From Podarcis liolepis (taxonomy: Eukaryota): a stretch of 64,000 nucleotides of DNA. Of this stretch, positions 1-64,000 are shown one piece after another. A program made the position numbers and the translations under genes. The DNA lies in assembly GCA_965112155.1 (NCBI GenBank), contig OZ218103.1; one strand, given 5' to 3'. The notes beneath the pieces were generated by a model that ran no database searches, was not told where the DNA came from, and saw nothing but the letters and a program-made list of their open reading frames with translations. Positions within the stretch are counted from its first letter, which is position 1; the number at the start of each line of letters is the position of its first letter.

Positions 1-600
1 GAGTCTTGTGTCTCTTTAAAAATAATTCAAACACAACAAAAGGCCTTTTTCCATTGTGTTCTTGTCTATGGAATGCTGTTGCTAGGGAGAGATGCCTGCC
101 ACCATCGTCGTCAGTTTTTATTTATTTGTTTGTTACATAAAATTAGTACACTGCTTGACCGTAAAAAACCTCAAAGCAATTTACAAAAAAACCAAAGCAA
201 TAAAATCTGTTAGTTGCCAGGTTCAGACTTCTCTGCTAGTGTTTTTTCCTCTCTGCTTTTAAATAGTTTATACGTGCTGTATTTTATTGTCAAACTGTTT
301 TGAGACTTTTTCTTCTGAAAGCTACTGAGAAATGAAACAAACAATAGACCTGAGCTTCTTTAGGTGGCAATATTTGTCTGAAAAGCAGGATAAAAAAATA
401 CAATCAAATAACATTTCCCACCTGACGGTAGAGCAATGAGGTCAGGTAGAAGCAAGTGTTGCATTAATGCCAAAGAGGTTCAATAGCATGAGCCCTCCGA
501 TGAGGATGACTTTAGGCGCTTTGTTAATATAAATGTAAAGGGGTGCATTTAAAAATGTTTTTAAATGGGTGAGGGCATTCTTAAAAGGTGGCCCTCTTAC

Positions 601-681
601 CTGGGTACATCTGTTGTTGCCCGTGCAGGTCTCTTCATTTTCATAGTGTGGGAATGGAAAGGGGTCCCTGGTGGTTGGCAT
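601..681 (-). CDS. CFAP276: CFAP276 (C1orf194) coding exon 1; the gene continues beyond the left edge of the window
   Basis: MPTTRDPFPFPHYENEETCTGNNRCTQ resembles the recalled human N-terminus MPPTRDPFQQPTLDNDDSY. It ends at a strong donor CAG|GTAAGA (phase 0) and lies head-to-head with ELAPOR1, as in mammals. Confidence 0.85.
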
Positions 682-769
682 GCTCCAGAGGATGGGCGAT
701 CCAGTGGCGGCAGCAAAAGCAGATCGCGGGTTCCCTCTCGCCGCGTGTCAGGTTTGTTTAGGAACCGGC

Positions 770-790
770 GACGGTTGCTAAGCGACCGTC
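770..790. promoter_or_regulatory. RFX X-box (GTTGCTAAGCGAC, 774-786) inside a 21-bp near-palindrome
   Basis: GACGGTTGCT-A-AGCGACCGTC fits the RFX X-box pattern typical of ciliary genes, about 90 bp upstream of the CFAP276 ATG. Confidence 0.65.
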
Positions 791-1428
791 TTCCCGGGCT
801 TTTAGAGCCCGCAGCACAGTCTCTAAGGCGCCCTCTAATGGCTGGAAATGGTAGCACAAAAAGCGGCGCAGGGAAGGAAACGTCAGAATTTTCCCGGAGG
901 GATAAACAGCAGGAAAGGAGGACGGTGCAAATGGGAGGGCGCAAGGCTATTGGTCTTCTGAGAGAGCAACGTGTAATTAGCTGACTAGTCAGCACAGAGA
1001 TCGGGAGAGGCGGGGGCGGGGAGGAGAGAAGATGCTCCAGACTTGACGCCGCGATCCCCAGAAATAAAAGACGTTGGCGGATTATTATTATTTTATTTAC
1101 CAAAATAGGTTTGGTTTTTTTTAGGATTTTATATAGCTGGTAGTTCAAGTGCACCGAATAGTTAATCTCGCTCTTAATTGTATATGTAGTTTTCCTATTT
1201 AAAGACTTGCAAGTGGGTTCCCTGTTAATAACGTTTGCGAGGAAAACCGGTTTATAACAGCCGCGTGGGTATGCTAAAAGCGGGAAGGAACATTTGCCCT
1301 CTTAAGTTTAAAACAACATCCCGGCCGCCTACCTCCCGGGAAAAGAAAGGAAGAGACATCCGCGAGGGCCTGGTGCAAAGACACGCGCCATTCCAAGCAG
1401 CACGCTCGTGCAACAGATGCACGCGGCC

Positions 1429-1478
1429 GTGCAATAGCATGGAGAGTTAGAACTGTGCAATAGCATGGAGAGTTAGAA
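1429..1478. repeat. Tandem duplication, 24-bp exact unit, period 26
   Basis: GTGCAATAGCATGGAGAGTTAGAA at 1429 and 1455. Confidence 0.95.
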
Positions 1479-2143
1479 ACGACGGGCTTTTGGTGAGACC
1501 CAAGAGACAGGACCTCCTCGCTGGCGGCAAATAGCAGCTGCATGGAAAATACTCTTCCAATATAGATACTCCCCCCCCTAATTTGTGTTTATTTGTACTT
1601 TGTATTTGTAAAACCCAATAAAAATGATTTATGAAAAATAAATAAAAATGAAATACTTTTCCAATTCAGAGTGGTCAGGCTTCTTCCTTGCTGTTTTCCA
1701 GACGAACTGATTTTTAAAACACCCCCCCCCCCGCGCGCGCGCGCTTTCAATGTTCAGTTTCGCTGCTGTTTTAAACTGGCTTTCCGTGGTTTGCTGCTTT
1801 TCTGTGGTGCTCGCGAATAAACCACCAACCAGGGAAAGATCATGGAACACCTGCGCTGCAAATAGATCGGTACCCAGTTCTAAGCATCCTACACCGAAAG
1901 CACCCCATTTATACCAACCACATCAGTGGGCATAGTCGTTCTGTAAACGTGGTTGGGAGGCCCGTTAGAACAGAAGAAGAGGAAAAATCTGAGCTGTCAC
2001 AACAAACCTATAATATTCAAGGTCCTTTTAAGCCTAAAGAGCGGGAGTGTTTTGCGAGTGATTCACAGCAGATACCGTAGTTCCCAGGGCCCGGGCCCCG
2101 AGGTTCCTTCGGCCTTTCCAATGAGATATTTGAGGGGGCTGAA

Positions 2144-2580
2144 CAGGGCCGGATTTAGGTTTGATGAGGCCCTAAGCTACTGAAGGTAATGGGGCCCTTT
2201 ATATGTCCCGCTGTCCTTTGTCAACAACAAATTGTCACTGTTTTTTGTGTTGAATATATGCTATATGGTAATTTATGGACCTAATAGGTATCTAAAGCCA
2301 TTTGCACATAAAATATGTATTTAAACAAAGCAATTGTTGAACTGAAATACATTTAAGAAGTATATTAATAGTGAAATAATTATTAAGCTCTAACTTAAAA
2401 TGATTGGGGGCCCATTGCTTGCATCATAGAAGCCTACACAACACAAACACTTTCTGTATGTAGGTTTTATTTTATGTTTTTTATCTTATATTTTGGAAAT
2501 GTACATCCAGTCCCCCCCCTTTAAATATTTCAGGGGGGGCAAGCTATATCTTATTTAGTTTATACATAAATCCGGCACTG
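2144..2580. mobile_element. Non-autonomous DNA transposon (hAT-like)
   Basis: Terminal inverted repeats (TIRs) CAGGGCCGGATTTA ... TAAATCCGGCACTG (13/14) around an AT-rich interior; no clear TSD. Confidence 0.7.
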
Positions 2581-2635
2581 GGAACGGCCCCCGCTGAGTT
2601 GATGTGCGTCATCATTCAAATAGTGTGTATGCCAT

Positions 2636-3301
2636 ACACATACACCCGGACAACACCTTACTGGCCCCAACAACATCACACATACTATCTCGGGACTATT
2701 TAATTGCTCATCGTCTAACATTGTGTATGCCATCAAATGCCAACAGTATCCTTCAGCTCTCTATATTGGACAAACAGGCCAAACCTTACGCCAAAAAATA
2801 AACGGACATAAATCTGACATCAAGAATCACAAAACAGAGAAACCAGTAGGAGAACACTTCAATCTCCCAGGGCATTCTATACAAGATCTCAAAGTAGCTG
2901 TTTTACTACAAGGAATTTCAGAAATAGACTGGAAAGAGAAGCTGCTGAATTGCAACTCATTACCAAACTTAAAACCATGGAGAGACCTGGTCTGAACAAA
3001 GACATTGGATTCTTATCTCATTATACACGACTAAGCCATTTCTCACCTTCTCACCCCTTGCCTTTTCCTGTAAGACCTATTGCAGTCGTTAAGAGTCGTC
3101 AACAGGCTCATCTCAGCTATCTGCCTATCTCCCATTCCCACCACCCTTCTGAGTAACACCCCTCCCCACCTTCTCACTATATAGAAGGGTCTGGCAACTT
3201 CTGTTTCAGTGTATCTGAAGAAGTGTGCATGCACACGAAAGCTCATACCAAGAACTAACTTAGTTGGTCTTTAAGGCGCTACTGGAAGGAATTTTTTATT
3301 T
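2636..3301 (+). mobile_element. 5'-truncated Penelope-like retroelement (GIY-YIG endonuclease remnant plus 3' region)
   Basis: IVYAIKC...LYIGQTGQTLRQKINGHKSDI...PVGEHFNLPGHS, then a frameshift into REAAELQLITKLKT...PGLNKD. Flanked by a 12-bp direct repeat TGTGTATGCCAT (2624-2635, 3302-3313). Confidence 0.9.
3211..3248 (+). ncRNA. Minimal type-I hammerhead ribozyme motif of a Penelope-like element
   Basis: GTAT-CTGAAGA-A-GTGTG(CATG)CACAC-GAAA-GC-TC^ATAC: stem I GTAT/ATAC, core CUGANGA/GAAA, 5-bp stem II, palindromic AGCU helix III; predicted cleavage after C3244. Confidence 0.75.
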
Positions 3302-3459
3302 TGTGTATGCCATGTGATCGATTATGTGGGGTGGGGCTTGATCGCCCCTCTTCCAAATTCAAGTTGTTCACCCCCTGAAGTGGTTTCAGCAGGTGGTGTG
3401 GCCTAGTCGTTCCCAGAGCGAGCCTAACCATCGTCTACTCTGAAGCAACTCCTGCTGAA

Positions 3460-4140
3460 TCCAGCGCGGCTGACTCCCAGGGGGCCAACGACGTTACGCT
3501 TGCACCCTAACCCTTGAACCTCTTTCCCTCCGGCTACGCCGTTTCCTATTGTTCAAAATTAGGCGGGCGGGCTTTTGTTTTGTTATGGTCGCGCGGCCTG
3601 TCACGCGCCGGCGGCGAGCGCGCCACGAGGCTCGCGCGCCCTTCGAAAGACGCGCGCGCCCGCAGCAAACGGCCTCTGTCCCCCGGGCGCATCTTTCAAG
3701 CCGCCTCAGGTGCGCGGGAGCCGAAGGCCGGCGCGGCGGAGGCAGCTGCGGTTGCTAGGCAGCGAGGTGTGGGCGGCGCGAGGCGGGCAGGGGGCGGGGC
3801 TCCCGCATCCCATCTCCGCCTGAGAGCGCTGCTTGCTGTTGCCGCTGCTGCTGCTCTTGCCACCGCCGCCGCCGCTGCACCTGTGAGTCGGTGGCCGCCT
3901 CATCCAGACGCGCGGGGAAGCTGCTCGGTGCCGCTCCTGCGCCACGATGGCTGGGGCCGCTGGCGGGGTCCATCCTCCTCGGCCGGATACAGCTGGGTGC
4001 TGGCGGTGCCTCCCTGGTGCCGAGCTCGGGCGGAGGCGCCTGCCGCTTCTGCTGCTTTCTCTGCTGTTGCTGCTTTGGGCAGGCGCCGCTACTCCGGGAG
4101 AGGAGCTGCACGCCTGCAAAGAGGTACCGGCGGGGAAGAG
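3460..4140 (+). promoter_or_regulatory. ELAPOR1 CpG island promoter and 5' UTR
   Basis: Very high GC/CpG; GC box GGGGCGGGGC near 3791; X-box-like GTTGCTAGGCAGC at 3751-3763; imperfect GCT/GCC triplet tract at about 3826-3878. Confidence 0.8.
3947..4123 (+). CDS. ELAPOR1: ELAPOR1 exon 1 (signal peptide)
   Basis: MAGAAGG...[28 protein letters not shown]; donor GAG|GTACC. Confidence 0.92.
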
Positions 4141-7100
4141 CAGGGGGCTTTCATGTCCTGGAGCAGAGGAGGGGGTGTGTGTCTGAATTTGAAACGCCTT
4201 AGAAAAAACACTTGGCTTCAAGCAAATCTAATTGTGTTGACTAGAATAAAACTCGACGCCAAAGTAGTCTGCGATGCTTGTGGAGCAAAAGGCACGCTAG
4301 AAGAGCATTGTTTCTTCGGCATCAATGAATGCTGTAGCCCCAGGAAGGGTTGGAGCAAGGCAGGCACACCTCAGAAGTGCACTTGGCTGCTTTTCGCCTA
4401 GGGGGGTCTTGTGGGGGCCAGTACACTACCTAGCCAGCATGCTAACAACAGCTTGCTGTGAGCAAAACCTACTTGGAGGGCTGGCAGGCCGTTTGTGGGA
4501 ATGTTTAAATGGGGGCTGGAGAGGCTAACTTCAAGCCACCACCAGGGAAGGGGGAAGAAATCTCTAGTTTTCCTGGAACAGACTGAAGCCAGGGCAGTAC
4601 TGTAGCGGGTAGTGATTTTCATTGTTGGATCATTATCCTCCATGTTTCCTATATGCTGGACATGGTTCTCTTTTTGTTGTTGGTGCCTCTTAGTGACCCA
4701 TTCCAGAGGGTAGCCTCTGTTGTAGCAAAAAAAGGTACATTTATGGGATGAACACACTTGGCGTGCCATAGGCTTGCGCTTTGATCAGTTTTAGTCTTTA
4801 AGATACCACAGGATTATTATTTTAGTAGCTATCAAACCAGATTATCTGTTCTAACTAGTTCTAAACTGTCCCTTAGGGACTTTTAGCACCACCACCTGCA
4901 TTTCACTTTAACTAAGGAGTAACGATAAAGACACATCTCACAAACCTGGAGAAGAGTGTTTGTCTGTCTTTAAATTGGAGGATCAGCGCGGTCCAACCCC
5001 CATTGACCGCTGACTGGAATCTACCTTGGGAAACTGATTGTGTTTGCTCCTCCCCCCCCCCCTATGTAACATGGCAGGTTGCCTGTGAGTCAGATCGCAG
5101 TAACTTTCTAGTATGTCAACAAAGAGTGACTTTAATTTCTCCTGTGCATGCCTGTTTTTCCTTAATGAAAACTGATATGAACAGTATAGACAATGGAAAC
5201 AAAAATCAAAGGCAATGAAACAAAGCAGAGGAAAATTACACGTAAATAGCTGCCAGGTGCATGGGTATTAACACTTTTTAATCTCTGGTCATTGTGCAGA
5301 CCATTGTTACATTCCATTGGCTGAAATGGGTGAGGTAGTTCACCACGCTTGCCATATACTTGCACTTGTGTGTTGTGTGTGCTTTTTAAAGATCTGGGAA
5401 TGTCAAGGCTTTCTGAATTTAACTTGCAGTCTGTAAAAGTACATTTTCTCTCTTGCAATTTTGTTACTGGTTTATCTTTGTTGTGTGTTTTGTTTTTGTT
5501 TTTTTTGGTATCTTGTTACACCCAAAATTGCACCTGCACAAAGCTGGTACAACAGCCAGAATGCACTTTCATTCCATTTTTGTATGGCTTCTTGTACTGC
5601 ATGTATGCTGTGGGTGTAACTATATGTCTGAGCTCCACCCTTGACAGTTCTTTCTCTGTTAAGAACAAAGGTGGCCTTATGGATCAAACCATTTATCTAA
5701 TGCCATCATCCTGTTTTCCCTGAGGGACCAAACAAATGCCTTCTGGAAACCAACCAGCAGGACTTGAAGGCAAGAGCCCTCACAACTTATTATCCCTCAG
5801 CAACTTGTATTCTGTGGCATATGGTCTCTGGACTTAGGAATTCCATTTCGGCTATCGTAGCCGTGGGTAGGGCTCTTCTTCATTCTAATCCCTTCTTCAA
5901 AATGACCAAGAAATACCATTTTGATGTTTTTATTGTAGCCTTTGTCTGTGCCAAAATGTAGCAACAATGGTGTTCTATTGGGGGTGCAGTGCTGTGCATA
6001 ATTGTTTGTGCCTGCAGCTCCCAAGACTTAAACAATACAAACAAAATTGATTACTTTGGAACTCTTGAAAAGGAACTTGAGAAGAAACTAAAGCAGGCAA
6101 TTTGAAGTTACCATTATTGAGCCATCTATTAGCAAAGTGAGCACCCCATAGGTGGCTGATTCCCCCAAATAACACCAGGAGCAGCAAACCTACCCTCCAA
6201 CAGTTCCCTCGGGGTCCAAGGGAGGCATAGGCCTCTGTTCTTAAGTGCTTATTGGAGGTGGGGAGGATGAATGTTCTCCCCAATTCTTTCTCCTTCAGAT
6301 TTTGGTAGAGTGAGAAGCACGTAACTTCAACTATGTGAAATGGCTGAATGATATATTTATAGGAGGCAAGCCAAGGTGTTCTTTGCACTTCCCCATTTCT
6401 TCATAAGCATGAATCCCAGGGAATGAATGCTGATTATGCATTCAAAAATGCCGCGTGGCCCATCCCTTCTGGAAGTTAATCTCATAGGTGTTGGTGGAAC
6501 TTGCTCCAGCAGGAGGATTATTCTCACAGCCAAACAGTTAGAGATGAACCTGGCAATAACACTGCTTTAGGCCTGTCAGCCAATTAAATAATGTTTAGTT
6601 GATTAATCAACTGCCTTTTCACTGAAGGTTGAATCTAGTCATACTCAAGGGTAGACTTTGTGAAAGGATTTAAGTTAGTCTTGCTCAACCAATTACACGA
6701 AGAGTAAGCTGGATGACCCACTCGGCCAAAGGCAACCCAACAGCCAGAGCAAAACATCCCTCCTCCCCGAGATGCAGTGGGGCTTATTTCACTTTATTCA
6801 TTTGCTCATCTTTCCAGGAGGCCCACTGCTACCATTTTAAAGTATCATACCTTGACGCAGTTTATCGCACTAGTACATTGCATATGTAGCACAGCCATGA
6901 AAAGAGACCTCACAAACACAAACTTGTCTAGACTTATATATAACACAGCCCTTTCTGCAATCCAGTTTCAGGCAGCTCTTGTGACTGAGGGGGAAAATCA
7001 CCCCGGGGTGAGCTAAAACAAGATCACCTCTGGGTGTCCAGAGTAAAGATGGAGCAAGCAAGGTGGGGGCTTGTGACAGTTAGTTGCCACTCATGAATTC

Positions 7101-9851
7101 AGAGGCGGGCGTGTGGGTGGTGCTTTCTGCCTCCCTTCTCATAGAATGGAATCGTGGTGCTGAAGAGTTTGCAGCAGCAGTGGGAGATCTCTGGCTCATG
7201 GGCCTAATTATGCCCACCAGGCCATTTAGGGGAAAAACACGTCAGCCAGTTAATCACCTGGCATCATATGATTTGAGGTGCTGCACAAGTAAAGTTGAGA
7301 TGCCAGCTTGAAAAAGAAGACTCAAAAGTGTTCTCTTATGGGTGCTCCTATTCTTGCTTCCCAGCCTCTGCTTGAATTGGGCGCTCTCTGAATCCAGCAC
7401 CCTTTTCTGTTGCCCTGCATAGCAACAGAAAGTGCCAGGTTCAAAAAGCGCCAAACTCAAGCTGACTAATTTCTCTATTTTTAACTTTTATTATTAATTC
7501 TGTGCATGTTTTATTTAAATGTATAATCTCCTGCAGCCCTCACTGGAGCAGTGCTTCTGGTTTTAATGTGCAGTGTTCTGGAGGAGAGAGAAGGAAGGAA
7601 TAATGTATTCAAGGGTAGAGTGTCGATGAAGGTTTTCAGAATATCAGCAAAATTAGTTCTGCCTTAGAAGTGATGCATTTCGGACAAACTGGAGATTGGC
7701 ATCAGGTTTGCTGCCTAGGTTTCGAAAGAGCAACTGCTGAAAAGCCAGTTATTATGCATCCCTGGTTGGTAGAACATGGAGTGATATGTGATGATTGAAA
7801 TTAAATGTGGCTTCAGGCTTTAAATGTTAGTTCTCAACTTATCCAGGACCAGAGTCCAGAGCCTTGGGAGTGACTGATGGGGGTGGGGTCAGACAACCTT
7901 AGGAAAATTCCCTGCTAAAAGACTCATTGAATATAACGGACCGAACTCAACTGTGTGTGAAACTTAGTTGACTACCACCCTCTATTTTGTGTGTGTGTTA
8001 AGCAAGGATGGGAAAGCCTTCAGCCCATTCATCTTATTGAGAATTATAATTGGGCTCCCATGCAGCTGCTATTTGCTGAAGTTTAATAAAACTGGGATTC
8101 TATTTCTGCATCGCGTCTGGTCTGCTTTGGCCCTAGGCATTTTGGGCAGGCTGTAGCCAACCATTTGACAGAGGAGGAGGTACAAAATAGTATGTAGCTA
8201 ATTATAGGTAGTCTAAGAAATTCAAAATAAAGTTATGTCAGCTGTAATGCTGCACACACTTTCTTTGGACTAAGTCCCACTGAGCTCAGTGGGGCTTACT
8301 TTTGAGTAAACGTGCATAGGATTGGGGCAATTAGCATTTTAAAGAAATTCCCATTTTAATATTAATAAGCATAAGTACCAAGAGCTTGTCAAATATCCCC
8401 AAAGCTTTTGCATTTATTGCTCAGGAGCCTGGAAGCAGTTTTTCTTCTTAATGAGCAATTTGGTAGAATACCGCATGTGGGTTTCTTTTTTGTTATATCT
8501 CTTAAAAGTGAAAGGCCTGCTAAAGGCTAACAGTGTATCTATTTAGAAGTAAGTCCTATTGAATTAAGTAGGACTTACTCCCATGTAAATGGGATTAGGG
8601 TTCCATCCTTAGTGTTTGTCCTCTTTCAATATGAAAGCCCAGCATCAAGGGAAAGGCCTTTGAACAGACAAAACCTGACCATGGTTAGGGACTTGGGTAA
8701 GTTGTGAAATAATATTAAAAAAATGAGTTAGTATTTCATTCCAGTCATCATGTATACAGTGGTACCTCGGGTTAAGTACTTAATTCGTTCCGGAGGTCCA
8801 GTCTTAGCCTGAAACTGTTCTCAACCTGAAGCACCACTTTAGCTAATGGGGCCTCCCGCTGCTGCTGCGCCGCTGGAGCACAATTTCTGTTCTTATCCTG
8901 AAGCAAAGTTCTTAACCCAAGGTAATATTTCTGGGTTAGTGGAGTCAGTAACCTGAAGCATATGTAACCTGAAGCGTATGTAACCTGAGGTACCACTGTA
9001 ATTCCATGTCCTACCCCTGGGGTACATATGAAGTGCATTTTCATATATCAAAGTGTTGCTCTTTCAGACCCCACCCACCAGAAAATCATTTTCTAGAAAT
9101 GACCAATTCTCCCAGTGTCATCTTTGAGAGCGCGGAGCCTGCTGAAACTCCTTCATCTCTTTTCATTTGCTCAATGGGATCAGTAATAGCTGCAGAACAG
9201 AATAGCTGTATTTTTATTTAATTTATGCTGATATAGATCCTGACTATTGGCTCCAGGAGACTCATACCTGTTTTTTGCCTAAAGTAATTAGGATCAGTTG
9301 CTGCTGCTGCTCGGTACTTCTAGCTAGCAGTGTTGGATCTACGAATTTTGCCAAAGGGGGCAAAAGTCTGTACTGCTGCCCACCCCAGCAAGAAGGAAGC
9401 CTGCCTGGGGCCCCCTACACCTCAACCTGGCAGGCAGGTGGGACCTCAAGTGCTTCCCCAGCCTCAGCCAGACAGTCTTGAAGGCAGCATCTTGCCCTCC
9501 TCCAACTCTTTGCAACACTGAGAAATGGTGGGTTGCTCTGCCCTGGGAAATGGCATGCAGGGATTGGGGGTGTGCAAAGACCCCGATAGGCAGTGATCAA
9601 TGGATGGAGGAGCTGGTTTGCTTGAGGCTCTTTTTCCTCCTCCCCCCCTTCCCTGTTTTTTATGGTGGAACCTCAACACACACACACAAGCTGGGAAGCT
9701 CTGACTCTGAGCTTGTCCTGGTCTGCTGGCCAAGTTCAGGTTCAGCTTCCCCAGCAGGAGTTGAGTAGCAGCAGAGGTGGATTTAGCCAAGCATGACTGG
9801 TTCACCTGCACTGAGTGTTGAAACAATGACTTCGAATGGAAGGCAAGAGGC

Positions 9852-9887
<36 letters not shown>

Positions 9888-12800
9888 CGCATGTGCTGAA
9901 TTTCAGCATGGCACAGGGCACTGCTGAAATTTGAAAACCCAAAGTCTGCCACTGGCACCAGGCCCCCCTTTCTCCCCTTTGCGTCCCATCTGCTTCAGCT
10001 TCTCACCTTCCTCTTCTTGGGGTGGGCAAGGAGGAAGGACTTTCTATAGCCACTCAGCAGTTTTTCCTCTCCGCTAACCTGCCACGCAGGGCATATGCTC
10101 CTTTTCACCACCCCGTTTGATTCAGGCCTGTCAGCTAATGCTTAGGCAGATGCTTATGATGGAACAAAAAAACCCAAACCCCTCAACCAATTCCTTTTTG
10201 TATTACTCAATGGTCCCACAGAGGTTTGCAAAGTACTCTTTTTATGTCTTTGCTATAGGCAGCAAAAAATGGGATAAAACATATGTCTCTGTAGCTCAGA
10301 GGTAGAACACATACATGCCTTGCAACAGACCCTAGATTCAGACCCTGACATTTCCAGGTTAGGATGAGAAATACTCTTGTCTGAAGCCGCCTCTGTAGAC
10401 CAGGGATGGGGCCCTTGTGCTCTTCAGATCTCATTGGACTCCATCAACCCCACGCAGCATAACCAGTGGTCAAGGACGACGGCAGCTGTAGTCGAACAAC
10501 ATTTAAAGGGTCACAGGTTCCCCTCCCTGGCCTAAGGCCAGATAAAACCGCAGACTAATTCCTATATTTCTGAATTAAGAGGACTCTTTTAAAGAAACAA
10601 AAACGGTTGTTTTTGCTTGCTTTTGTAGATCGTAAATATTGAGGTGAGACAAAAAGTGTTCTGCATTGGAAACACTGATAAAAGCTCCTGCTGATGTATA
10701 GGACAATTACATTGAGAAATATTTGCTGCTGCATTTATAAGTCTTAATATCGCCCTTTTCACTGTACATCTTGTGCATCAATGAGTTTTCAGCTTCTCCT
10801 CACTCTTTTATAACCTTGGTCTAGTAAGGCAACTGTAATTGGTTATGTGCTACAGTTATCACCCGTACACTGATGACTGTGTGTTTCCTCTTACCGGAAG
10901 CCTGGACTTAGCTGTCCTTGCTTTACTAGATTTATTTGATATTCAGATAAACACCTGCATTTCCCACTCCACCCCCACCCCCATTAGCCTCACCATATGC
11001 TGTATGAGTAAACTCTTGAATATATAAGTACAGTGGTACCTCGGTTTACGAACTTAATCCATTCTGGAAGTCCATTCTTAAACCAAAACCATTCTTAAAC
11101 TGAGGCGCGCTTTCCCTAATGAGGCCTCCCGCTGCCGGTGCCCTTCCACCGTTCAGATTCTGTTCTTAGACTGAGGTAAAGTTCTCAAACCAAGACACTG
11201 TTTCCAGTTTTGCGGAGTTTGTAAACCAAATTGTTCTTAAACCGGACTGTTCTTAAACCGAGGTACCACTGTACTGTGACAGAGGAGCACTGGTCTCCTG
11301 CTTCTCTATTTCTGTGAGCAAAGCCCTCGCAGCTTCCCCACCCAGCTGGCTATCTCACAAGAGAAAGATTAAAACTGTCTGACGGAAAGTTGGGAAAATC
11401 TGGGTCTTAATTTAAACCCTAAACGACTCCTCAGCCTCTCACCTTACTCTGACAAAGTATCTCCCATTTACCTATAAAATGTGACTTGAGGTCTGATTGG
11501 TCATTGGGCAGGAATCCCATGAAAAGGTACTCTAGGATCATTCCCTTTGTTCTTGCTTCCCCACCTCGGGGCCTGTGACCTTTCTGCCTCAGGGCCACAC
11601 AGCATTTTGCTATGCACTGGGAAGCTGACCATTCTTGCAGCTTACTCATAAGCAACTAGAAATACAGTGCTGACTGGTTAGATCAGTTAGGGGTTTGAGC
11701 CACCAGGCTCTCATTTTGTTTATAGTATTCTGTTGAACATTTGCCTACTCCCCTCTTTCTTCTATTCTTAATAGAGTTTCATAACTTGACCACTGAAATG
11801 TGTGCATTTGCCAACCTCAGGATTCTAGTCATCCCCATGTGTCCAGACTGCTTGGAATTAAAGCTACAAGGAATTTAGGATCAGAGTTCTTTTAGACTAG
11901 TACATTAATCTATCCTCTGGGAGATACCAGGAGCAGGGGATTGGCTGGAGGCACAAGGTGCATTGGTCCGGGATCCCAGTATCTAATAGTTAATGGGGCA
12001 TCCCCAGATCCATCCTTGTTTGGGGTGGCAGGACAGGCTGTAGACTGAAATAGGTGGTGGCAACCATAAAACAAGAAGGCATAACTGGCTCCCTACTGGG
12101 CTGTTGAGTACCCACATACAAGGAAGGGGATCTGTTACGGTACATAGTGCTACTTCAGATTCTTGATCATGAGGTCAGTTTCTGTAGAGCTAAGAACATA
12201 GGAAGAGCCCTGCTGGATCAGGCTGAAGGTCCATCTACTCCAACATCCTGTTATCTCAGTGATGGTGCCTGTTGGAAAGTTTACAAGCAAGACATGAGCA
12301 CTAGAGCAATCTCTGCAATCCTATTCCTCAGTGATGGGTATTCAGAGACATGGAAGTAGCATACAGCTTTCATGGCTGTTTGCCATGGACAGCCTTACCC
12401 TCCATGAATTTATCAAATCACCCCTTTAAAGCTGGTTGCAGCCATCACCATCACCATACTCTAATTATCTGCTGTAAGAATAAGTATTTTATTTTGCTGT
12501 CCTGAAATGTCCAACGTGCATCATCATTGAGTGGCCCAAGGTTCTAGGAATATAATAGAGTGAGGAAAGCAAGGTAGAAAATTGTCATCAAACATCAGGC
12601 TTATTAGTCTCATTCTGCCCCTGCAATGCTTCATCAGCTCCCTTACCTGTTCACCCCTTTCTACTAATAGCCAGGCTTGTCTTTCAGTTGGAGTTGTGTT
12701 TTTTTCTGGTCATCATTTTTGATTGGCTGCTTGTCCCACCTGCTTCCTCCTTCTCAGCTCTCTTCCAGAAGCCCCTCTGCCCTGTGTAAACGTTTCTCCT

Positions 12801-15800
12801 ACACAAACTGACATTTTACTTCCTTCACGTAATTTGCTGCTCAATTGGAACCAGCAGAAGATAAATGATAGCAATTTATTTTCCAGGTAATGTGCCATTT
12901 TTCAAGCCATAATCCCAGCTACTTCCCTTTTGGAACTATGTATATCGCTGTATATTTACACTGCACCACCCTCTTCTGCTTTTTGAGATGACTCAGGTCC
13001 ATATACCTCAATTAAAATGATTCCATTCTGTGGAAATCCTTATCCTCGTTTATAAAAGAAGCAGGAGGTCCTGGGAGCTATACTCAATTTTGCAGTGTGT
13101 GCTGCTTTTGGCTGCCAAAGCATCCTGTACAACTGGATTTGGCTTGCCGTTCTCAAGTTTTAGGAATCTCTTTAGACAAGCCACATTGCAGCTTCCAAAC
13201 TCTAAATAGGTATGAGTCTTGGAGCCTCAGGGGACTGAAAATCCCCTGGTAATTTATTTTAAATAATACAGGTATTTCCTAATTTACATCATTTTTCTGC
13301 ATAGATGTCAATCAGCAGTACTGTAGTGCTGATGTAACTTTCATGCTTTATGATTTTGTATTGCTGGCACATCCTTCCTAACACTTAAGTGCTGCTGCAG
13401 CTAGTCTTTGGATCAGGTGTTTTGGCACAAAGAAGCTGAACTGAAAAGGCTGCCAATCACCATTGCTATACATGCAATGTTTTATAATTTGCAAGTCTTT
13501 GACTTTGTAATGAAGAGCAGCCATGTAGTGGCTTCTTTTAAATCCAGGCACATGAGTGCTGCTCCTTGTGGGTGAGCATCACGTGCGGTCCCCATTGTGT
13601 ACCACATTATTGCAAGACACAGAGGTGTGTAGCAGCCTGTAAGGCAAAGTGTTACAAATAACTGATGTGTCAACATTGGACATTCTGCCTGAGACACCAG
13701 TTTAAAGTGCTCTCTATGTAATGCTTATCATTTGCATCCACGCTCAGAGCTTAGGTATGAAAAGGTATGGAGCCATAGCAAACTGGAGAATGGATCTTGC
13801 TGAATTCACTCTGTTGTGGCCTGTCATGGACAATAGCATGAACAGCCTAATTAGCACTCTTCTTTGTTTTACATATGTGCAATTATTGCCTCATTAATGA
13901 GGCATTGTCCTTTCCAGGATAATGTTTTATTGTTTGAGCTGAAGCCCCGTAGCAATGAATGAACAATACAGATGACCAACTGAGCAACTGGCAAACGTGT
14001 GCAAGTTCGCCTGTTTCTTAAATGTTGTGCTCAAGTGCAACAATGGTTGGCTTGGTCTGTGGTGATTGTTGCTTCACCAGTAGATCCTTATACATTCTGT
14101 GATATATCCACCTGCCCCACCTAGCCCCCTTGCTGCACAACACAGAGCTGTAACTTCCGTTTCTCACTTTAAAAAAAAATATCCACCCTGAAACACATTG
14201 TAGTAATCCTACCACTATGGAGTTAAATTTAGAACCATTTGTCTCCACATTTAGATTTTTCTTTTCAGTTCCTTTCAGCTTCTGCCCTGTGTATTCCAGC
14301 AAAAATTAGTCATTTTTCCTTAAGCCCTATTCAGATGTTTAGCTGAATGCATCAGGGCCCAAAGTGTGTGCACGGCTGCATCTTCTCCTAACCTTTCTTT
14401 AGAGTGAATGCCTGAAGGGAGAATCCAGCTATATTCAACAGACACTGGTTCTAAACCCCTGGAGATTGGGAGTGGATATTGGGATAGGAGCAACACATGC
14501 TGTTTGGGCAGCGGTGGCGAGGGGGGGGGGGGAGTGCAGTGTACACAGCCCAGCACATAGGTGCCAACTCTGTGAGGCCCTGGTCCCTTTGGTCCTCCAA
14601 TAGAATATTTAGGGGGAGCTGAACCCTCCCTATTTTCCACAAGTTGGCACCTTCCTCCCTTGGACAGCCACCTCCCTCCTAGCTGGACACCACCCTCTTT
14701 TACAGGCTTGTGTCCTCATGGTGAAGGGAGGTGGTGTGGAGAGAGGGGAGAAGTGAGGAGAGGCACCCCCCCCAATATTTTCTTCAAGTTGGCATCTGTG
14801 ACCAGCATGTTGTGCACCTATTCACCACAGACCCCTTGCTAATTTCTTCTGGTAGAGACAAGAAAAGGGTGGTTCTGACCTTTGTAAAATCCAGTTTGCT
14901 AATATCTCAAGGTAGTGCATGCATTTTATACACACACACACACACCCCACTGTGCTCACACACGTTTTGCACACGTTTTCAAAGTTGTTGCTACAGAGAT
15001 GAAATGGCATACCTTCAATCTCTTCAGTTAAATGAAGAAGTGGTTTAGAGAGGAAACACGTATAGAAAGAAAATGCTGGAAATTAGTGCTAGGAGAAAGT
15101 GAAGTGAAGAATCAACCTGATAAGGAGAGCAGGTGGTGAACACGCAATAAATGAAACTTAAAATGTTGATTTTGCCTTTTACAGGCTGCTGGTTTCAGAG
15201 GCTGAGTGGCGGTTTATGTGTACATGAAGTAAAACTGGAAAAACCAGTAACTTGGAGGATTTGTAACCGACAGGGGCCTAGGCTGTCTAACATTGTGAGG
15301 CTCAGCTGAGTTGGAAAAGCCACTTTTAATCCATAAACGGTTGCCCAGGGGTTTCTGAGGATGTATGTGGAGAAATGAGGATAGTGGATGCCCTAGATAA
15401 GTTTTGTACTATGTGGCCAGGGAAGTCCGGATCCTGCATCAGAAATGTTTCCCTGCTAGCAAAGCAAGAGAGGAGGGAACACAGGTTAATACTAAAGTAC
15501 AAGCTTTGTGTGAAACAAGTATCTGGGTTTAGTCCCTGCCATCTGGGCTGGGAAGGACATGTGCCAGCCAGGATAGAGAATCCCAGCTTGCTTGGACCAG
15601 CAGTTTTATTTGCTGTTAAGCAGCATTCCATGAACTTGCTATTGTTCCATCTCAGACAGGGAAGTTAGTGAAGAGATCTGATTCTGATAATCGAGGGATG
15701 AGGAGAGTTGCCAGCAGAAGTACAGTGAAACCAGAAGATTGCAAACAAGATTGGGCTTCTAACACAGTTCCAGGAAACGGACCACTTTTGCTTCATAATA

Positions 15801-18800
15801 GGCATGTGTCTAATCTTCTCAAAGAATGTCTGCATGCCTCATAAAGACAGATTAAATTGCTCATTTAAAAAAGCAAAATGTTCTGAAGAAATAGAACTTG
15901 TTTGTATGGTCATCAGTGACAAAACCGCTTGTAAAATGGTATTGAGAGCCACCTCAAACAGCAGAGATACTTTGGGCATGGGGGAGAAGGAAGTAGAGTT
16001 GGAATGGCAGGTACACTCCCAGTGCCAGATTGCAGCCTTGTTTGCTTCCTGGTTCAGAATGCCCGAAGGAGGAGTACATGGTGAATCCAGATAAGAACTC
16101 CTTGTTATTCCTTAGCTGCTTTTACAACCTGTTCCTTACAGAGGCAGCTGGGCGGCTTTTAAGACTGGCCAATATTTCAACTATGCTTCAGTTATTATTA
16201 TTCAGTACAAGGTTCTGGGTCCAGCTTTCTGGAGGTAGAATTATTCTGAGTGCATTGGAAGAATGCTGCAGTTTCCTGAAAATACCCATTTCCACATTTG
16301 TGATAAACTTAGCATTCCTTACAGCAGCTAAGTGACCTTTACTGGTATGAAAGCACTTTCTGCTTAAAAGGGTCTCTTTACTATTGATTGATCATCACAG
16401 GTGTGAGAAAGCAGGGACTGAGAACATGGAAAGCTGCCTTATACCAACCAACTCAGACCACTGTTCATCCAACTCAGAGTCATCTACATTGTACACCAGG
16501 GGAGGGTGGTCTTGCAGGATCTACCATATTATTGTACTAGAACTCATGAGATCCCCCAACCAGAGCCAGGTGCAAAATAAATTTAGCTAAGGGCTTATCC
16601 ACTTCCTGTTGTCCCACTGCTTTCCCCTGGGGAAAAAATGCTCTTTTGTTATCAGTCAGAACAAATGGCACGGGTTTTTCGTGAACTGCCATTTGTTCCA
16701 ATTTAAAGCTAAGGAGCAGGTTTTTCTTGGGAAATGAGTGGGGCAAGGGGAAACTTGCTTAGACCCATGCTTTCTAGGCATGGGGCAAGCAGAAGTGTGG
16801 ACAAGCCCTAAGAATTAAGGACAAGGTGCCCCTTAACATATGTTCAGCCTAGATTTCCCTGCAGCCTTTCTTTGTTTCAGCAGCCTAATTTAGGATTTGT
16901 GTGTGTGATATTTTATTTTTATTTTATTTATTTTTTTATTTATACCCCACCCATCTGGCTGGGTTGCCCCACCTATTTCTGGTGTTGCTATTACAGTGGT
17001 ACCTCGGGTTAAGAACTTAATTCGTTCTGGACATCCGTTCTTAACCTGAAACTGTTCTTAATCTGAGGTACCACTTTAGCTAATGGTGCCTCCAACTGCT
17101 GTCGCGCCGCCGGAGCATGATTTCTGTTCTCATCCTGAAGCAAAGTTCTTAACCTGAGGTACAATTTCTGGGTTAGCGGAGTCTGTAACCTGAAGCGTCT
17201 GTAACCTGAAGCGTCTGTAACCCGAGGTACCACTGTACTAGACAGTTGGAATCCCTTACCAAGCTCCTGGAAATCACCCAGAGATCTGCCAGTAGTTTCC
17301 AATGTACCGCCACACCTGCTTGATACTGTCTGGCGGGGTTTCAGACAGAAGTCTTTCCCAGCTCTGCTTGGAGACACTGGGGGGGTTTTTTAAAAAAGCA
17401 ACTGCACCAATTGTACCCCCCCCACCAAAATAGCAAAGGCTGAACAAACACAAAGCGTGCTTTTCACTCTGTATCAATGGCAGTTTCTCCATAGGAGCCA
17501 CTAGTTCTTATAAATGAACCGTCACTATATGGTAGATGAGTCTGCCTTAGTTTGGTGACAGGTGCAAAAACAGGAATATTTTAAGAGTAACTACAAGGAT
17601 AAAATGAAGTGTTACCTGCCAAAAGGTGAAGAAGAGGTGGTTCCCGCCCAAAAGAAGATGTTTTAATCTGGTTTGGGCAGTTTATTTTAAGTATGGAAAT
17701 GGAGCACATTCTACCCTGATACAATTTGGGTACATGCTGTCCCTGACATTTCATGTCAATTAACTGCTTAATAAACACTTATGCCTCACATGTCTAATTT
17801 CCCCCTTTTTTTTCAAACTTCACATTATTAGTTTTCTAATGGTACAGTTTCCCCTCAACTCCTCATTTCTGTCCAACCGCACACTGAAGAAAAGGCTTTG
17901 ACATAGGGGGTTGAATCCGGGACGTTTTGTATGCAAAACGTAGAGCCGAACAATAGCCCTTCCCCATTGTGTTAGACCAAATGTGTGTGTGTGTTTTAAA
18001 TTTATCTACTATCTATTTTCTACAGAAGAAAAGTATCTTTTCTTTACATGACTGTTAATTGTTTTTCATAATATACCCCTCATTTGTGTTTTAATTTTTT
18101 TTTCATATTTAGTATATGTTCTTGTCTGGAAAAGTGGTTTGTCAGTAGAATTCTTTTTATTTCTCCCCCTTTTTCTGACTTACCTGCTATTCATTGCACT
18201 CGGGTAGGTTATCCTTACAATGTGCCAAATAAAGAACAGCTCAGGCAAGTGCCAGGAGCAAATGCCAGTCTCTTGCCAAGGAAAATAAATGGATATGTAC
18301 AGTAAGCTTATGTCCAGGAGAATTGTCTTGAATCGCACAGAAGTTCTTGCTCATTAAAAGTGGAATTTCCTTAATAGCCTGGAAATGTCAAACTCTGTGC
18401 TAATCTACCGCTCTTGAGTGATGGGTTTGCACACATACATGCAGATAGAGGGATGGGGAGCAGACAGACTCATGTATGCCTTACAGAAAATGGGAAGGCA
18501 ATGACCAAGTTCAGATGTAACATTAGACTATGATTTAACACTGCATGAATCAGCCTCCTCTCTTCCTGAGCAACTCTATTCCTCCCATACAGCCAAGAAC
18601 ATGACTGTGACTTGTAAACTGTGACTTCCCGTGCTATCTGAAGCAGGAATAATGTTTTCTCACTAACTGTGCTTAGTTTTCAAACAAGTCAACTTCAAAT
18701 TGTGAGTTATGAAGCTGTCTTGATTTTTTATAAAAACCCTAACCATAGTTAGTGTTAAACTACTATTCTCAGTTTTGACAATGCAGGAAGTCATAGTTTA

Positions 18801-21800
18801 CTGAAAGCAAAGCAAGCGCTTATATGTTCCTTCTTTTAGCTGTGGGTAGGTAGCAAGAGCCCTGAAGCAAGGTAGACTCATTCACATTGCTTTTAAACAG
18901 TGGTTTAGTGTAACATCCAGACACGACTGAATATATATGAGCTGCTAATGGTTTGTCCTTCGGTGTTTTGCCACGTAAAAAGATACATTTCTCTGCAATC
19001 GAAAAAGCACAGGTTGCAATCTCAGTTGGGTGTTTAAGTGACAGAATGCATGAAACTGAGTGCTTGACTTTGTGTTCCCACATATTTTTTACATCCAACA
19101 AACAGTTAGGTTTAAAAGCATTGTAGGCTGCTCTAGCTCCATATCTAATTCAAAATGCCGAAAGCTGCTGCATATAAGACTGAAGCAAAAATTAAACCAA
19201 AAACCCCCCCACAAAAAAACCCCTGGCATTCAAAGAGGCAAATTGATAGGTCTGGAGGATATTCTGACAATAGCTTGAATTAGGCACACAGAGTGAAGGG
19301 TGGGAGGGAAGGCACTGTACCCATTAAACAAGTGCAGGTGGTTGGGATGCAGTGGTGCATCTCACTCAGCCTCATTAACCGTGACTGGGAATTGCTCTCC
19401 CACAGAGGCCTTTCTCGGTCTTGGGGCGGCACGCTTGCAAAGCAAGTGCTCAGCAACTGAGCCTCTGCAGGTTCAGTTAAAAGACAGTGGATCCAGCCTG
19501 GAAGCTCAACTTGTAGCTGTTACACTTGAGACCTCTTGGACTTGACTTTCATTACAGAAAAGTAGCACTTGTTGTAGCCCTTCTGAGCTTCATCAGGAAT
19601 TGTACTATGTAATTTTTCCTCCTTCAAGAATTTTACTATCCCAGTGAAATGTTTTAAAAATACTGGAAGCTGGCTACAGTACCGGGACTTGCTTGCATAG
19701 GCTGAAAGAGAGCAATGCACTGCCCTGTTCTCTGCTTCAACCAGTAATGAGAATTCTGTGCCACTGTGCATACAGATAAGGGCAGGGATCTGGGCCAAAT
19801 CTCTTGGGCTGAGCCCAAACGATTGCCTTTTGTTCCATGTTAGTTTGTTTTTTGTCCTTTTCCATTCTTGTATTTCTCTTTACATGTTTGCAGGGTACAC
19901 GTGCAGACATCAGTACAGGGATGGAAAGGGACACGAGACATGACAAGGAGGGAAGCTTCCCTTGATGCCAGTAGAACTTTCCCTCCTGGTTCAAATAGCA
20001 GCTTTTGGGGCACGGGGCAAGAACGATTTTTGCCAGGAACATGGCTGACAGACACTGTTAACTGCCCCTTGGTACAGGGTCCAAATCCTGATCCCCCCTC
20101 AGCCACAAATTATAAGAAAGCTAGGCACATTAGTTTCAACCATCCGTTGCCAAGTTTGGCCCCCAGCTTTGCACTGCTGACCATAGTTTCAAGCGCCACC
20201 CCCAAGTGACATTCTGCACATCTTTATTTAGAGGGTGATCTTTAGCCCTGTTGAATGCCTGTGATTTGGAAGACTGGGGGTTCCACTCAGCATTGTTCCA
20301 TGGGCAGATGTACAGTCCACTTACACCAGACAGAGCAAGTACTGAAAAAGTGTGTGTGTTTTTGTCACGGGGTCATGCATGGTTTTGTTTCTGACTACAC
20401 ACCCGATTTTGCATGGCTCTGCTCACTCTCTAGGTTCAGCCTCTGTCCCTCTCCCTTCTTGAACACATTCATTAACCTCTTTCTATTATGTACGTTGCGA
20501 TGGTAGACGTGATGAAACTAAAATGAAGCCAAGTACATAATCGCCAACACTTTTTGGTTCTGGGGAGGGGAACAGAGAAGTGAAATACTCCCTGCAGAAG
20601 TTTTACATGGCAAAAGTTTTGCAGTGCACATATTTGTATTTGGTTGAGGAAAATACTGGGTGCTTTTTAAAAGCACAAAACCCGTAGCATTTTCTCCTGT
20701 ATTAAAATGCATTTTCTTCCAAAGTCTGATAGTTCTTCTGTGATCAAGTGGCATATACTGTTCTAGAAGAAAATGTGTGTGGCTGCACCTTTCTGTGAAA
20801 ACTGGATGTGCTGAGAAAGATCAAGGGATTTCAAAAACCTTCCCTGTCAAACAGTCTTAATATAATAACTCTTGTCTTACCTTTTCCCTTCCCTGATATT
20901 CAAGTGCTGTGAAACTTCAAAGGCTTGGCTTGTTTTCAATTGCTATTTTGAACCACTTGCTGTTCATCAGCCTAGGAACAAAATCACTTTTTACACACTA
21001 GCTAGATCTAATTTAAATGGTGCTTGAGAAAGGCTCTATATTTTCATGAGCCCTTTGTTTCTTATTAGTTTAAGAAAATGCTAATACAGTGCCAAAACAT
21101 TGTTTAACATGTCACAAAACTCCAAAGCTTGTTCTGCAACAAAGCTAAATAAGCCTTCTGAATTTAAGTTAAGCAGGAGGAAAAATATATCATGTTTGCA
21201 CTATAAATGAAGGTGCTGAAGAACTAAACTTTTTCCTTGAACAAGTTCGGCAAAATCCTTTGATTTACTTATTCCCCTCCCCCTTTTTTTGCTCTGTATA
21301 AAAGAAGCAGAACCCTCTCATGCTTGTTTATAGCCTTGCCAACCGAGTTGGAAAGGAGTGCCTGGCCTTTGCCAATGAAGAGTTCACCTGGGTGTGAGGA
21401 TGAGTACCTCCTCTATGTAGAGAGCACTGATTTTGGGGAGGCCAAGTGTGTTGGGGCAAGATGGTTCAAGCAAGACACCGTATTTATGTACTATGAAAGG
21501 AGTGGGGGAGACATGGGAGGCAGCTGCAACGGTTATACATTACAGCAAGGGTTTTTCTTTAACTTGCTTACCTGTGTGGGGTGCTGTGTCCTTGCATCTC
21601 CAGTTGTGGGAGCGGAAGGTAACTTGGCATTTGGGCCTGAAGCTCCAAGGTGAGATACTGTACCAGATAAGGTTCTGGGAAGAGAAGTTTCAGCAATATC
21701 CTTGTGTTTTGTACGAGTTATCTGGAGAGAAGCTGTGTTGATGCAAAGTGGCTCCTTTGGAAACAGGAAACAAGGGGGGGAAACCTGCATGTGAGCATCA

Positions 21801-24800
21801 AATGTGAGCTACCAGAGGCCAGAGAGATACAGGCCCATGCCGTGTGCCCTATTGTCTGAGTTGTAGCCTTTCTGTGTAGGGGGTTTAGATACAGTGGTAC
21901 CTTGGGTTAAGAACTTTATTCATTCTGGATGACTGTTCTTAACCTGAGGTACCACTTTAGCTAATGGGGCCGCCACACGGCCACTGCACAAATCCTGTTC
22001 TCATTCTGAAGCAAAGTTCTTAACCCGAGGTTCTATTTCTGAGTTAGCAGAGTCTATAACCTGAAGCGTCTGTAACCCGAGGTACTACTGTACTGCTGGT
22101 GTATCAGGTGGAGTGCTGGCTGAGGGCCCAAGAGATCAGAGGGGGCCCTCACTGGCCCCACCCAACCACAAAGCAGCCGTTTGGAAGTGGACAAATCAAT
22201 GAGACAGCCTGGACCCCGTGAGAAGAATATAGAGACTGCTCTTTGTAATAAAAAAGTGACAAGTGGCCCTGCTCCCTTTTTTCCAGAAGCCCCCATCTCT
22301 TTCCCCAGAAATCCTGCTTTTTAATATAAATTTAATATAATAGTGGGAGTGCTGTGTTTTATGATACATTGTCCCTGGTGTGAAAGAACAGGTTTTATGT
22401 CCTCCAACATAGGGCATGGGTGATAATCCTAAATGTTGATGGGTTACATCCTTCTAGATGGACATATAGCACAGCTTTTTTCTTTCTTTCCCTGAGCTGG
22501 TGTAAAGTTATGGCATTCATGGCTGCAGATCTAAGGAGTGTAGAATATGGTACAAGTGCGCTCTTTCCTCACGTTGCCCGTGCCCTGCACCCCATTCCAG
22601 CTGCTTCACTGGCGTATCTTTGCTGGTGGAATGGCTCTACCAGTGGAGGGTTTACGCCAGCAGATCTCCCCTGGCAAATCTGCCGTGGTGGCTGCATATC
22701 TGGTATTCCACCAATGTGGTGGGGGCTTCTGCCAAAGTTGAAAGCTGTCAAATCTTCAGTATGGGATTGCATCCTAATTAAATTGTAATTCATTATTTAC
22801 ATTTGCTTACCATTTTTGAGCTTTTCTTTTGATATATTTCCACACTTGTCTTTATCAGCTCTGAATTTCTCCTGCTGTTTTATTGTCTCTCTCACAGCCC
22901 TTTAAAGTTAGCTTCTTTGAGAAATCTTGCATCCTTTTGCTTGATTTGTGTGTGCTTTTGCCTCATTTGACAGCTCCCTTTCTGATTAATTTATGCTTAT
23001 GTCAAACAGAGGCCCCATTATTTGCTTCAGATTCTTTCTTTCTGTCGGTTGCTTCATCAGATCTTTAAAAGATTTGAGTCTCGTACCACTTCTTGGTTTT
23101 CATAGGAGCCTCTTAGTTTGGGAGTTCTGGCTTTGCATGTACAGATTGTGCAGAGGTCTGTGTATATTAAGTTCATTGCAAGCAAGCTTTTTTGCACACA
23201 CTGCCTTAAGTCAAACATGTGGATGGCAGGTGGAACCAGCAGGTGCCCCATGAAGGGGACGGTGGTAATCCTGTTTATCACTGTGCAGGCACTTTGAAGG
23301 TCTACAGAGGACTGCAGTTTGACACTACACAGGCTGTAAGAACAAAAGCAGAGGTTTCTCAGCAACATCATTGCTCTTATACAGCTGCCCTACATGTCTT
23401 TGTCCAAATGCAGAGCTTTTTCTCAGGTATATAGATTTGGGTGTTAGAAATAATTAGGTGTTTTGTTTTTTTAAGAAATAACGAGGAAATCTTAGAACCT
23501 TATTTCTTAACAGATTATAATCTATTCATTTCCTTGCTATTTAGATTTGGGGGGGAGTGGGAAGATAACGTGCTCAACTTGCAGCTTAACACAAAAGGTG
23601 ATTTTTGCCAGGCTTTTAGGCTAACTCTTCCAGCCGGCTGCATTTGCCTTGAGCATTAGCTTAACTTCTTCATAAACAACCCTCCCTGGCCTCTGCACAG
23701 AGGAAGGTGTCAGGTTTTCAAGGTGATTAGCAGGGAACACTTTACCCATGTAGCAGCTGTTCCTCCATATGGATGTGTGGAACACAGTCAAAGATAAGTG
23801 AAGGGCAGGGCAGGTGTCCACAGAAAGCAAAGAACTGGCTTTCATCAATCCTGATAAAATTAACATCTGGGAAACTTTTACAAAAGGCTGCCTTTTCGTT
23901 GCCACTGTTTCACGTAGGGCTACTTCATGTATTACAAACAGAAAAGAGATTAATCTACATGTCAGGTGATGTGTGAGCAAACTGCCAACCTGGACCTAAT
24001 CGCTGTGTTGAATTATGCTTAACACCAAAGCACCTTTGTCCACAAAATGGCACAGCCAGCTCTGACCCTGAATGGTATGGGGATGGTGTGGTGCATTTTT
24101 TTTCCTTTCAAAGAAACCTCCCATTAAATGCTGGAATTCTGGGGTGAATTGGGAATTGGGAATGCACGCCTGATTCTCTGACTCCACTCCTCTACGTTCC
24201 AAGATACTTTAATATTTTGAAGGGTCTTCCCTCCTGTTATTCATTATTATTATTTTACATTTATATCCCAACGGTCCTCCAAGGAGTACATAGTTCTCCT
24301 CCCTCATTTTATCCTCACAACAACCCTGTGAGGTAGGTTAGGCAGCGACTGACCCCAAGGTCAGCACCCAGTGAGCTTCATACCTGGGAGGGGGGCATAT
24401 TTGAACCCTGGTCTTAGTGCAATGCTCTCTCGACTACACTACATTGGCTCTTAAATATTACTATATCCAAATAATGAAATCCCAAGCCAGAATGAGATTT
24501 TCTGGCTCGCTGTAGCTTTTAGAAGTATGCAGCTACAAATGAAATGAGTAGCATTAGATCACAAGGAAGGTAGTTGGGGACCAGAATTTGACCTTAGGCA
24601 GAGTGAGGCAGCCGCCTCGGGTAGCACATGCTGTGTGGGTGGTGGTGTGGCAGCGAGAAGCTGGATGATAGAGGTAGGTGTGCACCACATGGTCTACCCT
24701 GCATGCCCCATGGGATGTGGTGGAGTGCGCCATCTTTGCTAGTGTTAGTGGTTTGTTTGTTTTTTTAGTGGATCTTTGCTAGTGTTGAAGTAAGATTCAA

Positions 24801-27800
24801 CAGCTGGTCCAGTTGGCTTCTCTACATAGAATGGACAGCCCTAGAGTGCCTTTTACCCCAGGCAGCAAAATGTCTTGAGCCAGCCCTTTCAGGGGACAAT
24901 AGAACACATTATAAAGAGTTTTTATAAGAAAAACATATAAAAAGCATGTTAACCTAGCCACTTGGGGGCTTAGCTGGAGATTGCATTTGCTATTAAGCAA
25001 ATGTATGATATTAATTACATTTGTTCCTAAGAAAGTTACCAATGCATTTGCAAGCCGGCCTTTGTTCTTGTCGGGGAGCAAAACAAGCTTCTCTCTTACG
25101 GCATCTAGATTCTGAAGCAAGATAGATCCTAAACAAGGTAGTTTGCTGTATTTTTGTCCCAAGCAAAAGTCAAGATTGTTTTTATGGGAAGGATTTTTGA
25201 TTTATTTGATTTGTTTGCGTGTTGGCTGCTCTTCGGCCAAGGCTCTCAGAGCAGCTCATAAGAATTAAAACAATAATATACAATGACAGTGTGATAGCTC
25301 AGCCAGTAGAGCATGCGACTTAATCTCAGAGTTGTGGGTTCAAGGCCCACATTGGGCAAGAGATTCCTGCATCAAAGGGGGTTGGACAAGGTGACCCTCA
25401 GGGTCCCTTCCAGCTCTACAAGTCTACGATTCTGTGAATATCAAACTGTACAATATGTTGCTAATAAAGAAGGCAACATTCCAGCGTGATGAAACGCAAA
25501 CAAGCCGAAAGACCTGGGCAAATAAAAAGGTCCTCACCTGGCACCAAACAGAAAACCAAGGCTAAGGCTGTGTACTACATACCACACATTTTAATGCATC
25601 TTACTACCTCCGAAGGAATAACTTTTTCTTTTTATAAATGAAAATTAGGTATATTTACTGTTTGAAGCTGGACACAAAAAGGAGAGTCGCTGTTAAGAGA
25701 GGAAGAAGAGCAGTTGCCCAGTAGGATTGATTAATCTTTATTAAGTTGGTTAATATTAGTGGCTAACAGCAGAACTGAATACGGTACATATGAAATGTAT
25801 AGAATGAACACAGAGTCCATTAAACAGATTAAACATATGACGTTTGCATTTTCTACTAAAATGAGAATGGCTACATCATAGCAAGTAGGAAATGCCAAAA
25901 TAAATATATACCGGTAGATCAGCCTCAGAATAAATATGTAGAACAGCCCTGTATGCCTTCATCGCAAAGAAACAGAGAGCGCATTACTTGGTCAGGTGAC
26001 TCATGAGAGAATTGGTGGACTTGGCTCATTTCCAGAAGCGTTCTCTCTGGCCCTGGTCAAATACTCCAGTACTCCATCTGTTTAGAGAACTAAAGAAATA
26101 TTGTTTTGCCTTTTAGGCAACACTTTATATCCGGGTTTCTCCAGGAACCTGTTTAATGAACAACCAGTTTTGTTACACTAATCCCTAATAATGCTAGGAT
26201 AAACATAGTTTTGTTTGCTAAATATTTAGAATCTAGAGGAGCCCTGAGAATTTAGAGCAGTTGTGAATAAATATGCTTCGTAAAATCAACAACAACCACA
26301 GCTACAACAACAATCCCTGCCCCTGGATTCTATCACCTTGCTCTGCATAACTCAGAAATGATGCAGGGAGCAAAGGATGCCTTCCCTGCACCAGGCTTTG
26401 TGTGTGATCTCATGTTTTGCAAAGCCAAATCCATAGGTATAGGAAGAGCACTCCCTATTTTCTCTCGCTTGAAAATGCCACCCATCTAGCATTTCCCTTA
26501 TAAAGAAAACATGGGGTTGTGAATCCTGTGTTTTTTCTTCTAACATGTAGACCTGCCAGGAGTCGGGGAAATAGGATTTTGCTGCATGTAGTAAGGTAAC
26601 TGGAGCTCTCGTGTACCCTGGCTCTACTATGGATTTGGATAACATTTGTTCATACTCTGCACAACTACAGTACCAGCACAATTTCTTTCTAGTGGCATGA
26701 ACACCTTCTCTGGAAATGGGCTTGTGCTTAGTAAATGGAATCTTATCTGCTTTAAGGTCTGGCTTGTTATCAACAGAACAGTTATTCAAAACTGCCTTGA
26801 TTCTGGAATTTGTAGGCATATGCATAGGATTATAAAAGTCCAGTTTATTCTCTCAGTTAATATAAATTAGAAGTAGCTGCTCTAGAGAATAGAATTGCAT
26901 GTGTCTATAAGATAGACCAGCCCGTGGCACGTTTAGTGTGCTACCTTAATGTTGGGGCCACCAAATCTAGTTTACATGTTCCTATTGTGCAAAATTCTGC
27001 GGCTCTGAGCATAATAACCTGATGTCCTGTGGAGAGCCAATCTTCTATAATAAGTGGGAAAGCATCTATCATTGGTGCTAAATGCGCTTGGTGTTATTTC
27101 ACCCCTGCACTTTCTCTTTCAGTCTGAATACCATTATGAATACACAGCATGTAACAGCCAAGGCTCCAGATGGAGAGTAGCTGTGCCGCACAACCCAGGA
27201 CTCTGCACCGGCTTGCCAGACCCCATCAAAGGCACAAAATGCTGTAAGCTATGACTGCTGTCACCACACCTTCCCTTTACATGGTTTATTCCAGCCAACT
27301 GGAGGCTCCAGAGCCACGTTGAGCCATGGGGCACGAGATGTCACATCGTGCAATGTGTTAAAATGAGGTCTACCCTTGTTAATAGTTGAACATTCAGAAG
27401 AGAGAGATACCAATTTCATGCTTAGAATATCCTTGAATGCAGGCGGTGACCATTTTTCGTGCATCTGATTGCCGTGCAACCGCCAATGCCTGTGTTGCTT
27501 TTGGCCCCAGAAGGGGATGGAATGGGTTTACTTGCGACTGCTGACACGTGCAATGACCCGGAACGCAACCCCCACACAGGTGGAGAGTTGCCTGTATTTT
27601 GTGTATGTTAACTTCCCACACATACAGTTAGCATTGGCATACGTGACTTGAAATTGACATGTTGCTGAAATTTTGTAATGATGCACTTAGATACAAATTT
27701 GGACACCCCCCCCCAATGTTAATGGCTGGGGGAGTGGGAGGATGGTGCAGTATTGCCTCTCCATTGCTGACGGTGCTCTGCTATGCCAGAGGTCCTGAGC

Positions 27801-30800
27801 TTCTCTCTGACAGGTGGGAAGCTTCTGCTGGTGGGTTTTCCCATTGGCAGTAAACCACAGAAAGCCTTGAAATGGGACATTGCAGGGCACCAGAGGCTGT
27901 GAGTCTGTTGGATCCAAAGCCCCATGAATTCCCACAGGGGCCAAATCCTATGACTAGTTAATGAGCAAACCAGGATTAGGAACCATAGTTACATCTTGGT
28001 TTGTTCTCATTCAATGAATTTTAAGCAAACCACAATTCTTGGAGTCTGGATGTTGTAGGAAACTGTGGTTTGAAATTGTATAAGAAGCTACACCAGTGGT
28101 GAACTGGATGCGTATGGGAAACAGAAGCAGGACATGAGCACAGTAGGACTCTCCCAACTTGTGATTCTTATTAAGTGGCAACCCACAGATCCCCAGAGTG
28201 CAGTCTGGCCAGGGCAAATGCATTGGGGCAGCATGTTATATAAATCTAGGAATCACTCAAGGAAGTCTCTGTTTGGTTTTCATTTGTCTTTTTCCCCTGA
28301 TCAGTTTTTCTCTTCTGCATTTCAGCATTTTCCTGCAAAGCTGGCGAATTCTTGGACATGAAGAACCAGTCATGCATGCCGTGTGCAGAGGGCACATATT
28401 CTCTGGGCACTGGCATCAGGTTCGATGAGTGGGATGAGCTGCCCCATGGTTTTGACAACAAAGCAACCAACCTTGAAATTGATTACAGCTTATCAGAGTC
28501 CTTGGGAAACTGCAGCATGTGAGTGAGCTTGTTGCTCTCATTTCTGCTAGAGCACATCATTATCACATAGACTGCTGATTCTAAAAGCTAAACACGTTGT
28601 TTAAGTGGGGGTGCTTGTGAATTTCTCCACAGATCCTGAGGGTCTGAATTACCCAGACTTATTTTTGGAGTAGTATCTTGCTAGTCTCCTGCCTTTGATT
28701 TCCAGACTGCTGCACGTGCTCAGTTGATGCCATTCTCAATTGTAGCTTCCCCTCCCTCCTCACAGCTAGGTGATTCACATCAGCATGTATGCATATGGAT
28801 TAAATCTCTGTGTAAAAAAAGGAATCCTGATGTGGTTGCATCAAGGTTCAATTTTAAACTATGATTTAATCAATATGTATATGTGCTGGTGTGGATTAGT
28901 CACTTTAGGGGGCGGGGGGGGGGGGAGGAAGAGCCATGAACTGCAAATTGAGCAATGTGCCAAGTAAAAACTAACTTTAGAATTCTCCAAGCCAAACCAA
29001 AAGGCAGGCAAAGCAGGATATGGAACAGAGCAACCCCAGAGAATAGCGATGGGATGGGATGGAAAGGGCAAATACTCTCTTCCCTAAGTTTGATCAGTTG
29101 CTGCACTGTGTCTATAGTAGAGCTGGCCCAAGACATTTTGGCATCAGAGGCGAACCACAAAATGGTGCTCCCCCATGCCAGGGAACAAGGGGGTGAGTGA
29201 TGATCTACAGCAGGGGAAAGTGTGGATGTCGGGGGGGGGGGAGGGCTCTTGCATGAGGAAAGAGGCCCACTCTGAATCACATTGGGCTGGTACAGAGCCA
29301 GGAGACCCCAAAGGATAGTCCCTGCCATTTTCTTCATAAGGGTGGGAGGGCACCAACAGCACCTCCTATTTGCTGAGAGCATGCAGTGGAGGCAGCATGG
29401 TGGTGCTGCGGAGGAGGAGGAGGATGCAGAGGATGCAGATCCAGCATCCAAGTAGCCTGTCATAGCTGTTGCTGCCCCCATGGCAGCAGCAATGGACAAT
29501 GCATTTTTTTGAGGCCAGATTTGCTGCATTTGTGGATCTTGCTGCCTGAGGCGGCTTCCTCACCTTACCTCATAGGTGGGCCAGCCCTGGTATATAGATG
29601 AAATGGTAAGTTCATGTGCACCAGCACCCTAGCATTTCTGACATTTGGCACTCTGTGTGTGAGTGTGTAAATTCTCCCAATGTGACCAGAATTCTTCACC
29701 AGGGTTAAGTAAATTAAATACATTTTGCATATATTTACTTACTGTGCATAATTCAGTTTGCTTCCCCTAATCATAAGAGACAAAGAGGATATATAATGCA
29801 CTGAATCCCCATTTCCTGCCAGCTGAAATTCTGTCTCCCCTTTGCACCTGAGATTTCACTTATTTTGCAGCCATATAGACTAGACTCTCATTTTGGTTTG
29901 GTTTTTAAAAGGAAAGCCCAGGTTCCAGACTGGTATGGTCACACAGTGGTAAGAAACAGACAGTTGATTAAGTTTTAATTGCAATAGCAGATTCTGTCAT
30001 TGCTCCCACTGGGTTATTTTGACCTGCTAATTTTTACCTAGGGAACAGATATTGTGACTTTCTCATTTTTAAGTCCAGGGATTTGTTTGCTTACAAAACA
30101 GACAGCCATTTAATTTCTAAATAAAAAAGTACATTACTAGATTCTGACAAATTTATTGCTTTATGAATTATAGCCCCAGGAATAGTTCACAGCAGTATTG
30201 GGTTTTTTAAAACATTTAAAATTAAACAGACTTCACTGCAGAAATGTACCAGCATATTATTTTTCAGTAATTTCCTAAAGTATTGTAATGTGGTTAGTTT
30301 GTAAAATCAGTTCAAACCAGTATTTAATAGCTTTATTTTCTATTCTAATTTCTCCCCCTTGGAAGTGACAAAACTATAGGGGGTGGGAAATCAATATTTT
30401 GCAAAATGGGTACAAAGTGCTAAAGGAAATGGAATAATTTTAACATTAGATGCCTTTATGTAAAGGCAAATGTGTGCCAGGGGAGCGGTGTATTATTTCT
30501 TTCATTTAAAGGCCATCTTTGAAATTTCAGTTTTTGCTTCTTAGCAGTAAAGGAAGATGGAAAAATAACTTCTACTGCAGGTTTTTAATATGAATCTCCA
30601 TTCAATTTTAATGAGCACATTATTTTTCGTCTGTCACTTCTAGTTTGCATCTTTTTAATTATGAAGAATACTATTAGTCAAATAGTATATAGAGAAGATT
30701 TGTTGTCAGTATTTTAATTTCTCTTGACATTCCTTGTTTTACGTTCTGCTCTGAGATCTCTGCTCAAGCAGTCCAGACCACTATATAACTCCCTGTCTGG

Positions 30801-33800
30801 GAAAGGTTTGGATGAGACATAAGTAGGCCTCCCCCACTGAAAAACTGCTTATATTGCTGGGGGGGGGACTCCACACCAGCAGAAATACATCTGCCCACCC
30901 ACAGATTGCAGGGCAGGTGAAAATGCACCCACCAGCAGCTAACCTTGTGGAGAACCCCAAAACGGGGGGCAGGATTACCCTCAGCAATGGAGACAGGAGG
31001 TATGGTCGAAAGGGAGGGGGGAAACACCAACCTGGGGTGAAGGCAGGGACCCAAGCTCAATAGTGATAGGAGAGAAACCAAATCCAGAGGGTAATGGGAA
31101 GGAGGAAAACCCAACACAGCAAACTGCAGGAAGCAAAACTCAATGTTGGGGGGGGAATGAGTGGGTTCACATCCAGGGGAGTAAGTTTTCTGGTGGGTGC
31201 CAGAGGGGCACCAAGCATTAGGAAACAGCAGCTGATGGGGCAGGCAGAGGAGCTAATGAAGGGATGAAAGATGTGGAACTGTGGTGGGAGCAAGTAGCTG
31301 GAGGAGGGGAGGAAGAGTTGCTGGGAGGGGCCCAGCCACAGGAAGAAAGGAGAAGTGGTGGAAGGCCACAGTGATTGATAGCTGGGGGTGCATTCAGAAG
31401 GCTGCAGAAATCAGCAGGATTTGCTAATATTATGGGCTGAATGATTGCTTGCCTGTGCAGCCTCCATCATCCTCCGTGCCCTGGCAGGGGTTTCTGCCCA
31501 GCAACATCTTCCACCATGGGCAGCTTCTGATGGGTTGCACTGCTTTGGTGACTGATTTATGGGATCAAGTCATGGAAGCACCGGTGTCTCATTGTCAGCT
31601 TTCTGAACACCCATTTGATCACCACATGGGTAGTACAGTGTGCCCTATAATAGTGCCTATCTGGAGTTACAGAGAAAGTGGCACATAAGTGCATTTGAGA
31701 GGATTGGCTCCCTCTGCCTCCACCATTGCATGACAGGTTCCACCTGCAAGCAATGGAATGACACCTTTGGTGCCATCAGGAAATGAGCCTGGGAACTAAT
31801 CTGCTCCGGCGTGATATTAATGGAGGCTTTGAACAAAGCCTTGGAGGCAGGTAAGAAGATCCTTGCCCATATCCCATCAAAGACACGGACAACAGCCAGA
31901 GTGATGTCGGTAATGTATCAGTGGCCTCGATTCCCAAGGATCTTTCAGGGATGGGAGAGGTGGTGGTGCAGTGCCAGCACCAGTGGAGGAAGGTGTGGCT
32001 ATGGAGGCTATCCAACCAGCTCAGCTGCACAGCCTCTCCCCAATGTATCCCAGAGGTGGGTGTGCATTCTCTTTGTGGATGAGTTGCATCCTCTCTCTAC
32101 TCTGGTTTCAGTGAATATGTCTCGGCAGAGTTGCCAGCCACAAAGATCAGCACCATGGACAGCACTTGAGCTGTCTTCTGCTCACATGCATTCTGCGCCT
32201 CTGAGGCCCAGTAGCCCTCATGGACATGGTGGTTGGCCTCCCGCTTGCTGCCTTGCTGGGCGCTGTGGCTGCCATTCAGCAGGGTAGGTCTGCACAAGAT
32301 CCTGAGATGCCACTGCCTCAACCACCCAACAGACCCCAGACCAGCACTTATGCCACCTATGGACCTGGACCGTAGGAGACTGAGGAGAGGATGACCCTCA
32401 TATGGGAGTGGAAGAACAATGAAACTCCTAGCAGCTTGGGAGGGGGCAGGCCCAATCCAGGGAATGTTGGGGTGAATGATGGGGGCAGTACCCTCTCCAA
32501 TGCTAAGGATTTGTCTTTGGGGGGCAGCAACAGGGAGTGGAAAGGGGTGATCAGCAGTGACAGGAGACTTCGTCTTGGGGACACTGCACTGTTGGTGGGT
32601 CATTGTCTGCTGGAGGTGAGGGATGCAGGAGGAATGGGAGGTGGCTTTGGAGGACGAGGCTACAGACAACTTATTTGGATGAATCAAGAGTGAACTAAGA
32701 TGCTACAAACTTACAGATCAACTTCAAACAAGCATTCGATCAAGGAATTAAGCATATAAATCATGAAGCAGGGTTGTTAAGGTCTGGTGAATCTGTACAG
32801 GTTTTTCTTTTCCTTACATGACCATCTTAAATGAAGTTTCTCCAGCTGTGTTTGTGTCCTCCCTGCAGAAGCACATCTCCTCAAATGCAATATTCCTCTA
32901 ACAATAATACCTCTCAAATTCCTTGTCACTATCCTGGAGTTTTGGTTGTTCCTTTCAGAACATGAGGCTTAAGAGGGCTGTTTTGCCTGACTTGCTTTTC
33001 AGCTGGAATGTAAAGCTTCAGATCTACACTCACCAAAATTCTTTCTACTTAATTGCATCTGCACCCCACCCCTTTCCCAAGGAGCTTAGGTTGGCATACA
33101 TGGCTGTCCACCCCCATTTTACCCAGCTATCCCTTAAGGTCAAGACAGTGACTTGTGCAAGGTCCACCCAGGGAGCTTCATGGCTGAGTGTGGCTTTGGA
33201 CCTGGATTTCCCTGGTCCTGGTTGGATTTTTAACCATGTTGGCTTTGAGTGCCTCTCTCCTGTGTTCTCTTCTGCACTGACAGTGATCCCACGTTCACAT
33301 AATTAGCACAAAGGCGCAAAGCCTGTTTAAAGATACTGTGTGTAATGTGGGTGTGCTAATGTCTGCATATGAGTAAGGTGACGCGGAGGAGGAACCAAAC
33401 CCTTACCTTTTGTTTCGGAGCAGCCTGCCAGTGCATTTAATTAGAAACCATGCATCTTGGAAAATTCATGTGGCGTGCCTATATTCTTCCTTGCTGCTAG
33501 TCTGTTAATAGGAGGCAGTGCAAACCTGCCCCTGTGTCTGTCTCCCCAGGTCAGGAAGGCTTAGAAGGAAACTGGTGGGGGGGCCTCCAGTTCTGAGGCA
33601 GGGATATCCAGATCCAATGGCTCTTCATGGTCACTGGCAATATGGAGATCTTCTGAAAGATGCTGGTCCTCTTTTGAAGAGAATCCAGGTCTGCAGTCTG
33701 GGCAGGGCTGACTCCTCCCACACATTGCAGCCCACAAAGATAGGCATGTACTGTAGCTTCCTATGTTGTCAGTAGAACAGGAGTCTCTGTTCTGGTCCAT

Positions 33801-36800
33801 TAGTGAAGACTGGAAGGCAACCTACCACCTTGACCTCAATTTAGATAGCTGTCCTAGCTGCCACAGTAGCACTAGCTGATCTCTGCCATAGCCCAGTCAC
33901 CTGGAGTTGAGTCATTTGTGTTTTGAGATTACTTGTACTTTTTAATCCTGATAGGAAAATGGATGTTAAGCTTAAAACTGTTTTAGTGAGGATATTTTGT
34001 GAAGCATAGATTTGAAGGGGTACAGTGTGTTAGCTCTGCTTTACAAGCTCTGGGGCTTTAAGTCTGTCCATTGGCCTCAAATGCTCCGACGAGCGGAGCC
34101 CAGGACCTTGTTTTCCTGCCTGGTGCTTTAATCATTTTGATGCTGAAGATAAGCTAGCTGAGACTCGTCAGGCAGAAGACGTCCTTTAAAGAGTGTTTTT
34201 TGCTAAAAAAAACTCAATACCATGGTGCTGAAAAGTGTTTGTGCAACTTGCAAATGTAACCTACTTCTCATATCACTTAAATTATTCATCAAACTTCTAA
34301 GCACAGTTGTAGAAGCAGAGGGGCAGATTATTACCATTGCTAGTTCGTCTCATTAAGTAAAGGTCTGTCTGGTTCCTCCAGTTTGCCTTAGATCCAGGAT
34401 ACCTTTCATGGAGTCGTGGCGACGATGCATGTGAAAGGTTCTGAGTTCCTCTTGCTGAAAAGAACAGGAGCAAGTGGCCTTTTTGTTTTCATAAATGTGT
34501 ATGAAATCCCAAAGTATGCAGTTTATAGTATGTATTCTTGGCTTTTATCTCTCTTCTGCTGCAAAGTGAATAAGATCCTTGCATATTTTTTCAGACTGAA
34601 AATGATGAGCTGAGGGGAAAGAATGGGCTTCACAGACTGGAACACTTCTGATTGATCAGGAAGTGTAATTTTGGGGGGATGGAGGGTTGTCTTAAGTCTG
34701 GAAGAAAACAGGCACAAATACACACAGAGAAAGAGAGAGACTTATAGTTCTTTCACCACCACCACCCACCGTGGTTTTCTCTCCTCTGCCCCTCCTTCAT
34801 GCTTGTCATTTGTCAGAGAAGCTAAAGGTGCCTCTTACCTTTCATTTCCAGGAGTCTTTACAGCCACCTTCACCCCATTACTGTCTGCACATCAGCGCAG
34901 GGCAAATCAGCATTGCTACCCTTGGCCATGTTTTCCTGCTTCCACCTCCATCCAGTTTTATCACCCAAAGTGACACTGTTTGTCATTAGAAGCAAGCATG
35001 ATGATAATCACCACAATTTCTTTTATTTCTTTCTGAATTAAGTAAACTGATGATGTGTGAAATTAAACCAAGTTTCCCTTAGGGCAGTATCATCAACCTT
35101 GAGATCCTGTCTGCCCCTCTAAAGTTTGAGACCCTGCATGTTCCTCCACTGACTGCTTTGCCCGTCCTTTCCCCTTCTTGCTATGATTCTGATTTTACTC
35201 CATAGTAGGCAGAGAAACAGGGTAGGGAAGAGAACCAGGACTGGGCTAGGAGGCACAAGAGATGCATCATCTGCCCCTGTCTTGGAGCATGTGAAGGATA
35301 TAGATGAAAGTTTTGGGTTAACACCCGTCCACTTTGGTTCTTACCTCTGCTTGCTGCCTTTTCATTTTCCCACTCCCTTTAATGAGAGAATAAACTGCAC
35401 ATCTCCAGCTTGTAAATTTGGGGTTTTCTATTTGAATGGCATGACGGGGACATTCAGCTACCCCCCCCCCAGGTTATAAGACCTGCCAAATTTCAACCAG
35501 ATTGGCAAAGGGTCTCCATTTTAGTTAAGACCCCCACATTCCTATTTCACCTTTGCCTTACATTACAACAGATGTAAAATAAGGGTGGGTGCATTTCTTT
35601 TTTCTTCTTCAGTTGCTTTAGAAATGATTGCACAAAACAGAACCTGTGCTTTGTCCCCTTGTAATTGCATCTATCATTCTGCAGCCTCATGCTGTGGCCT
35701 AGCATATAATGAGAGTGTGATATACAGGGAATATACTGACCTGTATATCACATATGTGGAATATGTGGAATAGACTTGAATACGTCAGTATAAAATGCCA
35801 ACATGGCTCAACTAAGTGCAGCCTGCTGAAGTGTTGTTGATCTCCAGATAAAACAGACTTATCTGGAGATCATGAAGTTTCTGGGCAATTTTGTATATTA
35901 GCTACAATGGTGGAACGAATCCTTCATAAATATTACACCCATATTTCAGTGGAGACATAACATCTGGCATTTGTGCTTTTAGCTTTCTTACCCATCTCTC
36001 TTGTTAATGTAACTCTCTTGTAATGTTTAGGGAATGTCTGTTCTCTGGAACTGTACAGTAGCACTCCCTTAACGGCTGGGCTTTTCTCTTTGTTCTGTTC
36101 CAGGTCAACGTGGAGTCTTAAGGGAGATTACATTGCCTCCAACACAGACGAGTGCACAGCCACTCTGGTGTATGCTGTTAATCTGAAGCAATCTGGCACT
36201 GTCTCCTTTGAGTATATCTACCAAGACAGCAGCATCGTCTTTGAGTTCTTTGTATGTTTCCTATAACTCAATCTACCTTGCTAATATTGCATGCAAAGTG
36301 AGGGAGGATTTCTTCTGGGCACTGTCTTTACCTATATGACCACCTCTGCACTAGTTTTCACTTTCTGGGCCTATCTGAAAAATGAATGTTGCATCTTGTT
36401 GGACTTCATCCGGTGACAAATGAATTTTGGCAGCAGTTATTTTTGCAGTCCTTTCAAGATACAGTGGTTTCCCTTCTTTAACGCTTCAAAGATAATGATG
36501 CTCATTTAAAACAACAGCATTATTACTTTGGCATCTCCTCTCCTCCCTATTCACTACAATACAGTAGCCAAGAAGACTTTTCCAACATTTATACCATCTC
36601 CAGGGCCATTAACATATACCACTGTGTTCTTTAAAGTGCACTTCAGATAACTTAACAACTCCGAAGTGTATTGAGGTGCATTTTATCACAGTTTCTTTCA
36701 TAGAAGTGGCTCTTCCTCTACATTGCTTTAAGAAAGTGGGTAGATACAGGAATGGTTGCCTTGAATGCCAAAATGGACACAAAACCATTTAACTTCTTAA

Positions 36801-39800
36801 AAATCTCTGAACAGTGTGCTCTAGGTTTGCTGCTGGAGGATTAGTTAGGGCACTTTCTCCATATTGTACTTTGTAGGAGCCCAGAGAAACCTACAGCAGC
36901 CTATCTTTCCAGCCTTTAAAGCTATGCATACATTCTCTCTACACTACAGCATTAGAACTTGGTCCTACAAAAGAGTTTTGCCCTCCAGCAGCAAAAACGT
37001 TAATTTTACTGTGATATCTTAAGCTGACTACTACAAATCAACTTATTTATCCCATGCATCCTCATCCCGGGTTCTCATTTGTTGCAGATTCAGAATGACC
37101 AGTGCCAGCCAACTGTAGAGGAGTCACGATGGATGAGAACCACAGAGAAAGGGTGGGAGACGCACACTGTAAGTGCACAGAGCTCCTTAACTGTGCTTAT
37201 GGCCCACAGGAGCTTGGAGAAGGAGACCTGTGTGTGCTTCTGGGACTCCGTACTGAAGTCCCAAACGGTACAGCCTTTGAGTATCAGCTGGGACTTGAAC
37301 TGTCTGTGCTTTGAACATTTGCAGGTGCAGCTGAGTCAGGGCAACAATGTTCTGTTTTGGAGAACGACAGCCTTCTCTGTGTGGTCCAAAACTCCCAAGC
37401 CTGTGTTGGTGAGGAACATTGAGATTACAGGTTTGTGTTTGGTTGGTGCATGTCTCGGGTCTGATGCCACTATGCAAGCTGTCGTTGTGCCCAGCAGCGG
37501 CTAAAAGGTTTTTTTTCCTCTCTTGCACTGCTATCCAACCTCACTCCTTTCCTCCCCCCTGTTCCCTAGGAGTAGCCTTCACTTCTGAATGCTTTCCCTG
37601 CAAGGCAGGCACCTACACAGCCAAATTAGGTTCTTCCTTCTGCCAGCCATGCCCAGCAAACTCCTACTCCAGCAAAACAGCTACTTCCTGTCACCAGTGC
37701 GAGCCGGCAATGTACTCAGGTAAGCACCTTAGCTAATTATCAGAAAACTTATGAAGGAGGCTGATTTATGACTTTGAAGTATAGGAAGCTGCTTTTATAT
37801 GGAGTCCATCTTGCTCAATATTGTCTACACTGACTGGCAGTGGCTCTCCAGGGTTTATGGCAGGAATCTCTCCCAGCCCTACCTGGGGATGTTGGGGATT
37901 GAACTTGGGACCTTCTATATGCAAGGCAGGGGCAGTACCACTGAGCTATGGGTATTCCCATAGCTTTACTAAGCAAAAGTATCCCGTATCCCCAGCTGTT
38001 TGCCCAGCTTCCAAGTTCAGTTGAATATGCTACCTAAATCTTCCTGCCAGCTTAGAACCCATTGCACCTGCTCTAACGAAGAAAATCCAGTTGCTCTTCT
38101 TTCTCCTCTTCAAAAATGTAATTAATGTAGCCATGTTCTTTCCCCTGTAAGAGGCTAAGTCTGCAGTGTTGGGTACTGCTTTTGCTTTTGCTTGTAATGA
38201 TTTGGCATCATCCCTCTGATCACACACACCATTTTCTTTCTCCCAGTAACATTCACAAGCATGTGAAACTGAGGGGGAGAGGAGGGAAAACAGTAAGCGA
38301 AGATGAAACCAAAAGCCTGGGGTAGCCAGTGTAGTGCCCACCCAGATGAGCCTCAGTCAGCCCAAACCAGAATAGACAGTGGGTCAAAGATGATGGGAGC
38401 TCCTGGGAGACAGCCCATTAGCTATCCTTGCCAAAAGCTATTTCTAAGCAGTTTCCATTAACACAAGCACCAAGAAGTATCGTTTTAACTTCCTCCTGGC
38501 TTATTGATAGCGAGGCATTTAAAAGTGCAGTTATTTAAATTCCCTTCATCATTGGAGGGTGTTGGCATGCTTAGAAGCATTTATTATTGCAAGATGGAAG
38601 CATAGGGAACCCCCCCCCCCAGCTTTTGCATGCCCACTTGGGTGCCATTTTCCTTCTTCCCTGGGCATTTGATAAGTTTGAGAAAGTTGCGGGGTGGGGA
38701 CTGGCAAGCAAGATTACTCGCAACAATGGAGAAATTAGCCCAGCCTGGATCTATATGAGCTTTGGAAAATTACTGGGGAAATCTTGAGCTTTTTCAGAGA
38801 ATTCTCCAAACAAAAGTTTGGCAAGATCTAGCCCATTAAATGTAGGCACATTTTTATCCTCTCCATGGAAAGTAGGTCTAAGTCTCAAGCAGATTTTTGA
38901 TCCGTAGTTCTGTGTTTTTGGAGGAATTTTACACAGCTGGATTTGGGGCATCATTCTCATGTATTGCTCTCTGCATAATGAGGGATATATTTTGTTAGCG
39001 CCTTCATGCTTTGAGCAATTTGCTCAGTTCTATGGAACTCTGCCTTGCAGAAAGACTTGGAAAGTTACTTTCAAATTACAGGCTCATAGCAGTTTCATTC
39101 CTCTTTGTGATTGCTTAGAATCACAGAATCACAGAATTGTAGAGTTGGAAGGGACCACGGGGGTCATTTAGTCCAACCCCCTGCAATGCAGCAATCTTTT
39201 GCCCAGCATGGGGCTTGAACCCATTACTCTTGAGATTAAGAGTCTCATGTTCTACCGACTTAGCTATCTCAGGCTTGCATCATATTTGGCAAGTGCAATA
39301 TCAGTGTTGTCTGTTCCCCTATAAGAAGTGGCAGCAGTTGGCACATCAGACTGCAGCATTTTGATTGGTTGCTGTCGTGTAGGAAGACTTTGACTTGATC
39401 AGCTTCAAAACCTTATGCTTGAAGCATTTTACCAGGCTGCTGGAAACTATAGGAGACGACAATGGACCTTGGGTTTCCCCTTTCCTACATGGGGAAGGGA
39501 GTATTCAGCTTAATGACAAAATGCTCCATCTTCAGGGCAAAATCCCTGCAATTTTCTCATCAATTGCTGCCACTTTTTCTTACCCTAAAAGGGCTGGGAA
39601 CTGCCTGCTCCTTTAACATGATACAAAAATGTGTTCTTTGTTCCCGTCAAATTCAATTGTCTTAAGCAAATAGAAGGCAAATGGCTTCTAACAATTTCTA
39701 GGAGAACAAATGTTGGAACTGAAGCCTGAAACGACCTGTACATCTGCAAACATGCACACACTGCCCTTCTCATTGCTCCGGTTAAATACACTGAATAGAT

Positions 39801-42800
39801 TTATGGTAGCCGTGATTAGTACCCGCTACACAGAGATAAAATATGGGCATGTGTGTGAGATGGGCATGGCACCTTTCTGAAGTTCCTGCTGATTGTTGCT
39901 AGATTGATTCTTTCATGCTCACGTGGTTTTAACCATTGTTTCCTCTTTTCAATGAAGAACCAGGTTCAGCATCATGCAAGCCACGCCCAGCTTGCACAGA
40001 TAAGGATTATTTTTATACTCATACAGCCTGTGATACCAATGGAGAGGTAATTCACCTTCTGGATTTCCTTGTTTGTGATGGTGGCGTTTAAATAATGAAA
40101 ATTTCTTGTTTAGCTTTTTGACGTACACAGCTATAGAGCTTACCTTTAACGGAAAAGACCGTACTGCAAAGCATTGTTCATGCTTTAATAAGCAGGGACA
40201 TAAGGAGTAAGTGAGCATGCAGGAATATAAAGGAGTCAGGCCCTGAAGATGGCATGGCTGGCTAAGCTTACCCACCTCTTTTAATTAGCAGAACCCACTG
40301 CTGCTGGTTTCTCCTTATTAGAAGAGGTGTGTGGCCTTGGAAAGGCCTCAGCTCCTTGTCTACCTCAGGAAGAGGGAAGTGGCTACAGCGGGATGTGGCA
40401 TGAACCTGCAGGCTTCCTTCTCTTGGGGGTGGTGTGTGGTGACGAAGGGGAGAAACTTGTTCTTCCCATCATCATGCCACCACCACCAAGAGAAGGAAGC
40501 CTAAATGGGACACAAAGGGGAGAAACACATTCTCCCCTTGTGTCCTGCCTCAGAGAAGGAAGCCTGTGTAGGATTCCTTGCAGTGACAGACTTTGGGGTC
40601 TCCTGCCCTCTGGGGCAAAATGTATCACGCCAGCACTGGCACCTGGTCACTGTGAAAGCAGAATGTTGGGGTAGTTGGGTCAATTCAAGCAAGGCTCTTC
40701 TTATCACTGCTGTGTGCAAAGAGCACCCCCATGCGGACCATTTCATACTGACAGTATATTACTAAACTTGGGGAGGGAACTCAGAACACCCGGGAGGAGG
40801 AGGAGCTAATATCTTGGGGCTTCTTTCCTGGAATATTCTCATAATGCTTTTTGCAGATGGGCAGAGAGCCTGTGTAATTGTTGTTCATGTAAAGAGATAT
40901 CTAGGCATTGCACAGCTTTTTGCGGATCAAAGTGTAGAAATGTTTGCTCCTATCTCTTTCTTATATCAACAGACTCAGTTAATGTATAAGTGGGCCGAAC
41001 CAAAGATCTGCAGCGAGGAGCTCCCCGGTTCTGTGGAATTGCCTGCTTCTGGCGTAAAAACTACATGCCCACCTTGCAATCCTGGTTTTTTCAAGACAAA
41101 CACCAGTTCCTGTGAGCCCTGCCCATACGGATCATATTCAAATGGGTCTGGTAATGCTGTTCTGTTCTTTCCTTCTTGGCTGGCCAAATTGTCACGTGAA
41201 TTACTTTCTTTAAAACGTTTCAATGAATAGGGACCTGTGCAGTGTCAGTGGGGATGCATGCAGGGAACCCGAAGTTACTGATTTGGAGTTGATGTTATTT
41301 ATGCTTACTGCATTCAGAGGTGGCATAAAAAGGAGCCCAGTCTTTGTGTGAGCTCTTCATTTTCCTATTCTTCGTTACTGCTCATAATTCCACATTCTTG
41401 CCAATGGCAACAGAGTTGTAAGGTTGAATACAGCTTATGGAACTGGCTGCTTTGTCCTTACACAGATAGCTCCTCTTTGTCACTTACTTGATTAAAAACA
41501 GCCACAACAAAAATGCATGATATGACACTCCCCTTCTATCAGGAAATTCATTGGTAATTTGCAGAGGCGGCTACCAGCCTATTCTTAGGGTTTGCTTACC
41601 CAACCACTTTTGCAAATGGAAGAATCAATATGCAACGACTCTCCTGGTAAAGGCCTGCAAGGTAATATTATCTTGTGGTAGCAATGTAAGTGTAAGTCCT
41701 GGAAAACACCCCCCCCCCCCAGCATATGTCAAGATACCGCAAAATAGTGGCTAGAACTCATCGGGCCACTTTGCCACTTTGATATCAAGTGGGAAAGCTC
41801 TGCCCAAGGGGATTTTTCCACCTGAAAAAAGTGTGCAGTATATGTTCAGTATGCATGCGCATGTGCACACCACTGAAGCATGTTGCTGCCAAGCCTGCCT
41901 CTGTATAGGTTATTCTCATTCTTTGTTTTAGAAAGGGCTGCTAGCGCCCACCAGCCTCCTAGTGACAGCCTTCCACATGGGAGTTCATTCCTCCTCCCGA
42001 GTTTCAGCATTGTAATGTTGCTTCCTTCTGTTCTCAGGTTGCATCAACTGCACCGTTGGGACTGAACCAGCTCTAGGCTTTGAATACAAATGGTGGAACA
42101 CGCTGCCAGCAAACATGGAGACGACGGTCCTCAGTGGAACCAGTTTTGAATATAAGGGAATGGCAGGTATCTTCATGGGGACATATTAACCCGAGGCGTT
42201 GGGGCAGTTCTTGCATGGGTGGGCACTGTCATGTTGTGAGGTCTCTTGCCCCTTCAAGCAGTGGGGAAGTTCACAGCGCAGTGACGCTTGCTCATTCCAC
42301 TCGTAGTGTCAGATGTTGCCAGATCAAAGAGAGGGGAGACACAGGGCTGCCTGCTTTCAGCGGCCGTCATGCTAAATTGTCTAGTTCTGGCCTCAGGCAA
42401 CTGGACTTCCCGTGTCTCTGAGAAGTATGTAAGCATTTATAGAGCTGTGTATTTAATGATATCCAGCTGAAGTAATGCCCTTTCACTGCATGGAGATGGT
42501 GTTCTGTCTGTTGTTTCAGGGTGGGAAGTAGCTGGTGACTACATCTACACAGCAGCAGGAGCCTCTGACAATGACTTCATGATACTGACACTGGTGATTC
42601 CTGGGTTCAGGTGAGTGTGTAGCTGAGCTGGCGATGGCAAGCCTATGCATCCAAAATGCAGTAGGAGCACTGAGTCCAAGCAGTGGGACCTTCTCCCCTT
42701 TAAGAGTCTGCTGCTTGCATTACTTCTTCCACTGTGCTCATTAGTGAACAATAACAGAATGAATGAATGAGGGATTGAGTTGGCTTTTCAGTTTAACAAA

Positions 42801-45800
42801 TCCTTGAAACATATATGAGCTCTCAGCAGCTGCCTGATTTTTGCCATGTCCTGGAACCAGCCATTCTTTCAATGTATGCGTGTGACTGGAGTGCTTGATT
42901 TTATTGGACCGGCCATCCTCAGATTCTTCAACTGTGTTCCAAACAAGAGGATAAGCTGAGGGAAACATTCAGATTCATGGCTTGCTGAAGTAAGCCTTGC
43001 TAACTGAGGTGGTCTGTTTCCAGACATTCCTGCTCCCATCTCCTGTCCTTGCTCTGTTTTCAGCAAGACCTTGAGCAAATAGATACCCCCTGAGTTTTGC
43101 TTGCTCTCTTGCAGTTCCCCACAATCGGTGATGGAGGACTCCGAAAGTAAAGAGATTGCAAGAATCACATTCGTCTTTGAAACGATCTGCAGTATGAGTT
43201 GTGAGCTTTATTTCATGGTGGTAAGTTGATCCAGCTTCTTCTCTCTCCAAAGTGGATAAGCTTTCTCTTGCTTAGTTTGCCTTGGGGTTTTGTGTTCCCA
43301 AGGCACAACAGGCTGTGGAAGGCACATGCCCCTCCTTCCTCTGTAGTTGATGCCTTTAGAAAAAGAGGCAAATATCTTGGCTGTTTCCCAATTCCGGAAA
43401 CTTTCATCTGAAATCAATATATTCCTATGGGGATATTTTCAAAGGTACAATAGCCCACCTGCATCCTGTAGTTACAGCTCTGTGAGGACTCTGTGTCAAA
43501 ATGCCACCATGGCAGCGAGAAAAATAAATATAGGTATACCACCTGTTGGTATGTTAAAAAATCAGCATTGTTGATAACATTAATATTATTAATAAAAACA
43601 GTGTAAGAACTGGAAAACTATTCTAGGCACATTTTGTTCAGAGATACACTTTGGACAGGTAGCAAGGTCACTCATCATGCACAGTGCAAAATGAAAAAGA
43701 CTTGTGAAAATGTTAAAATAAATGAGTATTACTGGATTTTGCAAATGATGCTCTGAATTTCCTGTGCTTTCTGACCTGCAGCCCAAATCAGCTTCTCTTA
43801 GGCTACAATGGGCGCGAAGGAAAATCCCTCCTAGTCACTATAGCCTCTCTTCCCCAACTTCAGTGTCATCTGTCCTCTTAACTGCTTCCTTCCCACTAAT
43901 GCCCCCCCTCCTTTTCAGTTGGCTATTCCAAGGCTCTCACAATCTGCCTAGCCTGATTTCCCTGCTTATACTCGTTATGGAAATATCTGTATCTGTAATA
44001 ATAAATAATTATTTAGGTAGAAAATGTTGCTTGCTCTTTACTCACTAGGCCCCTGCTTTATCTCTGGCAGGGTGTCAATTCCAGAACCAACACACCTGTG
44101 GAAACCTGGATTGGCTCGAAAGGAAAGCAATCCTACACCTACATCATTGAAAAGAACGCCACCATGAGCTTCACGTGGGCCTTCCAAAGAACAGCATACC
44201 ATGAGCCGGTATGGACTATCACTTTCTGGGGAACCTTCTATTCACAGCCAGCTCCTCAGTTATCCTTTTTATGGGGAGTTCCTTGCCAGGAATCAGATAT
44301 ACCCCAGTGTCTTGCTAATCAAAGATGTCCTAGCAAGGAATAGGCATGCTATCCTCATTTGCAGCATCCCACCTTCCCTTTATCAAACGCTTCTACCTCT
44401 CCAAGGCCCTATGGACACTTTCTGTGTTTTGTTCTAGGGAAGAAAATACACCAACGATGTTGCCAAGCTGTACTCTATCAATGTGACCAACGTCATCGAA
44501 GGCGTAGCGTCATACTGCCGGGTGTGCGCTCTGGAATCCTCGGGCTCGTCCTGTACTTCCTGCCCACACGGCCACTACATTGACAGAAGCTCTGGGGGCT
44601 GCTACCCATGTGCAGCAAACACGTACCTGAAAGCTCACCAGCCCTATGGCAGCCAGGCCTGCATCCCTTGTGGCCCCGGCACAAAAAATAACCCGGTAAT
44701 ATTGTCCTCCTTTCTGCCTATCGTTTCTGGCCAATTTGCAATGATCTACACTGTTAGCTAAATAAAAGCGCCCCATTAAGTTTATAAATCATTTAGTTGG
44801 CAGAGGGCTATCCATTAAAAGCAGCAGTAGGGCAGTATCAATATATTAGTATTAGTATTAGTATTAGTATTAGTATTAGTATTAGTATTAGTATACCGCC
44901 CCTTATCCAAAATTACAGACATGCATGCACAAGAAATTGCATGCAGAAGAAATTGCAGATCTGTTAGCCGGAGAGAGTTTCACTTGAAGTGGCAGGCAAG
45001 ATCCCACCCAGTCATCAGAGCCCGCCCGCTCACATGGTATGCATGAGGCCAGATCCTTAAAAAAGAAGAAGATATATAACTGAAAACTTTGTCTTAATAA
45101 ATTTTTGCATTTTTGTTATTGAAAACGTGGAACCTGTAGACTGAAAGGGATTCTTCCCTTACCAAATCATCCCAGAGTTTTGCTTTTTAAAAAACCCCAA
45201 GCTTGTCTTTCCTCAGAAATATTAAGTTATTTCCTGCCAAAATGGAAATGGCATTATAACAGCTAAGCGGTTCATCTCCACATATTCTGTTTTGTGTAAT
45301 TATCCACATGGTTCCCTGGAGGAAATTGGCAAGTGAGATTCCTGTGAACAGAAGCTTATGGGATTCTGGATCACTATAAACCTGGCCAGCTTGAGAATAA
45401 TCAGCCACATTTGGGCTCCTTCCTCTCAGAGTAAACTTGGGTTTTACATGCTGCTGGAGACGATGACAATTTCTGAGCTCCTCTATGAGGAAATAAATTG
45501 ACTGTAAAAAAATGTTCTGCTCCCCAGATCCATTCTCTTTGTTACAGTGACTGTCACCTCTCAGTCATCGCGGACGGCAGGACTCTGGAGTATGACTTCT
45601 CAGCGCTGTCTAATAGCACCTCCTTTTTGGTGGGGCCCAGTTTTACCACCAAAGGGCTAAAGTATTTTCACCACTTCAACATCAGCCTCTGTGGGAATCA
45701 TGTAAGTACGTGGCGAGGCTTCTGAGAAGCCCATCCTCTATGCAGGGCCCCAACATGTGAGAGTGGCTTATATGGTACAAATCACTCTTATGTGAAGAGA

Positions 45801-48800
45801 GTTTCTAGGCACCCATGCTCACCCCGGAGCCGCAGAACGTTTCCTTAGCAGAATCCCATTCTCCTGGCTACTCTAGCTGAACCACCGCAACAAAACAGCT
45901 CAAATTCTTGAAGGTCTCTTATCTGTAACTTAAGGGAAACGTTTTACTATCGTGATGCAACTGCCCTTCTCTCCTGTGAAAGGATGGGTGTTAATAGATC
46001 CCTGTGCACTGAAAGTGTGTGTGTCACAGTATCATTGATTTATCCCCACTACCAATGACAGCTGGTGACCACACACCCTACCCATGCATACAGAACTCTT
46101 TGGAATAGGCTCTTTGTGTGTACATAGAGCTACATAGAGCTTCTCCATGCAAAGCAGGGTCCGTTTATCCCAGACTCCTCACCCCTGTTATATGTGAGAG
46201 CTCTACGCACATACATTGATACACAAATAGACGCCCTTCCAACATGCATGGGTAATGGAAAATGCGGTGATCAGAGGCGCTGGTGCTAGGCTTTGAAACC
46301 CTCCTCGTGCTTTCAGTGCAATAGGGTGGGTTCATCTGAGTCCTCTTACTATGGTTCCTTTAAAAAGAACTTCAGGTTTTATAAAGACAAGGATCCAGCC
46401 AACTCTCTCTCTCCCCCTTTGCAATTCTCTGAAGGGAAGGAAAATGGCAACCTGCACGGATAACGTCACAGACATGCACATCCTGGGCAAAGAGACAGAG
46501 TTCTCCAAATCAACTTCCTCCTATGTATGCCAGTCCATCATTGTCCCCTCTGATGTGATGGCTTACAAATCAGTGGTGTCTTCCCAACCCGTGAGCCTGG
46601 CAGACCGCTTTGTAGGTGAGAATTGCAGGGAGCATAAGTCTGTGCTTTGAACAGAGGACTCTGGTTGCTGTTTGATAGAGGCTTTTGGGGGAGTTGCATG
46701 TGCTGATTCAGGTGACAGGAACATCCCTGATTATGCCTTCTAGATAAGTCATAGAATCATAGAGCTGGAAGGTACCCAAAGGGTTGTCTAGCTCAACTCC
46801 CTGCAAAGCAGGAATTACAGCTAAGGAATCCCTGGCAGATGGCCATCCCACATCTGTTTAAAAACCTCCAATGAAGGAGAGTCCATCATGTTCCAAGGGA
46901 GTCCATTCCACTGTCAAACAACTGAATGGAAAAGTAGTGAGTTCAGTGTGGCTCCTTCATCTAAAACAAAGTCAACTTTGATGAAAACCCTACACTACTC
47001 AGTGCCACTAAACTTTAGTTCCCCACTCCTCATCTGTGTTTTTTGCTTTCTGTCCAGGTCCCAGGAAAGCAAAGGAGGGAAAGTCATAGCAATTTCCCAA
47101 TTTTTGCTGCTTCTTTTTTTTAAAAAAAGTATATAGCTAGAGAAATACTTCTCCTTTTTTTTGCACTGGGTTCTGTTCTACCTCAAATCACTGGCACCAC
47201 CTCCAGGCCCATAAAATAAAGTATATTTTATTTCCAGGAATTGGCAATCTACTTTTATTTTATATATTGTCATTTTATTTTTATTTTTTTCAAGACCTGG
47301 CAATCCAATAGCTAAACCTGGGTCACTCACACACACTAACAGAGCCTAACCAAAGGCACAACAGGCCTCACTTGTTTCTCTGACCCTGATCAGCATTTGT
47401 GAGGAAAGCAATGAACAAGGCAAGCCTGTTTTCTGGAAGCAGTGAAGAGAGAATTGAAATTGGATTCTCCTCTGTGAAGCTCTTTAGCACAGTCAGTTTT
47501 GGGAGAGGGGTGGTCCTGGGAACGTCCACTGTCTTCTCAGTGCACTGTCCTTCTCACTGGTTTGCTTCTAACTTGTAGGAGTAACAAGGGAGACCACTCT
47601 GGACAACATCACTTCTTTTCCTGACTATTTCCCTGCAGAGAATGTGGGCTTACCGGATGTGATATTTTTTTACAGGTAAGCTACAAGCCTGCCAAACATA
47701 GGTGAAGGCAGTTTTAGCAGTTTTCTTCTGTGGAAAACTCTGGGTTATTCATGTGTCTTGGAACATTTTTTAGTATTTCAGCATCACAGGGAATTGGGGG
47801 GCTTTGGCATTCTGGAACCCTCCAAAGAGGATTGAACAAACTCATGAAGGGATAAAGCTATCAATGGCTACTAGTTGTGATGGCTGTGCTCTGCCTCCAC
47901 AATCAGAGATAGTAGTGCTTTTGAATACCAGTTTCTAGAAACCGCAGGAGGAGAGAGTGCTCTTGTGTCAAATCATTCTCTGGAAGGTCCTGGGTTCTGC
48001 TGCTTCTTGCTTGCTCATGAGGTACACAGTTCATGAGGTACACAGTGATGATTTGCACGTGAACCAGTCACAGTATTACTGCTGTTACCAGCAGGAGTGG
48101 CTTTGATTCTGCAGAACCAGTTTGGCATCTTTTCTCCCCGCCTTCATCTCAGCTCGTCTCTAGCCTCTGGCAGGTGGGACTTGAATGTGTGAGAAGGAAG
48201 TTGGATCATTTTTTGGATGCTACTTTTCAGTGCATTCCTATGCTTAATTTGAAGGAACTTTTCAAGAAATCTTTAGTATTCCCATACCCTGGGAAAATCT
48301 ATCCTTGTGATTTGTCCTTCCTTTTCCTTGGGCCAGATTTCCTCTTTTAGTGCCATTTGTACAGCTGTGCAGCAGTCCTTTGTATGAAAAAGAAAAATGA
48401 TACAGTACACGTGTCTTAAGCGTTTCCCACTTTTTAAAAGTATGAAAACATGCTAGAAACAAGGGAGATACAGCATTGCGTTGCCCCCGAGTGACAGCTG
48501 TATTAGTGAGGAATGCTAGTACCGTGAAGCCTTGTAAAGGACAGGGCCTTCAGCTTTAGCAGGGATTTCATAACATGCATATATGTTGCAGATCCAGTGA
48601 TGTGACTCAGACTTGTAGTGCTGGGAGAGCTACTGCCATTAGAGTGAGATGTGATCCTCTAAAACCCCACTCTGGAGTGCTCTCTGTGCCGAGGTAAGTT
48701 CAAAGGTTAGTCAGTCTCAATAGCAGGTGCGCCCTGTTAAAACTACATTCTCCTCCAAACTCTACAGTGGGGCAAAAACTGGAAAAACTGGTGGAGAAAA

Positions 48801-51800
48801 AATATGTAAATAAATGCTCTCGATGCTGTAAAAATAGTCACACTGAGAACAGCACTTACTTTCGTATTGGGTGCACTCGCTTCCAATTCCAGTTGTAATT
48901 TATATTTCAGTTTTGTCCACTCCTATGTTTCAAGCTGGCTGCTCATCTTGTTTATGCATTTTAATAGTTGCTTTTTTAAATGAGAACTAAGGAATAATGA
49001 TTTAACAAAGACTGTAGCTCAGTGGTAGAGCATCTGCTTTGCATGCCGAAGGTCTCTAGTTCAGTCCCCGGCATCTCCTGATAGGGCTGAGAATGTCCCG
49101 TCTGAAATCCTGGAGAGCCTCTTCCACTACACTTGATCTTAGCCAAAAGGCCGAGAAGCGATCTGGAGAGCCTCTTCCAGACAACATAAACAATACTGAG
49201 TAGCTGGAGGTCAGACATGGCATAGGGTAGCTTCCTGTGTTCACAACCCTTCTAAAGGCAAAACTAAAAGATGCATAAAAGCATCTCCACTGCTTAAAGC
49301 TTTCTCCCCCCCCCCCCCAATAGTAGCTATAACAGTTCCAGTCTGGGTCAGGCCTATAGCACAAGATGAAGTTGTGTTAACATTGACCCTTTCCACTCTG
49401 CACCATTCCCCCAGTGGTGCTACCCCCCCCCAATAAAAGGCTGCTGTTCCTGATGCAGGGGAAATAGAAATGTGCATATGATTTTCCTGCTGTGGAGTTA
49501 TTTTCATTGGAAAAATGATACGGGGAGGAATACTAAAACTACTTTATTGTGCTGCACTATAGTCCCAGTCTGGTTTGGGAGGTGTAGCTATTTTTTTGGC
49601 AAAAAGTGTAAAGACACCAAGTTGCATTCATATGCCACCAACTTTATATGACGTTTATCACTGTGACACACTTCTGGAACCCAGTTCAGTCTCATTTACA
49701 TTTACAGACCTAACCTATCGGCATAAGCTTTGCCATATCCGTTCCTTCACATACCAACACAACTTCTTTACCTCTTTAAAATGCAGAGGTCTATTGGGTA
49801 TAGTCAGAGTATAATGGTGGTAACAATTAAGCCTATCATAACCTTGCAGGGTTTAAATTCTTTCATGAATGTCACAGGTCTCCAAGAGGCCTGTGTAACT
49901 CAGATACAGGAAATGCTTAAGACCTATTGACAGCTATGAAAGAAATAGCATTTACAGCAAGAACAAGTGTTCCATGCAGCAGAGTTCATGCGCTACGTAC
50001 ATGAGGCATGGCTTTGGTTCCCTGGAGTCACTTTCATGGCAGGTCTGGGACAAGGTAATGTCTTGAGACCCACAACAGCTAGGTCATGAGGTGAGCCACT
50101 GATTAGACTCCATTTCAGATGGCACTTTATAATTTTTCAAACAGCAAGTGCCCTGAAGGAACCTGTGACGGATGCACTTTCCATTTCCTGTGGGAGACCG
50201 TTGAAGCCTGCCCCCTCTGTTCTGCAGATGACTACCATGCTATCATCAGCGCCTGTGTTGGAGGGATTCAGGTAGGGACTCAGAATGCCTTCTTTTGAGT
50301 TCTTATCTTCAGGGCCTGAGAGCTGCCCATTTTTGTGACTATTATATGAACATTAAAACAAGTCATCAACAGCTACGGCAGCCCAATGATCATTTAGTGA
50401 ACATGCCCGTTAGGACAGGCAGAGACACTAGATTGAAATAAACATTTTCCCCCCCTGGAGTTGTCACAAAACCATACTTGTCTGATCTTAAACATGCTTA
50501 CCTGAAGTCAGTTCCACTGATTTCACAACAATAAACCGCTTCAGTAGCAGGTTCAGCAATGATGTACCGATTTATTTTTGTTAAGAGGATTCAAGATCCC
50601 TCTAGAGTGGTGGTGGTGGTACAACTATTATTGTTGCTTCGAATCTGTAAGGTGGCATCAACGCTACATTTCTATATTGGTTTCAGTTTATTTCCCTGAA
50701 AACCATTTCTAAATGGCTTAGCATAAAATCTCTCCTAAGTGCTACAGGGTAAAACAGAAATGTACAGTAAGACCATCAGCATCAAAAAGAGTACAAAAAT
50801 GCAACATGAGCTGCGACTGCATGTGATTAAAAGAAGGCAATGCCTGCTTTTCCTTCCACAGAGAACCACGTATGTATGGAGGGAGCCCAAGCTGTGTTCA
50901 GGAGGCATTTCGCTCCCAGATCAAAAAGTCAGCATTTGCAAATCCATGGACTTCTGGCTCAAAGTGGGCATCTCGGCGGGGACTTGTGCTGCTATCCTGC
51001 TGGCTGCAATGACTTGCTACTTCTGGAAGAAAAACCAGAAGTGAGTAGCTGCTTCTTTTGCTGCCCATTATGCATGCATGCTTGCTGGCTGGCTTACTTG
51101 CTTGCTTCATAGCTGCCCAATACCTTTTTCAAGGTTGCCCTTTAAATCAGATGGCAACCTTGAACAGCACAGCAGAAGCAAATAGGTGAGTCTGTGTTCA
51201 AAAATAACAAGCTCTTCAATAATATGTCTATCTTTTATACATTGTTACATATCAGTGATAGCATTCTCGCCTTCCCCAGTTTGCCTTCTTATCACCCCAT
51301 TCTCAACCCTGCCTATTCTTCCATGCCCAAAACGCAAGAAAGACCCACCAAAAACAAACCAGTTTTTATTTTCCAGAAGCGTTAAGTGCATGCAACTTTA
51401 ACACATTCACAAACAGTGCATCCATTGCCCTGTTCAGTAGCACCTTGTGAAAGCGGTGCAGCTTGTGAAATGAGACTTCTTCATAAGGGCAGTGATATAT
51501 AGGGGAAGAAACCCCCCCCCACTCTTTACTTGTGGGCAATATGAGACACAGGGCATCAGGTTAGCATTGTGTAGTTACAGGGATGCTGACTGGCTAGGAG
51601 TGCCTATGACTTTTCACAAGCCACAGCCCTTTATGAGTCACCCCTTCACCATATTGCTACAAAACTTGCAGATGGATCCTGTGAATTAGTTTCCCAGCAT
51701 ATGCACTAGAAAAAGCTGGTGGCATTACCAGCAAATATTGAGTGGAGTTTGCTGAGCAGTGATCCAATTCCAGCTGTAGTTGTGATGAAACCTCTTCAAA

Positions 51801-54800
51801 GAAGAGTGTTTCTTACCCATCAGTTTCTCAACAACTACAGGGGATCAGGTCTACTGTTGCTTGAATGTACCTGCTGCCAGTGGATTTATGCTATGATAAG
51901 TGTCCCCTTTGGATGCTTACATATGAAAGTATCTGCTGGCAGAGAGGATACTAGTCCCACCACCACTTGAAATAGAAGCCTTCGCAGCTTGCTTATCTGC
52001 ACCCAGGAAAGAGGTCTCCACTTCCAAGTAGCAGATGGGGCTCTGAAATGCTCGCTGGCAAAGATCAGCAGCTGAATATTCTGAGAAGGGAAACAGAATT
52101 GTTTCCTCTTTGGAGAAACTGAAATTCAAGCTCCTTTTGAATTTTCTCCAGGAGGGAAAATATCCCACCTTTGCAGTGCATGCATAGGATTAAGCTAATA
52201 AATCCTTTGGATTCTGAATGTGTATGACTGTGCATGCTTGTTGGGGTGTACAAAACATTTCTTTTTCTACCTGTAACAGACAGCTTTCATGTGGCTTGAA
52301 GCATGGCTTAGAATCTCCAGATTTTAAAGTGACCCCCCACCCCACAAGTGTCCCATTTTTGGGACTCAAACTCTATTCATCCATCATCTATCTGGCTTTC
52401 TCTATGTCTGTCTTATATCTTTGAAGGTTGGAGTATAAATATTCCAAGCTGGTGATGAATTCCAGTGCCAAGGACAGTGAGCTGCCAGCTGCTGACAGTT
52501 GTGCCATTATGGAGGGGGAAGATGCAGAGGATGACCTGATATTCACAAGCAAGAATTCTCTCTTTGGCAAAATAAGGGCTTTCACCACAAAGGTAAGGTG
52601 CTTTGTGAGGCCCAGCCTGCACATGTAATGCGCCAGCATGAAGCAACAGAGGCCTTGGGCTTGGCTCCAGTGTTTATCTAACCTGACAGATGTCTAACAT
52701 GTCATGTTGAACTTGTGGGGCCACATCTGAATAGACAGCTTCCCAATTCACTTAATATGTACAGTATCCCTGAAGTGTGTGTGTGCCTTTTTCTAGTAGT
52801 CACTATCCTTTTATTTTTGAAGTAATGATTTCTAGCATGGGCTGCTGACTGTGCAAGACCCAGGCTGTAGTAGGGGTTTGGGGGGAGGGGAGGGAGAAGA
52901 GTGATTAAAGCGTCATTCTCCTCCTCTATCCTGTTAACAATCTTGACAGAGTAGCAAAAGGAAAAGGACATTTTCTCTCCAAACAAATACATCAAACACA
53001 GCTAACCTTCCAGGATGCTACAGGCTAGGGACCAATCAAAAGTCATGATTACAGTAACGTCCTCATCCTAGATCTGTGAGCTTTCTCCAGCCTCAGAGTC
53101 TATATTCACGTGCTACTGTGTTTCCTATTCTACTGACTGATGTTCTGGTTAATGGTGCGCTGCTTTTATTTTTCATTTTATCCCTCCCCCCCTAATGTGG
53201 CTATTTGTTTTCCTGTAGGCTTCTCTTAGGTACAGTCAGGCATGGCAGGAGTCTGTGTGTAGGGCTGTTCTCAATAAGCTAAGAGGAGGAGTCTTCCAGG
53301 TAGATAGAGACCAAATGTAGATGGTATTGTCTTGTGTCCCCTATGTCTAAAAACAGCTGACTGAGGGTGTATAGTAACCAAATGGCATTGGATGGGATGA
53401 CAATATGGCCTTGTGACATCTGACTGGGACCCAGCATGGTATGGTATTCTTGGGAAATCCAAGCCACGCTGCAGGCTTTCTACAGCTGCAGCCTCTCCTT
53501 TCCCAAAGGGGGATGGTGCCACAACCTTTATTTTGGAGGAGGAAGGCAAGGAGGCCCAATGTGTGCTGGAGACACACCAATGGGTGTTAATGCAGGCTGC
53601 AAGTGTAGGATGCTAAACTTACCCAGAAAGGTCCTTGAGCCCTGGCTTGTCTCTGGAACAAGTAGCTGCTGCTTGTTGTGCTGTCCAGAATCATATATGA
53701 CTGGCTCTGTGTCACATATCTGCCTGCCTTTTGCTCAGTTTCGTCTTCTGAGAGCCAGAGCCAGGGCTGCTCTGACTTGATGGAGCTGGGGAGAACCAAG
53801 GCAGAGCTATGGAAATCTGGGCCTGTGGGGTTCAAATGCCATGTCTGGAATAAATTATGGGAACTGAACACTGTACACAGAGTGTGGGTGGGTTTTCTCC
53901 ACTCCCCTGCAAATTACAAGCAAAGTGGGCCTTTCTGCTTGTGACCCAAAAGTTATTCCCACCCCCACCCCAGTAAATACATTCTGTTAAAATGTTGGCC
54001 AACTCTCATGTGTACGGTCTTGCCTTGCTTGAATTAGGGTCTTTAATCAAGAGATTATGAATATTCAGGTGTTAGCATATATTTCTATTTGCAACATAAT
54101 AGTTCCTTATCCTCACAACCAGCCTGATGCAACTGCTGCGATCACTGTTACCCCCATTTTGCAGACGGAGGCCAAAATAATTATTTTGCACAAAGCTGCT
54201 GGTGAGGTTATTGCAGAAGTGGAGTTTGAACCATGTCCAGCACCCTATCCACAGGGTGGATCCTTCTGAATTCAGTCCTCTCTGGGTGCTGGTTGCTGAG
54301 TGGCTCCCACAAGGCTCAGTGACAACCCTCACCTCCCCACCAACTGTCTCTTCTGAATGCACTGCTATCCAGCACAGGTTGCTTCCATGCTAAGGTCCTT
54401 AAGTACTCCAGAGACGTAGCTTTTTGCAGTCAGCTGGAAGTAGAACTAAACTGTGGTTCCATATAGCACTTAGGTAGCACTGTGTTTCCCGTAACACTCC
54501 TACAATAGCCATTCTGACAGGGTCAGAAGACCATGCATGGAGGCAGCTGGTTATCATAAGAGTTTTGTGGGAGCTGCCCTTGCACCCTACTGCCCTTTCA
54601 TGAGCATAGGGTGCAGGATTGCACTCTGTGTTCTTTCCGTGTTACTAAATACTGGGATATGACATAATCTGGTTTACTTCAAACAAAAGGTGGGGGCTCT
54701 GAGAGTTGCAAATGACATTTTATATAGTCCCACTCACACTTCGTTTTATGTTGTCTTTAGAGAACATCTGATGGCTTTGACTCGGTCCCACTGAAGACCT

Positions 54801-54829
54801 CCTCTGGCACCACTGACATGGATCTTTAG
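3947..54829 (+). CDS. ELAPOR1: ELAPOR1 (KIAA1324/EIG121), complete 22-exon CDS, 1019 aa type I membrane protein
   Basis: The exons below join with GT-AG boundaries and matching phases to 3060 nt. Signal peptide, Cys-rich repeats, M6PR-like region, TM helix, and a tail with YSKL and an acidic cluster; closely matches the recalled human protein, ending [17 protein letters not shown]. Confidence 0.97.
8268..8298. repeat. Short palindromic interspersed repeat (hairpin MITE core); related copy near 8547-8580
   Basis: TAAGTCCCACTGAGCTCAGTGGGGCTTA is a near-perfect inverted repeat; the second copy reads AGTAAGTCCTATT...AGTAGGACTTACT. Confidence 0.55.
8757..8998. mobile_element. Tc1/mariner-type MITE
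   Basis: TIRs CAGTGGTACCTC...GAGGTACCACTG with TA TSD; subterminal GTAACCTGAAGC repeats. Confidence 0.9.
9852..9896. repeat. (TG)14(CG)5 compound microsatellite
   Basis: 45-nt uninterrupted alternating purine-pyrimidine tract. Confidence 0.95.
10287..10390 (+). mobile_element. Degenerate tRNA-derived SINE head
   Basis: TGTAGCTCAGAGGTAGAAC A-box-like start; similar to the copy at 49010. Confidence 0.6.
10401..10529. mobile_element. Short hAT-like MITE
   Basis: CAGGGATGGGG...TTCCCCTCCCTG termini with a partly palindromic interior. Confidence 0.65.
11031..11271. mobile_element. Tc1/mariner-type MITE (related subfamily)
   Basis: CAGTGGTACCTCGGTTTA...TAAACCGAGGTACCACTG, TA TSD. Confidence 0.9.
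12191..12550 (-). mobile_element. CR1-type LINE 3' fragment
   Basis: TAAGAACATAGGAAGAGCCCTGCTGGATCAGG, recalled as the reverse complement of a CR1/L3 3' end; related copy at about 58023-58190. Confidence 0.6.
14556..14800. mobile_element. hAT-like MITE with an internal duplicate of the right TIR
   Basis: CATAGGTGCCAACT ... AGTTGGCATCTGTG (12/14); internal AGTTGGCACCT at about 14642; imperfect CCAGCA flanking repeat. Confidence 0.55.
16591..16808. mobile_element. PIF/Harbinger-type MITE
   Basis: TIRs GGGCTTATCCAC / GTGGACAAGCCC (11/12) with TAA TSD on both sides. Confidence 0.75.
16994..17235. mobile_element. Tc1/mariner-type MITE
   Basis: Same family as 8757-8998; TIRs and TA TSD. Confidence 0.9.
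21892..22090. mobile_element. Tc1/mariner-type MITE, internally deleted
   Basis: Same family; CAGTGGTACCTT...GAGGTACTACTG, TA TSD. Confidence 0.88.
24237..24450 (-). mobile_element. MIR/Ther1-derived squamate SINE (Squam3-like)
   Basis: Minus strand begins GAGCCAATGTAGTGTAGT, has a CORE-like CCTACCTCACAGGGTTGTTGTGAGGATAAAAT and a (TAA)n tail; remnants at about 33060-33220 and 54105-54235. Confidence 0.7.
25291..25437 (+). mobile_element. tRNA-Lys-derived SINE with CR1-type tail
   Basis: GATAGCTCAGCCAGTAGAGCATG...GGTTCAAGGCCC head; GGTCCCTTCCAGCTCTAC...GATTCTGTG tail. Confidence 0.8.
27123..27243 (+). CDS. ELAPOR1: ELAPOR1 exon 2
   Basis: [40 protein letters not shown]; tttcag| ... |gtaag. 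Confidence 0.96.
28326..28518 (+). CDS. ELAPOR1: ELAPOR1 exon 3
   Basis: [16 protein letters not shown]...[14 protein letters not shown]...GNCS; |gtgagt. Confidence 0.95.
29118..29589. mobile_element. hAT non-autonomous element
   Basis: TIRs TAGAGCTGGCCC / GGGCCAGCCCTG (10/12); 8-bp TSD GTCTATAG/GTATATAG (7/8). An inverted relative lies at about 24580-24887. Confidence 0.75.
36104..36251 (+). CDS. ELAPOR1: ELAPOR1 exon 4
   Basis: [31 protein letters not shown]...VFEFF; |gtatgt. Confidence 0.95.
37088..37168 (+). CDS. ELAPOR1: ELAPOR1 exon 5
   Basis: [27 protein letters not shown]; |gtaagt. Confidence 0.95.
37325..37430 (+). CDS. ELAPOR1: ELAPOR1 exon 6
   Basis: [35 protein letters not shown]. 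Confidence 0.95.
37570..37719 (+). CDS. ELAPOR1: ELAPOR1 exon 7
   Basis: [15 protein letters not shown]...[10 protein letters not shown]; |gtaag. Confidence 0.95.
37781..37951 (-). mobile_element. tRNA(Ala-like)-derived squamate SINE
   Basis: Minus strand CCATAGCTCAGTGGTA...GTTCAATCCCC...CCCTGGAGAGCCACTGCCAGTCAGTGTAGAC...AGCTTCCTAT. Confidence 0.8.
39116..39270 (-). mobile_element. tRNA-Lys-derived SINE with CR1-type tail
   Basis: Minus strand GAGATAGCTAAGTCGGTAGAACATGAGACTCTTAATCTC...GGTTCAAGCCCC...ATTCTGTGATTCTGTGATTCT. Confidence 0.85.
39958..40046 (+). CDS. ELAPOR1: ELAPOR1 exon 8
   Basis: [29 protein letters not shown]; AAG acceptor, |gtaatt. Confidence 0.92.
40973..41150 (+). CDS. 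ELAPOR1: ELAPOR1 exon 9
   Basis: [19 protein letters not shown]...[10 protein letters not shown]. Confidence 0.95.
42038..42166 (+). CDS. ELAPOR1: ELAPOR1 exon 10
   Basis: [42 protein letters not shown]. Confidence 0.95.
42520..42610 (+). CDS. ELAPOR1: ELAPOR1 exon 11
   Basis: [29 protein letters not shown]; |gtgagt. Confidence 0.95.
43115..43220 (+). CDS. ELAPOR1: ELAPOR1 exon 12
   Basis: [35 protein letters not shown]; |gtaagt. Confidence 0.95.
44071..44208 (+). CDS. ELAPOR1: ELAPOR1 exon 13
   Basis: [46 protein letters not shown]. Confidence 0.95.
44438..44695 (+). CDS. ELAPOR1: ELAPOR1 exon 14
   Basis: [32 protein letters not shown]...CGPGTKNNP. Confidence 0.95.
44844..44894. repeat. 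(TATTAG)8.5 hexamer microsatellite
   Basis: Perfect tandem array. Confidence 0.95.
45528..45701 (+). CDS. ELAPOR1: ELAPOR1 exon 15
   Basis: IHSLCYSDC...[23 protein letters not shown]; |gtaagt. Confidence 0.95.
46435..46615 (+). CDS. ELAPOR1: ELAPOR1 exon 16
   Basis: [13 protein letters not shown]...[12 protein letters not shown]; AAG acceptor, |gtgag. Confidence 0.93.
46749..46920 (-). mobile_element. CR1 LINE 3' end
   Basis: TCATAGAATCATAGAGCTGGAAGG octamer tail followed by RT C-terminal-like sequence; similar copy at about 60641-60760. Confidence 0.75.
47579..47675 (+). CDS. ELAPOR1: ELAPOR1 exon 17
   Basis: [31 protein letters not shown]; |gtaag. Confidence 0.94.
47820..47970 (+). mobile_element. 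CR1/L3 3' fragment
   Basis: AGAGGATTGAACAAACTCATGAAGGGATAAAGCTATCAATGGCTACTAG, recalled as a CR1 ORF2 end and 3' UTR. Confidence 0.55.
48592..48693 (+). CDS. ELAPOR1: ELAPOR1 exon 18
   Basis: [33 protein letters not shown]; |gtaagt. Confidence 0.94.
49010..49242 (+). mobile_element. tRNA(Ala-like)-derived SINE hosting the U2 retrocopy
   Basis: GACTGTAGCTCAGTGGTAGAGCATCTGCTTTGCATG...AGTTCAGTCCCCGGCATCTCC head; ends GTAGCTTCCTGTGTTC. Confidence 0.85.
49126..49162 (-). pseudogene. 3'-truncated U2 snRNA retrocopy (nt 1-37)
   Basis: Minus strand ATCGCTTCTCGGCCTTTTGGCTAAGATCAAGTGTAGT is identical to recalled vertebrate U2 nt 1-37. TSD CTGGAGAGCCTCTTCCA at 49110-49126 and 49163-49179. Confidence 0.95.
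50145..50271 (+). CDS. ELAPOR1: ELAPOR1 exon 19
   Basis: [42 protein letters not shown]. Confidence 0.95.
50862..51040 (+). CDS. ELAPOR1: ELAPOR1 exon 20 (transmembrane helix)
   Basis: [15 protein letters not shown]...[29 protein letters not shown]; |gtgagt. Confidence 0.96.
52427..52592 (+). CDS. ELAPOR1: ELAPOR1 exon 21 (cytoplasmic tail)
   Basis: [55 protein letters not shown]. Confidence 0.96.
54761..54829 (+). CDS. ELAPOR1: ELAPOR1 exon 22 (last coding exon)
   Basis: [25 protein letters not shown]. Confidence 0.96.
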   Translation, partial: RTSDGFDSVPLKTSSGTTDMDL

Positions 54830-57800
54830 GAATGGATTGCCCACCTCCCATGCCTTTCCTGCAGGATGCTTTGGGAGTTCTCCTTGGTTAATCCCTGCAC
54901 TTTGATGAACTTGCCATGTGGCCTTATTGGATACACTTTTAACTTCAGCTTCTTACTGTACTTTTTTAAAACCGAAAATTTTAACATTCCCTCCCGAAAC
55001 AAAACCATGCCAAATACAACTGTGCTTTTAAAATTATATGTAGATATATATTTGTATGTTTTCCTGCACTCCCTACCCACTCTTCTATAATGCTTTTGGG
55101 TTTTACCTTTCAACAAAAGTTGTTCTATGCTGGTGACAATAGCTGCATTTCCTCTCTCCCCTGACACCAGAAATGTGTAAAACAGCTCAAGATATCATTG
55201 CCATTAATTAAGTCAGCCCATTGAGACAGGCTCTTAAGGCTGCAATCCTCACCTAGGTGAAGTATATATGCACACAGCTGCTCTGTAAATGTTCATTTCA
55301 TTTTAACACCAACTTGACCTTCAAAATACTTTCTCTGTGTACTAAAGCAGCAACAGTATTTTGTCAAACAGTGGTGAGGCTTGCCTGCCTCATTAAGAAT
55401 CCTTCAGAAGAGATACAATTTGGGCTCAAATTGCAAAGTTCTGCACTCCGCCAACCAGCCTCACTTTTATAGGATGACTGTTTCTTATGCCAGAGCAGTC
55501 TGCAATGACTTTGCAAGTGACAATTCCATTAAAGGTTCCCTAAATTCCGTCATAGTAGAATCTGCATGTGGTCCAGGCTGGAAGGAGTATACTTCAATCA
55601 TTTAGAAAGGGTATGATTTAAACATTGAAAAGATTATGGCCCAGAGTAGCTGGATTTTCCTCGTCTGTTTTTATAGCGATGACTTATGGAGAAATGCTGT
55701 GCAGTCTTGCATCTTGTTTGTAGACCTTTAGTTTTAAAACAATAAGGGAATCATTTATCCCTGTGCTGACTTTCTCCAATACTTGAAAACCCTTATCCTA
55801 GGATATTGAGGCAGGAGGTGTTATTTTTTATGTGACTTCAGAATTACCATCCAGGAAAATGTGTGCCTATTGTCCGTGCCCCATTGGAACACTTTCCTTT
55901 GGAGGAACAAAAGTATAATACTTTACACAGTATCAAGAATCAGGCGGAACTTCCAGCAGAATTATCCTGCATGAACACCAGGAGAATTAATACTTACTTC
56001 TTTTCAAGTTATGTGAATTACAGGTGCTAGATCTGTGGCTGTGATTATCAAGTATGCCATGGCAAATAGAGGCTGGAGAATTACAGTCAATCATTTCCCT
56101 GTCAGGCCCAAGGATGAGTGGAAAAGCTTTTAGAAAAAAAAGCTCTCGACCATGAATTACAGAATTCAGCTTAAAGCAAATCCAGCTCCTCAACTTTCAC
56201 TGGGGAAATAGGTAACATGTTTATCATTTTATGCAATTTCCTTGCCTGATCTTTATCCAGAAATATCCCTTCCTACCCCTGGACAGCCCTCTGTTGCTGT
56301 TTTTTTTACAATTCTTCCTCATGTAATTTTGTGCAGGCCTAGGCATGCAGATTTTTTATTTGGCAAATAGTGAAGAAATAATTAGGTTTTGGTTTTACTA
56401 GCCAGTGTTATATCCAAACACAGCCACTGAATACATTACAAATGGCTGCTCCTGAATTCAGTCAACATTACTGACAACTGCCAAGCCAATGTTGACTGAT
56501 TTCATCTCTCTGTTTGTTTTGGCAGGTTAAAATAGCCTTTAGTATAAAGCACTTCAATGAAGAAAAATACAGAATCCCAGCTCCTCCTTTCAGTCATTCA
56601 GTTTTAATTCCAATGACATTACTCTTAGTTCTGCTTTCAGTAACTTTCTCAATTTCCACACACTCTACTTTTCTATCTATATTGTACAAGTGTTAAACAA
56701 CAACAACAACAACAACTTACCTTTAGAGCAGCTGGGAGGAATTTGTACAACTGCAGGTAAGGAGGGCTAACCTTGGCTTAGGTTGACTTTAGTTTATTGG
56801 GATTTGTAATTCTGTTGCTTTTCCTTCAAGAGAAGAAATCAAAGATGGCGGTGGGCAGTGTTATAGGTTATGGGAAATGGAGTAATCGAGGAGCTGCCAT
56901 ATATGGTGGATGGGCTGCATTTTACTTGGTGAGTTACCCTGCGGAGGCTTGTGGATGTTTTTCCCCTTAGCATAATGCTGCTTACATCAACAGTGAAATG
57001 TCACCGTACCATAAACTTTGATATATGTCCATGTAGCTTTTTTACGGTCAGATTTCAGGCTATTCCTTGGAAGAGGAGATTTATTTCTTCACCAGTGAAT
57101 CCTGTGACTATGAAACCAATCCAGTAGCTAGCTTTCCCTAGTGCTAAATGCCACTGCTACCTGTTTTCAATCAGAAGGAAAATGGATTTATTTTACTTGG
57201 AAGGTACTCCAAAGCTATGGCCTAAGGAAGCCTGAGATGCTCATCAGAGGATGAGAAAACTGACCTCAAGAGACACGAAAGAGAAACTGGCCCTTTTTAA
57301 TATAGTGACACATCTGAAAATCTCTGGGCTCTGGTTCCATTATTTTACACAAGAAAGATATATTCAGGGACAGCCTGGAATACTACTGTGGAAAGTGGCA
57401 CCCTGTTGTCAAGACCCAGGATAGGGGAGAGGAGCTTGGGTAATAAGCTGTTGATAAATTGCCAGTGGTGAAGAAGGTGTTGATGGATAGCTTCCCCATT
57501 GCTTAGGAAGAAAGGTTAAGAGGAACTCAGGACTGTTTCCAAAATAAGTTCTTATGCAAACAGAACCAAACAGAACCAGAAGCACAGAGCTAGCACTAGG
57601 CAGAAAGAATACCATAAAGAGATGTGTAAACCAAGTCCAGAGTCTATTGCAGAGGTCAGCTTACCTAAGCATCTCACATCAAGCTGAAAAAGCTTATTTT
57701 CACCCTCTGCTGTTTATGCTAAAGAGAAGAAACAAAAGCAGCAACAAATCCTTTGGGATGATTCTGCGGCTTTGTTAACACATAGACTTAATGTTTGTAT

Positions 57801-59792
57801 GTCATTTGTTCAATAGTGTAAGGGGGGAGGGGGAGAGAGAGAAGGGGGAGGGGCACTTGCACCAGCCACAATCTAGATAGGGTGCAAAGTAGACCTTAAA
57901 GATCAGGAAACATTTTATTAAGAATGTAAGTGGTGCAAAACACCCCCACAAAATCTTTGGTTTGGAAAATTAGATGTTTTGTTTGAGTGGTAAAGGCAAC
58001 AATTCACTTGGTTGGGCATGCAAACATAAGAGCAGCCCTGCTGGGTCAAGCCAAAGGCCCATCTCCTCCAGCTTCATGTTCTCATCATGGCCAAACCATA
58101 GGCTTCCAGGAAGCCTGCAAGCAGCGCCTAAGCACAGCGACAACAGTTGTTTCCCAGCAACATGCAGCATCTGACAGTGGAGGTGGGACATGGAGAGCAG
58201 CTGGACATCCAGAATAACACATTTGCAACTTTTCCTTGGTTCTGTCCTGCAACATCACCTAGTCAAACACATTCAACCACTTCATACCATTGGGGCTGAT
58301 GCAACAGGGAGTAGAGAAGAGAATCTTATGGTCAGGCAGTGGGTATTTTGTACCCCAACTTTTGAATAAATTCATGGTTGAGCAGTAAGCAGGAAGTACA
58401 GCGAGGATGTGGAGTTTTAGCAGCAACACCTTTAAAAGATTCAGTGCCATTCTCACCCCAGATTGTATTACTTGCTCCCCAAAGGGGGCTAATCCAAGAG
58501 TAATGCTTGTTTTTATTTGTTTAACTCCTATACTTATTATTGAGGGTAGGAAGTGTCCAGACTTTCTGACCAGTGCCATTTATATGAGTTTACAGCAGTG
58601 GCCCTTCTCTAATTCTCTGGACTTGCTCTTAAATTTAATTCAGAGCATCAAGTGAAATCAGAAGGGTACTTTTGACAATTTCATAGAATCACTGCTTCTG
58701 TTTTTGTATGAAGTTGTGATTTATTATTCTGGCTTTTTGTCTTTGCTATATTTTGTATATGCTTGAAACTATTTATGGATTAAACCAATATCTGTAAGAT
58801 TTGATTGACATACCAGATATGTTGTTGTCCTAGCAGCAATCTTCAAGGACTTTCATTGTTTGTGTGGACTAGGTTATAAGTGCTATTCAGGGACTACAAT
58901 ATGATACCTTTCTTACATGGATGACAATGATTTTTTGCAACTCTGTATGTTACAGAATTGATTGGATTATATTTATATAACTGTGTTTTTTCAGCTTTGT
59001 GACGATAAACTGCAGGTTAACTTGCTCTGTATGCAAAATGGGCTGGGTTCCTTTTATATATGATTTTAATAGAATTTAATAGTTTCTAGAGGCAAGAATT
59101 GCATGTACATTTTTGGGGTTAAAAACAATAACACTTCTGAACTCGTCTGATCTCTCTCTTGCTTGGAATGATATAAGGGAGATGAAGTAAAGGTGCAGAA
59201 CTCTCACTATTGCATCATTTATAACAATTAAACAGCATAAAAATTAAATAGGATCTGCTTTACATCAAGATGAATTAACCATCTAGCTCAATTTTAATGG
59301 CTCTGCTATTGATTTAAATGGGTCTACTATTGAGTATCTCTGGCTGTGCTAACTGGCAGCATGTTGTGGAATCTTAATTTTTTTCTGGCCCATCTATGTG
59401 AGATTGTGTTTAATGGAAAATACTGTACTGTGGTTTGAAGCTGGGACACTATTCTTATAAACCAATGTGTTATGGTCCCACCAAAAGATGCATCTATACT
59501 GCCAGTCCTTAAATGCCTCCTTTCTCTGTATTTTTAGTTCTGTTGGTCTCACAGAATAAGAAACATTTAAGTGAAACAAACAAACACAAAAAGTATGGGG
59601 CATGACTTTGCTTAACCATTGCTTTTACAAGTGTGCTGTGTATGCACCTTAAAGCTGAAGGGTCTTGAAATATTCTTTTATACTATTATGAATTTGGTCA
59701 TGGTGATAGGCACTCTGGCAGAACACACAAAAGCAACCAACACGCCTCTTCTCATTGAAACCCACTCTGAACTTGCAACTTGGTTTTATTAG

Positions 59793-59976
59793 AAACATGA
59801 GAAGCTGCATTGTACCCAGTCATGTTAAACTGAGTTCAGTACTGTCTACGTGGATTGGCAGTGGGCTCAAGCACTGCCCAAAGAAAGTCTTCTGCAGCCC
59901 TACTGAAGATACCAGGGATTGAGATCTCTCCCTGTTTACATGCCAAGCATATGTTCCACCAGTGAGCTACATCCCT
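59793..59976 (-). mobile_element. Degenerate tRNA-derived SINE
   Basis: Minus strand GGGATGTAGCTCACTGGTGGAACATATGCTT...; same family as 37781 and 49010. Confidence 0.65.
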
Positions 59977-61379
59977 TCTGCTAGTGGTGTATAAATATGG
60001 CAACTAACATTTAACCCACTGGTTTATTATATATGCTATAATCAACATCATTCTTGGAAATAGCTTTAAAGGTAGGTCTTCTATTTATACAAGTGGAAAC
60101 AAGACCTTGTAACAGCTAATGGTTTGAGATATGGAAAAGAATTGTTTTATTGTGCACATCCAATAAAATAGTCAGGTCCTCTAGATAAAAAATAAAGGGT
60201 CAAGAGCAATTAGCTTAAATGCTAGAACTGTTCTTTTTTATTAATGTTTGCCTGAACCATTAGGCTTCATAAAAGGCTGCTTTTTCAATGCTGTTGTGAT
60301 TGTGGAGGTTGTGCATGCTACCATTTTACCTTTTAAAAAAATTAAACACATATAGCACTTCTTGCTTTAGCAACAACCAAAGCTGCAAGTTGTACAAATT
60401 CAAAACAGTTGCAAGGCATTTGTAGCATCTTGAGACATGTCCTAAATGGGGAGGTGACAACCTGATGACTTTGGGCCCTTTTGGAAGGAAGGGCGGGATC
60501 ACTGAGCTCCGTGAGATTGCAGTAAACCTAGTAATGCTCTCCCTGAAACAGGGAGTGCAAGTATTATTAAAACAATTGTTGTCCATCCAGGCCAGCTATG
60601 TGTTGGAAAGCATAGGATCAGATTATTGTTATTTATTTATTAGAATTGCAGAATTGAAAGGGATCCTAAGGGTTATCTAGTCGAATCCCCGCCAATGCAG
60701 AATCATACCTGACAAATGGCCACTCAACATCTGCTTAAAAACCTCGAAGGAAGGAGAGTTTTCCCTTGAGTACTAGAGACTAAGAGTGTCTTTGTGACAG
60801 CTGTATTTACCAATAGGGACTGGGCCATGGTGGTGCTGTGGTCTAAACTAGTGGTTCTGAATTAGCTAATTACTGATGACCCCTTATCTTTCAAAAGCCA
60901 AGTTATGGACCCCCTACTTTTGAAAAATTTGATAACTATGGTAGTTACCTGTGCAAAGCAAACTTTTGAAGAAAATGTGGGGCAGCCCCTAATAAGCAAA
61001 TAATTTTAGGTATACTAAAAAACAACAACACACAAGACCATAAAATTTGTGATCTTACTACAAATTGCCTATTCCCAGACAGTGGGTAAAACTTGTCTTT
61101 ATTGCTCCACTACAACTGAATAATGGAATTGTGTCCCTAACTTGCTCGTTGACTCACAGTGCTCAAACCAGCCAGCTGGGGGTTCCCAAGTCCTCACTGG
61201 GCTCTTACCTTCACACAGCTGTCAACGTTTCCCTTTTTCAAAGGGAAATTCCCTTATTCCTCGCAAGAAAAGGGGAAAGTTGACAGCTATGTATCTTCAG
61301 CGTTAGCAATTGCTGCTGCAGTACAATGTTACCCAGCCCGTCCTAGAGCTCTCCTTTTCTCGCTTTTTCTTCTGCGCTG

Positions 61380-62200
61380 TACGCTGGTCTTGCTTTGTAA
61401 CCCTGACGAACCCTCACTGAGCACGGAAGCCTACAAGGCTGCTCCTGTCCGGACCATCCCAGCTCCACTTTGCAGAGGACCCGCAGCCCGCCTGAGCATG
61501 CGCCACGCTTAGCGCGTGCCCTCTAGGTGGCGCTCTAAACACCCAACGCCCGCCCTGCGCGAGGCTCCTCCTCCTTTACGTGAGAATCTTCTGCGCACGC
61601 GCAGCGCCTTTCCCACGCCCCTCCGCGCTCGCAGTGCGCACGCGTGGCCTCGCCGGGCTCTCCTCCTGTCGCTTTGCGCCGGGCGGGCTAGCTGTCTGTC
61701 GAGCGTCTTCCTCCGTCCTGAGCCGGCGCCGCTCCTCGGCTTCCAGTCGCTGCCCTCCGGCGCCATGGTGCTCGACCTGGACCTCTTCCGCGCCGACAAA
61801 GGCGGAGACCCTGAGCTGGTGCGGGAGACGCAGCGGAAGCGCTTCAAGGACCCGGCGCTGGTGGACGCGCTGGTGGCCGCCGACGGGGCCTGGCGGAGAT
61901 GTACGTGGGGCTATGGGTGGATGGGGGTGTCAGATAAGGCTGTAGGGGTGTCGTTAGGAAAGAGGCAGAAGAGAAAGAGCGACGCCCCAGCAGGCAGCCT
62001 AAGGGGGCCTTTGCGACCCCGACACGTGTCTCCCCATCCTCACGTTTCTTCCTTGAACCTCTTTCACGCTACCTCTGTGAGGAGCCGCGTTTGAACTCCT
62101 CGCCTCGGTGGCGTCCGGCGTGGGATAAGGGGTGAGGCCCGTGAGAAGAAAGGGGCTCCTCACGGCCGTGTCTTCCCTCCCCGCCGTCGTGTGAATGGGC
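61380..62200 (+). promoter_or_regulatory. SARS1 CpG island promoter
   Basis: High CpG; NRF1-like GCATGCGC and TGCGCACGCGCA motifs; CTCF-like motif at 61517-61535. Confidence 0.8.
61765..61900 (+). CDS. SARS1: SARS1 (cytoplasmic seryl-tRNA synthetase) exon 1
   Basis: gccATGG Kozak context; MVLDLDLFRADKGGDPELVRETQRKRFKDPALVDALVAADGAWRR; donor T|GTACGT. Confidence 0.96.
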
Positions 62201-62569
62201 ACACAGACCTCTCTTTCTCTCTCACTCCCCCCCCCCCCCCAGCCATGAGGTTCAACGGGGAGGGATGACCCTGCGGCCAGTTTTTGCTTCTGCTGCTTTA
62301 TTTCTAGGCCCCGGTCGAAGGGGAAGGTTTGGAGTGGCTCTTTTGAAACATCGGGGGAAGTCATCCCTTCAGAGGGCTTCAGGGCGCTCCCATCTGTCTT
62401 CCCCACCCCTCCCAAAAGTGTAGGGTGTTGTTGTTTTAATTGTATTTCCCAATTAGGGTTTTCCTCTTCTCTTCGCTGTCCTCTCTGGTGTTTCACAGCT
62501 GCATTGCCCTTTAAATGGACGGGCTTGCGATTTGGCAGGACGCTGTTCAGGCATTGGTGCTGCCTAGTC

Positions 62570-62578
62570 TGATGCAAT
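62570..62578 (+). promoter_or_regulatory. C/EBP-ATF response element (CARE, ATF4 site) in SARS1 intron 1
   Basis: Exact TGATGCAAT; aminoacyl-tRNA synthetase genes are established ATF4 targets. Confidence 0.55.
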
Positions 62579-63619
62579 CCTGCTGTAACCAGCATCATAG
62601 AAAGTGACTCTGGCACGCTAGAGCTCATATCAGCCGCAGCACTGCTTCATTTTCTGTGGGCATGTTTCCTTGCCAGCGATTTTGATAACTTGTGTTAAAT
62701 GCCTTTTACATTGTGCTTTACATTGTGACAAAGTGTTGGTAATATTGCCTGTGATGAAAGATGTGCTTTATTCCCTCTAACCAGAAAATGAGGGGCAGGG
62801 GGGGGGGAGGAAATGGAATGGGCCTGTCACTTCAGGTGCCTGAGACCACTGCTACTCATTTAGAATCAGATGGAGGTTCACCATATGATCCTATGCCCCA
62901 AACCATCTCTCCTAGACTTCATTTTCAATATCTCCAGTATGCGGGTAGTGAGGAGTCTATGAAATGATATAGAATTCAAATTGTAATATAATAAAATACA
63001 AGATATACTAAATTAAAGAAGCCATCATTATAGAATTTAAAGTTATACAGCATCTAGCAGATTGTGTTTAAGTTGCTGTAGAAATCATTAAGTGATTTCT
63101 AAGACCTTTAGCAGTTTTCAAGTAAAGCATTGCCATCAAGTACAGCGTTGGCTGCTGTCTGTATATGGAAATTTTGGAAGTAGGATGAGGAATACTTTGA
63201 AATATATATATCCAGCAACAATAACAACTAAAATAAAAATGAGATATTCAATTTATGCTAAACTTCATTTTACTGTACCATGCAAAAATCATAATGAGTG
63301 TTCAGAATTGGAAGCTGCTTCCTTTGGTAGTGGGAGTGTTCTGTATTTGCAGGCCTCTGAATTGCATCTTCTTGCTGAGATTAAATGAGAAAAAGCATAT
63401 GCCATCACTTCCCATAATACTTTACAAACTACTATCCTTTCTCAGAGGTTGCCTGGGTATTGTAACTTTTGCGCAGTATCATGCATAATATAAGATAAAA
63501 TCTCCAGTTTAACAGAATGAACGTATTTTAATCTGTGCTACACCCATAGTAGCAGCAGCAGCCGCCAGATAGTTCAATAGACTTATGATTTTGTGTAGAA
63601 ACTTATCCTTTAAATGTAG

Positions 63620-63775
<156 letters not shown>

Positions 63776-63961
63776 TGATGTATGCCATTTTGTTTTGTGA
63801 TTAACTGTGCTAGAAAACATGTAGAGTTCAATCAGTGGCATGAAAAACGCCATTAGGGAAATAAAAGGATTGACAGATTGGGAGCTGTCCAGAAGAAAAG
63901 TGGTATGTCTGAGAGTATGATGATGAGGCAGCATGCTCAACTATACTATTAATTTTAATAT

Positions 63962-64000
63962 TAAAGGTAAAGAGACCCCTGATCATTAGGTCCAGTCATG
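63962..64000 (-). mobile_element. Sauria SINE 3' end, cut off by the window edge
   Basis: TAAAGGTAAAGAGACCCCTGATCATTAGGTCCAGTC, recalled as the reverse complement of the lacertid Sauria SINE tail. Confidence 0.7.

Follow-up and report, generated by a model that had tools for sequence, protein, structure and literature searches.

A tailless U2 snRNA retropseudogene in an old lizard SINE, likely made by L1, and head-to-head U2 chimeras with other retrotransposons

Results

The window, a stretch of 64,000 nt from the lizard Podarcis liolepis (contig OZ218103.1), carries a 3′-truncated, tailless copy of U2 snRNA at 49126..49162 on the minus strand. We are fairly confident that it is a tailless retropseudogene, with the ORF2 protein of one of the genome's own L1 elements as its likely source. 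The insert and its duplication are observed at the locus itself and the empty site in a sister SINE; clustered 3′ ends and L1-like statistics are observed genome-wide.

From 49162 (nt 1) to 49126 (nt 37), the minus strand equals nt 1-37 of U2 with zero mismatches (Rfam RF00004, E 3.4e-6). The same 37 nt are found in a full-length U2 gene of this genome (L045), and nt 38 differs. Rfam and the U2 gene thus both bear out the original prediction of a mismatch-free copy starting at nt 1. As also predicted, it lacks poly(A). The flanking 17-nt repeats, identical as had been described, lie at 49163..49179, adjoining U2 nt 1 with zero extra bases, and at 49110..49126, where on the U2 strand the shared base is followed by purines at 6 of 6 positions. 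The latter copy is likely the priming end. Since base 49126 doubles as U2 nt 37 and as the first base of the downstream repeat (a microhomology of 1 nt), the duplication measures 16 or 17 bp, and the locus has gained 53 bp net. The sequence at 49110-49179 is, as predicted, not a TT/AAAA target. The insert is real, as assembled. It spans nt 1-37 of 191 and agrees in size and in 5′ completeness with tailless retropseudogenes as defined in PMC5322556, where a copy has to be 30 nt or longer and to lack 10 nt or more at its 3′ end; its exact 17-nt duplication falls within their 8-35 nt, and it shows no oligo(A). The copy may be young, a dating that rests on two things, the perfect 37-nt match and the identical repeats, and the genome search selected exact matches. 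It carries neither the U2 promoter nor the 3′ part of U2 and is predicted to be inert.

The host of the insert is an old tRNA-derived SINE at 49013..49243 on the plus strand (ends approximate; tRNA head 49013-49073), in which the U2 copy lies antisense. The SINE resembles Squam3 by description only. A sister SINE at 37781..37951 on the minus strand, used for comparison only, is 75-79% identical to the host (over 37814-37948) and has the duplicated segment once, at 37835-37851; it therefore represents the empty site, as originally proposed. At positions 11 and 14 the two repeats both have T. None of 8 other copies of the SINE shares these bases (position 11 is G or A in 8/8, position 14 is G in 7/8), and the sister lacks them too. 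This places the U2 insertion after those changes in the host, again as predicted. Beyond the U2 locus, the sole Rfam match in the window is a SINE-type tRNA at 39200-39273, barely above the cut-off; it is probably a SINE head, inside a repeat shared with 25290-25437.

The 1.57-Gb genome was searched for exact copies of U2 nt 1-29, a search that is blind to ends before nt 29 and to diverged copies. It gave 60 matches, all of which were retrieved, and a reversed-pattern control gave 0. Eight are full length (6 gene-like copies on one contig and 2 poly(A) retrocopies) and the other 52 are 3′-truncated. The unpaired stretch of U2 behind stem I is the branch-point-pairing region. Truncation ends fall at nt 31-41 in 50 of the 52 copies, which coincides with the segment left unpaired behind stem I in the RF00004 consensus; the two remaining copies end at nt 52 and nt 87. 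This clustering in a single-stranded region, seen here among ends that lie at or beyond nt 29, is another mark of tailless retropseudogenes. The narrower interval nt 33-37 holds 42/52 ends, including L060, whose exact match halts at a substitution. A defined mechanism with internal priming in the single-stranded branch-pairing region, as the original prediction had suggested, is therefore supported. The signature proposed for it was a sharp peak at nt 36-38 with long duplications; the ends cluster at nt 33-37, with 2/52 at nt 38, and the median duplication is 16 bp.

A fixed rule, which fires on 0/400 mismatched flank pairs, detects a duplication in 30 of the 44 candidate solo copies (median 16 bp) and none in the remaining 14; among these is L033, whose L1 partner was recognised afterwards. 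The junction has no shared base in 17/30 solo copies and 1-3 nt of microhomology in 13/30, so that priming by base pairing is weakly supported. An Rfam search of the genome returned 47 longer U2 copies and added no data on the stubs.

Several other features were noted in the course of the census. Six full-length U2 genes, dispersed but similar in their flanks (L042-L047, G000:C16:10.9-13.0 Mb), include one with a 7-nt internal deletion (L044). At the U2 3′ junction of L004, L006, L008, L010, L027, L032, L041, L053 and L055, dinucleotide or 5-mer units of the U2 end recur in short tandem arrays, as if the enzyme had slipped and re-primed on U2. In L003 (1501-1560), U2 nt 1-35 is joined by eye to about nt 46-53, followed by a 9-bp duplication, possibly a template jump within U2. 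The stubs L029 and L056 lie inside repeats; judged by eye, each has apparently lost about 30-40 bp of the target rather than duplicating it. L028/L219, L208 and L218 are same-orientation chimeras with U2, which we take to combine U2 nt 1-87 with a downstream L2-like 3′ end, or to place U2 pieces beside U6-like sequence. Long frames a few kb from one stub (L068, around L037) presumably resemble vomeronasal type-2 receptor exons.

To identify the enzyme, the U2 stubs were compared with insertions of the genome's own L1 and non-L1 families. The L1 control was one young family (L167-L196), in which 22/30 copies have a duplication under the rule used for U2. The non-L1 control consisted of a Sauria-type SINE (20/29 copies with duplication), two microsatellite-tailed LINE families (6/29 each) and a BovB-type family (10/30). 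Two segmental duplicates and L099 were dropped from the lists of LINE copies ahead of the count. Control copies are the best-scoring 29-30 of each family rather than random ones, and CR1, L2, R4, Vingi, Tx1 and Penelope lie outside the sample. Only 2/22 L1 insertions come within one mismatch of TT/AAAA, the family using a loose T/purine-run site instead. Absence of TT/AAAA therefore says nothing against L1 here, and a non-L1 origin argued from it was rejected. Uninterrupted RT frames of about 1250 aa are numerous in the genome, and both of those tested group with L1. Near-identical L1 RT frames are densely clustered on one contig (G000:C20:24-30 Mb), which suggests a repeat-rich or duplicated region. 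A literature search returned nothing specific on L1 target sites in lizards.

Solo U2 copies and L1 both have a median duplication of 16 bp (n=30 and n=22, p=0.44). The non-L1 median is 12 and the maximum 15 (n=42: 20 SINE, 12 two-ORF LINE and 10 BovB-type), different from solo U2 at p=1.6e-5; duplications of at least 16 bp make up 18/30, 14/22 and 0/42 in solo U2, L1 and non-L1, respectively. After removal of microhomology, the solo U2 median is still 16 (p=9e-4 against 32 non-L1 inserts). Moreover, the purine share at duplication positions 2-7 is 0.67 in U2, 0.70 in L1 and 0.49 in non-L1 (U2 against non-L1, p=0.003). The bias of the U2 stubs is confined to the U2 3′ end, and the other end shows 0.48; an L1 motif there would have pointed to second-nick priming, which was rejected on this value. 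By duplication length and purine bias the target is thus the type used by this genome's L1, not the mammalian TT/AAAA. With its 16-17 bp duplication and 6/6 purines, the 49126 locus is L1-like on both counts, and the non-L1 enzyme originally predicted for it is not supported. A mixture estimate attributes to L1 a share of 0.94 of the solo copies that have a duplication (95% bootstrap lower bound 0.61). The slippage repeats resemble the variable microsatellite tails of non-L1 families and 14/44 candidates have no duplication, so the solo set is probably mixed in origin. At 49126, where the enzyme itself is unseen, L1 is the likely one on statistical grounds.

In eight of the 52 truncated copies, U2 nt 1 abuts the 5′ end of a LINE or SINE that runs in the opposite direction. 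A duplication encloses both parts (11-18 bp in six, 7 bp in one, none in one) and encloses U2 alone in 0/8. Six partners are non-L1 (L009, L020, L023, L035, L041 and L057). L020 has a LINE partner of 3163 nt, L057 one of 1518 nt and L035 one of 587 nt, with duplications of 14, 14 and 13 bp. L041 has only a 25-nt tail, from which its clade was guessed, and a 14-bp duplication. In L009 the partner is a complete 346-nt Sauria-type SINE with an 11-bp duplication; the long loci L062 and L072 are among those of L009, L020, L035, L041 and L057. The L009 partner has an (ACCTTT)n tail and a duplication starting with T then A, and the BovB LINE tail is (CAA)n, as described in PMC13295347. L023 (L064) is a weaker case, with a partner of about 815 nt, by eye of the same clade as the L057 kin, and a 7-bp duplication. 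Of the two L1 partners, that of L022 (L063:5973-9444, minus strand) is 3472 nt long, runs from the 5′ end through ORF1 and the endonuclease to an internal A-run in ORF2; U2 nt 1-41 is attached to it head-to-head, an 18-bp duplication surrounds the pair, and the L1 RNA and the U2 RNA both appear to have been internally primed. The other, L033, is weaker, with about 600 nt of L1 and no duplication. When 10 kb upstream of 16 stubs without a clear local duplication were searched, L020, L022 and L057 showed a distant duplication at the tail of the partner, 11/16 had no far duplication within that distance, and L023 and L033 were settled by eye. At the inversion junction there are 2 nt of homology to the start of U2 in the truncated partners L057 (in 9/11 covering matches) and L023 (1 match) and 0 nt in two 5′-complete partners; four others were outside this check.

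The partners of L020, L057 and L035 share 25-52% amino-acid identity with one another. In the L057 family, complete copies contain two frames, with an endonuclease and an RT, the latter about 25% identical to the local L1. In an RT tree of 12 rows, all that remained after de-duplication and none of them a labelled reference, the partners form their own clade (99/95) apart from L1 (100/100), and their branching relative to BovB-type and L2/CR1-type rows is indistinct. Against PDB, the partner RT matches L1 and R2 at similarly weak scores, whereas the L1 partner scores E 1e-76. Pfam searches of the partner LINEs returned RT and endonuclease domains and no clade; none of the 120 homologues listed carries a clade name, and in the Atlas nothing exceeded 0.84 for the partner ORF1. 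We tentatively take this two-ORF, microsatellite-tailed clade to be RTE-X-like. One LINE family (L078-L106) has a microsatellite tail that varies from copy to copy (4-mer, 3-mer or 5-mer) behind a constant end containing AATAAA.

Discussion

The events at 49126 may be pictured as follows. The L1 endonuclease would nick the old SINE just before a purine run. With the help of one base pair at most, the exposed 3′ end would serve as primer on the U2 snRNA itself, and copying would start at nt 36/37, within the unpaired stretch behind stem I that recognises the branch point. The cDNA would then be extended to the U2 5′ end, and a second nick 16-17 bp away would create the duplication. Direct internal priming by L1 is the published model for tailless retropseudogenes, as presented in PMC5322556, PMC4476161 and PMC2912911.

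A BovB/RTE element or a member of the two-ORF, microsatellite-tailed LINE clade could also have made the copy, whether it acted at the first nick or, losing its own partner cDNA, at the second. Activity, or at least youth, is indicated by uninterrupted BovB-type frames of 1036 aa and by copies 97-98% identical; six U2 stubs are joined to such elements head-to-head, and several solo stubs have slippage repeats or, next to U2 nt 1, an extra 1-10 bases. However, none of the 42 insertions sampled from these elements reaches 16 bp and they lack the purine bias, and their own six U2 chimeras stay at 7-14 bp, while the 49126 locus combines a 16-17 bp duplication and six purines with zero extra bases and no slippage. 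We consider this origin unlikely. Lizards have many active LINE clades (PMC5322556), and a maker from one that the control set left aside (Tx1, R4, Vingi, CR1, L2 or Penelope) is quite unlikely, given that L1 alone reproduces both duplication length and base bias and that an L2-dependent SINE is reported with very few duplications (PMC7983390). An assembly artefact, or capture of a U2 piece at the DNA level during break repair, is next to negligible as an explanation. The insert is known from assembled sequence, and the stubs L029 and L056 in target deletions would suit such capture, but a start exactly at nt 1, the end of the RNA, without any gene flank, together with a perfect long duplication and the same structure at about 30 independent loci, argues against it.

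The original prediction also named the Utopia and Keno retrotransposons, stating correctly that they target U2 near this position: in PMC4640811 the site lies after nt 38, the 3′ flank begins at nt 39, and reptile Utopia duplicates 20 bp. The copy might then be the 5′ stub of a U2-fused Utopia/Keno transcript or the scar of an insertion into a U2 gene. That site is one or two bases from the U2 end here, Utopia traces are listed for Anolis, and one old copy (L217) starts at nt 39. On the other side, ends are spread over nt 31-41 with 2/52 at nt 38, the 49126 locus ends at nt 36/37, and no copy has a same-orientation element behind nt 38. The 6 gene-like U2 copies are uninterrupted. Reptile Utopia duplicates 20 bp of U2 itself (PMC4640811), whereas here the host SINE is duplicated, and it is the host SINE, not an element followed by the rest of a U2 gene, that resumes behind the stub. 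Human U2 copies, too, are truncated in 57/58 (98%). L217 is the one copy starting at nt 39 among the U2 3′-part matches (30/34 examined), and it has no frame of at least 130 aa in the roughly 9-9.9 kb upstream. The Utopia/Keno origin was accordingly rejected on end spread, intact genes and the missing element, and we regard it as highly improbable; the near coincidence is best read as common use of the same conserved, exposed U2 segment.

Non-L1 enzymes do appear to use this U2 segment, as originally suggested, but at the head-to-head loci and probably not at 49126. The duplications of the six non-L1 chimeras (7-14 bp) are like those of their own families (p=0.69) and differ from those of L1 (p=0.004), which suggests that their own enzymes made the cuts. 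These loci are likely products of twin priming on U2 by non-L1 enzymes; the alternatives are that L1 acted in trans on the partner RNAs or that two insertions occurred at one break. On balance, we favour the view that LINEs of several clades can all fall back on the branch-pairing segment of lizard U2 as a general spare template. Non-L1 RTs (BovB carrying the Sauria SINE, and at least 3 families presumed to be RTE-X-like) would start on their own RNA at the first nick and on U2 at the second, and the U2 cDNA would seal the 5′ junction. Trans twin priming would then not be restricted to L1, and the stubs would record their enzyme by duplication length. In a literature search mostly without subscription papers and supplements, no report of U2 chimeras with non-L1 partners was found.

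The 49126 locus is itself of little weight, at most a phylogenetic marker: it is a known kind of event and one of about 50 such copies in this genome. The genome-wide data lend direct statistical support to the prediction of Noll et al. (2015, PMC5322556) that lizard copies originate from L1, and they make TT/AAAA useless for excluding L1 in this genome. The non-L1 head-to-head chimeras run against the statement of Doucet et al. (2015, PMC4476161) that chimeras formed by L2 and RTE clades arise by template switching only. If true, they would extend a mechanism described so far for L1, and they suggest a testable route for second-strand priming and 5′-junction formation in RTE-type LINEs.

The closest known system is that of the tailless retropseudogenes, which (PMC5322556, PMC4476161) have a complete 5′ end, truncation in a single-stranded region, no A-tail, an 8-35-bp duplication and short complementarity. 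The first four are found here, and complementarity at 49126 amounts to 1 nt. U2 is a main source of such copies, including in the green anole, where they are ascribed to a relaxed L1 (PMC5322556); the present case is from a different lizard lineage. Elsewhere the nick is at TT/AAAA, whereas here it is a looser step from pyrimidine to a purine run, likewise seen in this genome's L1. For the sister loci, the human twin-primed snRNA/L1 chimeras described in PMC4476161 offer a parallel, with the same truncated snRNA head-to-head in one duplication; the 49126 locus, in contrast, has no partner element. All the human cases are L1 or SVA, with 1/58 U2 copies, whereas here there are 6-8/52, mostly non-L1, although selection rules differ and the rates are only roughly comparable. 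Crocodilian SINEU (PMC4494074) is likewise a reptile retroposed U2 5′ sequence, but it forms amplified families with common 3′ bodies and poly(A), while the stubs here have unrelated flanks and no body. Finally, Utopia and Keno insert just behind U2 nt 38, near where the truncations peak, but they use U2 genes as DNA targets, whereas in the present copies U2 serves as the RNA template and the DNA target is unrelated to it.
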